DNA of 25,134 nucleotides from a virus (taxonomy: Duplodnaviria > Heunggongvirae > Uroviricota > Caudoviricetes): IMG/VR virus record IMGVR_UViG_2737471840_000004, positions 1 through 25,134 of that record; one strand, given 5' to 3'. This document shows, piece after piece, positions 1-25,134 of this stretch. The position numbers and the translations under genes were made by a program. The notes beneath the pieces were generated by a model. It made no database searches. It had not been told where the DNA came from and was given only the letters and a program-made list of their open reading frames with translations. Positions within the stretch are counted from its first letter, which is position 1. Each line of letters starts with the position of its first letter.

Positions 1-7846: not shown

Positions 7847-9064
7847 ATGCCAACTGAATATGCTCGCGACAACCTTGGTCGCTATCAGACTGATGGATTA
7901 AGTGCAAAAGACTTTAACAAGGTCTTCGATCTTATCCGTAAACAGCAGCGTCAGAATCGGCGAAACGCGCGACGTACACTCACCCCAAGGATTATGGGGA
8001 TGCGTAACCGCGAACTTGAGGCATTCCTCAGCCTTGGGAAAAAGAAAGATGGCACCTACTTTACGCCCGAAGATATACGCAGCTTCAACACCTCAAGGCA
8101 GGCTCATAAAACAAAATTCAAGAGCACGGTACCCGGCATTACCTATGCTCAGCTGGTGGCGCAGTCCACCAGCATTGATATAAAACGCGCTAACAACAAA
8201 GTTTCTGATGGCACAGGGATCAAAGCCGCGACATTCCTCGGGCTAAAACACAACCTTGCATTGATATCTGTTAATGCCTCGGATGAGTCGGTCCACCAGC
8301 ATCACCGTGTCAGAATTCGATTTGAGGAATGGGATAAAGCCGTTGAGGATATTGCTGAAGACGGTGCGAAAAAAGCCCGAATCGCTGCCGATCTCTGCAA
8401 GGGCCGGGTATCTTTCGACTGTGATTGTGGACGCCATCAATACTGGTATCGTTATATGGCCACTGCTGGTAACTATGCTGTCGCGCCGCCAAAAGAGTAT
8501 GCCTTCCCCAAGATCCGCAACCCTGATCTGACTGGTGTAGCCTGCAAACATGTGTTGCACGCTATGACGCGTTTTCAGTCTCCCACATGGCACAAGGCCA
8601 TCATTATTGCCCTGGAAAAAGCAGCTGAACAGGTAGCCTTCGGCGATGACAAGCGGAAGACAACAACCTATTTCAAAGGCGAACTGGCTAAATCGCTCGC
8701 GCGCAACCGGACAACAACGACGGATCAGGCTAAAGCTGCGCGTGAGTATGAGCTGTATCTGAAATCTCAGGATGCATTAGGCAAAAAACTACGCGCCAAA
8801 GATAGCGCCACGGACAACGTTCGCCGGTTGTTAAAAAAAGCTCGCACCACGGCAAACAGGAAGAATGCCGAACTAAAAGCATCGCGGGTGAGGGAAGCCC
8901 AGGCTCGCGCTGAAGCCGACGCCCTCAAAAAAGCCCTGCAAACGCAGGCGAACAACCTCATAAAGTTTTTCATGAGTCAGGGAATGGACAAGGCCGCTGC
9001 CACTGCGCAGGCGCGAAGCATTCTTGAGACACAAATTAACGAAGCCCGTAAACGGAAAGGATAA
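7847..9064 (+). CDS. SWIM-type zinc-finger protein with basic coiled-coil tail
   Basis: 405-aa ORF; FDCDCGRHQYW...GVACKHVLHA fits CxCxnCxH; C-terminal 120 aa Lys/Arg/Ala-rich; AGGGA upstream of ATG. Confidence 0.65.
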   Translation: MPTEYARDNLGRYQTDGLSAKDFNKVFDLIRKQQRQNRRNARRTLTPRIMGMRNRELEAFLSLGKKKDGTYFTPEDIRSFNTSRQAHKTKFKSTVPGITYAQLVAQSTSIDIKRANNKVSDGTGIKAATFLGLKHNLALISVNASDESVHQHHRVRIRFEEWDKAVEDIAEDGAKKARIAADLCKGRVSFDCDCGRHQYWYRYMATAGNYAVAPPKEYAFPKIRNPDLTGVACKHVLHAMTRFQSPTWHKAIIIALEKAAEQVAFGDDKRKTTTYFKGELAKSLARNRTTTTDQAKAAREYELYLKSQDALGKKLRAKDSATDNVRRLLKKARTTANRKNAELKASRVREAQARAEADALKKALQTQANNLIKFFMSQGMDKAAATAQARSILETQINEARKRKG

Positions 9065-12211
<3,147 letters not shown>

Positions 12212-12212
12212 G

Positions 12213-12240
12213 AAAAGCCCGGCGATCGGGCTTTTCTTTT
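12213..12240. terminator. bidirectional rho-independent terminator
   Basis: aaaa-gcccg-gcgat-cgggc-ttttctttt: 5-bp GC stem flanked by A-run and T-run, between convergent genes. Confidence 0.7.
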
Positions 12241-12256
12241 ATAATGGGTTCAATTT

Positions 12257-13255
12257 TTATCCGTTACCGCACGACGGTTTCTGCGTGATAAACGTTTCAA
12301 GCATCTTTTCCGCGATTGCCGACCAGGTGTGACACTGGACCTTTTCAGCATTTTTCACGCGATCAACGCGAGCAATAACCTCATCCCAATCAATCCGCGA
12401 CTTGATAACCATATGGTTCACCAACTCCAGGCGATCTGGCGGAAGGCAATCGGGCGGCGTTAATATCAACGCTCCACACATTGCCGCCTCAAGAACAGTT
12501 AATCCAAGGCTTTCGGGATGCGTAACGATAAAAACGTCACTCTTACGCAATTCAGCTGCAAATTCGGTTGCTGGTACCGGAGTCCGTCTGTATGGGGTTA
12601 CCGAAATATTCCCCAGCTCAATGGTAACCAATCCGTCATCGGTCAGCGTTCTGGCCTCATACGGAACGGTCAGGCGCTGAAGGTTCATAAGGATACTTAA
12701 GGAGTGATCAAACCCACTAACATCAAATGCCGCGTGGTCTACAAAAATACGCAGAACATCGTCTGTTTTGGTTTCCAGATGGAACAGCTCCTGATTCGCT
12801 GCCCATCCAACATGTTTGTTAAAACGATTATGACGCTCTAACCTGCCGGGATTATCCAGGTACCGCCAGGTATCATCGCGGACAGTAAAAGTAATATCGA
12901 CTGGTGCCGAATCCAGCATAGAACCGTCGTATACCTGGGCTACCCATCCAGTGAATCGACGACGCAGTTGCACGCCTATTTCCCTGGGCACCGTAGTAAA
13001 ATACCGCAATCCTGGCGCTAAAATGGCCTTCGCAGAACATGCGGTCGCAGCAGTCAACACAGCTTCAACATAATCCTCCGGGCTTTCGACGCCGGGGGAA
13101 TATGGACGATGGTATTGCAATGTTACCCCTGCCTCACTAAAGGCGCAGGCCAGGTTATAAGCCCACATTTCCGTATATGTTTTCACATCACTGATAGCTT
13201 CAAATTTTCGCCCAATGATCAGGATGTTCATCGGCTTTTCCTCATTCCATTGCAT
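12257..13255 (-). CDS. GT-B fold glycosyltransferase (GT4-like)
   Basis: 332-aa ORF; C-terminal HPESLGLTVLEAAMCGALILTP resembles the GT1/GT4 donor-binding signature; TAATG start/stop overlap with the DnaB gene. Confidence 0.75.
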   Translation of the reverse strand: MQWNEEKPMNILIIGRKFEAISDVKTYTEMWAYNLACAFSEAGVTLQYHRPYSPGVESPEDYVEAVLTAATACSAKAILAPGLRYFTTVPREIGVQLRRRFTGWVAQVYDGSMLDSAPVDITFTVRDDTWRYLDNPGRLERHNRFNKHVGWAANQELFHLETKTDDVLRIFVDHAAFDVSGFDHSLSILMNLQRLTVPYEARTLTDDGLVTIELGNISVTPYRRTPVPATEFAAELRKSDVFIVTHPESLGLTVLEAAMCGALILTPPDCLPPDRLELVNHMVIKSRIDWDEVIARVDRVKNAEKVQCHTWSAIAEKMLETFITQKPSCGNG

Positions 13256-14619
13256 TAATAATCCTCTTGCCAGTCAGCACCAGCATAGTTATCAAACCGT
13301 GAGTATTGGCCGTTAAAAGCCAATCTCACCGTGCCAATTGGGCCATTTCGTTGCTTTCCGATAATCACCTCGGCAATGCCCTTCATTTCGCTATCCGGGT
13401 GATAAACTTCGTCGCGATACAGAAACATGATCAGGTCTGCGTCCTGCTCAATTGCTCCTGATTCACGTAAATCTGAATTTACCGGTCGTTTGTCCGCACG
13501 CTGTTCAAGCGATCGATTAAGTTGAGACAATGCCACCACCGGTACTTGTAATTCCTTCGCCAAAGCCTTCAGTGAGCGAGAAATCTCGGCAATTTCCAGC
13601 GTTCGGTTATCTTGCAGCTCGGGGACGCGCATAAGTTGCAGGTAGTCGATCATAATCATGCTCAAACCACCATTTTCTTTATAAACACGACGAGCGCGGG
13701 AACGAAGCTCTGTAGGTGTCAGGGCGCTTGAGTCATCAATAAAAATATTCTGCTTGTCCAACAGAATCCCCATTGCGCCAGAAACCCGCGCCCAATCCTC
13801 GTCGTTAAGTTGCCCTGTTCGAATACGAGTCTGATCAACGCGTGCAAGAGAAGCCAGTGAGCGCATCATCAGCTGGTGGCTCGGCATCTCAAGGCTAAAA
13901 ACCAATACGGGCTTATCGTTACGGACTGCGGCATTTTCGACGAGATTCATCGCAAACGTAGTCTTCCCCATCGATGGGCGGGCGGCGACAATAATGAGAT
14001 CGGACGCCTGAAGTCCTGCTGTCTTCTTATTGAGATCGGTAAATCCGGTATCAAGCCCCGTTACACCATCATGCGGTCGCTGAAACAACTCTTCTATGCG
14101 AGATACCGTTGCATCGAGAATGCTGGCGATATCTTTTGGACCATTACCGCTCTTTTGTCGTTTTTCAGCTATTTCAAAAACGCGGCGCTCGGCCATATCC
14201 AGCAATTCATTGCTGCCCCTGCCATCCTGCGCATATCCAGCTTCAGCTATTTCATTTGCGACGGAAATCATTTCACGAACAACCGCGCGTTCACGAACGA
14301 TATCCGCATAAGCACAAATATTTGCCGCGCTGGGCGTGTTCTTTGACATCTCCGCAAGGTACGCAAAACCACCGGCGCGTTCTAATTTACCGTTCTGTTC
14401 AAGTGCTTCAGCAAGTGTTATCAAATCAATCGGTTTGCCATGACTTAATAACCTCTCCATCTCACTGAAAATTTCACGATGAGCACTGGTATAAAAATCA
14501 TCAGCAACTATACGATCTGCAACTTCATCCCAGCGGCAGTTATCAAGCATTAAGCCACCAAGTACAGCTTGTTCTGCACTAAGGGAGTTTGGCATGGATT
14601 CAAGAGGGGATGCAGACAT
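13255..14619 (-). CDS. dnaB: DnaB-family replicative DNA helicase
   Basis: Walker A ARPSMGKTTFAMNL; N-terminal SAEQAVLGGLMLD is DnaB-like; ATG 14619 preferred (GGAG upstream) over track GTG 14625. Confidence 0.9.
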   Translation of the reverse strand: MSASPLESMPNSLSAEQAVLGGLMLDNCRWDEVADRIVADDFYTSAHREIFSEMERLLSHGKPIDLITLAEALEQNGKLERAGGFAYLAEMSKNTPSAANICAYADIVRERAVVREMISVANEIAEAGYAQDGRGSNELLDMAERRVFEIAEKRQKSGNGPKDIASILDATVSRIEELFQRPHDGVTGLDTGFTDLNKKTAGLQASDLIIVAARPSMGKTTFAMNLVENAAVRNDKPVLVFSLEMPSHQLMMRSLASLARVDQTRIRTGQLNDEDWARVSGAMGILLDKQNIFIDDSSALTPTELRSRARRVYKENGGLSMIMIDYLQLMRVPELQDNRTLEIAEISRSLKALAKELQVPVVALSQLNRSLEQRADKRPVNSDLRESGAIEQDADLIMFLYRDEVYHPDSEMKGIAEVIIGKQRNGPIGTVRLAFNGQYSRFDNYAGADWQEDY

Positions 14620-14904
14620 TAGCACTCCACCCAGGCGTGCTGAATGTCAGATATAATCGGCATACTCAAATCACTCCTAACGATATGAGTCATCACCAGA
14701 AAATCAGGATTAATGCGCCGGACTCTTCCCGGCTGTCACACCGAATCGCCAGGATGGTGAGTCCCTGTATCCGCTATCCCTCCAACGGTGACTTGCACAT
14801 TCCGGCTACCTGGTTTGTTGCCTGAGCTAGGGGAAAAGGTAACCCCTTTAACGTCACCAGACCGCTAACGACGCATGTGCCAGACGCCGTGTTACAACCA
14901 AATA

Positions 14905-14980
14905 TGGTGGCCCCTACCGGACTTGAACCGGTGACCGTGCGATTATGAGTCGCCAGCTCTAACCACTGAGCTAAAGGGCC
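14905..14980 (-). tRNA. tRNA with CAU anticodon (Met, or Ile2 if lysidine-modified)
   Basis: Hand-folded 76-nt cloverleaf: GGCCCTT acceptor, GCTC/GAGC D-stem, anticodon loop CUCAUAA, TTCAAGT T-loop, encoded CCA. From memory it resembles ileX-type tRNA-Ile2. Confidence 0.85.
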
Positions 14981-14983
14981 GGA

Positions 14984-15091
14984 TTACTGTTTCCTAAGTG
15001 CTTCAATGGCGCTAACAATACCGCCTACAACTATGGCAACAATGATAATGAGAACAATTGGATACTTATCTGCAAAATCCCAGAAGCTCAT
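14984..15091 (-). CDS. mini membrane protein (35 aa)
   Basis: Hand translation MSFWDFADKYPIVLIIIVAIVVGGIVSAIEALRKQ; start overlaps the stop of the upstream mini-ORF; stop 3 nt before the tRNA. Confidence 0.4.
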   Translation of the reverse strand: MSFWDFADKYPIVLIIIVAIVVGGIVSAIEALRKQ

Positions 15092-15255
15092 CACTGATCC
15101 TTCGAGGCTGGTTTAAATATCGGCCATACCAATGTTACGGCTACTGCTACCAACGCCCCGTCGGATAAAACCGACAGGATTGTGCTGGTGAAATCCACCA
15201 GCACAGATAGCACGAGAAAAACCAAAGCCAGAATTAGACGTGCTTTTATAACCAT
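15091..15255 (-). CDS. mini membrane protein (54 aa)
   Basis: Hand translation MVIKARLILALVFLVLSVLVDFTSTILSVLSDGALVAVAVTLVWPIFKPASKDQ; ATG overlaps the TerB-like stop. Confidence 0.4.
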   Translation of the reverse strand: MVIKARLILALVFLVLSVLVDFTSTILSVLSDGALVAVAVTLVWPIFKPASKDQ

Positions 15256-15680
15256 CAGATATACTGTTCCAGTGGCAATTGAAGAGCCTGGGCAATTTTC
15301 TTCAATTGCTCCTGCTCTTCTGCCCCAATGCCATCCTGGTCAGCAATATCAATGCATAGGCACAGAACATCTACCGCATCATTAGTTCCAGACACGTCAG
15401 CCAGTTCACGTAAAGCCTGGGCATTCGCTCGGCGCGGCGAGGCTTCATATTGAGCGCGAATATTGGCGCTCATCTGGGCAATTTCACCGGAGAACGGCGC
15501 AAAGGCAGGAAGTGCTGCAATGGTTTTTTCCAATACTGCAATTTCTTTCGCATCGCAGGTGCCGTCAGAGTATGCAATGGAATATGCGCCCCAGACAGTC
15601 GCTTCCACCGCATCACGGTTTTCCATTTTCTTGACTCCGCCAGCCGCTTTGCGGAATTTCTTTTTGAGAATGCCGAGCAT
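15255..15680 (-). CDS. TerB-like domain protein
   Basis: SDGTCDAKEIAVLEKTI and IADQDGIGAEEQEQLKKIAQALQL match the paired TerB acidic motifs; alternative ATG at 15626 (GGAG upstream). Confidence 0.65.
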   Translation of the reverse strand: MLGILKKKFRKAAGGVKKMENRDAVEATVWGAYSIAYSDGTCDAKEIAVLEKTIAALPAFAPFSGEIAQMSANIRAQYEASPRRANAQALRELADVSGTNDAVDVLCLCIDIADQDGIGAEEQEQLKKIAQALQLPLEQYI

Positions 15681-16529
15681 TTATTAACCTCATTACTGGT
15701 TGGGAAATAAGGTTGCGGTGCCGGGTGCCTCCCGGTGTCCTTTGGCTGGTTATCCACCGTGGACGGGGAAATAAGGAGAAATAATGGACAGATATAACCA
15801 TTTCCCCGCGTGCGCTTAGCCGCATTCACCGCAACGGAAAGAGCATTCCTAGTGGACCTGTAGATTGGGATATGAACCCGTTACAGGAGAATGCTCTTAC
15901 CTGTTACGTGCTCCGTTTCGTGGAGCTAACGGCGGGTGATCGGGCCGCACCAGACTGGACTTATTTCAGCGTTATGCTCATGCCAGAGAATCAAACTGTG
16001 ATGGTCGGTGCTGAACTCCGACACAGGGTTGTAGCAAGCCCCGCAAAGCGCGCACTACTGTAGTTGCGGCACATCAGCCTGTGCATTCACCACAATGTTG
16101 AGAACACTGGTTGTCACGCTGCAACGCAACATTTATTCGTAGATTGGGATATGACCCCGTTACGCCAGTGTTCTCAACGTTGTAGTGCCGGTTACGGTTC
16201 CGGCCAGGCCTCTTCCTCAACGGGGTGTTCTCCATACGGACTACCGTTTATTGGTCGTTCCTGCGGTTTATGTTGTGAAGCCAGATGCTTATCTTCTGGT
16301 TGCTTCAAAGAGCTGCACTTCATCACAACGGTAAGAGCACTCGATGCATTTAAGCCAAGCCCCATAAGGGAGAATGCCCTTACCTGTTGTGTTGTGATGA
16401 CCGGTGCTGATCTCCGGCTTGCGGTTATTTCAGACTCTCACGGGCGTTTAATTGCCCCGCCGAACAGCTCTTTTCCGCAATAGCTGCAATGTCTTTCGCG
16501 CATCAGCCTGCGCATTCATCACAACGGTA

Positions 16530-16607
16530 AGGGTACTTCGTAGGGATTCGAACCCTCTGCCAAGCTCGGCGATCTCCGACGTCGCAAAATACCCTTACCT
16601 GTTGTGC
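16530..16607 (-). pseudogene. tRNA-like remnant (acceptor plus T-arm, no anticodon arm)
   Basis: Minus strand has GGTTCGAATCC T-loop and a TATTTTG/CGAAGTA acceptor-like pairing but only 27 nt where 41 are needed, and no CCA. Confidence 0.3.
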
Positions 16608-16683
16608 TGGTGCCGATTAACGGACTCGAACCGCTGACATCCTGCTTACAAGGCAGGCGCTCTACCAACTGAGCTAAACCGGC
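16608..16683 (-). tRNA. tRNA-Thr (anticodon UGU)
   Basis: Hand-folded 76-nt cloverleaf: GCCGGTT/AATCGGC acceptor, anticodon stem CCTGC/GCAGG, loop CUUGUAA, TTCGAGT T-loop, encoded CCA. Confidence 0.85.
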
Positions 16684-16685
16684 AT

Positions 16686-16761
16686 TGGCGATGGTGGATG
16701 GATTTGAACCATCGACCCGTTGATTAACAGTCAACCGCTCTAACCGCTGAGCTACACCATC
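16686..16761 (-). tRNA. tRNA-Asn (anticodon GUU)
   Basis: Hand-folded 76-nt cloverleaf: perfect GATGGTG/CACCATC acceptor, anticodon stem GTTGA/TCAAC, loop CUGUUAA, TTCAAAT T-loop, encoded CCA; 2 nt from tRNA-Thr. Confidence 0.85.
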
Positions 16762-17226
16762 ACTTGCCGGGTACGTCTCCGGCGAGGGCTTCCACCTCCG
16801 TATGCTTTTCGGCGCACCGCGCCCTGGCTGCAATTCGGTAACAGGGGATGCACAACCCTGGCTTCCAGCGTGATTAGCGCCTTCAGCATGACGGGATATA
16901 CCCGTAAATTCGTGGAACTGTACCCAAAGTGCTGTTAAGCACCGCTGTTACGCTGAAAAGAAAACGCAACAGGAAAGGACGCTGACCAACAGATGGCCCC
17001 TTCTCGTTCATCTGGTTAATCACACCAGCGCCCTTACCTGTTGTGCCTCCCCGTTCCCTAATACACAGACGGGGACACTCTGCGGTCGATTTTTTGACGG
17101 GGGACGACTCATACCCCGTGGCGTCTGGCTTCTTAGGCCGCTACCATCATCAGATCATCGTTTGCATTTACTTTAATGGTCAGTTTCTAAACCGCCGCAA
17201 AGTCGCTAACCATGACGAAAACCCTG

Positions 17227-17252
17227 AAAAAAACGCCCACCCGAAGATGGGC
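17227..17252 (-). terminator. rho-independent terminator on minus strand
   Basis: Minus strand GCCCATC-TTCG-GGTGGGC (7-bp stem with one G-U pair) followed by GTTTTTTT; in the plus sense the wobble becomes a C-A mismatch. Confidence 0.55.
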
Positions 17253-17409
17253 AAACTGGAAGCTCGTAACGCACTTCGGCGTTGCCACTTAGGCGCATGG
17301 TCAACCTGGCAACTCGGTGGTTTGTCTGGGAGGACTAGGCCCAGCCATGCTTACCGCCGCGCCTGTCGCGGCTAACAGCTAAATCGCTCTATAAATCACG
17401 ATTCATTGA

Positions 17410-17443
17410 GGCGATATTACACTAATAAATTTATTAGAGCAAT
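17410..17443 (-). promoter_or_regulatory. putative leftward promoter with palindromic operator
   Basis: Minus strand TTGCTC, 17 nt, TAATAT; the core motif is part of the perfect 16-bp palindrome CTAATAAATTTATTAG (17422-17437) and overlaps the last codons of the methyltransferase gene. Confidence 0.45.
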
Positions 17444-19698
17444 ATACCCAAAACGTCATGAGCTACACCTCGAGTGTCCCCCTTACAAGACACAGAACGT
17501 CTGGCAAAAAGAGGTTCCACTCTGAAGCCACTGTCATGATAAAGCTCTCTGATGTTTGGCGCGCCACTGTTAGTAATGAGAACCTTTGCACCTCGACGAT
17601 GAGCATCCGTCAACAGAGACACCAGGCGTTTTTGCTCTTCAAACTTAAAGTCATGACCGGAATAGTTCGTGAATCCCTCTGTATTTGGAAGCGGTTCATA
17701 CGGCGGATCGCAAAAGATGACATCTCCTTCTCCGGCAGCTTCAATCACCGCAGCAAAATCACCGCATACAAACTCAGACCGCCCTTCCGCACCGAGGAAG
17801 GCTTCCATCTCCTGTAATGGGAAATACGGAGTTTTATACTTCCCATAACCGACATTGAACTCACCGGCCTGGTTGTAACGCGTCAATCCGTTAAAACAAT
17901 GTCGGTTCAGGAACAAAAACGCCGCTGCGCGATGTAAATCATCATAGACTTGTTTGTTAAACGCATTCCGTACTGCCAGGTATCCTTCCTGTGTGTTGTA
18001 GTCCTGGAAGAAACGATGTGCCAGAGTGATAAGTGAATGCGCCTCGCGTTGCAGAGTCTTGTAAAAGTTAATCAGGTCAGCATTCACATCATTTAGCAGA
18101 TTTTCCTGGTATCCGGCATTCATGAAGACAGCTCCGCCACCAACGAAAGGTTCAATCAGGCGCTTCCCTTCTGGCAAATAGCGAAAGATTTGTTCCAGAA
18201 CACCAAATTTTCCACCAGCCCATTTGAATATGGACCGTTCGAATTCTGCCGCTGGTTTAACTTTTCGCTCTTTTGTTTCACTTCCTTCTTTCTGCCGACA
18301 TACGGCCTTAGTAATCCGATCGCCAATCCAGCGCATTACTGGTATTGCCATACTATTGCCGATCGCTTTGTAACGCGGTCCGTCAGCTGCAAGCATCGCG
18401 GCCTCTTCTTCGCTTAAATCTGGATAGTGATTGCGAAGATATGCCAGTTCATCTGAATTAACTTTTTTACGCTTTTCCGTCGGGATCAACGTATGCCCAT
18501 CAGGAAAACCTTGCAGCCTTTCACATTCGACAGGGGTAAGACGGCGGACAGCTACTTCTGCGTTTCTTACTTCATAGCAAACAGCTGTTGGATTTTTAGC
18601 CATTAGAGATGGTGAAGTATTCTTAGTTGCAGCATGTTGTGTACCGCTCATACGCTCAGGAAAAGCCAATGTAACAAGATGCTCATGGCTTTCTTGCTCA
18701 CGTGCCCGCAATGTACCATGCCCTTCTGACCAAAAACCTGCTCCTGTGCTGCTAAAAACGGCAAGGTCAGTGGCATCTTTAAAATCTCTTGCCTTTACTG
18801 TCGATGCGGTTTCATCGTCAATATATTCCCCAAATGCTGCCATCCTGAAAGCGTTTACGGCTTTCGTCGATTTCATACCGGGTGGCATGTCAGCGTGTAG
18901 GCATGGATTTAGGCTTTCGCCACTGATTGCAGCGCCATTTGCAATAATGGCGGAAGCGATTTCCTTCTTTTTTCGGCTCGGCGCAATATTCCGGCGCACG
19001 CCTTCGAACTCAAAAAGTACCGTTGCGGGATCGAGGTCTGTTCGAGCACTTGCGACAACAAACACGCGTCGGCGTCGTTGTGCCACTCCGAAGTATTGGG
19101 CATCAAGGATTCTCCAGGCCACCTTTCGCTGCGGTCCATAAATACAACCACACTGTGGCCACTTTGGAGCATGGCAACCGGTTTTGCCATCCCACCGCCA
19201 GAACGCGTTACTTTTTCCTGATTCAGGTCGATCACCTGGTTCAAATGGCGCATCTTCTCCAGCCAATCCGGCAAGGAAACATCCGAAGGCGTTATCTGCC
19301 GATGACAAAACTCCTGGGACATTTTCCCAGACGATAACTGTCGGTTTGAGAAATGACTCAGCCCGTTTGTCGTCAATTGCATTTGCAAGCTCCACATACT
19401 TTAAAGTTAGCGCGCCACGCTCATCATCAAGCCCACCACGTAATCCAGCGATACTGAATGCCTGACAAGGTGTTCCCCCGACGAGCACATCAGGGGATTC
19501 GATTTCCCCAGCCAGGACTTTTTTGGCAAGTTTTGTCATGTCGCCAAGGTTGGCGACATGGGGCCAGCGGTGCGCAAGAACGGCAGATGGAAAAGGCTCG
19601 ATTTCAGCAAACCACGCCGGACGCATACCCAACGGTTCCCAGGCAATACTCGCGGCTTCAATTCCACTGCAAACAGATCCATAGCACAGCTCTTTCAC
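17434..19698 (-). CDS. bifunctional DNA methyltransferase: N-terminal C5-cytosine MTase fused to C-terminal Dam-like N6-adenine MTase
   Basis: 754-aa ORF. N-terminal half has C5-MTase motifs ([48 protein letters not shown]); C-terminal ~270 aa has Dam-type FKWAGGK and DPPY. ATGA overlap with rdgC. Confidence 0.9.
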
Positions 19699-20600
19699 TG
19701 CTTAGCCTCTCCACCAAGGGCATTTACCAGAGCATCAACCAGGCACGAAATTTCACTGGTCAACAGGAAGAAATCTGCGTCCAGTCGCTGCGCTACATCT
19801 TCACTATCAATATCAGAGTTCTGATCAAGCAATTCATCCGCAAATTTGACGCTGGTAAGGCTGAAGTTATGGTCCAGTGTAAATTTAATGCGGTTCTGCC
19901 AGTCGAGTGCCAACTTAGTGACGAGCTTGCCAGCTTCCAGGTGTGTGGAAATTTCATCGCTTCCCAAATCCTGCTTTTTCACTCGGGCAATACCGCCATC
20001 CTCAAGCACTGCCTTAAGTTCTGCCGCATCCCCCATTTGAAATCCCTGTGGAGCACTACCATCACGTACCCAGTCGGTCAGCGTTAATTCAATGGGATTT
20101 TCAACACTCAGGGGAACAACAGGAAGAGAACCCAGAGACTTACGCATAAGCGCGAGCATATCCTCTGCCTGCCGCGCGCTGGCATTGATATAGATACGTT
20201 TAGTTGAACCGTCGTAGATCGCCTGGATAACAGAAAACTTTGAAAAAGCCCGTGGCAGAAGAGAATGCAGAACTTCGTCTTTCAGGGAGTCCTTCTCTGT
20301 TTTCTTCAGTTTACGCGCTTGTTCTTGCTCAAGTTTTTCAATTTTTTCTTGAATAGCTCGCTGGATAACCGGCGGGGGAAGAATTTTTGTTTCGCGCTTT
20401 GCTTCAACAAGGATAAAACCATTTCCATGCATAGCGATAACTTCGGAATTATCACCAAATGGAGATACAAAACCGAACTTGGCCATATCCTGACTACCGC
20501 ATGGCGTGAAAAGGATCATTTTCTTTTTATCTTCTAAGTCGGTCAGATCCGCCTCACGAGAAAGTTTATAAATAGTAATGTTTTTCCAGTGCTTAAACAT
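19695..20600 (-). CDS. rdgC: recombination-associated protein RdgC
   Basis: Collinear with RdgC as I recall it ([63 protein letters not shown]). True start taken as internal ATG 20598-20600; the track start at 20714 adds a non-conserved extension. Confidence 0.85.
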
Positions 20601-20877
20601 GTTGTAACCCTTGAATATCAACCACAGAAAGCTCGTCTTTGTAGAAAAAGGCCAGGTTGTGGCACCCCCTCGTTTGAGCGTATGAGCTGGGACCAATTTC
20701 GTTCTTCCAGACAAATGGCTTCAAATCCGTACGGCGAAGCATAAAAACGCGATTTGTTCCGCTCTGATTCCCAATGAGGCAAAAGCCTTCTTTCACCTTG
20801 ATAGCCTGCAAGTTGTCGAGTTCACCGCTGGTTACACGGCTATCGAACTCTTTGCGGCTTATTAGCTCCATCTGCAT
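20593..20877 (-). CDS. hypothetical protein (95 aa from ATG 20877)
   Basis: ORF in track from a TTG at 20949; ATG 20877 with GGAG 7 nt upstream preferred; overlaps the rdgC start by 8 nt. No motif recognised. Confidence 0.45.
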
Positions 20878-20935
20878 CTGACGACTCCAAACAAATGCCC
20901 ATTGAAGGGCGATGGCTGAATGGTACCGAAAATAC

Positions 20936-20966
20936 GACATAAAAAACAATATTTATTAGAGCAATT
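20936..20966 (-). promoter_or_regulatory. putative leftward promoter with ATTGCTCTAATAA motif
   Basis: Minus strand TTGCTC, 17 nt, TATGTC; near-identical over 20 bp to the 1602-1621 copy; heads the ORFan-rdgC-MTase operon. Confidence 0.4.
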
Positions 20967-21046
20967 TTGCAATAGTTGAACTCCATGTAGACCACAAACA
21001 ACCTGAGTTAAAATAACGAAAATCAGAGCAAATAATTGGTGATGAC

Positions 21047-21331
21047 GTGGCAAGTATTGCAACAAAAGACAGCATTTGTTCGGGGCACGGAGGATTCCCA
21101 TCCAGGCCTCCTGTAGAGAGTGAACCACTACTTAAAGTCAACGGAGTCGAAGTGTTAGTTGATGGTAAGCAATATGCACAGCATACCGATGGAAACAGTA
21201 CGCACGGTGGGCAAGCTATATCAACCAGGGCATGGTTTACCGTCAATGGTAAAGGGATCGTATGCGTTGGTGACCCTGTTTCATGCGGATCTACCGTAGC
21301 GTCCGGAGACGGCCTGGTTCAGGTAAGTTAG
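21047..21331 (+). CDS. PAAR-like / gp5.4-like spike-tip protein
   Basis: 94-aa ORF from GTG; CSGHGG, a second HGG, and VCVGDPVSCGSTVASGDGLVQV resemble PAAR-repeat cone proteins. Weak SD. Confidence 0.6.
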   Translation: MASIATKDSICSGHGGFPSRPPVESEPLLKVNGVEVLVDGKQYAQHTDGNSTHGGQAISTRAWFTVNGKGIVCVGDPVSCGSTVASGDGLVQVS

Positions 21332-21339
21332 GAGATATC

Positions 21340-22128
21340 ATGCTGGAAAAAGACTACCAGTTATCCGCATATAAAAAATTGGCCGCCGCCGGTGGGATGA
21401 AAACACTTGGTGCCATAACATCGGCACGAAACAGTGCTAACACAGCAAAACTGCTTGCAGAAGAATTGACCGGATTAATTCTGGATACAATTGTCTATCC
21501 CGACACTATTACCAGCTATGTTTCAACGATCAGAACAACCACAACCGGCTTAACGAACATTGGAGAACTGGCAACTAAGCACGCGGACCTGTTGGCTGGT
21601 TATGCAGATCTGTCAATGCTGCTTCAACTCGATATTGGTTGGGATGTTTACTGCCGTGCTAATGAGCGAGAAGTTTCAGAACTGCCGATCTCTATTGCCA
21701 TTGGTGATGTGAATATTACTAAATCGCTTGAGGACGCTGTTAACGCGCTTAATACATCAAGTTTAGTCGCTGCAATGGGGGAGATTAACCAGACCCTTAA
21801 CACTGGCTCAGGAAGCTCGCCAGGCTCTGGTTCAGGCGGCGGCACTGCCACTCCCCCACCAGCACTAACAGAAGAGCAAATTGAATCTCTGAAAGTAGCA
21901 ACTGAACAGTTTGGGGTTGTTTTCAACCAGACAACAGCGCCCACAACTGCGTTACAACAGCAGTATGAACGAGCGAATGAAAGCGCCAATGTAGCCATAA
22001 CTGCTTATAACCATGCTATCGGTACTGCGCTTGCGGAAGCATCAGCAAATAAGGCCAGCACAGCCAGCGCAGTTGCTGCTTTGGTTCCTGATTCTGTTCT
22101 TGATGAATTAAACAAAGCGGCACAGTAA
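21340..22128 (+). CDS. hypothetical protein with internal Gly/Ser/Pro linker
   Basis: Start set at ATG 21340 (AGGAG 7 nt upstream, 8 nt after the PAAR stop); track start 21283 overlaps the PAAR gene. Low-complexity GSGSSPGSGSGGGTATPPPA between two Ala/Thr-rich halves. Confidence 0.6.
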   Translation: MLEKDYQLSAYKKLAAAGGMKTLGAITSARNSANTAKLLAEELTGLILDTIVYPDTITSYVSTIRTTTTGLTNIGELATKHADLLAGYADLSMLLQLDIGWDVYCRANEREVSELPISIAIGDVNITKSLEDAVNALNTSSLVAAMGEINQTLNTGSGSSPGSGSGGGTATPPPALTEEQIESLKVATEQFGVVFNQTTAPTTALQQQYERANESANVAITAYNHAIGTALAEASANKASTASAVAALVPDSVLDELNKAAQ

Positions 22129-22167
22129 CAAAGGACTTCATTGATAATTTTTCTTCAGGAGGAAGAC

Positions 22168-22590
22168 ATGTCATTCTTTTCTACGTTAAAAACAGCTTTG
22201 TCTTTGAAGGAGAAACTTGCTGCTACTGGTGTTCTTGTTCTGATTTGCGCACTTGTTGGTGCCGGGTTTGCATGGGAACGTCATCAGCTAAAGCAAGCCT
22301 TGGATAAAATTGGCAGTCTTGATCAGGCTGTTAAGGAACGTGATAAGTCAATAATGGATCTTAACCAGACCATTGAGACGATGAACAAAGCAGAGCAACA
22401 TTTTCACAGCCAGGAAGTGAAAAATGAATCAGAACAAGCCAAATATGCTGACAGGCAAATGGAACGAAAAGCTGAAGTTCAGAAACAACTGGTTGCGGCG
22501 GGTAATGTTCGCCAGCGTATTCCTGCTGACACTCAGCGGTTGCTCCGGGAGTCGATCAGCGAATTTAACGCCGACGCCGACAAAGGTTAA
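22168..22590 (+). CDS. i-spanin (Rz-like)
   Basis: ATG 22168 with GGAGG upstream; one N-terminal transmembrane segment (AATGVLVLICALVGAGFAW) then a charged coiled-coil; the o-spanin is embedded in the +1 frame. Confidence 0.7.
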   Translation: MSFFSTLKTALSLKEKLAATGVLVLICALVGAGFAWERHQLKQALDKIGSLDQAVKERDKSIMDLNQTIETMNKAEQHFHSQEVKNESEQAKYADRQMERKAEVQKQLVAAGNVRQRIPADTQRLLRESISEFNADADKG

Positions 22591-22756
22591 CCACCCTGAC
22601 CCAAAAAGTGCATTCATGTGCAGGATGCCAGAGTTTAGCAGTGAATATTTTGATGATCTGCCAGCGTATATCCTCGATACAGAAACGATGCTGATGGGGA
22701 TTAACAGGAAGAATCGCAACGTTAATGATTACAACCGAGCTATTAGCGGTAACTAA
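22424..22756 (+). CDS. o-spanin (Rz1-like lipoprotein), overlapping the i-spanin gene
   Basis: Signal peptide with lipobox LLTLSGC, Pro-rich TPTPT after the Cys; starts inside the Rz-like gene in another frame and extends 166 nt past it; AGGAAG upstream of ATG 22424; internal starts possible. Confidence 0.6.
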   Translation: MNQNKPNMLTGKWNEKLKFRNNWLRRVMFASVFLLTLSGCSGSRSANLTPTPTKVNHPDPKSAFMCRMPEFSSEYFDDLPAYILDTETMLMGINRKNRNVNDYNRAISGN

Positions 22757-22767
22757 AAGGGATTTTT

Positions 22768-23148
22768 ATGTCTGATAAAGTAACAGTAAAGCAAACTATC
22801 AACAAAGCGACTTCAATCTACAAAATTGAGCAAATCACTGTTGGCAAGCCAGGATCTGAACAATACCGTCGTGCTTTCGAGCTTGCCGATCAGCTTGGTT
22901 TAAAACACCCGGATTGCATTGAGCATGTATTTCCGACCTATGCTGATGAGCAATGTACTCATGTTCTTACCGAAGAGGATTTTTTCAGCACTGAAGAACG
23001 AGAAGGCGTTGATCGCTGTATTGGTGTGATTTGCTCTTCAGTGAGTTATGAGTTATTCCCTAATGTCCATGAAGATGGTGGTATTGGATACCAATTCCTG
23101 TACGAAGGCGATGAGCTTAAATGTTATCAAGCATCGCCGGAATTTTAG
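22768..23148 (+). CDS. hypothetical protein
   Basis: 126-aa ORF with AGGGA 6 nt upstream; acidic, several Cys; last rightward gene before the apparent chromosomal junction. Confidence 0.5.
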   Translation: MSDKVTVKQTINKATSIYKIEQITVGKPGSEQYRRAFELADQLGLKHPDCIEHVFPTYADEQCTHVLTEEDFFSTEEREGVDRCIGVICSSVSYELFPNVHEDGGIGYQFLYEGDELKCYQASPEF

Positions 23149-23209
23149 GCTTGAAATTGATCATCGCATTCTCCATTCGTTTTGAGTTACAAGAACCCAA
23201 TGCTGGAGG

Positions 23210-23635
23210 TTACGGGAGGGAGTGCATAAACATGGGCTGTGGAAGTGCCCTTTTTGAGCAAATAAGGAAATCCTGAATTGTGTGGGAGAGTGTGTTCAGC
23301 GTGGTGTGCTTGGTCAAGACCGAATGGGCTACGGATTGAGAGGGCACGATGGGTGCATGCTGTCTGTCTGCTGATTGCAGTAAAATTAGTGGGATGACGC
23401 CACAACTCATAAAAAAAGGTTTAATTGGCGGACTGGAGTGCGTCTCGCTAATAAAACTGTATAAATCCGCGATCACCAGATGCGGTTTCCATTGCAAAAT
23501 ATGCTCTTTTGCTAACAGGAGATTATTGATTCCTGATACCAGAAATGAGGAGCTGAACCTGCCAGAATGATTAAGCAAGGCCTCTATCCCTGTGCGGGTA
23601 AAGTGGCACCGGTCAATCACTAAAATTTTAAGCAT
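23210..23635 (-). CDS. RcsA/LuxR-family N-terminal-like domain protein without HTH (possibly truncated)
   Basis: 141-aa ORF; N-terminus LKILVIDRCHFTRTGIEALL resembles the RcsA-type pseudo-receiver start; no C-terminal LuxR helix-turn-helix and no room for one before the next gene. Confidence 0.4.
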   Translation of the reverse strand: MLKILVIDRCHFTRTGIEALLNHSGRFSSSFLVSGINNLLLAKEHILQWKPHLVIADLYSFISETHSSPPIKPFFMSCGVIPLILLQSADRQHAPIVPSQSVAHSVLTKHTTLNTLSHTIQDFLICSKRALPQPMFMHSLP

Positions 23636-23830
23636 AAACGTTTCGCATTCAGAAGAGGGGCAATCGACTTTCTGGTTTCAGAAAGCCCTTCATCATAGAG
23701 AACTCCGATGAGTGCCAAATGCGGGAACTACGCCGCTAATTATGCTTAATTCTTGCTTTTAGCAGGCGGTGAATAAAAAGGTTGAAATTCATTTTCTTCC
23801 GGGCAAAAATGCCATTTCACACATTAGCTT

Positions 23831-23874
23831 TGCAGGACGACCTGCAAACGCTTCTTTCACCGGGGACGGCCCCA
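23831..23874 (+). promoter_or_regulatory. guanidine-II riboswitch (mini-ykkC) upstream of sugE/gdx
   Basis: Two hairpins with ACGR tetraloops: tgcagg-ACGA-cctgca (23831-23846) and gggg-ACGG-cccc (23862-23873), 15-nt linker, then GGAG and ATG at 23892. Confidence 0.6.
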
Positions 23875-23891
23875 TTGTTCTGGAGCCTGAT

Positions 23892-23938
23892 ATGTCCTGG
23901 ATCGTTTTATTAATTGCAGGTTTGCTCGAAGTTGTCTG
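23892..23938 (+). pseudogene. sugE: sugE/gdx 5' fragment, interrupted by IS insertion
   Basis: MSWIVLLIAGLLEVV matches the SugE/Gdx N-terminus; the frame then runs into the IS end GTAAGCG at 23938 where the conserved Trp codon would be. Confidence 0.7.
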
Positions 23939-25134
23939 TAAGCGTCAACGGAGCACCGTATTGACGCTTATTTATTGGTGAGTACTACGTTCCATGGCAG
24001 GAGTTCGTCAACTCGGTTGGAAGGCCATTCCGGCAGTACGCTCAGGATATGGCGCATATACGCTTCCGGATCGATACCGTTCAGACGGCAGGTGCCGATC
24101 AGCCCGTACAACAGTGCTCCACGCTCGCCGCCGTGATCGCTGCCAAAGAACATAAAGTTTTTCTTTCCGAGACAGACTGCACGAAGCGCTCTTTCCGCAG
24201 CATTATTATCCGCCTCCGCCAGACCGTCATCACTGTAATAACAGAGGGCATCCCACTGATTCAGTACATAGCTGAACGCTTCGCCCAGTCTGGATTTTTT
24301 CGACAGCGTACCATTCTTCTCCACCATCCATTCATGCAGCGACGTCAGTAACACTTTGCTTCGCTGCTGCCTGACGGCAAGACGCTCTGACTCCGGTAAT
24401 CCCCGTATTTCATCCTCGATGGCGTACAGTTCACTGATTCGCTTCAGGGCTTCTTCTGCCGTCGCACTTTTGCTGCTGATGTATACATCGTGGATTTTTC
24501 GCCGGGCATGGGCCCAGCACGCAACTTCTGTCAGTGCACCACCTTCACGTTCTGCACTGAACAACCTGTCGTAACCTGTGAACGCATCCGCCTGCAGGAT
24601 ACCCCGGAAGGGGCGGAGGTGTTGCTCCGGGTGTTTCCCCTGCCGGTTCGGCGAGTACGCGAACCAGACCGCTGGAGGAGATGACGAACCCACATTGCGA
24701 TCATCCCGGACATACGTCCAGATACGCCCTGTTTTCGCCTTTTTCTGACCCGGTGCCAGTACCTTTACCGGTGTGTCATCAGTGTGAACCTTGCGGGTGT
24801 TCATTACATAACGGTACAGGGCATCATTCACCGGTGTCATTAACTGGCAGCACGCGTCAACCCAGTTGGAGAGTAAGGCCCGGCTCAGTTCGACACCCTG
24901 GCGGGCAAAGATTTCACTCTGACGATACAGTGGCAGATGTTCGCAGTATTTTCCCGTTAACACGCGGGCAAGTAATCCGGGGCCCGCGATACCACGCTCT
25001 ATCGGGCGGGACGGCGCCGGTGCTTCAACAATACAGTCACATTTTGTACAGGCTTTTTTTACCCGTTCTGTGCGGATCACTTTCAGGGCACTGCTCACCA
25101 GTTCCAGCTGTTCAGCGCTGACTTCCCCCAGATA
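23938..25134. mobile_element. IS66-family insertion sequence, right end only (continues beyond right edge)
   Basis: Terminus begins GTAAGCGTCAACGG (IS66-family ends begin GTAA); contains a minus-strand IS66 transposase ORF whose stop lies 30 bp inside the end. Confidence 0.8.
23968..25134 (-). CDS. IS66-family transposase (TnpC), C-terminal portion
   Basis: Contains CWAHARRK and DDTPVKVLAPGQKKAKTGRIW; the frame stays open upstream of the track start (a GTG at 25098) to the window edge, so the N-terminus is outside the window. Confidence 0.9.
   Translation of the reverse strand, partial: YLGEVSAEQLELVSSALKVIRTERVKKACTKCDCIVEAPAPSRPIERGIAGPGLLARVLTGKYCEHLPLYRQSEIFARQGVELSRALLSNWVDACCQLMTPVNDALYRYVMNTRKVHTDDTPVKVLAPGQKKAKTGRIWTYVRDDRNVGSSSPPAVWFAYSPNRQGKHPEQHLRPFRGILQADAFTGYDRLFSAEREGGALTEVACWAHARRKIHDVYISSKSATAEEALKRISELYAIEDEIRGLPESERLAVRQQRSKVLLTSLHEWMVEKNGTLSKKSRLGEAFSYVLNQWDALCYYSDDGLAEADNNAAERALRAVCLGKKNFMFFGSDHGGERGALLYGLIGTCRLNGIDPEAYMRHILSVLPEWPSNRVDELLPWNVVLTNK

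Follow-up and report, generated by a model that had tools for sequence, protein, structure and literature searches.

Gene 25 of a P1-type phage encodes a strongly basic late-operon protein with a divergent SWIM-type finger

The open reading frame (ORF) at positions 7847–9064 of the window (the whole 25,134-nucleotide stretch that was analyzed, positions 1 to 25,134 of the IMG/VR record IMGVR_UViG_2737471840_000004) was identified by its sequence and gene order as gene 25 from a phage or phage-plasmid of the P1 type, in which it stands second in the late operon 26-25-7-24-6-5. Its product, gp25, contains a divergent SWIM-type finger in which a conserved insert of 37–38 residues separates the putative zinc ligands, and which is not a member of the curated Pfam family PF04434. 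The gene was already known in a model phage, and the observation made in an earlier note from the letters of the DNA, a SWIM zinc-finger protein with a long basic tail inside a spike cassette, was confirmed as far as these features are concerned; the additional view that such a protein is foreign to the cassette did not hold, as gp25 belongs, and is conserved, in the late operon of P1 that encodes tail and neck proteins. The reading of its role that we tentatively favor is a low-copy protein of the virion neck or tail lumen.

The translated ORF was 99.5% identical to P1 gp25 (YP_006549.1) over aa 1–405, with the same length, and two residues were the sole difference between the two proteins. 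The profile phrog_1722 ('tail protein') matched gp25 with an E value of 1.3e-227 (protein 1–405, profile 1–410), and phrog_4315 was the only other PHROG match. The 5.3 kb around gene 25 showed 99% DNA identity to P1 and 98–99% identity to P7, RCS47, SJ46, and other P1-like phage-plasmids. In the P1 records, gene 25 is annotated as 'tail stability', with a note that likens aa 277–403 to the myosin coiled coil. The ORF of the window shares with P1 gp25 its slot between genes 26 and 7 in an operon with the following features.

7412–7430, + strand: late promoter LP26 of 26-25-7-24-6-5 (-22 box AAATGACTA, -10 TAGAAT), annotated as LP26 in NC_005856
7460–7837, + strand: gene 26, gp26, T4 gp53-like 'plug' of the baseplate, which holds the wedge and hub together (phrog_1269, E 3e-40; cryo-EM papers)
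7847–9064, + strand: gene 25, gp25, 405-aa 'tail stability' protein (ATG ORF)
9068–9796, + strand: gene 7, gp7, head-side 'stopper' of the neck, a hexamer (identical to PDB 9ums_B 'Gp7'; PMC12810830)
9783–10568, + strand: gene 24, gp24, T4 gp15-like tail terminator (P1 annotation, phrog_1767, cryo-EM papers)
10570–11586, + strand: gene 6, gp6, baseplate hub (phrog_1390, literature)
11579–12211, + strand: gene 5, gp5, spike/needle with an OB domain and a beta-helix and without lysozyme (PF04717, phrog_430, literature)

LP26 was an exact match and occurred once in the window. The AAGGGA ribosome-binding site of gene 25 overlaps the stop codon of the upstream gene, and gene 7 starts 3 nt past the stop codon of gene 25. 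The gene 26 product was identical to the PDB chains 9ay5_S and 9vzk 'Gp26', the six-fold plug that is called a 'binding agent' joining the wedge and the central hub in the cryo-EM literature. The term 'spike cassette' was apt for the spike and baseplate genes and too narrow for the whole, as a neck stopper (gp7) and a tail terminator (gp24) are encoded there as well. Gene 25 owes its definition to amber mutants and is counted as essential and morphogenetic. When genes 26 and 25 were blocked by CRISPRi in published work, plating fell only about 10-fold (0.11 for gene 25, which the authors blamed on an ineffective roadblock), and the roadblocks were non-polar on the essential downstream genes 7, 24, 6, and 5. 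As regards an internal promoter that would account for the non-polarity, a second late-promoter match was absent from the window; the sole weak sigma-70-like site, TTAACG-18-GATAAT (9036–9065), lies just 5' of gene 7 and was not above chance.

Within gene 25, four features were delimited.

7904–7987, + strand: gp25 aa 20–47, arginine-rich N-terminal helix (helix 20–39 in both models), then a conserved RTLTP motif
8225–8629, + strand: gp25 aa 127–261, core of beta-sheet and SWIM-type finger
8420–8551, + strand: putative zinc site C192-x-C194 ... C233-x-H235 with a conserved 38-aa insert (YRYxAxxG ... FPKIRNP), from the translation
8699–9061, + strand: gp25 aa 285–405, polybasic Lys/Arg/Ala-rich helical tail with a weak heptad repeat (composition, AlphaFold2, heptad analysis)

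The finger motif of gp25 consists of C192-D-C194, 38 residues, and C233-K-H235, so that the CxCxnCxH signature read in the earlier note is present. gp25 contains four cysteines in total, three of which sit in the motif alongside H235, and the pattern C.C.{6,60}C.H appeared in 42 of 200,000 shuffles of the same composition (2e-4). The four ligands were invariant in 35 of 35 close homologues and in 34 of 34 distant ones (down to 22% identity). When the full-length relatives from two homologue searches were considered, CxC-(36-43)-C[KR]H was found in all 251 of them, and only fragments lacked the pattern. The alignment of the 34 distant relatives (22–43% identity) contained 14 invariant columns, of which 11 were located within aa 192–235; these comprised the four ligands and seven positions of the insert (Y203, A205, G208, E217, P221, N225, and G230).

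The Pfam SWIM model (PF04434) did not match P1 gp25 even at E=10. Below-threshold SWIM matches were obtained for 9 of the 34 distant relatives (best 15.3 bits against the cut-off of 19.6, mostly to the CxH half), and SWIM was the sole Pfam family that recurred, with no other found in more than two of the 34. A Foldseek search of predicted viral structures returned small phage proteins as the top matches of gp25, and two of these, from phages Motura and BcepSauron, were named 'SWIM-type domain-containing protein' (SWIM-type matches at E 1e-4 to 4e-3). In the predicted model, the CxC closes a beta-strand and the CxH opens a helix, which is the placement seen in SWIM fingers (PF04434; e.g., ZSWIM8, PDB 9rwz_M). 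The finger was called divergent SWIM-type because of the sub-threshold Pfam matches, the Foldseek matches, and this strand and helix placement. It differs from SWIM fingers in that a conserved insert separates the ligand pairs, in that an Arg-rich helix and a polybasic coiled coil are fused to its core, and in being encoded among virion genes. In classical SWIM fingers, as originally described, the spacer is shorter than the 38 residues of gp25. The SWIM-type assignment of P1 gp25 appears to be new, as no link between SWIM and gp25 was found in the papers searched, and the same applies to the invariance of the insert and to the conservation of charge and gene neighborhood.

The tail (aa 285–405, 121 residues) contains 15 Lys, 14 Arg, and 24 Ala residues, which corresponds to 44% Lys/Arg/Ala compared with about 28% elsewhere in the protein. 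Its net charge is +16 and its pI is 10.7, with a pI of 10.1 for the whole protein. A second basic segment is found near the N-terminus, where aa 21–40 have a net charge of +5 and where R38, R39, L45, and T46 were conserved among close homologues. The AlphaFold2 model of gp25 (mean pLDDT 84, pTM 0.72) consists of a globular part (aa 1–290), an 84-residue helix (294–377), and a 23-residue helix (382–404). The long helix contains 18 strongly hydrophobic residues, 11 of which fall at a/d positions in one heptad register, and the heptad is continuous and weak; the coiled-coil character of the tail is thus real but modest. The tail of about 120 residues, rich in Lys/Arg/Ala and resembling a coiled coil, had been described in the earlier note, and this description of the features was accurate.

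The family of gp25 was collected by a profile search of 1.84 billion representative proteins, which yielded 662 clusters at E values up to 1e-3, almost all of 320–500 aa. The named members come from Enterobacterales, Vibrio, and Photobacterium, and homologues were also found in Acinetobacter and Xanthomonas phages. The pI was above 9 in 251 of 251 full-length relatives (median 10.06), and the tail was net positive in 98.8% of these relatives, though the tail sequences do not align. The invariant columns and the conserved pI therefore indicate that the precise surface of the finger and the positive charge as such are under selection. The basic character was kept in every one of these relatives, and the nucleic-acid-binding flavor attributed to the protein was a fair reading of its sequence.

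Gene neighborhoods were compared in 83 loci, many of which are near-identical, and a homologue of the plug gene lay directly upstream of the gp25 homologue in 80 of them. The 181-aa family (gp7 in P1) directly followed it in 83 of 83. In distant relatives with capsid and sheath families of the P1 type, the gene order was tail-fibre-like gene, plug (phrog_1269), gp25-like gene (phrog_4315), 181-aa gene, 100-aa gene, and major capsid gene; the gp25 family occurs only beside tail and head genes. This arrangement is seen at 11121–11968 in locus L090, with equivalents in L003, L004, and L085–L164; the conserved 181-aa gene (phrog_4597) came directly after the homologue of gene 25 in all of the distant loci examined, and the 100-aa gene (phrog_5187) was next after it in L090. 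The candidacy of the 181-aa gene as a homologue of the stopper gp7 was rejected, with BLASTP, hhalign, a profile search of the PDB, and Pfam all negative. Because all these homology searches were negative, the relation between the 181-aa gene and gp7 is one of positional analogy alone. A head role, considered for the distant homologues on account of their position between the terminase and major capsid genes, was also rejected; it was set aside because the 512-aa neighbor is tail-fibre-like and not a portal and because the upstream gene is a plug homologue.

Two records of individual relatives deserve description. In phage D6 (L165), genes 26 and 25 overlap by 8 nt, and a cassette on the opposite strand (4728–6646), which encodes a hypothetical protein, two HigA-type antitoxins, and a RelE-type toxin, lies between genes 25 and 7. 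In Xanthomonas phage Rb1 (L004), the gp25 homologue at 6809–7888 is labelled 'transcriptional regulator MvaT, nucleoid associated protein'. This label was without support in our searches and probably comes from the basic coiled-coil tail.

Evidence from virions was taken from published work. LC-MS/MS of CsCl-purified P1 virions detected gp25 with 2 unique peptides and 8.4% coverage. The check by virion mass spectrometry that the earlier note proposed has thus been answered in the positive as to detection, but the signal is weak. In the same data, gp7 was also represented by 2 peptides, and its copy number has since been established as 6, while gp5, gp26, PmgA, and UpfC were missed, although all four are modelled in the virion. 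Neither PmgB nor PmgR, both essential factors, was detected in this preparation. The prohead protease Pro, which is not expected to be stoichiometric in the virion, was detected with 3 peptides, and the preparation otherwise listed only structural and Dar proteins. Carry-over of gp25 is possible because its signal was at the two-peptide threshold and Pro was also detected.

Among the products of 26-25-7-24-6-5, gp25 is the only one placed by no virion structure, whether in the two cryo-EM studies or in the PDB. The near-atomic maps (2025 preprint and 2026 paper) place gp26, gp7, gp24, gp6, and gp5, and gp25 is named in neither. P1 Gp7 (9ums) and Gp26 (9ay5, 9vzk) are present in the PDB, and gp25 matched none of its entries; PDB sequence and profile searches with gp25 gave coiled-coil matches only, with E values above 0.1. 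The comparison of the gp25 model with solved virion proteins of the baseplate, tube, sheath, and neck gave no fold match. Searches of Pfam at E values up to 10 and of NCBIfam gave no match for gp25, and a 2022 HHpred analysis in the literature found no role for it. The luminal tape measure Sit was not resolved in the cryo-EM study either. The lumen of the P1 tube is negatively charged, and the connector channel is unusually wide, at about 40 Å. The fibres, the UpfB tripod, and the baseplate rim were seen at low resolution only, and the fibre anchor was not resolved. gp25 is one of the few essential P1 morphogenetic proteins left without a location or role after the proteomics and cryo-EM of 2022–2026.

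Gene 7 has the same 'tail stability' label as gene 25 in the P1 annotation. Genes 7 and 25 are also said to have been classed together in the 1983 abstract of Walker and Walker. Because gp7 is the head-side stopper, the label may reflect failed or unstable head–tail joining; this reading of the label relies on the annotation and on that reported classing.

gp25 is essential, late, found in the virion preparation, and invisible in symmetric maps, and its charge and finger surface are conserved. We therefore favor, at a confidence well short of even, a place for it in the virion as an asymmetric protein of low copy number that binds a polyanion and is located in the neck or the lumen of the tail. 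Such a protein would stand outside the symmetric building blocks of the baseplate, tube, sheath, and neck, and would be bound in low copy, breaking the symmetry, in the lumen at the head–tail junction or in the tail tube. The conserved surface formed by its finger and insert would be the docking site for a protein partner, itself conserved, and its basic helices would hold a polyanion, either the leading end of the DNA or the acidic wall of the tube lumen. Without gp25, no stable joined head–tail particles would be obtained, and at infection the protein would leave with the DNA because of its position in the DNA path. The earlier note's suggestion of an ejected DNA-binding or pilot protein may also hold, although the protein is weak in virion mass spectrometry and not placed by cryo-EM. 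The wide connector channel could accommodate, and perhaps even require, an additional component in the lumen. The conservation of the downstream partner gene in all 83 loci may be counted toward a neck link, and the absence of detectable gp7 homology in this 181-aa gene would count against the neck reading; the adjacency of plug gene 26 in 80 of the 83 loci may point to the baseplate as much as to the neck.

Only slightly less probable, and the main rival, is that gp25 is a non-structural assembly factor, which would act transiently in tail assembly and then be released, leaving only traces in purified virions; examples would be a protein that assists the gp26 plug in connecting wedges and hub or one that keeps the sheath or baseplate extended. 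In favor of this explanation, gp25 is missing from the two virion reconstructions and the PDB when its operon neighbors are all modelled, and the minimal mass-spectrometry signal, with Pro also detected, agrees with it. The pairing of genes 26 and 25 across deep divergence, with the overlap in D6, also speaks for it, and a poorly seated gp26 plug would plausibly give contraction-prone, 'unstable' tails. In T4, hub and fibre assembly use the non-virion catalysts gp51 and the coiled-coil protein gp57A, which are essential for tail morphogenesis and are not ordered in the finished particle. Unlike these two proteins, with which it shares no homology, gp25 was detected in virions and is strongly basic, and a chaperone role does not explain the universal net positive charge or the long basic helix. 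Moreover, the presumed factors PmgB and PmgR were not detected in the virion preparation in which gp25 was, and gp53-like plugs of other phages work without a gp25-like neighbor, as is known from T4.

It is less probable still, and in our estimate improbable, that gp25 is a flexible external or peripheral structural component with no nucleic-acid role that was missed through disorder, for example, in the poorly resolved fibre-attachment region of the baseplate or as a sheath or collar accessory. The low resolution of the fibres, UpfB tripod, and baseplate rim would leave a place for it, gp25 was detected in virions, and its long helix could form a coiled-coil strut. A peripheral 6-fold component of 46 kDa, however, would usually be visible at low resolution at least and be better represented in mass spectrometry, a pI kept above 9 throughout the relatives would be unusual for an exposed strut, and gp25 has no similarity to fibre or adaptor proteins. 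A tape-measure role, a label found on genes of this operon in some related phage records, was rejected, as the 84-residue helix of gp25 is too short; that part is played in P1 by Sit, which has about 750 helical residues. The suggestion in the earlier note that the protein could be a regulator, that is, a zinc-finger basic DNA- or RNA-binding protein controlling late expression or translation outside morphogenesis, could appeal to the zinc-finger-like motif, the basic helices, and the MvaT label of one distant homologue, but it is very improbable because the mutants have a specific morphogenetic tail defect and because a late structural operon contains the gene. In addition, gp25 was found in virions, belongs to a family that occurs only beside tail and head genes, and matched no regulator family.

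For the favored low-copy protein of the neck or lumen, functional analogies are available in other phages. The T4 DNA-end protector gp2, the Mu circularisation protein gpN, and the P22 ejection proteins are virion proteins of low copy number that lie in the path of the DNA; productive particles require them, and they bind or protect DNA ends. The likeness of gp25 to these proteins would be one of function only, as no sequence, profile, or fold homology to T4 gp2, Mu N, or P22 gp7/16/20 was found (PHROG, Pfam, NCBIfam, and fold search). gp25 might be a P1 virion protein that travels with the DNA, sitting as a dimer or low-copy plug in the neck channel of about 40 Å and holding the injected ends, a more specific proposal that we regard as a long shot. 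Its zinc-finger core and basic coiled coil would grip the DNA end, and the protein would then be injected. The P1 DNA of abortive transductants takes a circular form in which a protein links the two ends. The proposal would account for this protein-linked circle of abortive transductants, in which the ends would be shielded from exonucleases until cyclisation. We know of no identification of the end-joining protein of abortive transduced DNA.

If gp25 were a DNA-associated neck or lumen protein, it would bear on how P1 DNA is retained behind a 40 Å channel and on how injected and transduced DNA is protected and circularised. P1 serves as the standard phage for generalised transduction in E. 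coli, and its relatives are widespread phage-plasmids with resistance genes. The features of gp25 through which its role may be approached are now testable, namely the four putative zinc ligands, the invariant 38-residue insert, and the obligatory positive charge.

Other parts of the window differ from reference P1 or carry tRNA genes. The left end (1–990) is absent from reference P1, as the match to P1 begins at 994 and that to RCS47 at 142, and it contains an ORF (334–876, - strand) for an Ead/Ea22-like protein (PF13935, E 7e-38). The right end (23135–25134) has no counterpart in P1-like phages. It contains an ORF (23968–25098, - strand) for an IS66-family transposase (PF03050, E 5e-98) with the IS66 C-terminal element, and it is probably an insertion or cargo junction in a P1-like element. 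Three tRNA genes, all on the - strand, were found at 14905–14980, 16608–16683, and 16686–16761, with the anticodons CAT, TGT (Thr), and GTT (Asn); the CAT tRNA is tRNA-Ile2 in the P1 record and is presumably lysidine-modified.

What the first reader, a model, noticed from the sequence alone, without database searches (positions are those of the whole stretch)
14905..15680. TerB-like protein, two mini membrane proteins and a tRNA joined with almost no spacers
A TerB-like gene and two tiny single-pass hydrophobic ORFs (54 and 35 aa, found by hand) are linked by shared-nucleotide stop/start overlaps, and the last stop is 3 nt before a CAU-anticodon tRNA. Such tight coupling implies stoichiometric co-expression. 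TerB domains are associated with membrane stress and phage-defence contexts, so a TerB plus mini-membrane-protein module inside a replication operon is unusual.
Basis: partly seen in the sequence, partly recalled or inferred. Interest (0 to 1): 0.5.

Follow-up and report, generated by a model that had tools for sequence, protein, structure and literature searches.

The report
Phage P1 tciABC cassette and tRNA-Ile
This is the long-annotated tciA-tciB-tciC-trnI stretch of the phage P1 ban operon, a dispensable, swappable accessory cassette whose function is still untested, so it is real but not new.

Summary
On the minus strand lie a 141-aa TerB protein (15255-15680), a 54-aa DUF3927 protein (15091-15255) and a 35-aa hydrophobic ORF (14984-15091). 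They are joined by two TGATG one-base overlaps. A CAU-anticodon tRNA follows 3 nt later (14905-14980).

The window is a P1-like phage-plasmid, 98% identical to P1 and JL22. These are the annotated genes tciA, tciB, tciC and trnI of the C1-repressed ban operon. So the finding is already known.

- The tRNA is tRNA-Ile2 (ileX-like), not tRNA-Met.
- The TerB assignment holds: it passes the Pfam threshold, and a family profile hits solved TerB 2JXU at E=6e-13.
- CRISPRi in the literature scores all four genes non-essential.
- P1 relatives such as RCS47 replace exactly this 716-nt block with an SPFH gene.

New context from comparison: TerB+DUF3927 is a tightly coupled pair found in P1-like, SSU5-like, lambdoid, N4-like, Erwinia jumbo and Pseudomonas phages. 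In two Vibrio phages the TerB gene instead sits next to a TerC or a Na/Ca-exchanger gene. That points to a membrane cation-handling role, which is inferred and not shown. tciC occurs only in the P1/P7/D6 lineage and is weakly constrained.

The parts
17414..17459 (-). P1ban/P2ban promoters overlapping the bivalent C1 operator Oban(ab) (former Op72); start of the ban operon
   Evidence: The P1-annotated sequences are found exactly in the window.
17218..17319 (-). DicF-like region ending in a terminator-like hairpin (17253..17234 plus a T run)
   Evidence: 97/102 identical to the P1 'dicF-like region'; terminator scan. No Rfam match reached the gathering score.
16686..16761 (-). tRNA-Asn (GTT)
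   Evidence: ARAGORN and Rfam.
16608..16683 (-). tRNA-Thr (TGT)
   Evidence: ARAGORN and Rfam.
15714..15833 (-). STnc100-like RNA element just upstream of tciA; it forms the left boundary of the swappable cassette
   Evidence: Rfam RF02076 at 39.2 bits, below the gathering score of 47, E=2.3e-6. The flank is conserved at 99% in RCS47.
15255..15680 (-). tciA: 141-aa TerB-family protein with a GAGG ribosome-binding site 8 nt upstream
   Evidence: Pfam TerB above cut-off; PHROG 632 at E=7e-62; 100% identical to P1 TciA; profile hit to 2JXU; AF2 six-helix model with a disordered basic N-terminus.
15091..15255 (-). tciB: 54-aa DUF3927 membrane protein; its start shares one base with the tciA stop (TGATG)
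   Evidence: PF13064 at E=2.7e-29; PHROG 1470. D21, S28, D32, G33 and P45 are invariant in 59 sequences. dN/dS about 0.25.
14984..15091 (-). tciC: 35-aa hydrophobic ORF, likely single-pass; AAGGA ribosome-binding site; its start shares one base with the tciB stop
   Evidence: PHROG 23152 at E=1.9e-26 and annotated in P1. The ORF is kept in P7 and SJ46, and in D6 in diverged, unannotated form. dN/dS 0.13-0.64.
14905..14980 (-). trnI: tRNA-Ile2 (anticodon CAU, ileX-like, CCA encoded), 3 nt after the tciC stop
   Evidence: ARAGORN and Rfam; 89.5% identical to K-12 ileX/ileY, and RefSeq labels identical plasmid copies tRNA-Ile; P1 record annotates trnI.
14990..15705 (.). Extent of the exchangeable cassette (tciABC with the tciA ribosome-binding site)
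   Evidence: RCS47 is 99% identical to the window on both sides (13500-14989 and 15706-17499). In between it carries 1088 nt with one SPFH/Band_7 gene.
14620..14904 (-). 285-nt untranslated spacer between trnI and ban
   Evidence: Read from the sequence. Positions 14720-14903 are 80% identical to a segment of lambdoid phage mEp460.
13255..14619 (-). ban: DnaB-like replicative helicase
   Evidence: P1 annotation; ORF list.
12257..13255 (-). dbn: last gene of the operon, with weak glycosyltransferase-like similarity
   Evidence: P1 annotation; Pfam matches below cut-off.

Best explanation
Identity (shown). This is the tciA-tciB-tciC-trnI segment of the ban operon of a P1-like phage-plasmid.

Expression route (annotated, not measured here). 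The only promoters annotated on this strand upstream of tciA are P1ban/P2ban, which overlap the C1 operator. A transcript from there would run through a DicF-like RNA, tRNA-Asn and tRNA-Thr, the antisense of plp and upl, tciABC, tRNA-Ile2, ban and dbn.

Translation (inferred from sequence). TciA has its own good ribosome-binding site. TciB has a poor one and probably depends on termination-reinitiation at TGATG. TciC has an AAGGA site plus the same overlap.

RNA processing (inferred). RNase P cleavage at the tRNA 5' end would leave the tci mRNA ending 3 nt after the tciC stop and would separate it from the ban mRNA.

Function (inferred, roughly 0.3-0.4 likely). TciA is a cytoplasmic TerB helical bundle with two conserved acidic DG-x5-E motifs and a conserved basic N-terminal tail. 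It probably docks on a small inner-membrane partner made of TciB, plus TciC in the P1 lineage. Together they would adjust divalent-cation or membrane homeostasis of the infected cell. It is an accessory function, dispensable in the laboratory, carried as a swappable cassette. tRNA-Ile2 separately supplies decoding of the AUA codon, which P1 genes use often.

The confidence figure below refers to the identity and architecture, not to the function.
For: Identity:
- The window is 98.1-98.3% identical to P1 and JL22 over 3 kb, with tciA, tciB, tciC, trnI and ban annotated there.
- The operator and promoters are found exactly in the window.
- The P7 record states that Op(ban) controls the tRNA genes.
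- No other promoter-like site lies upstream of tciA on this strand.

Gene families:
- TerB.
- DUF3927.
- TciA protein was detected by mass spectrometry in P1 preparations (PMC9024508).
- tciA, tciB, tciC, trnI, ban and dbn are all scored non-essential by CRISPRi (PMC10695390).

Cassette behaviour:
- Exact swap boundaries against RCS47.
- Listed as a variable region, lost in about half of P1 subgroup 1 elements (PMC9603915).

Conserved coupling of TerB and DUF3927:
- Seen in P7, D6, SSU5-like plasmids, lambdoid JLK-2012 and Fostie, N4-like SP-058 and Pollock, Erwinia phage ChrisDB and Pseudomonas phage ZY21.
- Seen in 13 of 15 genomic DUF3927 loci.

Cation link:
- In Vibrio phage BUCT194 the TciA-like TerB directly follows a TerC protein (PF03741, E=7e-39).
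- In Vibrio phage D517 it directly precedes a Na/Ca-exchanger family protein (PF01699, E=1.4e-27).
- TciB keeps two invariant Asp residues inside its hydrophobic stretch.

tRNA: ATA makes up 8.9 per 1000 codons in ten window ORFs, including 7 of 13 Ile codons in gene 5.
Against: - No experiment assigns a function to these genes.
- There is no direct evidence that TciB or TciC is translated.
- No true TerB-DUF3927 fusions were found that would prove contact. All of the top 120 DUF3927 clusters are stand-alone, and the one 196-aa fusion is a singleton, probably a frameshift.
- The distant Erwinia homologue of TciB lacks the two Asp residues.
- Pseudomonas phage PMBT3 has TerB with no membrane partner next to it.
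- The TerC and Na/Ca-exchanger neighbours were each checked in one record.
- The AF2 monomer model of TciB is a single 46-residue helix, so its topology is open.
- The structural match of the TciA model to PDB is weak: the best hit is 2H5N at E=0.019, TM 0.52-0.56.
- tciC shows weak constraint between its two alleles (dN/dS 0.64).
Confidence: 0.9

Rival explanations
1. It is a lysogenic-conversion moron. The prophage expresses tciABC to give its host tellurite resistance, colicin resistance or phage exclusion, as the ter operon of IncHI2 plasmids does.
For: TciA belongs to the TerB family. This reading is the basis of the gene names and is repeated in reviews. The cassette is variable among P1-like elements, as cargo genes often are. 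Outside P1 the TerB+DUF3927 pair ends in its own hairpin, as morons often do.
Against: The only annotated promoters upstream are repressed by C1 in the lysogen. No TerC, TerD or TerE partner is present, and the D6 authors call the operon incomplete. The same pair occurs in strictly lytic N4-like, jumbo and Pseudomonas phages, which have no lysogen to protect. No PADLOC defence model matches.
Confidence: 0.2
2. It is a lysis-timing or membrane-energisation modulator. The small membrane proteins and TerB would act on the inner membrane to delay or tune holin triggering.
For: In lambdoid prophages the pair lies between the antiterminator Q and the holin. Fostie has a holin two genes downstream, and L021 has a Phage_holin_8 gene directly after it. 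The alternative cassette in the P1 slot is an SPFH membrane-scaffold protein.
Against: In P1 the cassette sits in an early, C1-controlled operon far from the lysis genes. In N4-like phages it lies among early or replication genes. CRISPRi knock-down gave no plating defect.
Confidence: 0.15
3. Only tciA, and perhaps tciB, is a real gene. tciC is a chance ORF in the leader that precedes the tRNA.
For: tciC occurs only in P1-like phages (10 records). It is 35 aa long and has dN/dS of 0.64 between its two alleles. RefSeq does not annotate it on plasmids. No peptide evidence was found.
Against: The frame is intact with a conserved AAGGA site and start/stop overlap in all 8 P1/P7-type loci. D6 keeps a 37-aa ORF with the same M-x-F-W...D-K-x-P motif, a hydrophobic core and a basic tail, although its 37-aa product shares only about a third of its residues with the P1-type TciC. 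Substitutions are conservative hydrophobic swaps. PHROG 23152 covers it end to end.
Confidence: 0.2

Closest known systems
Bacteriophage P1 tciA-tciB-tciC-trnI (ban operon), GenBank AF234172 / NC_005856
   Same: TciA is 100% identical and TciB is 96% identical. Gene order, overlaps, the 3-nt spacer, the tRNA, the C1 operator and ban are all the same.
   Different: The window carries the second tciC allele, shared with SJ46 and some plasmids. It differs from P1 at 9 of 35 residues (13 of 108 nt), against 2 of 426 nt in tciA. The plp region follows the JL22 variant.
TerB of the terZABCDEF tellurite-resistance operon (Klebsiella TerB, PDB 2JXU)
   Same: Same Pfam family. The profile aligns over almost the full length with 2JXU. 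Both are all-helical with paired acidic motifs.
   Different: No TerC, TerD, TerE or TerZ genes are present. The partner is a 54-aa DUF3927 protein. Identity to 2JXU is low, and a single-sequence search does not find it. The tellurite phenotype is untested.
TerB next to cation-transport membrane proteins in Vibrio phages (TerC in BUCT194; Na/Ca exchanger family in D517)
   Same: A TciA-like TerB (31-34% identity) sits directly beside a membrane protein gene.
   Different: Those partners are large polytopic transporters. TciB and TciC are tiny and have no transporter fold assigned.
Cargo slots with tRNA genes in lambdoid late operons (between Q and the lysis genes)
   Same: JLK-2012 has Q, then tRNA-Asn, tRNA-Thr and tRNA-Gly, then tciA and tciB. 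P1 has the same tRNA-Asn and tRNA-Thr followed by tci.
   Different: In P1 the block is under the C1-repressed ban promoter and is followed by a helicase, not by lysis genes.
SPFH/Band 7 cassette of RCS47-type P1-like phages
   Same: It occupies exactly the same slot between the STnc100-like element and trnI, and is also predicted to be membrane-associated.
   Different: It is a single 275-aa gene with no sequence relation to tciABC, and it leaves 27 nt before the tRNA.

Membership tests
P1 ban-operon tciABC-trnI segment | High nucleotide identity and the same gene order as the P1 reference | tested here: met
   98.1% identity to P1 over 94% of a 3-kb query and 98.3% to JL22 over 100%. The annotation is colinear.
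P1 ban-operon tciABC-trnI segment | C1-controlled operator Oban(ab) and P1ban promoter upstream on the same strand | tested here: met
   Exact matches at 17414-17459.
TerB (PF05099) | Profile score above the curated cut-off | tested here: met
   28.4 bits against 24.4. All 7 diverse homologues match, best E=2.9e-16.
TerB (PF05099) | Relationship to a solved TerB structure | tested here: met
   The profile of 7 homologues hits 2JXU_A 'TerB' at E=6.1e-13, profile positions 14-137 against chain residues 20-144.
TerB (PF05099) | Predicted fold matches TerB-like structures | tested here: inconclusive
   AF2 model has pLDDT 84.8 and six helices. The Foldseek top hit is 2H5N with prob 1.00 but E=0.019 and TM 0.52-0.56. 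2JXU is not among the 50 matches shown.
TerB (PF05099) | Confers or contributes to tellurite resistance | not testable with these tools
   No experiment was found in the searched literature.
ter operon (terZABCDEF) | TerC and TerD-family genes in the same locus | tested here: not met
   Between dmt and ban the P1 record lists only tRNA genes, plp, upl and tciABC. The D6 authors also note that the operon is incomplete.
DUF3927 (PF13064) | Profile score above the curated cut-off over the full length | tested here: met
   101.3 bits against 25, residues 2-54 on profile positions 1-53.
Known anti-phage defence systems (PADLOC-DB) | Match to any defence-system protein model | tested here: not met
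   No hits for TciA, TciB or TciC at E up to 1.
tRNA-Ile2 (lysidine tRNA, ileX/ileY type) | CAU anticodon with a body sequence of ileX type rather than Met type | tested here: met
   Anticodon CAT. 89.5% identical to the K-12 chromosomal gene annotated tRNA-Ile, and identical plasmid copies are annotated tRNA-Ile. P1 annotates it as trnI, 89% identical to ileX.
tRNA-Ile2 (lysidine tRNA, ileX/ileY type) | C34 modified to lysidine by TilS, so that the tRNA reads AUA | not testable with these tools
   This needs RNA mass spectrometry or genetics.

The most novel reading that the evidence does not exclude
TerB plus DUF3927, with TciC added in the P1 lineage, could be a minimal phage-borne unit for handling divalent cations. 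The tiny membrane protein would oligomerise through its polar stripe with two invariant aspartates to bind or conduct Ca2+ or Mn2+. The translationally coupled TerB domain would sense or gate it from the cytoplasmic side. Diverse temperate and lytic phages would use this to reset ion homeostasis in the infected cell. Vibrio phages would reach the same end by pairing TerB with a full TerC or Na/Ca-exchanger protein.
Probability: 0.25. Interest if true: 0.55.

Novelty: already known. Interest (0 to 1): 0.18.

Why it matters
As a discovery it matters little, because the genes, their overlaps and the tRNA are in the P1 reference annotation and all are dispensable in the laboratory.

What remains open is what a TerB protein does in a phage. 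The pair TerB+DUF3927 is widespread: 537 DUF3927 clusters in Enterobacterales, and it occurs in at least six phage groups, including strictly lytic ones. Its neighbours in Vibrio phages are cation transporters. [quoted passage not shown] The precise cassette boundaries also mark a natural cargo slot in P1-like phage-plasmids.

Tried and rejected
- NCBIfam gave no meaningful hit for any of the three proteins.
- PADLOC gave none, so a defence-system reading has no model support.
- A single-sequence search of TciA against PDB found only insignificant EF-hand proteins (E=0.14). I do not claim an EF-hand.
- I looked for natural TerB-DUF3927 fusions as evidence of physical contact. There were none among the top 120 DUF3927 clusters. 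The single 196-aa fusion, P0003, is a one-member cluster and probably a frameshift at the TGATG junction.
- I expected TciB to model as a two-helix hairpin. The AF2 monomer model gave one continuous helix, so I leave the topology open.
- Foldseek did not give a significant PDB match for the TciA model.
tblastn with TciC found only P1-like phages.
- The original P1 genome paper could not be read, because it is not held.
- A literature search for 'tciB' alone returned unrelated papers. 'DUF3927' returned only one passing mention.
- The Rfam guanidine-II hit looked odd for a phage. It turned out to be the leader of a truncated sugE/gdx gene next to an IS66 transposase, in a cargo insertion.
- The similarity of the trnI-ban spacer to lambdoid phage mEp460 implies a rearrangement that I did not resolve.

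Full report
**1. What is there**

The features all lie on the minus strand.
- A 141-aa ORF at 15255-15680.
- A 54-aa ORF at 15091-15255.
- A 35-aa ORF at 14984-15091. A GTG one codon upstream would make it 36 aa.
- A 76-nt tRNA with anticodon CAU at 14905-14980.

The two gene junctions both read TGATG, so each stop shares its A with the next ATG. The last stop (TAA) is followed by TCC and then the first base of the tRNA.

**2. Identity**

- A 3-kb query around the finding is 98.3% identical to Escherichia phage JL22 and 98.1% identical to phage P1.
- In the P1 record the four features are tciA, tciB, tciC and trnI. They lie between the tRNA-Asn and tRNA-Thr genes plus plp and upl on one side, and ban (DnaB-like helicase) and dbn on the other.
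- The bivalent C1 operator Oban(ab) and the P1ban/P2ban promoters occur exactly at 17414-17459 of the window. The P1 'dicF-like region' occurs at 17218-17319 (97/102) and ends in a terminator-like hairpin.
- No other promoter-like site was found upstream of tciA on this strand, and the P1 record lists none.
- The P7 record states that Op(ban) controls the tRNA genes.
This is the published annotation, not a new observation.

**3. The three proteins**

TciA:
- It passes the Pfam TerB cut-off (28.4 against 24.4 bits) and matches PHROG 632 end to end.
- Seven homologues spanning 29-84% identity all hit PF05099.
- Their profile hits the solved Klebsiella TerB 2JXU at E=6.1e-13 over nearly the whole length.
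- The AF2 model (pLDDT 84.8) has a disordered residue 1-21 tail and six helices.
- Foldseek's best PDB match is weak (2H5N, E=0.019, TM 0.52-0.56).
- Residues invariant across the diverse set include G3, K7 and K8 in the basic tail, and D39, E46, D116 and E122 in two DG-x5-E motifs.

TciB:
- It is a full-length DUF3927 protein (E=2.7e-29).
- The family has 537 clusters, all about 51-54 aa, stand-alone and from Enterobacterales.
- D21, S28, D32, G33 and P45 are invariant in 59 sequences.
- Its hydrophobic stretch runs from residue 7 to 47, with basic residues at both ends.
- AF2 models it as one 46-residue helix. Single-span versus hairpin is therefore unresolved.

TciC:
- It matches PHROG 23152.
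- It has one hydrophobic core (residues 11-29), an acidic/aromatic N-terminus and a basic C-terminus.

None of the three matches a PADLOC defence model.

**4. Are the mini-ORFs genes?**

- Pairwise dN/dS is 0.04 for tciA (P7 against D6) and about 0.25 for tciB.
- For tciC it is 0.13 within one allele and 0.64 between the two alleles.
- The tciC frame, its AAGGA ribosome-binding site and the overlap are intact in all eight P1/P7-type loci examined.
- D6 keeps an unannotated 37-aa ORF with the same M-x-F-W...D-K-x-P motif, hydrophobic core and basic tail. It is followed 9 nt later by an unannotated tRNA-Ile2.
- TciC was found only in P1-like phages.
- TciA peptides were reported in P1 preparations (PMC9024508). 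I found no direct evidence for TciB or TciC protein.
- My estimate is that tciB is real (above 0.95) and tciC is probably real (about 0.75-0.8).

**5. The tRNA**

- ARAGORN names it Met from the anticodon alone.
- It is 89.5% identical to the E. coli K-12 chromosomal genes annotated tRNA-Ile. Identical plasmid copies are annotated tRNA-Ile in RefSeq, and P1 annotates it as trnI.
- It is therefore the AUA-reading tRNA-Ile2 type. Lysidine modification cannot be tested here.
- ATA makes up 8.9 per 1000 codons in ten window ORFs. From my own knowledge this is roughly twice the E. coli average.

**6. A swappable cassette**

- RCS47 is 99% identical to the window at 13500-14989 and at 15706-17499.
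- In between, RCS47 replaces the 716 nt of tciABC with 1088 nt holding one SPFH/Band 7 gene (PF01145, E=1e-30). That leaves 27 nt before the tRNA.
- The left boundary coincides with an STnc100-like element, which scores below the Rfam threshold.
- The literature lists tciABC as a variable region, lost in about half of P1 subgroup 1 elements (PMC9603915).
- Alleles are mosaic. The 141-aa TciA and the 144-aa P7/D6 TerB are only about 30% identical, and they combine freely with the two tciC alleles.
- Between the window and P1, tciC differs at 13 of 108 nt, against 2 of 426 nt in tciA and 0 of 76 nt in the tRNA.
- CRISPRi scored tciA, tciB, tciC, trnI, ban and dbn as non-essential (PMC10695390).

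**7. Wider distribution**

The TerB+DUF3927 pair, with 0-4 nt between or shared by the two genes, occurs in the following places.
- P7 and D6.
- SSU5-like phage-plasmids of E. coli and Klebsiella.
- Lambdoid JLK-2012, where the order is Q, tRNA-Asn, tRNA-Thr, tRNA-Gly, tciA, tciB.
- Fostie, between a Q-like gene and the holin.
- N4-like Salmonella and E. coli phages.
- 13 of 15 DUF3927 loci from bacterial species representatives.
- Erwinia jumbo phage ChrisDB, after tRNA-Trp and tRNA-Cys, in divergent form.
- Pseudomonas phage ZY21, before tRNA-Arg.

Outside the P1 lineage the pair is followed by a hairpin, not by TciC.

In two Vibrio phages there is no DUF3927.
- In BUCT194 the TerB gene directly follows a TerC-family gene (PF03741, E=7e-39).
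- In D517 it directly precedes a Na/Ca-exchanger family gene (PF01699, E=1.4e-27).
- One Pseudomonas phage has TerB alone.

**8. How it most likely works**

Shown:
- The identity of the genes.
- The operon context and the conserved translational coupling.
- The family assignments.
- Dispensability, from the literature.
- The cassette behaviour.

Inferred:
- TciB translation depends on TciA termination. Its own ribosome-binding site is poor, whereas those of tciA and tciC are good.
- RNase P would cut the transcript 3 nt after the tciC stop.
- TciA would work at the cytoplasmic face of the inner membrane with TciB, and with TciC in P1.
- Its partners elsewhere are a TerC protein and a CaCA-family exchanger, and TciB keeps two buried aspartates. 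I therefore favour a role in divalent-cation or membrane homeostasis of the infected cell (about 0.3-0.4).

The common reading as a host-protecting tellurite or colicin resistance gene is weakened on three counts.
- The upstream promoters are repressed by C1 in the lysogen.
- TerC and TerD partners are absent.
- The same pair occurs in strictly lytic phages.

A lysis-timing role is a further rival, suggested by the position next to holins in lambdoid prophages.

**9. Verdict**

The feature is already known, annotated in the P1 reference and discussed since. Interest is low. The only open point is the untested function of a widespread phage TerB module, and the comparative data above give a concrete hypothesis for it.

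Noticed in passing
window 23829-23873 (+), with 23892-23945 and 23968-25098 (-): Rfam guanidine-II riboswitch hit (47.2 bits against a gathering score of 32). It is followed by the start of a sugE/gdx-like ORF (MSWIVLLIAGLLEVV...) that is cut short. Next to it is an IS66-family transposase (PF03050, E=5e-98). The window stops matching P1-like phages after about 23134, so this is a cargo insertion and not phage biology.
   Followed up: partly
window 15714-15833 (-): STnc100-like RNA match (39.2 bits, below the gathering score of 47, E=2.3e-6) directly upstream of tciA. It contains the hairpin CCGGGAGGCACCCGG, which also appears near tciAB in lambdoid loci (L005, L016). It marks one boundary of the swappable cassette.
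   Followed up: partly
window 14984-15120: Divergence hot spot. Against P1, the tciB 3' end and tciC carry 13 of 108 nt changes (9 of 35 residues), while tciA has 2 of 426 and the tRNA has 0 of 76. Two tciC alleles assort independently of the two tciA/terB alleles, which share only about 30% identity.
   Followed up: partly
L007 (RCS47) 1491-2578; L008 (MH422554) 1510-2337: P1-like phages that lack tciABC carry a 275-aa SPFH/Band 7 protein in exactly the same slot. It is annotated variously as lipoprotein, serine protease or SPFH protein.
   Followed up: partly
L010 (phage D6) about 2687-2885: The D6 record lacks annotation for a tciC-like 37-aa ORF that overlaps the tciB stop by 4 nt. It also lacks the tRNA-Ile2 (CAU) gene 9 nt downstream of that ORF.
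   Followed up: yes
window 14720-14903 and 16390-16538; L030 (mEp460) 2001-2386: Two window segments about 1.5 kb apart, one just after trnI and one at the 3' end of the plp region, lie 60 nt apart in lambdoid phage mEp460 (81% and 96% identity). Their relative order does not fit a simple insertion. A 40-nt piece also repeats at 16069-16108. This suggests an old rearrangement around the tRNA and tci block.
   Followed up: partly
window 17218-17319 (-): DicF-like region (97/102 identical to P1) with a strong terminator-like hairpin (GCCCATC-TTCG-GGTGGGC plus seven T). It sits between the P1ban promoter and the tRNA genes, so transcription of tciABC and ban needs read-through. No Rfam family reached its threshold there.
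   Followed up: no
L033 (Vibrio phage BUCT194) 1-1326; L035 (Vibrio phage D517) 1501-3081: TciA-like TerB genes in Vibrio phages sit directly beside a TerC-family gene or a Na/Ca-exchanger family gene. Phage-encoded cation transporters paired with TerB may deserve their own study.
   Followed up: partly
protein P0003 (196 aa): A single database protein fuses TerB and DUF3927 (141 + 54 aa, 100% identical to TciA). It is a one-member cluster, most likely a frameshift or assembly error at the TGATG junction.
   Followed up: no

Follow-up and report, generated by a model that had tools for sequence, protein, structure and literature searches.

A CAU-anticodon tRNA gene of a P1-type phage-plasmid, very probably the tRNA-Ile2 gene trnI, and the structured RNA-like element that follows it

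The tRNA gene at positions 14905-14980 carries the anticodon CAU, and the question raised by this locus is whether it encodes a tRNA-Met or an AUA-decoding tRNA-Ile2, as the initial annotation had suspected from the tRNA body. The window, the whole 25,134-nt stretch of DNA analysed here, belongs to a P1-type phage-plasmid and is inverted with respect to P1. From position 1 to approximately 23134 it shares 98% identity with P1, P7, RCS47, and SJ46; from approximately 23134 on, it is no longer P1-like. The 3.5 kb around the tRNAs (14000-17500) are 100% identical to the E. coli plasmid pUTAK-22-3, and 30-mer spot checks showed collinearity between the window and this plasmid up to approximately 23000. 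Compared with P1, the source plasmid contains indels in the flanks and a non-P1 insertion past position 23134.

Isotype of the CAU-anticodon tRNA

Three tRNA genes were predicted by ARAGORN in the window, all of them on the minus strand, where the gene order is tRNA-Asn, tRNA-Thr, tciA, tciB, trnI, and ban. The genes tciA and tciB lie directly upstream of trnI on the same strand. The features of this region are as follows:

16686-16761, minus strand: tRNA-Asn(GUU), reads AAC and AAU (ARAGORN, Rfam)
16608-16683, minus strand: tRNA-Thr(UGU), reads ACA, same operon region as trnI (ARAGORN, Rfam)
15255-15680, minus strand: tciA, TerB family (pUTAK-22-3 RefSeq annotation mapped to the window; P1 annotation)
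15091-15255, minus strand: tciB, DUF3927 (pUTAK-22-3 RefSeq annotation mapped to the window; P1 annotation)
14905-14980, minus strand: trnI, assigned to tRNA-Ile2, anticodon CAU, 3′ CCA encoded (ARAGORN; Rfam; P1 GenBank and RefSeq annotation)
13255-14619, minus strand: ban, DnaB-type replicative helicase, downstream of trnI (ORF; pUTAK-22-3 and P1 annotation)

The CAU-anticodon tRNA is a genuine gene with exactly the boundaries first given for it, and both neighboring tRNAs, the tRNA-Asn and the tRNA-Thr(UGU), proved to be real as well. ARAGORN places a 76-nt tRNA with the anticodon CAT exactly at these positions of the minus strand and labels it tRNA-Met. The gene matches the Rfam family RF00005 with 64.7 bits against a gathering score of 29 (E = 3.5e-12). 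The minimum-energy fold of the single sequence is a cloverleaf (-30.3 kcal/mol, z = -2.6), and all universal residues are present: U8, A14, G18G19, A21, U33, G53, U54-U55-C56, A58, and C61.

The trnI gene was found in 541 of 5426 complete E. coli genomes at 557 places, of which 546 are on plasmids and 11 are chromosomal. Three variant alleles were examined, two from P1-like plasmids and one from the Yersinia phage vB_YpM_41. In the two plasmid alleles, the differences from the trnI of the window are confined to positions 20a, 26, and 59, which are variable and unpaired; the phage allele differs also at positions 6 and 50, with pairing kept. The upstream flank of both plasmid alleles is essentially unrelated to that of the window (45-46 of 150 positions matching without gaps), and the downstream flank is largely kept in one of them (125 of 150 positions).

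A tRNA gene on a phage might also be a relic without function, or a piece of a host tRNA gene kept as an attachment site. The 11 chromosomal places would fit this, as would the small Yersinia phages in which a similar tRNA is reduced to its 3′ 46-47 nt, which is the usual appearance of attP. The trnI gene of the window is, however, full length, with an intact cloverleaf, all universal residues and an encoded CCA, and the pairing of its T-stem is kept by compensatory changes. It has been conserved across the 541 genomes, and the flanks around it diverge. P1 persists as a plasmid without integrating at a tRNA, which also counts against an attachment site. The relic or attachment-site explanation was rejected for this full-length, conserved gene and is considered extremely improbable. 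The partial genes themselves were observed in Yersinia phages of about 30 kb (OM046628.1, 30234-30280; PP599997.1, 8787-8832) with 91% identity to the tRNA-Ile2-like gene. This fragment looks like an attP core for integration into a host ileX-type gene.

The body of trnI resembles the lysidine-type tRNA-Ile2 more than either kind of tRNA-Met, in agreement with the initial annotation. The gene is identical to ileX and to ileY of K-12 at 68 of 76 positions (8 differences). It matches the elongator genes metT/metU in 55 of 77 aligned columns (22 differences) and the initiator genes metZ/metV in 44-45 of 77 columns, 32 of 77 columns differing in the tRNA-fMet comparison. The ratio of the differences to the Ile and Met references, calculated with E. 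coli references only, is 0.36 (8 versus 22), which is on the Ile side. According to the criterion of Silva et al. 2006, established on a set of 234 genomes, ratios of 0.6-0.9 indicate Ile and ratios of 1.2-1.5 indicate Met (PMC1635315).

The identity elements agree with the overall similarity. The E. coli TilS determinants, which had been proposed as a check, are the pairs C4-G69 and C5-G68 (PMC2500205 and PMC1635315, both citing Ikeuchi 2005; PMC11947777), and both are present in trnI. The pairs U4-A69 and A5-U68, which block TilS and serve as MetRS elements (PMC2500205, PMC1635315, PMC9976931), are absent. The gene carries the full bacterial identity set for IleRS, comprising A73, C4-G69, U12-A23, C29-G41, A35, U36, A37, and A38 (PMC9976931, Table 1); the D-loop elements G16/U20/U21 in the same table belong to the major tRNA-Ile. 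Acetylation of C34 of tRNA-Met by TmcA (ac4C34) requires C27-G43, C30-G40, and G44 (PMC2500205). None of these is found in trnI, which has G27·A43, G30-C40, and C44 instead. The marks of the initiator tRNA-fMet, namely the C1xA72 mismatch, A11-U24, and three G-C pairs at 29-31/39-41 (PMC1635315), are likewise absent, the corresponding positions of trnI being G1-C72, C11-G24, and CGA/UCG. Two features of trnI may affect the efficiency of lysidine formation. The U6·G67 wobble adjoins the TilS determinants, and the G27·A43 mismatch lies in the anticodon stem, where mutations reportedly make tRNA a poorer substrate of E. coli TilS (PMC11947777). The pair 27-43 is also G·A in the Yersinia phage vB_YpM_41 and is A·C in the ileZ gene of Shiga-toxin phages.

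The gene could alternatively encode an elongator tRNA-Met reading AUG. This is how ARAGORN labels it, and the tRNA-Met annotation is also given to relatives of trnI, among them those in the Yersinia phage vB_YpM_41 and Stx2 phage 86; furthermore, unmodified tRNA-Ile2 can accept Met in vitro (PMC9976931). The label given by ARAGORN is, however, derived from the anticodon only. The 22 differences from metT/metU versus 8 from ileX/ileY and the absence of the MetRS acceptor-stem pairs and of all three TmcA determinants, with both TilS determinants in place, argue against an elongator tRNA-Met, which we regard as very unlikely. Both the initiator and the elongator interpretation were rejected on the identity elements. 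On the basis of its sequence, the gene at 14905-14980 is thus very probably trnI of a P1-type phage-plasmid, a tRNA-Ile2.

Codon use and the proposed supply of an AUA decoder

Temperate phages carry tRNAs for codons that their genes use more often than the host. Codons were counted in the 99 intact coding sequences of pUTAK-22-3 (26,609 codons), which represent the phage-plasmid. The host baseline consisted of 90 coding sequences of core genes from two 50-kb stretches of K-12 (29,174 codons), which is a sample of K-12 and not the whole genome of the natural host. The values, phage-plasmid versus host, are as follows:

AUA: 10.2 versus 2.6 per 1000 codons; 16.8% versus 4.4% of Ile codons; odds ratio 4.4, p = 4e-33
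ACA: 15.5 versus 5.2 per 1000 codons (3.0x); 26% versus 10% of Thr codons
AAU: 24.5 versus 14.1 per 1000 codons (1.7x); 53% versus 39% of Asn codons
AAC: 21.8 versus 21.8 per 1000 codons (1.0x); 47% versus 61% of Asn codons

The initial annotation had proposed that the three tRNAs together supplement the decoding of the genes of the phage-plasmid. The counts agree with this for AUA, which is enriched about fourfold, and for ACA; the agreement is weaker for Asn, where AAU is enriched and AAC is not. Both checks proposed with the initial annotation, isotype and codon usage, came out in its favor. Total Asn is approximately 1.3 times higher in the phage-plasmid than in the K-12 sample. Among all codons, AGG and AGA show the highest enrichment, followed by AUA in third and ACA in fourth place, and the phage-plasmid carries no tRNA for AGG/AGA despite their rank. 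AUA is present in 82 of the 99 genes of the phage-plasmid and in 44 of the 90 host genes. Genome-wide, the frequency of AUA in K-12 is about 4-5 per 1000 codons, so the true excess is probably two- to fourfold. The G+C content of the phage-plasmid is 47.5% versus 52% in the host, and the observed AUA share of 16.8% compares with 29.9% expected from the composition of the third position. Since the excess of AUA tracks the lower G+C content and AUA is still under-used with respect to composition, the excess may be compositional rather than adaptive, and trnI may compensate for it.

In the K-12 host, AUA is served by two minor tRNA genes only. A tblastn search of the phage-plasmid did not find a homolog of TilS (best E = 2.5); trnI must therefore be modified by the host enzyme. 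Following the established pathway for ileX, we propose that host TilS would convert C34 of trnI into lysidine. This modification would switch the charging of the tRNA from Met to Ile and its decoding from AUG to AUA. As the codon counts suggest, trnI would then raise the AUA-reading capacity for the genes of the phage-plasmid, which use AUA approximately four times more than core host genes. Dependence on host TilS may also explain how close trnI has remained to its host counterpart. The identity of trnI to ileX is 89.5%, that of the tRNA-Thr(UGU) to K-12 thrU is 81.6%, and that of the tRNA-Asn(GUU) to K-12 asnT is 63.2%; trnI may be the closest because it is the only one of the three that has to stay a substrate of a host modification enzyme reading the acceptor stem.

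The control of trnI can be considered from its position with respect to the following features:

17416-17443: bivalent C1 operator Oban (formerly Op72ab), overlapping the P1ban/P2ban promoters, consensus ATTGCTCTAATAAATTT
1605-1621, 3698-3714, 3747-3763, 7371-7387, 17416-17443, 20949-20965: matches to the C1 operator
17234-17253, minus strand: terminator-like hairpin, 8-pair stem with TTTTTTT directly behind it, located where the P1 'dicF-like region' ends

Oban consists of two overlapping matches to the C1 consensus, with 0 and 2 mismatches, and the homologous site of P1 is annotated as Obanab with P1ban/P2ban. In total, the window contains seven C1 operator matches that have no more than 3 mismatches, the bivalent ban site included, against 0.16 expected by chance. 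Because trnI is located downstream of the C1-repressed ban promoter and operator and on the same strand, its supply probably rises upon derepression or induction, as far as position can indicate. The stretch from the ban promoter to the tRNAs also contains the hairpin at 17234-17253 and the opposite-strand genes plp and upl, which count against co-transcription from this promoter; the P1 annotation includes the dicF-like feature. A sigma-70 scan called no promoter beside trnI, and the same scan missed the annotated P1ban. Just upstream of tciA, a sub-threshold match to the Rfam family STnc100 was observed at 15714-15833 on the minus strand (39.2 bits against a gathering score of 47, E = 2.5e-6). 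This location suggests that it may be the 5′ leader of tciA, the gene of the TerB family.

The trnI gene could also be a working tRNA-Ile2 that serves mainly as insurance, replacing host tRNA that has been cleaved or depleted during infection by anticodon nucleases, by other defences that target tRNAs or through shut-off of the host. In other phages, tRNAs are known that evade anticodon nucleases. The set of tRNAs is not fully accounted for by the enriched codons, given that AGG/AGA have no tRNA and that a tRNA-Asn is carried without enrichment of AAC. Moreover, trnI shares the operon region with TerB-like 'tellurite/colicin resistance' genes, and the phage anticodon stem differs from that of the host (G27·A43). 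The anticodon loop CUCAUAA, the usual target of such nucleases, is, however, identical to the loop of the host tRNA, and we know of no nuclease that targets tRNA-Ile2. Insurance as the main role is considered unlikely; it and codon supply are not mutually exclusive.

RNA-like elements beside and beyond trnI

The spacer between trnI and ban contains a second feature, which lies directly 3′ of the tRNA. It is physically linked to trnI but separate from the tRNA itself:

14714-14891, minus strand: structured RNA-like element, 178 nt, between trnI and ban (covariance model, alignment covariation)

The structure of this element is apparent only from the covariation in an alignment. In the alignment of 20 diverse copies, six helices were recognized, with 98.7% of the cells paired and 9 pairs (47 cells) showing compensatory changes. 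None of 500 shuffles reached these values, and slid controls were 31-43% paired. The covariance model built from the alignment finds a single copy in the window with 135.4 bits (E = 6e-40). A candidate pseudoknot is indicated by one covarying pair, and the modeled element is probably pseudoknotted. Folding the trnI-ban spacer as a single sequence gave no improvement over shuffles (z = -0.26), and this measure alone would have wrongly led to dismissal of the element. A coding interpretation was rejected as no frame is consistently open or conserved and the copy in the window has stops in all six frames.

The RNA-like element is unannotated in all records inspected. No family of Rfam 15 matched the window copy or the copies of four other phages at E <= 1, and a literal search of papers for the invariant 19-mer GGTAGCCGGAATGTGCAAG returned nothing. 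The element shares about 80% identity with unannotated intergenic DNA of unrelated phages. Related DNA occurs in Stx2 phages (downstream of cI), cdtI, TL-2011b, Salmonella SPN1S, and in Stenotrophomonas and Enterobacter phages. At least 120 IMG/VR contigs contain the 19-mer, as do 24 species-representative genomes, almost all of them from Enterobacterales. Megablast with the Stx2-phage copy as query detected the element in 1376 of 5426 E. coli genomes. Other copies, approximately 150-180 nt long, are located as follows:

P1 (AF234172): 71022-71200
Locus L020: 1513-1684
Locus L021: 1500-1672
Locus L022: 1439-1599
Locus L023 (Stenotrophomonas phage vB_SmeS_BUCT709): 1442-1592

In most copies outside P1, a long closing helix that encloses a variable insert comes after the core, with a cargo behind it. 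Among the matches listed, 25 of 120 loci have a tRNA-Arg(UCU) as cargo; it shares the strand of the element in every case, lies downstream of it, and starts 165-222 nt after the invariant 19-mer. Among the matches listed, 16 of the 120 loci have a P1-type CAU tRNA ahead of the core. Both tRNA partners of the element, the CAU tRNA and the tRNA-Arg(UCU), read rare codons. The cargo differs in the Stenotrophomonas phage vB_SmeS_BUCT709, in which the element is upstream of an RprA-like 3′ domain with an intrinsic terminator.

Directly after the element of this phage, positions 1631-1750 of the locus give a sub-threshold match to RprA (RF00034, 50.2 bits against a gathering score of 70) that includes the motif UGCUGUGUGUAGUCUUGGC. 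Similar 3′ tails were observed in two further IMG/VR loci, L027 and L090. One viral contig (L040) contains two copies of the element on the minus strand, at 3997-4154 and 4804-4959, which are approximately 650 nt apart and score 121 and 156 bits, and in several other loci the closing-helix motif occurs just upstream of the core. The double copy and the upstream motifs suggest tandem units.

It is tentatively conceivable, though the odds are rather against it, that trnI forms one half of a two-part RNA module in which the element represents an undescribed class of phage RNA working with rare-codon tRNAs or small-RNA cargo. The element could serve as a processing or stabilizing platform, as a cis-acting transcription element, or as a ribozyme.

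A further RNA feature was observed beyond the P1-like part of the window. A guanidine-II (mini-ykkC) riboswitch at 23829-23873 on the plus strand (47.2 bits) is in its normal place upstream of the start of sugE/gdx. The ATG of this gene at 23892 (plus strand) reads MSWIVLLIAGLLEVV, and the gene extends to approximately 23937. It is broken after about 15 codons by ISEc23 (99% identical), an insertion sequence of the IS66 family that covers approximately 23905-25134 and encodes the following gene:

23968-25098, minus strand: IS66 transposase ORF (Pfam DDE_Tnp_IS66)

With sugE/gdx interrupted by ISEc23, the riboswitch is orphaned.

Comparison with known tRNA genes

The trnI gene itself is already known. 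The genes of P1 (AF234172 / NC_005856) and P7 are 100% identical over 76 nt to the gene of the window. The GenBank entry AF234172 describes trnI of P1 as 'tRNA-ile2 (CAT) gene; 89 pct identical (0 gaps) to ileX gene', and all inspected RefSeq records of P1-like plasmids label the gene tRNA-Ile. With 76 of 76 positions shared with P1 trnI, the suggestion of the initial annotation had already been published as an annotation. The result is therefore an ordinary finding without novelty that confirms an annotation of 2004 and adds little new for the tRNA.

The implications lie in the distribution and labeling of such genes. About 10% of complete E. coli genomes (541/5426) carry an extra AUA decoder on a P1-like plasmid, plasmids accounting for 546 of its 557 places, and this decoder could matter for the expression of AUA-rich foreign genes. 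CAU tRNAs of the ileX type that are 85-95% identical were observed in many phage genomes under the label tRNA-Met and without annotation in others, as illustrated by the relatives of trnI in the following records:

OR545054.1: 43084-43159
NC_008464.1: 59897-59972
LC567837.1: 16350-16425

The pairs C4-G69 and C5-G68 are present in the phage relatives labeled tRNA-Met wherever they were examined. The tRNA-Met labels on phage CAU genes of the ileX type are a systematic annotation error for AUA decoders. Since callers of the ARAGORN type, which use the anticodon only, and many phage records give tRNA-Met, codon-supply analyses based on such labels miss AUA. The part of this work that could lead somewhere new is the unannotated structured RNA, which many enterobacterial phages carry in linkage with rare-codon tRNAs.

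The nearest cellular relatives of trnI are ileX and ileY. These genes share with trnI the D-arm, the anticodon loop CUCAUAA, identical stem pairs from 28-42 to 31-39, and C4-G69, C5-G68, A73, U12-A23, and C29-G41; the pair 27-43 is non-Watson-Crick in all of them. It is a G·A mismatch in trnI and a G·U wobble in ileX and ileY. Position 6-67 is a U·G wobble in trnI, C-G in ileX, and U-A in ileY, and trnI has U26 and C44, whereas the host genes have A and U, respectively. In the T-stem, both sides of two pairs are changed with respect to ileX and pairing is kept (49-65 from G-C to A-U; 51-63 from U-A to C-G); these two compensatory pairs account for 4 of the 8 differences between trnI and ileX. 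Unlike ileX and ileY, trnI is located on a phage-plasmid downstream of a repressor-controlled promoter. The elongator genes metT/metU have the anticodon, the loop CUCAUAA, A73, and the D-stem in common with trnI; their U4-A69, A5-U68, C27-G43, C30-G40, and G44 are all missing from it.

The context of trnI in P1 is like that in the window: tciA, tciB, (tciC), trnI, and ban follow downstream of the tRNA-Asn, the tRNA-Thr and the C1 operator Oban, and AF234172 places trnI between tciC and ban. The nearest functional analog is ileZ of Shiga-toxin phages, a phage-borne CAU tRNA gene of the ileX type that is identical to trnI at 65 of 76 positions (85.5%) and shares C4-G69, C5-G68 and a non-Watson-Crick 27-43 (A·C) with it. 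The rationale for ileZ is the supply of a rare-codon tRNA for phage genes. Together with two tRNA-Arg genes that serve AGA/AGG, ileZ forms the cluster ileZ-argN-argO, which occupies the interval from the late antiterminator gene to stx and is thus upstream of stx. Unlike this cluster, P1 pairs trnI with a tRNA-Asn and a tRNA-Thr and has no tRNA-Arg.

Follow-up and report, generated by a model that had tools for sequence, protein, structure and literature searches.

Conserved long hairpins between the RNA modules of a P1-like ban-operon leader as putative RNase III spacers

The DNA analyzed here, referred to below as the window, is a stretch of 25,134 nucleotides from a P1-like phage with 99.6% identity to JL22. 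It includes the region which in the P1 record lies between the C1-controlled promoter Pban and the genes tciA and ban, with the tRNAs on the same strand. The direction of transcription is defined by the dicF-like region with its terminator, together with the C1 operator and Pban, and the array found there makes up the non-coding leader of the ban operon, which C1 controls and which is transcribed from the minus strand. Its recurrent element is a long hairpin (LH) with a stem of about 20 bp, a conserved bulged A and a U.U mismatch, present in exactly five copies in the window (LH-A to LH-E) and scored with a covariance model termed R1; the elements following the last four hairpins are designated X1 to X4. 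The predicted minus-strand transcript would run from Pban through the dicF-like sRNA and its terminator, the tag module, LH-E, tRNA-Asn, tRNA-Thr and LH-D, and then through X1, LH-C, X2, LH-B, X3, LH-A and X4 to tciABC, trnI and ban. The features are the following:

About 17416-17443, minus strand: C1 operator and Pban promoter (P1 annotation transferred by alignment).
17218-17319, minus strand: “dicF-like region” with terminator, within the context entry 17218-17443 (P1 annotation transferred by alignment).
17030-17225, minus strand: tmRNA-like tag module at the array head (tag frame, pseudoknot, hairpin).
17165-17133, minus strand: tag frame ANDDLMMVAA plus stop, read in the module.
17118-17085, minus strand: pseudoknot, H-type, covarying.
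17074-17049, minus strand: hairpin of the tag module, read in the module.
16962-17048, minus strand: LH-E, upstream of the tRNAs (R1 46.1 bits on the minus vs 26.4 on the plus strand; MFE -44.8 kcal/mol, z -5.7).
16686-16761, minus strand: tRNA-Asn (GUU) (ARAGORN; Rfam tRNA model 74.5 bits).
16608-16683, minus strand: tRNA-Thr (UGU) (ARAGORN; Rfam 72.9 bits), its CCA end followed by 1 nt and then LH-D.
16517-16609, minus strand: LH-D (R1 58 bits), with a tRNA-elbow mimic as loop.
16386-16524, minus strand: X1, cloverleaf-like (fold; sequence conservation).
16321-16394, minus strand: LH-C (R1 61.1 bits).
16268-16328, minus strand: X2, short spacer after LH-C (GUGAUGAAG...CUUCACAAC; fold z -0.34, no better than shuffles).
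16185-16205, minus strand: tRNA-Thr 3'-end remnant CCGGAACCGUAACCGGCAC, read directly, immediately preceding LH-B on the transcribed strand.
16088-16188, minus strand: LH-B (R1 43.6 bits; MFE -49.2 kcal/mol, z -6.5).
15993-16095, minus strand: X3, cloverleaf-like, after LH-B (fold architecture as X1; motif GTGAATGCACAGGCTGATG at 16072-16090).
15827-15911, minus strand: LH-A (R1 63.1 bits), with a loop element GUAACGGGUUCAUAUCCCAAUCUAC in common with LH-B.
15714-15833, minus strand: X4, STnc100-like, between LH-A and the tciA start (fold z -3.9; Rfam RF02076).

A preliminary description of this DNA had reported a repeat array of at least five units with shared inverted-repeat arms, abutting real tRNAs. 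All of its listed sequence features are present where it had placed them, the tRNAs Thr-UGU and Asn-GUU are confirmed by ARAGORN and Rfam (at gathering thresholds, Rfam reports only tRNAs and an unrelated guanidine-II riboswitch), and the units number exactly five, as R1 has five matches in the whole 25 kb, each of them on the minus strand, with E-values from 4e-10 to 2e-15. R1 was built from homologous hairpins of other phages and its training set included homologues of the window units, so these scores express family membership and not independent discovery. All five units score far higher on the tRNA strand than on the opposite one. The arm CACAACAGGTAAGGG (minus-strand sense) has five matches at ≤3 mismatches, all within 15894-17045, against a chance expectation of 0.43, and none of 100 shuffles reaches five; the partner arm and the flanking motif are likewise commoner than chance. 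Direct-repeat families, inverted arms and the loop element GTAGATTGGGATATGA(A/C)CCCGTTAC, which had been noticed earlier as shared, were all recovered by a repeat finder. Each unit folds far below its own shuffles (z -5.0 to -6.5), and the minus strand beats the plus strand by 5-12 kcal/mol in five of the five units. The copies differ in detail: the stem of LH-E is about 20 bp without a bulge, because the A pairs with U; the arms of LH-B are diverged (ACAACGUUGAGAACACUGG / CCAGUGUUCUCAACAUUGU), with differences from LH-C that are compensatory as read directly; and LH-C is present in JL22, RCS47 and P7 and missing from P1 itself. The motifs GCATTCAYC and CATCAGCCTGYG, thought to precede the units, do occur, but on the transcribed strand they form the 5' end of a separate cloverleaf-like element after each hairpin. 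In Rfam searches at E≤10 the units match only microRNA-precursor models, an identity dismissed as reflecting the generic shape of a long hairpin.

The family arms CACAACAGGUAAGAGCAUU...AGUGCUCUUUCCGUUGUG occur in more than 100 viral contigs and are not specific to P1. They follow the pattern CACAAC-A-GGUAAGRGCAYU / RRUGCYCUUWCC-GUUGUG, about 20 bp with a bulged A, to which all five window units conform (44-63 bits). At least 120 IMG/VR contigs matched the arm pattern, with 84 distinct cores among the matches listed and extended arms in nearly all of them; the arms are conserved far beyond related genomes. Carriers include lambda, HK620 (where the LH lies between qut and the late terminator), Stx phages, SSU5-like phage-plasmids, the Uetakevirus BUCT554 and the Shuimuvirus IME207, while rV5-like phages bear an X element and a diverged, weakly scoring AT-rich LH. 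In a scan of 596 Gb of genome contigs the pattern proved too weak: most of the 120 matches listed are chance, and true copies among them are restricted to Enterobacterales contigs and likely lambda-contaminant contigs, so that no usable taxonomic census can be drawn from it.

Covariance modeling across homologues, an approach already proposed in the preliminary description, defines a family in which both sides of the stem change in 14 of 20 pairs and the paired cells amount to 90.9%; the observed value is not attained by any of 500 shuffles, and slid controls are 37-55% paired. R1 has 278 matches over 99 loci, the sense strand scoring about 30 bits above the antisense strand. Among 104 distinct copies, G.U/U.G pairs number 168 vs 25 for A.C/C.A, an excess indicative of a sense-strand RNA. 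That LH is a conserved structured-RNA family is strongly supported.

In contrast with their arms, of roughly 20 nt and the same whatever the loop, the loops of the hairpins are hypervariable, with 43 unrelated types in 106 copies. The unit described earlier at 16530-16607 as having a T-arm and no anticodon arm falls in LH-D, and the observation holds: its loop carries the canonical T-arm GGGUUCGAAUCCC (AGGG-UUCGAAU-CCCU) and a D-arm-like hairpin (GCGAC-GUCGGAG-AUCGC), with no anticodon arm. The LH-D type exists as three sequence subtypes in unrelated phages, its structure being kept by compensatory changes. LH-A and LH-B have a T-loop-like hairpin, and T-loop hairpins are found in three loop classes, in which they covary (CAGAG/CUCUG to UAGAG/CUCUA). 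Such tRNA-like pieces are confined to some loops, most having no recognizable motif or shared structure.

These pieces invite the reading, also raised in the preliminary description, that each unit is a decayed tRNA gene whose acceptor stem survives as the arms: LH-D has D- and T-arms with the stem in acceptor position, LH-A and LH-B contribute their T-loop-like hairpin, and the units sit in a tRNA island whose content varies among relatives (Ser in P7 and D6, Tyr in Ro157). Yet neither ARAGORN nor the Rfam tRNA model (RF00005) matches any unit, even at E≤10; arms of about 20 nt, identical across the unrelated loop types and covarying, are not assorted 7-bp acceptor stems; intact tRNAs are always beside LHs and never within them, and 98 of 163 LHs belong to phages without a nearby tRNA. 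Family-wide, erosion from tRNA genes is largely refuted and we regard it as highly improbable. A second reading takes the LH itself as the functional product: the conserved stem would be a stable handle, and possibly a signal for processing as well, on which a varying loop is presented. Loops would work either as tRNA-elbow decoys aimed at factors that bind or cleave tRNAs (types D, A and B) or as antisense seeds. The many loop types on near-identical arms, the covarying T-loop hairpins, the D- and T-arms kept over three subtypes and the known trans-acting sRNAs with distinct seeds in the STnc100/PasD family, to which the adjoining X elements are related, speak in its favor. On the other hand, the majority of loops have no motif or common structure that could be recognized, the analysis identified neither target nor partner, unconstrained loops would be replaced just as readily, and a display function is compatible with RNase III processing and not exclusive of it. 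As the main account of the hairpins it seems unlikely.

The elements between the hairpins form a family of their own. In X1 a closing stem GUGAUGA/UCAUCAC is followed by AAU and the hairpin GCGCA-GGCUGA-UGCGC; after a middle part that varies, a final hairpin GCCGG..CCGG adjoins the closing strand. The X1 sequence is 96-99% identical to elements of unrelated phages (IME207, Stx2c phages). X2 is conserved in sequence in Klebsiella SSU5-like plasmids, its structure being weakly supported. X4 matches RF02076 over positions 31-147 of the 206-position model with 39.2 bits (E 1.5e-6), which does not reach the gathering score of 47. As in the STnc100 (RF02076)/PasD prophage sRNAs, the X elements are all closed by a stem of 7 bp, inside which come a first hairpin, a middle part that varies and a final hairpin set directly against the closing strand. 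This likeness concerns the neighbors of the LH and not the LH itself, and the 5' end of the STnc100 model lacks the LH arm. Closing stems covary over the X family, evidence that is restricted to Watson-Crick classes, as a closing-stem search that also allowed G.U hardly exceeded its shuffled control. Identification of the lambda X element with the tRNA-Lys annotated in rV5-like phages was considered too, and rejected, since that annotation merely abuts X.

Placement of the LHs with respect to these modules is exact. They lie precisely between tRNA 3' ends, tRNA 5' ends, STnc100-like cloverleaf RNAs and the tmRNA-like tag RNA; in the fetched loci, 31 LHs begin 1-2 nt past the CCA end of a tRNA-Thr, and five LH 3' ends overlap the 5' end of a tRNA-Arg, tRNA-Gly or tRNA-Gln by 2-4 nt, these tRNAs filling the slot otherwise taken by X elements. 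The modules are reshuffled among close relatives: the order is Thr-D-X1-C-X2 in the window, JL22 and RCS47, Thr-D-X2 in P1, and Thr-C-X2 in P7 and Ro157, SJ46 has a B/A chimera, and one loop type is joined to at least four different X elements. The repeated arms act as recombination joints that alter the number and combination of modules.

Such shuffling would also be expected if the units were DNA-level recombination joints or mobile inverted repeats (MITE- or attC-like) with no RNA function. Module indels and chimeras of P1-like phages end in repeated arms or loops, a single loop is combined with many different neighbors, and X1 is nearly identical in unrelated phages. Nonetheless, the ratio of G.U to A.C pairs and the strand difference of roughly 30 bits are unexpected for a cruciform or a recombination site, neither target-site duplications nor a linked transposase or IntI were found, and LH orientation always follows the surrounding transcription unit; an exclusively DNA-level role is accordingly improbable. 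Regarding specific identities, the MITE was dropped because the flanks are inverted (CACAA / TTGTG) and not direct, with 43 interior types, strand bias and occurrence only in non-coding arrays, and the integron attC because the arms misfit RYYYAAC...GTTRRRY cores and the “cassettes” are RNAs; IntI annotation is absent from the P1, lambda and HK620 contexts. The Correia/nemis elements of Neisseria are MITEs with inverted repeats that RNase III cuts once they are transcribed. LH resembles them as a short element with terminal inverted repeats that yield transcript hairpins of RNase III size, and departs from them in its lack of target duplication, its hypervariable instead of conserved interior, its fixed orientation and its restriction to phage non-coding arrays.

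The P1 record annotates upl and plp in this region, and the window contains ORFs of 63 and 139 aa, so that the locus could be read as coding on the plus strand for Upl and the putative lipoprotein Plp, the repeats being incidental. These products have no Pfam or NCBIfam match, the ORFs cross repeated hairpins and overlap the opposite-strand tRNA-Thr in P1, whole-module indels in close relatives alter or remove the ORF, which is unannotated in P7, and the same hairpins stand in non-coding leaders of unrelated phages. Protein coding is therefore an extremely improbable explanation of the array. A CRISPRi study of P1 classed trnT, plp and upl as non-essential, which makes any role of the array accessory; neither the transcriptome paper nor the CRISPRi paper on P1 resolves the array region. 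LH is unannotated although P1 and lambda are among the best-studied phages, the P1 region bearing the doubtful ORFs upl and plp: none of the lambda, P1 and RefSeq E. coli records examined annotates the family, and a literature search on the arm sequences gave nothing usable and no description of family-wide conserved arms with hypervariable loops.

The preliminary description had also offered a small structured-RNA family, or tRNA-processing or spacer structures, and this option is the one favored by arm conservation, stem covariation and module-junction placement. The LH is probably a spacer between the modules of polycistronic non-coding transcripts, here and in many unrelated enterobacterial phages, and a putative RNase III site, and not an eroded tRNA gene. 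During transcription each LH would form a helix that counts about 20 bp, or 22-24 stacked positions, and carries the bulged A and the U.U mismatch; host RNase III would cut both strands of the stem, parting the 3' end of the upstream module from the 5' end of the downstream one; of the short tails left over, 3' exonucleases would trim the CCA end of the upstream tRNA and RNase P the 5' end of the downstream tRNA or tRNA-like element. The excised upper hairpin would bear a freely replaceable loop which in some copies, such as LH-D, is a tRNA-elbow mimic. Both the identity of the cutting enzyme and the order of the trimming steps are inferred. What the leader of the ban operon contains in this respect is a nearly uninterrupted duplex of about two helical turns. 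Basal helices across the family comprise 17-30 canonical bp (median 20) besides the U.U mismatch and the bulge; about half of the copies have 17-19 canonical pairs and, if mismatches are disregarded, fall slightly short of the classical two turns (about 20-22 bp). RNase III is little sequence-specific, and the conservation of arm sequence, bulged A and U.U mismatch despite total loop replacement is thus unexplained by it; a sequence-specific partner, or recombination-driven conservation, may be behind it. Five LH copies in a single leader are also more than needed to separate two tRNAs.

The spacer stems of rRNA operons and the sites R1-R5 of the T7 early RNA are long duplexes between RNAs or cistrons that are cut by RNase III, the ends being trimmed afterwards. 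Like them, LH is a long duplex between functional parts of one transcript. The rRNA stems are formed by sequences flanking the product and the T7 stems are unrelated in sequence, whereas LH lies between products and is conserved in sequence across unrelated phage families. The closest known counterpart is in the lambda late leader, where a homologous, canonical LH with the same arms (J02459 44784-44865; R1 66 bits), taken here as the type copy of the family, directly follows tR', beginning about 8 nt past its U-tract. No other duplex between tR' and gene S is as long, and none of the others comes to about 22 bp. Lambda has this single copy, in the leader of an mRNA, whereas the ban operon of the window alternates five LHs with tRNAs and small RNAs. 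RNase III processing sites of the lambda late leader are the subject, by its title as given in the reference list of PMC7547250, of a dedicated paper (Daniels, Subbarao, Blattner and Lozeron, 1988, Virology 167:568). If those sites fall in the lambda LH, the window units would be paralogues of an experimentally defined RNase III site; the lambda records hold no RNase III processing-site feature, and a literature search for the positions of the late-leader sites gave nothing usable. The Q-S regions of the MG1655 prophages DLP12 and Qin have no LH, and published K-12 RNase III maps consequently cannot help.

LH-D further recalls YrlA, the bacterial Y RNA-like molecule with a long stem and a tRNA-like domain, in that its long stem carries a D-arm-like and a T-arm hairpin at the tip. 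However, the only matches of the Rfam YrlA model were to the two real tRNAs (25.6 bits), no Ro/Rsr-binding motif was recognized in LH-D, and most LH loops have no tRNA-like part. E. coli K-12 is not known to possess Rsr. The YrlA and tmRNA model matches over the tRNAs were discarded as side effects of likeness to real tRNAs.

At the array head, the tag module has a frame with the hydrophobic, A-rich tail and stop of a tmRNA tag and no start codon. Twelve ten-codon variants were collected (ANDDLMMVAA, ANEEMYLAVA and others), each exactly 33 nt with the stop and with an in-frame UAG upstream; a 13th regex match, ANEHSAA (L053), is without the conserved flanks and looks like chance. The H-type pseudoknot, also a tmRNA trait, changes on both sides in 7 of 9 pairs, with 87.6% of cells paired vs 33-67% in slid controls. 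A search of the module for a tRNA-like domain (G3.U70 acceptor stem, T-arm, 3' ACCA) was negative with ARAGORN and gave no acceptor-stem candidate by eye; Rfam tmRNA models score 14-24 bits on it vs gathering scores of 47-84, and a literature search for a phage tmRNA-like element gave nothing usable.

In a wider and still doubtful, though possible, reading, LH, the X cloverleaves and the tag module would make up a so far unrecognized system of modular non-coding RNA arrays, which recombination would have distributed over unrelated families of enterobacterial phages (lambdoid, P1-like, SSU5-like, epsilon15-like and rV5-like). LH would be its universal joint and processing signal, the LH loops and X middles would be interchangeable payloads (e.g., tRNA-elbow decoys or sRNA seeds), and the head module would be a phage tmRNA-like messenger (P1 tag ANDDLMMVAA) without its own tRNA-like domain, which might redirect or exploit host trans-translation. 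The tag module could thereby connect phages with ribosome rescue in a new way. From the practical point of view, the ban-operon leader and the lambdoid late leaders can be redrawn as arrays of RNA modules split by a common joint, which explains the shuffling of modules between unrelated phages, and a concrete, testable maturation route is proposed for phage tRNAs and STnc100/PasD-type prophage sRNAs. The constant stem with its replaceable loop is a natural scaffold that could serve for expressing designed RNAs from phages.

One genuinely decayed tRNA does exist in the array: the tRNA-Thr 3' end at 16185-16205 stands outside any hairpin, just 5' of LH-B in the direction of transcription, and at locus L008 an intact tRNA-Thr (..CCGUUAACCGGCACCA) occupies its place ahead of the same hairpin type.

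The hairpin repeats of the array are members of a widespread family of structured sense-strand RNA hairpins (long hairpins, LH) that separate modules in phage non-coding arrays. The stretch 15600-17400 aligns with 99.6% identity to phage JL22 and about 99.3% to P1 and, judged from its sequence, the window is that of a P1-like phage. In the P1 record, the matching stretch is flanked by the C1-controlled promoter/operator Pban and by tciA-tciB-tciC-trnI-ban; these and the tRNAs lie on one strand, the minus strand of the window. P1 annotation also includes upl and plp, ORFs of unknown function that run antisense to the tRNAs, span the repeats and overlap tRNA-Thr.

Features of the array in the window
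15714-15833, minus strand: cloverleaf-like X element, 3' of a hairpin
15827-15911, minus strand: long hairpin LH-A
15872-16483, plus strand: upl/plp-like ORFs, antisense to the hairpin array (P1 names: Upl, "putative lipoprotein" Plp)
15993-16095, minus strand: cloverleaf-like X element, 3' of a hairpin
16088-16188, minus strand: long hairpin LH-B
16185-16205, transcribed (minus) strand: tRNA-Thr 3'-end remnant, just 5' of LH-B
16321-16394, minus strand: long hairpin LH-C
16386-16524, minus strand: cloverleaf-like X element, 3' of a hairpin
16517-16609, minus strand: long hairpin LH-D
16608-16683, minus strand: tRNA-Thr (ARAGORN and Rfam)
16686-16761, minus strand: tRNA-Asn (ARAGORN and Rfam)
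16962-17048, minus strand: long hairpin LH-E
17225-17030, minus strand: tag module at the array head (tag frame 17165-17133; pseudoknot 17118-17085)

The hairpin repeats with inverted arms noticed in the preliminary description are indeed present. The arm motif has five matches at three or fewer mismatches, all within 15894-17045, against 0.43 expected; the partner arm and flanking motif are likewise enriched, and a repeat finder recovered the arms and a shared loop element. Each of the five units folds as a long hairpin (z-scores -5.0 to -6.5), its minus-strand fold being 5-12 kcal/mol more stable than that of the plus strand, and the covariance model matches only these units in the window, all on the minus strand.

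The conserved structure of LH is that of the sense-strand RNA. Under an imposed model of 6 bp, a bulged A and 14 bp, 48 diverse copies show pairing in 90.9% of cells and both-side changes in 14 of the 20 pairs; none of 500 shuffles reached these values, and slid controls pair at 37-55%. The basal helix comprises 17-30 canonical pairs (median 20), and its imperfections are also conserved, with a U.U mismatch (GGUAAG/CUUUCC) in 38 and a U.G wobble in 31 of the 48 copies. A DNA-level element is contradicted by the strand asymmetry: G.U/U.G outnumber A.C/C.A by 168 to 25 among 104 distinct copies, and covariance-model scores are throughout about 30 bits higher on the sense than on the antisense strand. 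Coding of the region for Plp or Upl finds no family support either, as the ORFs, which are probably not genes, match no Pfam or NCBIfam family and are altered or broken by module indels.

LH is not a P1 peculiarity. BLAST with one array segment matched many unrelated phages, and a degenerate two-arm pattern was found in at least 120 IMG/VR contigs; among the matches listed, nearly all have the extended arms (C)ACAA-CAGGUAAGAGCAUU...(C)AGUGCUCUUUCCG-UUGUG. Copies occur in the late leader of HK620 (from qut to the late terminator), in Uetakevirus BUCT554 and Shuimuvirus IME207, in SSU5-like phage-plasmids of Klebsiella and Escherichia marmotae, in Stx2c phages, and in a few Enterobacterales genomes, including Serratia, Klebsiella, Superficieibacter and Pectobacterium. 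Phage lambda carries one (J02459 44784-44865) starting about 8 nt past the tR' U-tract, and an rV5-like phage has a diverged AT-rich copy (20 bits) within its tRNA island. The HK620-type late-leader segment with two LHs is present in 154 RefSeq E. coli genomes and, among the matches listed, is unannotated or labelled only "hypothetical protein". Rfam 15 holds no model matching LH, the arm sequences were not found in searchable literature, and the family appears undescribed in these sources and in the examined lambda, P1 and RefSeq records.

On the transcribed strand, another module stands immediately 3' of each LH, most commonly X. This element has a 7-9-bp closing stem, beginning within ..GUUGUG|GUGAAU, and after 3 nt a D-arm-like hairpin (GCGCA-GGCUGA-UGCGC); its middle is variable, and its final hairpin abuts the closing strand. 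The closing stems covary (GUGGUG/CACCAC, GCGGUG/CACCGC, GUGCUG/CAGCAC, GUGAUG/CAUCAC), and GUUGUGC/GCACAAC of lambda becomes GUUGACC/GGUCAAC in rV5-like phages. The cloverleaf-like lambda X (J02459, about 44855-44950) has 83% homologues in tRNA islands of virulent rV5-like phages, and the X after LH-A gives a sub-threshold match to Rfam STnc100, a prophage sRNA related to PasD in a recent preprint. The motifs GCATTCAYC and CATCAGCCTGYG, formerly taken as lead-ins of the units, do exist, but they are the 5' end of X on the opposite strand. In five contigs, a real tRNA occupies the X slot (Arg-UCU three times, Gly-CCC, Gln-CUG), its 5' end sharing the last 2-4 nt of LH. Upstream, 31 LHs start 1-2 nt past the CCA of tRNA-Thr, and others are preceded by tRNA-Ser, tRNA-Asn, a terminator U-tract or a small hairpin; an E. 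marmotae plasmid has an intact tRNA-Thr in place of the window's remnant. LH lies at the boundaries of X, tRNAs and other modules, and is therefore a joint between modules.

A small conserved hairpin, GCCGGA-NNNGUA-ACCGGC-A (window 16185-16205; fetched loci L011 1415-1432, L023, L099 and L128), resembles an interior-deleted tRNA-Thr acceptor stem and recurs directly 5' of hairpins in unrelated phages. P7 (L005 1638-1724) and D6 (L003) have an additional tRNA-Ser(UGA) in the island, and in Ro157c2YLVW (L004 2408-2494) Asn and Thr are separated by a tRNA-Tyr(GUA); the Asn/Tyr/Thr/Ser set is also found in unrelated SSU5-like phage-plasmids.

Among 106 distinct copies, the loops (some 23-64 nt from arm to arm, as trimmed) form 43 clusters without detectable mutual similarity, and a few types recur. 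That of LH-D contains a D-arm-like hairpin, whose loop has GG, and, adjoining the 3' stem strand, a canonical T-arm; it is a tRNA elbow lacking the anticodon arm. Unrelated phages carry this type in three sequence subtypes, between which the adjoining stem shows compensatory changes. A second type carries a T-arm, CAGAG-UUCGACU-CUCUG, covarying with UAGAG/CUCUA. A degenerate T-loop-like hairpin is common to LH-A and LH-B, and no tRNA-like part was seen in the loops of LH-C and LH-E. The tRNA-like pairing described for unit D thus holds for LH-D and one loop type, not for the family. The proposal that the units are eroded tRNA genes fails for the family: no unit matches a tRNA model, the arms stay constant as the loops change, and intact tRNAs are found next to the hairpins, never within. 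The loops could also be functional cargo on a payload scaffold, which is compatible with processing and can coexist with it.

Module content also varies in P1-like phages: Thr-D-X1-C-X2 in the window, JL22 and RCS47, Thr-D-X2 with four LHs in P1, and Thr-C-X2 in P7 and Ro157c2YLVW. SJ46 has a chimera of the LH-B 5' arm and the LH-A 3' arm with its junction in the shared loop element, no fewer than four different X elements adjoin one loop type, and unrelated phages carry X1 at 96-99% identity. Thus, the repeated arms mediate both unequal and inter-phage exchange.

Processing by RNase III is, in our analysis, the most likely function of LH, and we favor it with somewhat better than even confidence. 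RNase III classically acts where a duplex of about 20 bp separates stable RNAs transcribed together, as in rRNA operons and T7 early RNA. The enzyme would make a double-strand cut in the LH stem, the leftover stem halves would melt, and the RNA ends would then be trimmed by 3' exonucleases and RNase P. The lambda LH is the longest duplex from tR' to gene S; Daniels et al. in 1988 reportedly described RNase III processing sites in the lambda late leader, and the lambda LH may be the site mapped then. The conserved arm sequence, bulge and mismatch are unexplained by RNase III, and may come from a further partner or from the role as recombination joint.

At the head of arrays, after a promoter, terminator or LH, lies a tmRNA-like tag module. 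Its 33-nt frame in the window (GCA AAC GAU GAU CUG AUG AUG GUA GCG GCC UAA) reads ANDDLMMVAA plus stop; all 35 distinct copies have ten codons and a stop in 33 nt. The 12 ten-residue variants, including ANDDLMMVAA (P1), ANEEMYLAVA (HK620), ANDNQYLAVA, ANEEVYLAVA and ANDEQFLAVA, resemble the E. coli tmRNA tag ANDENYALAA. The frame lacks a start codon, has an in-frame UAG upstream and is followed 3' by a covarying H-type pseudoknot. No tRNA-like domain was recognised in the module, and ARAGORN and the Rfam tmRNA models make no call. Further copies are found in loci L009 (1242-1437), L007 (3246-3441) and L008 (3940-4135).

The window's counterpart of the P1 "dicF-like" region (17218-17319, minus strand) ends 3' in a strong intrinsic-terminator-like hairpin, GCCCAUCUUCGGGUGGGC then U7. 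Because this hairpin immediately precedes the tag module, expression of the tRNAs and ban must depend on read-through or antitermination. Unrelated to the hairpins, a guanidine-II (mini-ykkC) riboswitch match lies at 23829-23873 on the plus strand (47.2 bits, over the Rfam gathering score).

Follow-up and report, generated by a model that had tools for sequence, protein, structure and literature searches.

The window analysed here, a 25,134 nt stretch of DNA from a Caudoviricetes record in IMG/VR (IMGVR_UViG_2737471840_000004), carries three overlapping genes, uhr, hrdC and dmt, the last of which encodes a fused DNA methyltransferase (Table 1). On sequence identity, the locus is the long-described uhr–hrdC–dmt operon of a P1-type phage-plasmid. 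A 4-kb region containing it is 99.0–99.3% identical to bacteriophage P1, RCS47, JL22 and other Punavirus genomes, in which the genes are labelled dmt, hrdC (or rdgC) and uhr, and the segment of P1 from ∼63 to 85 kb is the collinear counterpart of the whole window. Dmt itself shares 749 of its 754 residues with P1 Dmt (AAQ14041.1), and this near-identity, together with the matching context and operators, identifies it as the P1 Dmt orthologue. The annotation of Dmt and HrdC in P1 dates from the 2004 genome record (GenBank AF234172); given the 99% identity to P1, the locus is therefore already described rather than new. That record calls Dmt a ‘bifunctional DNA methyltransferase’ acting on N6 adenine in GATC and ‘perhaps at C5 cytosine’, and HrdC a hypothetical recombination-associated protein of the RdgC family. 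The same block occurs in 585 plasmid records, most of them non-mobilizable E. coli phage-plasmids.

Table 1. Positions of genes, domains and regulatory elements of the uhr–hrdC–dmt operon in the 25,134 nt window.
Feature	Position	Strand	Basis or remark
Op68 (Odmt), C1 repressor operator, ATTGCTCTAATAAATAT	20949..20965	-	One mismatch to the 17-bp consensus; abuts the Pdmt promoter (about 20920-20949)
uhr, first operon gene, 94 aa	20593..20877	-	P1 annotation; PHROG 2213, E 8e-64
hrdC, full-length RdgC-family protein, 301 aa	19695..20600	-	PF04381, NF001462, PDB 2OWL
GTGA overlap, dmt GTG start on hrdC TGA stop	19695..19698	-	Sequence checked; kept in 78/80 P1-like IMG/VR loci
dmt, bifunctional DNA methyltransferase, 754 aa	17434..19698	-	GTG start; stop TAA 17434-17436; Pfam and NCBIfam domain matches
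C5-cytosine methyltransferase domain, aa 1-470	18289..19698	-	Motif alignment to M.HhaI; Cys78 codon 19465-19467
Target-recognition region, aa 237-384, between motifs VIII and IX, P1-type cassette	18547..18990	-	Sole strongly divergent P1/P7 segment
Dam-type N6-adenine methyltransferase domain, aa 487-754	17437..18240	-	FVGGG and DPPY; match to E. coli Dam structures
Op72ab (Oban), bivalent C1 operator with ban promoters	17416..17443	.	Exact match 17427-17443 (-); two-mismatch match 17416-17432 (+); P1 annotation
Terminator-like hairpin and T-run	17234..17253	-	8-bp stem with 5 GC pairs, then TTTTTTT

The resemblance to P1 (AF234172) extends to the gene order, the 4-nt and 8-nt gene overlaps, the Op68 and Op72 operators, and the dicF-like region and tRNAs downstream. 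The two Dmt proteins differ at five amino acids, including position 74, which is glycine in the window and tryptophan in laboratory P1. Neighbouring genes in the window are likewise annotated P1 genes (uhr, hrdC, upfB/C, tRNAs, tci (tciA) and ban), while the non-P1 segments hold an IS66-family transposase, an Ead/Ea22-like protein and ORFs without assignment. The Dam protein of phage P7 (AAQ07538.1, 672 aa) is encoded in the same operon and shares the catalytic framework, with ∼97% DNA identity outside the variable region. P7 differs in having a shorter, unrelated cassette between motifs VIII and IX, which are separated by 97 residues in P7 vs 179 in the window.

Both gene junctions of the operon are overlapping. 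The end of uhr runs 8 nt into hrdC (ATGTTTAA), and the hrdC stop and dmt start share 4 nt in the context caGTGAaa (junction sequence GCTAAGCAGTGAAAGAG), with a Shine-Dalgarno-like GGAGAGG ending 7 nt upstream of the dmt GTG. The preliminary description had reported an ATGA overlap at this point, from which it read rdgC and the methylase as one expression unit. The 4-nt overlap is real, although its letters are GTGA, and the two genes are indeed translationally coupled; the unit, however, has three genes (uhr–hrdC–dmt) and is C1-repressed at Op68. Position 20600, where that description ended the unit, is the annotated ATG start of hrdC. Uhr gave no match in Pfam, NCBIfam, PDB or PADLOC; its PHROG match carries the putative label ‘nucleoside triphosphate pyrophosphohydrolase’.

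Seven C1-operator-like sites were found in the window, against 0.16 expected by chance. The Pdmt/Odmt region, which includes the annotated sigma-70 promoter Pdmt upstream of uhr, is 97% identical to the annotated P1 region. At the other end of the operon, Op72ab covers the last codons and stop of dmt and, according to the P1 annotation, controls the downstream ban operon. Because the C1 operators are conserved, and because the P1 and P7 records annotate Op68/Op72ab as controlling the operon, its genes are expected to be off in the prophage and on upon derepression. The operon would then belong to the lytic or derepressed programme, as is annotated for P1 and P7 and suggested here by conservation. 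In the prophage state, C1 repressor bound to Op68 would hold the operon off, and induction or infection would lead to expression of the three translationally coupled genes together. Transcriptomes show hrdC and dmt to be co-regulated, and both are under-induced together in an hfq mutant (bioRxiv 2025.12.28.696737). In a CRISPRi knock-down in a normal host, uhr, hrdC and both halves of dmt were scored as non-essential (PMC10695390).

A strong intrinsic-terminator-like hairpin lies ∼180 nt 3′ of dmt, within the annotated dicF-like region. The dicF-like feature of P1 maps to window positions 17218–17319, and an Rfam scan of this region at the gathering threshold gave no DicF match. An internal late promoter for a Dam-only product, as predicted in P7 (LPdam2), was also considered. 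A −22 box with one mismatch (AAGTTAATT) occurs at 18456–18464, and was rejected as a candidate with ∼4.8 such boxes expected by chance.

HrdC closely resembles the host protein RdgC. It matches PF04381 (E 1.1e−97, 327 bits) and NF001462 (378 bits vs a 330-bit cut-off), and aligns with E. coli RdgC (PDB 2OWL) from residue 5 to 300, essentially end to end (E 7.6e−114). Across 54 alleles the pN/pS of hrdC is 0.11, a rough value because all comparisons use the window allele as a single shared reference. As a near-host-like RdgC, HrdC presumably binds DNA and damps RecA on replicating phage DNA.

The overlap between hrdC and dmt raises the question of whether the two products form a functional pair, for example one in which RdgC-type control of RecA is tied to the methylation state of the DNA. 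Such a pairing would agree with the conservation of the GTGA overlap in 78 of 80 P1-like loci in our IMG/VR survey, with the similar purifying selection on both genes and with their joint under-induction in the hfq mutant. The wider distribution of the two genes argues against it, and we consider it very unlikely. RdgC homologues occur in 441 phage records, and in the five non-P1 lineages inspected (Nonanavirus, two Vibrio phages, Hollowayvirus and Aeromonas phiARM81ld) no methylase abuts or overlaps rdgC. The gene lies instead in early replication/recombination modules, and in two of the five an unrelated methylase is found 1–3 kb away in the same early module. Conversely, relatives of the C5 domain are for the most part encoded by stand-alone genes. 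Among the best 150 Dmt representatives at 50% identity, the C5 and Dam fusion is found in about seven besides Dmt itself, and most of the remainder are shorter and match mainly the C5 half; when eight of the shorter proteins were aligned, six proved to be stand-alone C5 methylases and two had a different C-terminal domain. The absence of an abutting methylase in the five lineages and the small number of C5 and Dam fusions together indicate that tight hrdC–dmt coupling is a feature of the P1 lineage; the rdgC–methylase linkage is peculiar to it and is no general module. Coupling of hrdC and dmt would accordingly be best viewed as co-expression within an early DNA-metabolism programme, rather than as a dedicated two-protein machine.

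Dmt was initially described as a single 754-aa polypeptide with a C5 methyltransferase motif set and a Dam-type domain. Pfam, NCBIfam and motif alignments agree on this, and the catalytic residues of both domains are intact when aligned to M.HhaI (C5) and E. coli Dam. The Dam half is assigned to the Dam family by PF02086 (D12/Dam, aa 493–725, E 1.1e−56) and TIGR00571 (dam, 249.8 bits vs a cut-off of 114.85), and contains both the FVGGG and the DPPY (CDPPYE) motifs. It aligns with E. coli Dam structures (2G1P) over residues 4–266 of 278 aa (E 3e−58), which is essentially the entire host protein; unlike the host enzyme, it is phage-encoded and fused to a C5 methylase. Its score of 244 bits against the NCBIfam equivalog for host Dam falls under the 441-bit cut-off, and it is therefore a family member and not an orthologue of host Dam. 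The pN/pS of the domain is also roughly 0.11, calculated from P1-like IMG/VR alleles against the window allele.

The function of Dmt in P1 is taken here from the GenBank annotation and secondary papers. P1 packaging requires GATC methylation at pac, and dmt is therefore essential in Dam− hosts (PMC12707154; PMC11437467). GATC specificity of the Dam half in the window can be presumed from this P1 literature, being carried over by the 99% identity. The Dam domain would methylate the GATC-rich pac site, allowing the pacase to cut and headful packaging to start, and would thereby free the phage from dependence on host Dam, with the gene dispensable in dam+ hosts. GATC occurs 98 times in the window vs 97.7 expected, and thus gives no compositional signal. 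The established role of the Dam half is GATC methylation of pac, making packaging independent of host Dam. The proposal in the preliminary description that the protein is an anti-restriction methylase does not hold for this half, whose documented role in pac-site methylation is needed only in dam− hosts.

The same description had called the methylase an orphan with no restriction endonuclease adjacent, and our searches bear this out. PADLOC and Pfam analysis of the neighbouring ORFs and of the non-P1 segments of the window yielded no nuclease or defence-system model; PADLOC returned methylase models only, the best being ‘orphan methyltransferase’. With no endonuclease in the window, ‘orphan’ is the correct term, and the locus lacks the cognate endonuclease beside the methylase that would make it a Type II restriction-modification system. 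Elsewhere in its genome, P1 has the res/mod genes of type III EcoP1I, which come with a Mod subunit of their own. That Dmt might be the modification half of a restriction-modification system with its endonuclease nearby can be dismissed for this window with near certainty, given that all its neighbours are annotated P1 genes and that none matches a nuclease or defence model.

The C5 half required closer consideration. It matches PF00145 (C5 DNA methylase) in two stretches (E 2.8e−36, 126 bits vs a cut-off of 22) and TIGR00675 (dcm, 117.4 bits vs a cut-off of 100.65). In the alignment to M.HhaI, the catalytic Cys78 (PCQ), ENV, QRRRR, the motif IX block and GNS are all at the expected places. 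The M.HhaI counterparts of motifs IV, VI and VIII are C81, E119 and QKRER; motif VIII of the window protein reads AQRRRRV and motif X reads AIGNSMA, with motif IX also present and the variable region lying between VIII and IX. Motif I reads CSGIEA vs FxGxG, retaining the central glycine and having E and A in place of the last two glycines. However, CSGIEA shows at least 90% conservation across 13 relatives with identities as low as 45%, many of which are stand-alone C5 methylases. Conservation across the subfamily marks it as a normal subfamily motif and not as decay, and this form of motif I is probably functional. The catalytic Cys, ENV, QRRRR and GNS are invariant in relatives over the same range. 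Among the 80 P1-like IMG/VR loci surveyed, Dmt is full-length in 75, and in these the catalytic motifs are almost without exception intact. The three segments of the C5 core gave pN/pS values of 0.13, 0.07 and 0.20, and the P1-type recognition region 0.28; these are rough values, as substitutions were counted against the window allele only and related alleles were repeatedly counted. Constraint on the C5 core (0.07–0.20) is comparable to that on the Dam domain (0.11).

The searchable literature reports no m5C activity or target site for Dmt, and the RefSeq name of the protein refers only to the Dam family. The C5 domain could be regarded as an inactive evolutionary remnant, with the protein working only as a Dam methylase. 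The cautious ‘perhaps’ for C5 in the P1 annotation, the Dam-only RefSeq name and the departure of motif I from FxGxG would all fit this, as would the tryptophan beside the catalytic PCQ of laboratory P1, for which no phenotype is reported. Selection on the C5 core nevertheless remains purifying, the four catalytic elements stay the same in relatives as distant as 45% identity, CSGIEA is typical of its subfamily, and residue 74 is glycine in 75 of 75 natural alleles, all of which make an inactive domain unlikely. The C5 half is most likely functional, i.e., a catalytically complete, predicted active m5C methylase.

The surroundings of the catalytic cysteine vary among P1-like phages in two further respects. 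In relatives, Dmt alleles of 960–1148 aa contain a ∼341-aa insertion directly before this cysteine (GGTP/CFTAGH...VVHN/CQAFS, slashes marking its boundaries), which comprises Hint and LAGLIDADG domains and has canonical intein junction residues; the 960-aa form is without the endonuclease part of the insertion. Of the 75 alleles, 18 have the intein, and these represent three recognition-cassette backgrounds; phage RCS47 and an isolate named ‘P1 del res del mod’ carry it as well. The window allele has no intein and reads GGTPCQAFS uninterrupted, the intein-free site lying at 19467/19468. Literature searches on an intein in P1-like dmt and on the dmt of RCS47 turned up no relevant paper. The second respect is residue 74, one turn before the catalytic Cys, where the laboratory P1 reference has W and the window, like all 75 natural alleles, has G; the window residues here are the canonical GGTPCQ.

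Almost all of the difference between the P1 and P7 proteins lies between motifs VIII and IX. Among the 75 alleles this recognition region falls into four length classes, with motif VIII-to-IX spacings of 97, 179, 232 and 287 residues, and its cassettes are built from modules that are found also in distant relatives. The solved structures of M.HhaI and M.HaeIII align with the conserved core only; since the recognition region gave no alignment to either, no target sequence can be deduced from them. A conserved core combined with a swapped cassette is the pattern expected of an active enzyme under diversifying specificity pressure. The N-terminal domain is thus most likely an active m5C methylase, and the exchangeable segment that separates motifs VIII and IX would determine its specificity. 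The C5 half would probably serve to methylate progeny DNA in advance, shielding it from restriction in the host infected next, and an anti-restriction role for it is plausible from the sequence comparisons.

Whether such a role extends to the protein as a whole, as proposed in the preliminary description, is a separate matter. Dmt would then be primarily a solitary anti-restriction methylase that shields phage DNA from the restriction enzymes of its hosts. No cognate endonuclease accompanies it, its operon is predicted to be expressed only in lytic growth, as is the case for protective orphan methylases (PMC12707154), and its recognition region is cassette-swapped among alleles that are otherwise 95–99% identical, which fits diversifying restriction pressure. 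The phenotype documented for dmt, however, concerns methylation of the pac site and the yield of phage in dam− hosts, and since nearly all enterobacterial hosts already supply GATC methylation, the Dam half adds little protection there; nor does the searchable literature contain a protection assay for the C5 half. We therefore regard anti-restriction as the primary function of the whole protein as rather doubtful, and favour a division of roles in which the Dam half serves pac and protection, if any, would fall to the C5 half.

A parallel for the C5 half is offered by the multispecific C5 methylases of the Bacillus phages SPR and phi3T (PMC12707154). Like Dmt, these are orphan, phage-borne enzymes that are expressed on induction and whose target-recognition region, again located between motifs VIII and IX, can be exchanged. 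Unlike Dmt, they have no fused Dam domain, and the multispecificity is theirs; the comparison is by description only. A more extended scenario can be put forward tentatively, and with slightly less than even confidence. In it, the C5 half would be an active m5C methylase, and at least four exchangeable cassettes, some possibly with more than one recognition module, would set which restriction systems are evaded. The intein on the catalytic cysteine would gate activity in part of the population, and the G74W change in laboratory P1 may have weakened the enzyme, which could explain why its activity has never been characterised.

Taken together, these data allow us to say with high confidence that the window carries uhr–hrdC–dmt of a P1-type temperate phage-plasmid (genus Punavirus), in which a C1-repressed operon encodes an RdgC-like HrdC and a methylase with a Dam half for pac and a C5 half that is likely active. 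The window thus re-identifies a textbook phage locus, one that hundreds of sequenced phage-plasmids from E. coli and Salmonella carry. Phage-plasmids of the P1 type contribute to the spread of resistance genes, and what distinguishes their Dmt alleles is precisely the part of the C5 half that chooses which sequence is methylated. The activity of the C5 half, and what it may protect against, is in this respect a small question about host range.

Variation among the alleles of Dmt, the two-domain DNA methyltransferase, was concentrated in the target-recognition region of its C5-cytosine half, where cassettes have been swapped between motifs VIII and IX while the remainder of the protein is 95-99% identical (alignments A1, A2 and A4 of Dmt with its relatives). 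The spacing between the two motifs is 97, 179, 232 or 287 residues, and the cassettes are assemblies of modules that also occur in distant stand-alone methylases. Some cassette classes contain several PTL-type motifs, a hint that these may carry more than one recognition module.

Many Dmt alleles are also interrupted by a class-1 intein of about 341 aa, comprising a Hint domain and a LAGLIDADG homing endonuclease, inserted directly N-terminal to the motif IV catalytic cysteine (GGTP/C...HN/CQAFS, slashes marking the junctions). It was present in 18 of the 75 IMG/VR alleles, on backgrounds of three recognition-cassette types; intein-related examples include the relatives P0001, P0105, P0092 and P0002 and loci such as L006, L033 and L064. 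A 960-aa form of Dmt bears a mini-intein without the endonuclease, and the allele of the window has an empty site. A literature search for an intein in P1-like Dmt found no publication.

Close to the same cysteine, residue 74 is glycine (GGTPCQ) in the window, in P7 and in all 75 natural alleles, whereas the laboratory P1 reference (L001, AF234172) has tryptophan (VLVWGTPCQ). Trp74 of that reference may be a laboratory-lineage mutation adjoining the catalytic cysteine.

Features of Dmt and of the regions around it in the window
Feature	Positions	Strand	Remark
Left end unmatched to P1 pmgT-V region	1-993, 1110-1370
Ead/Ea22-like protein	334-876	-
195-aa ORF	839-1426	-	family search: no match
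tRNA-Met (CAT)	14905-14980	-	ARAGORN call
plp-region segment	16342-16507		short; no match in P1
'dicF-like' region (P1 annotation)	17218-17319	-	conserved
Terminator hairpin	17234-17253		strong
Cassette swapping, motifs VIII-IX	18547-18990	-
Equivalent intein point	between 19468 and 19467	-	empty site
Codon 74 of dmt	19477-19479		Gly
Foreign DNA	23135-25134		in place of P1 oriR/repA region
Guanidine-II riboswitch	23829-23873	+	47 bits; precedes truncated sugE-like ORF
ISEc23 (IS66-family) transposase	23968-25098	-

Elsewhere, the window departs from P1 at both ends, the left one coding for the Ead/Ea22-like protein and the 195-aa ORF. The foreign DNA at the right end also encodes a 141-aa regulator-like ORF, on the strand opposite to the riboswitch and sugE-like ORF, for which a family search returned no match. 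The plp-like ORF is 139 aa long, compared with 125 aa in P1. The orthologue of the tRNA is recorded in P1 as tRNA-Ile2 (ileX-like) rather than tRNA-Met, its CAT anticodon presumably being modified to lysidine. The hairpin closes the dicF-like region, which scored below the Rfam gathering score for every family.

Two further relatives, P0179 and P0163, share the C5 core of Dmt but carry another C-terminal domain, with an NPPY motif (alignment A4). This different domain suggests that C5 and N6-adenine fusions arose more than once within the C5 subfamily of Dmt.

Follow-up and report, generated by a model that had tools for sequence, protein, structure and literature searches.

Gene content of the locus and relationship to P1

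Two overlapping plus-strand genes, ppfA (22168..22590) and mlp (22424..22756), lie towards the right end of the window, the 25,134-nt stretch of viral DNA analysed here, within a cluster of the order upfC-upfB-ppfA-mlp-upfA. From position ~142/994 to 23134 the window is collinear, with ~98% identity, with P1 (NC_005856, 85040..62977, reverse strand), RCS47, JL22 and other P1-like phage-plasmids, and with P1 this collinearity spans ~22 kb. Across 21000..23134, nucleotide identities with P1, P7, RCS47 and SJ46 range from 95.6 to 98.6%, and the genes were found to be both orthologous and syntenic: all four relatives possess the same gene order, divergent from uhr-hrdC-dmt. The same segment matches 884 E. 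coli records, nearly all of which are plasmids of 85–115 kb. In P1, the cluster upfC, upfB, ppfA, mlp and upfA is situated just before oriR/repA. The remaining genes of the window comprise the pmg morphogenetic genes, the tail and baseplate genes 26, 25, 7, 24, 6 and 5, as well as dbn, ban, three tRNA genes, tciA, upl, plp, dmt, hrdC and uhr.

The overlapping genes ppfA and mlp

The ppfA gene has an ATG start with AGGAGG 6 nt upstream and encodes a predicted i-spanin of 140 aa, which is identical to P1 PpfA in 138 of 140 residues. The sole strongly hydrophobic segment of the protein, at residues ~17–35 (22216..22272, plus strand; Kyte-Doolittle 19-residue mean 2.35), is the predicted membrane helix of a type II inner-membrane protein with a helical periplasmic domain. 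By hydropathy, PpfA thus has the single N-terminal membrane helix and type II topology of an i-spanin. A single-sequence AlphaFold2 model (pLDDT 79.6) consists of two helices, 4–116 and 120–138, with a break at the sole Pro; the mostly alpha-helical periplasmic domain of an i-spanin is therefore present in the model, a comparison that covers helicity. No periplasmic cysteine is present in the sequence. The profiles matched by PpfA, phrog_89 (1.3e-24), phrog_739 and phrog_214, are all annotated in PHROG as 'Rz-like spanin', and a weak match (1.4e-3, far below the cutoff) was obtained with TIGR03495 LysB, the model for P2 LysB.

The mlp gene, in the +1 frame relative to ppfA, encodes a predicted o-spanin precursor of 110 aa if translated from ATG 22424, and 108 of the 110 residues are identical to those of P1 Mlp. 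Its lipobox L-S-G-C (22532..22543, plus strand) lies in the context ...VMFASVFLLTLSGC (FLLTLSGC), with Cys at codon 40 followed by Ser-Gly. Cys40 is the predicted lipidated residue, and since Ser, not Asp, occupies the +2 position, sorting to the outer membrane is predicted. The mature protein would have 71 residues, with six Pro and one further Cys. Judged from its sequence, Mlp therefore has the predicted features of an o-spanin, namely a small outer-membrane lipoprotein with a lipobox, a Cys and no Asp at +2. It matches phrog_30284 (2e-56) and phrog_456 (5e-4), both again 'Rz-like spanin' in PHROG, so that both proteins show sequence kinship with spanin families by PHROG profiles; against Pfam, neither PpfA nor Mlp reached the cutoff of any family.

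The start of mlp is ambiguous. ATG 22424, with AGGAAG 6 nt upstream, has the best ribosome-binding site, yet it implies a signal peptide of 39 residues. ATG 22445, TTG 22493 and ATG 22505 are other possible, internal starts, and from TTG 22493 the signal would be a textbook one of 16 residues (MRRVMFASVFLLTLSG|C). In the RefSeq record of RCS47, mlp is annotated at only 132 nt and the lipobox is left out. Depending on the start, the overlap of mlp with ppfA amounts to 167 nt (ATG 22424), 98 nt (TTG 22493) or 86 nt (ATG 22505). The gene begins within ppfA and ends 166 nt past its end, which is the 'overlapped' spanin architecture, one of those by which spanin genes are recognised (embedded, overlapped or adjacent); the overlapped class is the commonest among two-component spanins (228/528; PMC6139136).

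The reading of the pair in the first-pass annotation, made from the letters of the window, as an Rz-like i-spanin with an out-of-frame overlapping Rz1-like lipoprotein at 22168..22756 is thus confirmed by hydropathy, by the lipobox and by the PHROG matches. P1 ppfA/mlp (P1_gp064/P1_gp063) and the orthologues in P7, SJ46 and RCS47 are the same genes, with 98–99% protein identity and the same overlap, and the records of these four elements carry ppfA/mlp, 'Rz-like spanin' or 'Rz/Rz1' annotations. In the P1 annotation, ppfA stands for 'possible periplasmic function' and mlp for 'membrane lipoprotein precursor', 'Rz-like spanin'. The spanin genes ppfA and mlp of P1 were identified from predicted features, with reference to Summer et al. 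2007 (PMC9025707). It should be noted that the introduction of that paper calls ppfA the o-spanin and mlp the i-spanin, whereas the sequences say the reverse, with the membrane helix in PpfA and the lipobox in Mlp.

Upstream genes and transcription of the cluster

The first gene of the cluster, upfC (21047..21331, plus strand), encodes a PAAR-type spike-tip protein of the P1 tail that resembles T4 gp5.4. UpfC matches phrog_281 (2e-30) and, just under the cutoff, Pfam PAAR (8.5e-6), and 93 of its 94 residues are identical to those of P1 UpfC. For the P1 protein, an HHpred alignment to the T4 gp5.4 spike tip and a deletion without effect on plaquing have been described (PMC9024508). In a cryo-EM study of 2026, UpfC was built as the monomeric tip of the gp5 spike of the P1 virion, and UpfB was assigned as the 'tripod', three trimers anchored on the spike tip (PMC12810830). 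The upfB gene (21340..22128, plus strand) encodes this tripod protein of 262 aa, which has no hydrophobic segment and matches phrog_1559 (4.6e-136) over positions 1–262 of 263. Both genes ahead of ppfA therefore encode virion proteins of the tail tip, and neither is a lysis gene.

The P1 annotation places the start of upfB at 21283 (281 aa), and ATG 21340 has AGGAG 5 nt upstream; because of this AGGAG, and because the PHROG profile begins at 21340, ATG 21340 is likely the true start. Over the longer form, 252 of 281 residues (~90%) are identical to P1 UpfB. UpfB therefore diverges more from P1 than its neighbours do (98–99%), with the changes concentrated in residues 143–236.

The gaps in upfC-upfB-ppfA-mlp-upfA are 8, 39 and 11 nt. 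This close packing suggests that the five genes form a single transcription unit, and the virion parts encoded in it suggest expression in lytic growth. A scan of the region for promoters and terminators yielded nothing above chance: sigma-70-like sites occurred at chance frequency, and no convincing plus-strand terminator was found. The P1 record has only predicted sigma-70 promoters ahead of ppfA. Upstream of upfC, no P1 late-promoter motif was detected with a crude LP23-derived pattern, which was not significant overall; the same pattern matched the positive control upstream of gene 26 (7412; 7412..7430). In the divergent region between uhr and upfC (20950..21046), the C1 operator of Pdmt is retained (AAATATTTATTAGAGCAAT-like).

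Dispersed lysis genes

No contiguous holin-endolysin-spanin cassette is present at the locus; the neighbours of the spanin genes are UpfC, UpfB and UpfA. Among 28 ORFs scanned in the window, Pfam searches detected neither a muralytic nor a holin domain. The first-pass annotation had considered that the adjacent PAAR-like, 262-aa and 126-aa proteins do not look like a holin or endolysin, and had proposed either that the lysis cassette is split or that one of these neighbours is an unrecognised lysis protein. Its judgement of the neighbours is borne out: in the membrane-segment check that it had suggested, and which we performed, the maximum 19-residue hydropathy of UpfC, UpfB and UpfA was 0.78–0.97, with none above a Kyte-Doolittle value of 1.0, and muralytic and holin domains were absent from all three. 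These values rule out all three as holins. As endolysins they are ruled out by the lack of Pfam, NCBIfam or PHROG lysis matches and, in the case of UpfA, also by a structural model that matches no muralytic structure. Of the two proposals, that of an unrecognised lysis protein among the neighbours falls for UpfC and UpfB, which are virion parts, and falls for UpfA as a holin or endolysin, as this protein has no membrane helix, no muralytic domain and no fold match.

The proposal of a split cassette was right, and such an arrangement is documented for P1, whose lysis genes are described as atypically arranged (PMC9025707). The SAR-endolysin gene lyz and the pinholin gene lydD share one late operon with lydE, the holin gene lydC forms a monocistronic operon, the holin/antiholin genes lydA-lydB belong to the dar operon, and ppfA and mlp partially overlap 'in yet another unlinked operon' (PMC9025707). 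The spanin genes thus stand without an adjacent holin or endolysin because the lysis genes of P1 are dispersed, occupying four loci or more. A similar picture is seen in pUTAK-22-3 (99721 bp), which is 99.9% identical to the window over the spanin region: two holin-family genes with the next gene occupy 32139..33257, the lysozyme gene 43484..44041 and the spanin region 97243..99376, which places the holin and lysozyme genes ~55–67 kb from the spanin region. A holin-endolysin pair elsewhere, which the first-pass annotation had named among the findings that would speak against it, accordingly exists in P1 and in elements closely related to it; the window does not extend far enough to reveal such a pair in this element, and we infer the lyz and lyd genes of this particular element from those relatives, as the window lacks the rest of it.

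UpfA and its homologues in other phages

The downstream gene upfA (22768..23148, plus strand) encodes a small, acidic and soluble protein of 126 aa here and 130 aa in P1, with 23 D+E against 11 K+R, five cysteines and no hydrophobic segment. The alignment with P1 UpfA diverges beyond residue ~120. The only profile matched was phrog_1453 (7e-57), a family of unknown function, and no match was found in Pfam or NCBIfam. An exhaustive HMMER search recovered 44 clusters at E<=1e-3; ~14 of them are genuine relatives over the full length, with 27–51% identity; P0081 and P0090, which gave long HMMER matches, were dropped as ankyrin or low-complexity proteins. By contrast with this exhaustive search, a word-indexed search with UpfA returned only P1-type sequences and their frameshifted or chimeric variants, and scans with the single proteins P0080, P0079 and P0086 gave no matches. 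Public databases contain numerous variants of UpfA (78–156 aa) whose ends differ, are truncated or are chimeric.

An AlphaFold2 model of the P1-type UpfA (P0002), computed with the alignment of its relatives (pLDDT 90.9, pTM 0.83), consists mostly of beta strands and includes two helices. Comparison with the PDB gave nothing significant (best E 0.24), and the only matches in BFVD were a phage 'Gp63' and unnamed or uncharacterised phage proteins; judged from this model, the fold may be undescribed. UpfA is neither a holin nor an endolysin.

In IMG/VR prophage contigs outside the P1 group, UpfA homologues (30–50% identical) are usually encoded on the same strand directly behind a holin-endolysin-spanin cassette and before the terminase genes. 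At nine loci (L005, L025, L030, L059, L066, L074, L101, L102 and L104), the homologue lies downstream of endolysin and spanin genes. A heuristic scan found an ORF with a membrane helix and an overlapping lipobox ORF within ~1 kb upstream of the UpfA homologue at 68 of 86 loci, many of which are near-duplicates and a few of whose spanin calls are doubtful. Profile searches confirmed three types of endolysin and three i-spanin families that are not that of P1 (phrog_13, 214 and 312); in a tblastn search of 102 UpfA-homologue loci, none was matched by PpfA, Mlp, UpfB or UpfC. The order with the UpfA homologue behind the lysis cassette is also found in Pasteurella phage Pm86 and in the GC-rich contigs L101/L102, in the latter at a distance of ~1.7 kb. 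There are exceptions: in the jumbo phage Eowyn (L105) the homologue stands alone and on the opposite strand, in L106/L108/L113 it stands among nin-like early genes, and in phiKO2 it is located behind a putative terminator, 2.6 kb and five genes from candidate spanins. The association of UpfA with lysis cassettes is frequent, not obligate.

One possible explanation of this association is that UpfA is an unrecognised accessory factor or regulator of the last lysis step that travels with spanin genes, which is what survives of the second proposal of the first-pass annotation. Its homologues lie behind endolysins and spanins of differing families, none detectably related to PpfA/Mlp, and P1 keeps upfA beside its spanin genes (11-nt gap) though these are unlinked from the holin and endolysin genes. 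We nevertheless consider this explanation improbable. UpfA has no membrane helix or signal peptide and is thus cytoplasmic by sequence, whereas the site of spanin action is the periplasm; its fold was not recognised as muralytic or as any other known one; Eowyn, L106/L108/L113 and phiKO2 depart from the pattern; and in lambdoid phages accessory genes commonly occupy the slot that separates lysis from packaging genes. Knockdown of upfA, moreover, leaves plating intact (PMC10695390). In its broader form, the explanation would make the UpfA family a conserved companion of spanin genes and lysis cassettes in unrelated phages (P1, enterobacterial lambdoid prophages, Pasteurella phage Pm86 and GC-rich prophages), acting from the cytoplasm on late lysis or its timing, and ppfA-mlp-upfA would be the detached end of a cassette; this, too, we hold to be unlikely. 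The simplest reading is that upfA is an accessory gene, often placed in the slot that ends the late lysis region. The recurrence of UpfA-like genes behind lysis cassettes is a testable hint on a small phage protein of unknown function.

Identity and proposed action of the PpfA-Mlp pair

The pair was compared with three named systems. As in LysB/LysC of P2, the o-spanin reading frame (+1) opens within the i-spanin gene and continues beyond the end of that gene; P2 differs in that LysB/LysC stand behind the holin and endolysin genes in one cassette, and the sequence similarity to PpfA/Mlp is marginal. With Rz/Rz1 of lambda the pair shares its topology and presumed mechanism, a helical protein of the inner membrane and a lipoprotein of the outer membrane. 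The lambda arrangement differs in that Rz1 lies wholly within Rz and that the two genes close the S-R-Rz cassette; Rz carries periplasmic cysteines, in contrast to PpfA, which has none. The T4 spanin pair pseT.3/pseT.2 is encoded away from the holin (t) and endolysin (e) genes, and this layout gives scattered lysis genes a precedent outside P1. The T4 genes, which serve as an example of 'separated' spanins (PMC6139136), differ from ppfA/mlp in that they do not overlap, and have no sequence relation to them.

Another possible explanation is that PpfA and Mlp are envelope proteins of the prophage, active in phage exclusion or with a function like that of the Bor lipoprotein, and not lysis proteins. 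The genes adjoin the plasmid replication region, not lysis genes; the P1 record predicts two sigma-70 promoters, P1ppfA and P2ppfA, just upstream of ppfA; and the spanin role of the pair is only predicted. In addition, CRISPRi knockdown in P1 did not reduce plating (EOP 1.3 for ppfA and 0.24 for mlp), and both genes were scored as non-essential (PMC10695390). These results fit the dispensability of spanins in the laboratory as well, and are not positive evidence for them. Against a function restricted to the prophage envelope stands the fact that both proteins match several independent 'Rz-like spanin' profile families, and that a type II helical periplasmic protein with an out-of-frame, overlapping, small and Pro-containing lipoprotein is the defining arrangement of spanins. 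Furthermore, P1 needs a spanin and no other candidate has been reported. We therefore regard such an envelope function as very unlikely. That the lipoprotein ORF is a chance open frame and ppfA the sole gene has a negligible probability: short out-of-frame ORFs are common and the start codon of mlp is ambiguous, but the frame has 110 codons, a well-placed lipobox behind a hydrophobic stretch and a good ribosome-binding site; the protein of the window is 98% conserved relative to that of P1 and is recognised by two spanin profile families.

The stretch 22168..22756 thus very probably represents ppfA/mlp of a P1-like phage-plasmid, a two-component spanin of overlapped architecture. Both the pair and the scattered lysis-gene layout of P1 are already in the literature, and the feature is a known one; its discovery value is small, since the P1 spanin pair (as a predicted function) and the scattered lysis genes have been published.

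For the spanin pair ppfA/mlp, the following course of action can be proposed. PpfA would enter the inner membrane via its N-terminal helix and, as its sequence and model suggest, extend the long helical domain into the periplasm. Mlp, as predicted from its sequence, would undergo export, receive its lipid at Cys40 and be sorted to the outer membrane, into the inner leaflet. By analogy with lambda Rz/Rz1, the two proteins may then bind by their C-terminal parts and form a bridge that spans the periplasm and is restrained by the peptidoglycan mesh. With no periplasmic Cys in PpfA and a single one in Mlp, a covalent dimer, if there is any, would have to be one of the o-spanin. The holins LydA, LydC and LydD and the SAR-endolysin Lyz, encoded in other operons, would by the same analogy destroy the cell wall, and after the loss of the wall the spanin complexes may fuse or disrupt the outer membrane and so complete lysis.

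The right end of the P1 homology

Homology to P1 ends at 23134, 14 nt ahead of the local stop codon of upfA, with the junction at ~23128–23134. The last upfA codons are replaced there with foreign DNA and differ from those of P1. Compared with P1, the cluster of the window has no oriR/repA behind it, these being absent from their usual place beyond upfA, and the 3' end of upfA is swapped for an ecnR-sugE fragment and an IS66-family element. The foreign segment (23128..23938) does not belong to the spanin system; it forms the distal end of a blaCMY-2-associated region and has 100% identity over 811 nt to the 'LuxR family regulator + sugE' segment of many E. coli plasmids. It includes an ecnR-like gene for a truncated LuxR-family regulator (23210..23635, minus strand) and, from 23892, the first ~15 codons of sugE, which is cut by the end of an ISEc23-like element of the IS66 family (23939..25134, minus strand). 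The terminal sequence GTAAGCG of this element starts at 23938/23939, and its transposase ORF (23968..25098, minus strand) has 99.4–99.8% identity to ISEc23 transposase genes. None of the complete E. coli genomes of the collection contains the upfA junction.

The window thus represents a P1-like phage-plasmid broken beside upfA by DNA of a resistance region and an insertion sequence. The many variant ends of UpfA in public databases suggest that P1-like plasmids are often broken at the upfA/oriR boundary by insertions or by exchange of the replicon, and the break seen in the window bears on how P1-like phage-plasmids acquire resistance genes.

Follow-up and report, generated by a model that had tools for sequence, protein, structure and literature searches.

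At the right-hand end of contig JUDI01000071.1 (E. coli assembly GCA_000798335.1), which was analysed over its whole length of 25,134 nucleotides (hereafter the window), an insertion sequence (IS) follows immediately on the first codons of sugE (gdx), a guanidinium exporter gene preceded by a riboswitch. This locus raises the question of what the IS has left of the exporter and of its control. The original prediction, made from the letters of the window, held that an IS66-family element cuts sugE after codon 15 and leaves a guanidine-II riboswitch intact upstream. We examined this proposal in the window, in the remainder of the same assembly and in related assemblies, and we compared the locus with its uninterrupted form. 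The window was matched to contig JUDI01000071.1 through its unique UpfA-fusion ORF (22768-23148), and the identity of the two was then checked.

The features of the sugE leader and of the 5' part of the gene are as follows.

23782-23810, plus strand: candidate sugE promoter, a weak and consensus-only sigma-70-like match (TTGAAA-17-AAAAAT)
23829-23873, plus strand: guanidine-II (mini-ykkC) riboswitch aptamer (Rfam RF01068, 47.2 bits, E = 1.2e-6)
23882-23885, plus strand: Shine-Dalgarno (SD) sequence GGAG of sugE, read from the sequence, 6 nt 5' of the ATG at 23892
23892-23936, plus strand: sugE/gdx codons 1-15 (MSWIVLLIAGLLEVV), including the central Glu13, identical to SugE WP_000118520.1
23892-23981, plus strand: chimeric ORF of 29 codons (MSWIVLLIAGLLEVVCKRQRSTVLTLIYW) plus stop, the stop at 23979-23981 lying 44 nt into the IS
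23930-23937: left copy of the 8-bp target-site duplication AGTTGTCT, from base 3 of codon 13 to base 1 of codon 16, repeated after the far IS end

An aptamer call requires that the curated gathering score of RF01068 (32 bits) be reached, and the aptamer of the window clearly exceeds it. The two predicted hairpins are both capped by an ACGR tetraloop: P1 (23829-23848) reads UUUGCAGG-ACGA-CCUGCAAA, with the loop ACGA at 23837-23840, and P2 (23862-23873) reads GGGG-ACGG-CCCC, with the loop ACGG at 23866-23869. The aptamer is located directly 5' of the SD and ATG of sugE, an SMR gene of the Gdx type, and GGAG is likewise marked as the SD of E. coli gdx (PMC13064478). The same arrangement of two ACGR hairpins followed by GGAG is found in the guanidine-II riboswitches of E. 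coli gdx and of plasmid sugE(p), and other CMY-2 plasmids carry exactly this aptamer sequence. The riboswitch is thus intact in the window. The number of sigma-70-like sites was not above that of shuffled sequences, and TTGAAA-17-AAAAAT is the only promoter candidate for this leader. A terminator-like match at 23829-23848 was discarded as being hairpin P1 itself, and terminator counts are at the level of shuffled sequences.

According to published work, the gdx guanidine-II riboswitch uncovers the SD and thereby controls translation (PMC13064478; bioRxiv 10.1101/768630), guanidine binding and loop-loop dimerisation turning on translation (PMC13064478). When the leader is folded to minimum free energy, the SD/AUG region is predicted to pair with the 5' half of P2, a structure that is compatible with translational control rather than proof of it. 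The suggestion that the riboswitch and the first 15 codons now drive transcription into the IS end has to be abandoned in this form, because the switch acts on translation. Transcription that starts at the native promoter may still read through into the IS.

Positions 23128-23938 of the window are 100% identical to the sugE/delta-ecnR end of the intact blaCMY-2 module, which is present on >1000 plasmids from E. coli, Salmonella, Klebsiella and others. In the proposed comparison with the uninterrupted locus, the two sequences are identical up to the junction. Identity stops at G23938, the first base of the IS, a position that is also the second base of the Trp codon. Codon 16 reads TGT in the window and TGG (Trp16) in WP_000118520.1; the IS terminus GTAAGCG therefore does lie at the conserved Trp codon, as had been proposed, with the correction that the motif spans 23938-23944 and begins at G23938 instead of 23939. 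The intact SugE reference matches PF00893 at positions 1-93, whereas in the window the four-helix SMR domain is no longer encoded in one frame, the frame being broken after codon 15. An exact search with a 40-mer spanning this near junction gave no match in the genome-contig and viral-contig collections. Neither PLSDB nor the complete E. coli genomes of RefSeq contained either junction of the IS, and the phage collection likewise lacked the near junction. Both junctions are present in a few dozen draft contigs.

The part of the IS that lies in the window comprises two features.

23938-25134, minus strand: ISEc23 (IS66 family), first 1197 of 2532 bp, entered from the tnpC-proximal end (IRR)
23968-25134, minus strand: C-terminal 388 codons of tnpC, the DDE transposase (PF03050 DDE_Tnp_IS66, E = 5e-98; PF13817, E = 2e-15)

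Three things had been expected beyond the right edge of the window: the opposite end of the IS, an 8-bp target duplication and the remaining part of sugE. All three were recovered from the same genome. Contig JUDI01000102.1 (3409 bp) of the same assembly contains the far IS end, AGTTGTCT, the rest of sugE, blc and blaCMY-2, the far junction reading CGCTTAC/AGTTGTCT/GGGCGATTGG. Moreover, three sister contigs span the whole IS, namely L005 (GCA_024271545.1), L006 (GCA_003173395.1) and L007 (SRR26082318). These show 0-2 mismatches to the window over 12,367 bp. In all of them the IS ends with ...CAGTTTACGCTTAC and is followed by AGTTGTCT/GGGCGATTGGCC..., a repeat of window 23930-23937, and then by sugE from Trp16 to the stop, blc and blaCMY-2. 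The 8-bp duplication typical of the IS66 family is thus directly visible on both sides of the element, together with the structure of the locus and the identity of its parts. Over 12.4 kb, the window departs from L005 at just two adjacent bases, 24666-24667 (L005 11899-11900), inside tnpC.

The assignment to the IS66 family, as originally predicted, is confirmed by the PF03050 match and by the GTAAGCG end, which is also that of the reference ISEc23 copy in yehK. The IS DNA of the window is 99.4-99.8% identical to copies annotated by RefSeq as ISEc23; the name used here is taken from this annotation of near-identical copies ('IS66-like element ISEc23' or 'ISEc23 family'). Only tnpC, among the three IS genes, lies in the window, and its N-terminus is beyond the window edge. 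The tnpA-tnpB-tnpC organisation is completed by tnpB (PF05717) and tnpA (PF01527) in L005, L006 and L007 and on JUDI01000102.1. In the sister contigs the full IS measures 2532 bp and has three mismatches to the yehK copy annotated ISEc23. Of the first 24 bases of the terminal inverted repeat (GTAAGCGTCAACGG...), 20 are shared by its two ends, including all of the first eight. The copy in yehK (Ecol_276, NZ_CP018953.1) has the same ends GTAAGCG...CGCTTAC, an 8-bp duplication and the genes tnpA-tnpB-tnpC; however, its duplication is GAATTATT as against AGTTGTCT in sugE, the target gene is different and no target sequence is shared. E. coli genomes that have an ISEc23-like IS carry it in a median of three places each.

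In the window's genome, the two junctions are located on separate short-read contigs, and 483 bp of the multi-copy IS are unbridged. On the basis of the sister assemblies, we infer that both junctions flank one IS copy there as well. A very improbable alternative is an IS-mediated rearrangement (adjacent deletion or inversion) in this genome, after which the two halves of sugE would flank different IS copies. Relatives in which the IS-'sugE junction is joined to dsbC (L013 and L019, see later in the text) give this idea some substance. Against it, the window's own assembly contains both junctions with matching 8-bp repeats, and the flanks show 100% identity to sister contigs that carry the structure without a break, JUDI01000102.1 in particular being 100% identical to L005. 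A complete sugE copy elsewhere combined with the lack of a target duplication would have spoken against the insertion; this combination was not found, because the duplication is present, though a complete copy elsewhere very probably exists.

These observations are best explained if ISEc23 (2532 bp) transposed into the plasmid-borne sugE (gdx) of a Citrobacter-derived blaCMY-2 module, an insertion that would have duplicated the 8 bp AGTTGTCT and split the gene. The upstream side would keep the native leader, with its putative promoter, riboswitch, SD, ATG and 15 codons, and would specify a chimeric peptide of 29 residues, while the downstream side would retain codons 16-105 without promoter, riboswitch, recognisable SD or Glu13. 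The stub ORF overlaps the convergent tnpC stop (23968-23970). Unlike the riboswitches of gdx and sugE(p), the aptamer of the window now precedes only this 29-codon stub, and it would gate, at most, the translation of the stub.

The 3' part of the gene (codons 16-105) lies 2.5 kb downstream and is followed by blc and blaCMY-2. An in-frame ATG in the far IS end opens a hybrid ORF.

L005 13671-13982 and JUDI01000102.1 (L021) 821-1132: hybrid ORF of 103 aa, consisting of the IS-end ATG and sugE codons 16-105

The product (MATYGGQFTLTVVW...) would consist of MATYGGQFTLTVV followed by SugE residues 16-105, and it keeps PF00893 over TM2-TM4. Gene callers pick up the hybrid, and its NCBI name is SugE (e.g. 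EDJ8031737.1 and EFC4382346.1). Deposited as 'quaternary ammonium compound efflux SMR transporter SugE', it constitutes an annotation trap. Neither the hybrid nor the 3' part has Glu13, a Thr being found at that place; Glu13, in TM1, stays with the 15-codon stub. The central glutamates of Gdx proteins bind substrate and protons, and they are conserved and essential (PMC9574504). Reading of the sequence revealed no purine-rich SD before the hybrid ATG, and there is no outward promoter-like site near it, the IS genes being transcribed in the opposite direction. It is thus very unlikely that the split gene still functions through expression of the hybrid and export of guanidinium or quaternary ammonium compounds. 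The in-frame ORF, its choice by gene callers, its NCBI name and the retained domain speak for such a function; however, the new N-terminus MATYGGQFTLTVV replaces MSWIVLLIAGLLEVV and removes Glu13, translation and transcription signals are lacking, and the tnpA promoter points the other way.

The original prediction had considered the exporter presumably inactive unless the rest of the gene was intact across the IS. Its inactivity is what the structure points to, but the reservation falls away: the rest is intact and still cannot give an exporter, because it is separated by 2.5 kb from promoter, leader and start codon and lacks Glu13. We infer that the plasmid-borne copy of the guanidinium exporter is null. 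To judge from the names borne by the exact protein matches, the host is E. coli. Full-length sugE with its leader is found in 5425 of 5426 complete E. coli genomes, nearly always on the chromosome, with ∼78-79% identity to the plasmid copy. Since the gene and leader are present in nearly every complete E. coli genome, a phenotype is unlikely; the host almost certainly keeps a chromosomal gdx and the knock-out is probably silent.

A new role for the stranded leader, in which guanidine-dependent translation or transcription, running antisense into the 3' end of tnpC, would modulate ISEc23 transposition, appears most unlikely. The geometry permits it, the stub ORF (end at 23981) overlapping the tnpC stop and no terminator-like site occurring within the following 400 bp, but there is no evidence of selection, any random insertion in such an orientation gives the same arrangement and the allele is known from no more than a few dozen draft contigs. 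Equally implausible is an assembly artefact, in the form of an erroneous extension of the contig end into a repeated IS: the window does end inside a multi-copy IS, but independent assemblies and raw-read assemblies that traverse the entire element (L005, L006 and L007) contain the identical junction, and the 8-bp target duplication is perfect.

The insertion into sugE is itself carried by a unit that has entered a P1-like replicon, and the following features of the window concern this context.

14908-14980, 16611-16683 and 16689-16761, minus strand: three tRNA genes (Rfam, 64.7-74.5 bits)
22768-23127, plus strand: upfA of P1, truncated by the CMY-2 unit 33 bp short of its natural end, with an ORF that continues into the insert as far as 23148
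23128-23937: end of the IS1294-deltaISEcp1-blaCMY-2-blc-sugE-delta-ecnR unit furthest from IS1294, recognised by identity to >1000 CMY-2 plasmids
23210-23635, minus strand: ecnR remnant, a LuxR-family regulator gene ('LuxR family transcriptional regulator, incomplete' in NZ_CP029743.1)

Window 1-23127 shows 98.1% identity to phage P1 over 94%, and 99.8% to pTZ20_1P, which identifies the backbone as that of a P1-like phage-plasmid (Punavirus); in addition to the tRNA genes it carries dmt, ban and rdgC. Uninterrupted upfA reads AAATGTTAT/GAACATGG in pTZ20_1P, the annotation of this gene being that of P1, P7 and RCS47. The CMY-2 unit, counted without ISEc23 and its duplication, is 5051 bp long, and its far end starts with CAAG at 23128. 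The opposite end of the insert, outside the window, is an IS91-family element (Pfam Y2_Tnp) in L005, where the terminal sequence GTTTTTCAATTTCCTATACGT corresponds to the oriIS of IS1294 as given in PMC7864471 and abuts the GAAC of upfA with no duplication (L005 17930-17960). An apparent 7-bp target duplication at the upfA/unit boundary, suggested by a BLAST overlap, proved to be an alignment artefact when the sequences were read. The CMY-2 module would have reached the P1-like replicon by rolling-circle (one-ended) transposition of IS1294 into GAAC of upfA. The unit lies just upstream of the repA region.

IS1294-deltaISEcp1-blaCMY-2-blc-sugE-ecnR is a known rolling-circle unit (PMC10100771), and CMY-2 units have been described in IncI1, IncK and IncF plasmids (PMC10100771, PMC7864471; Tagg 2014 and Yassine 2015, as cited there). 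The gene order, an oriIS abutting GTTC/GAAC and the lack of a duplication are common to these units and to that of the window, which differs from them by its location in upfA of a P1-like phage-plasmid, by its earlier end and by the interruption of sugE. The copies on an IncC plasmid (L023) and on the IncK plasmid p95 (L003) continue past the CAAG point into IncC backbone. A unit end shared between p95 and the window was ruled out by this comparison with IncC: since p95 continues into IncC backbone, the unit of the window is shorter. Positions 23841-23854 of the window (CCTGCAAACGCTTC) are the reverse complement of IRR' (GAAGCGTTTGCAGG), the alternative right end of ISEcp1 reported for CMY-2 units of IncI1/pMLST12 (PMC7864471); the boundary of the IncI1/pMLST12 units would fall inside hairpin P1, leaving them with an incomplete aptamer. 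The phage-plasmid papers that we checked for it contained no mention of blaCMY-2 as cargo of a P1-like element. The closest relative of the backbone, pTZ20_1P (NZ_MN510447.1), is a P1-F hybrid of 130 kb that is IncY and MOBF/MPF_F conjugative. L005, at 162.9 kb, is larger than P1, and the window's element may accordingly be a hybrid or cointegrate as well, rather than a pure phage-plasmid.

Other IS events have affected the same module. In E. coli AR_0085, plasmid 'unnamed2' (NZ_CP029743.1) has an IS66-family insertion in the same orientation and in the same sugE leader/5' region. It was the sole record of the curated collections with >80% coverage, and it was set aside as a different IS at a different site: the element (NZ_CP029743.1 6473-8998) is 2526 bp long and 89.5% identical to ISEc23, and it lies 66 bp upstream of the window's site, inside hairpin P2, with a duplication GGACGGCC that corresponds to window 23864-23871. 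The riboswitch is split there, and sugE is whole but separated from P1 and the promoter. A 20-bp P2 deletion has been reported (PMC13064478), and by analogy the AR_0085 insertion could render translation of sugE constitutive, provided that transcription from the IS reaches the gene. Two members of the family have entered this region in separate events, 66 bp from each other and in the same orientation, and we considered whether the 5' end of the CMY-2-module sugE, i.e. the hairpins and first codons, is a preferred target of IS66-family elements, a reading that seems improbable to us.

An ISEc23-'sugE junction identical to that of the sister contigs is also present in an IncC-type context with full-length ISEcp1 (L013, GCA_009401305.1, 1496-4040; L019). 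The other IS end abuts dsbC in these two sequences, and 6.4 kb are missing, comprising an Ig-like gene, delta-ecnR, the riboswitch and sugE codons 1-13, a structure that suggests an IS-mediated adjacent deletion. The presence of the sugE::ISEc23 junction in an IncC context places the allele on at least two replicon types (IncC and P1-like). Finally, sugE is disrupted by IS26-mph(A) in IncC CMY-2 plasmids (PMC7864471). As in the window, the passenger sugE has been inactivated by a later IS event and blaCMY-2 has been kept; however, the IS is another one and the downstream part of sugE is lost.

Taken as a whole, the account given here, with a simple insertion of ISEc23, a null plasmid sugE and an IS1294-moved module on a P1-like replicon, is very likely to be correct. 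The original prediction is upheld in its observation and in its interpretation, with the amendments given above. The event amounts to the commonplace knock-out of a passenger gene by an IS; all of its parts are well known and no new mechanism is involved. From a biological point of view the event is minor, a common IS inactivating a passenger gene of a resistance module. The naming of the hybrid ORF as SugE in databases means that gene-presence screens for biocide or guanidine tolerance score a dead allele as present. The sugE::ISEc23 junction is a lineage marker for tracking the CMY-2 unit between an IncC plasmid and a P1-like phage-plasmid. For resistance epidemiology, a P1-like element that carries blaCMY-2 deserves some attention, given that infection is a route by which elements of this type can spread.
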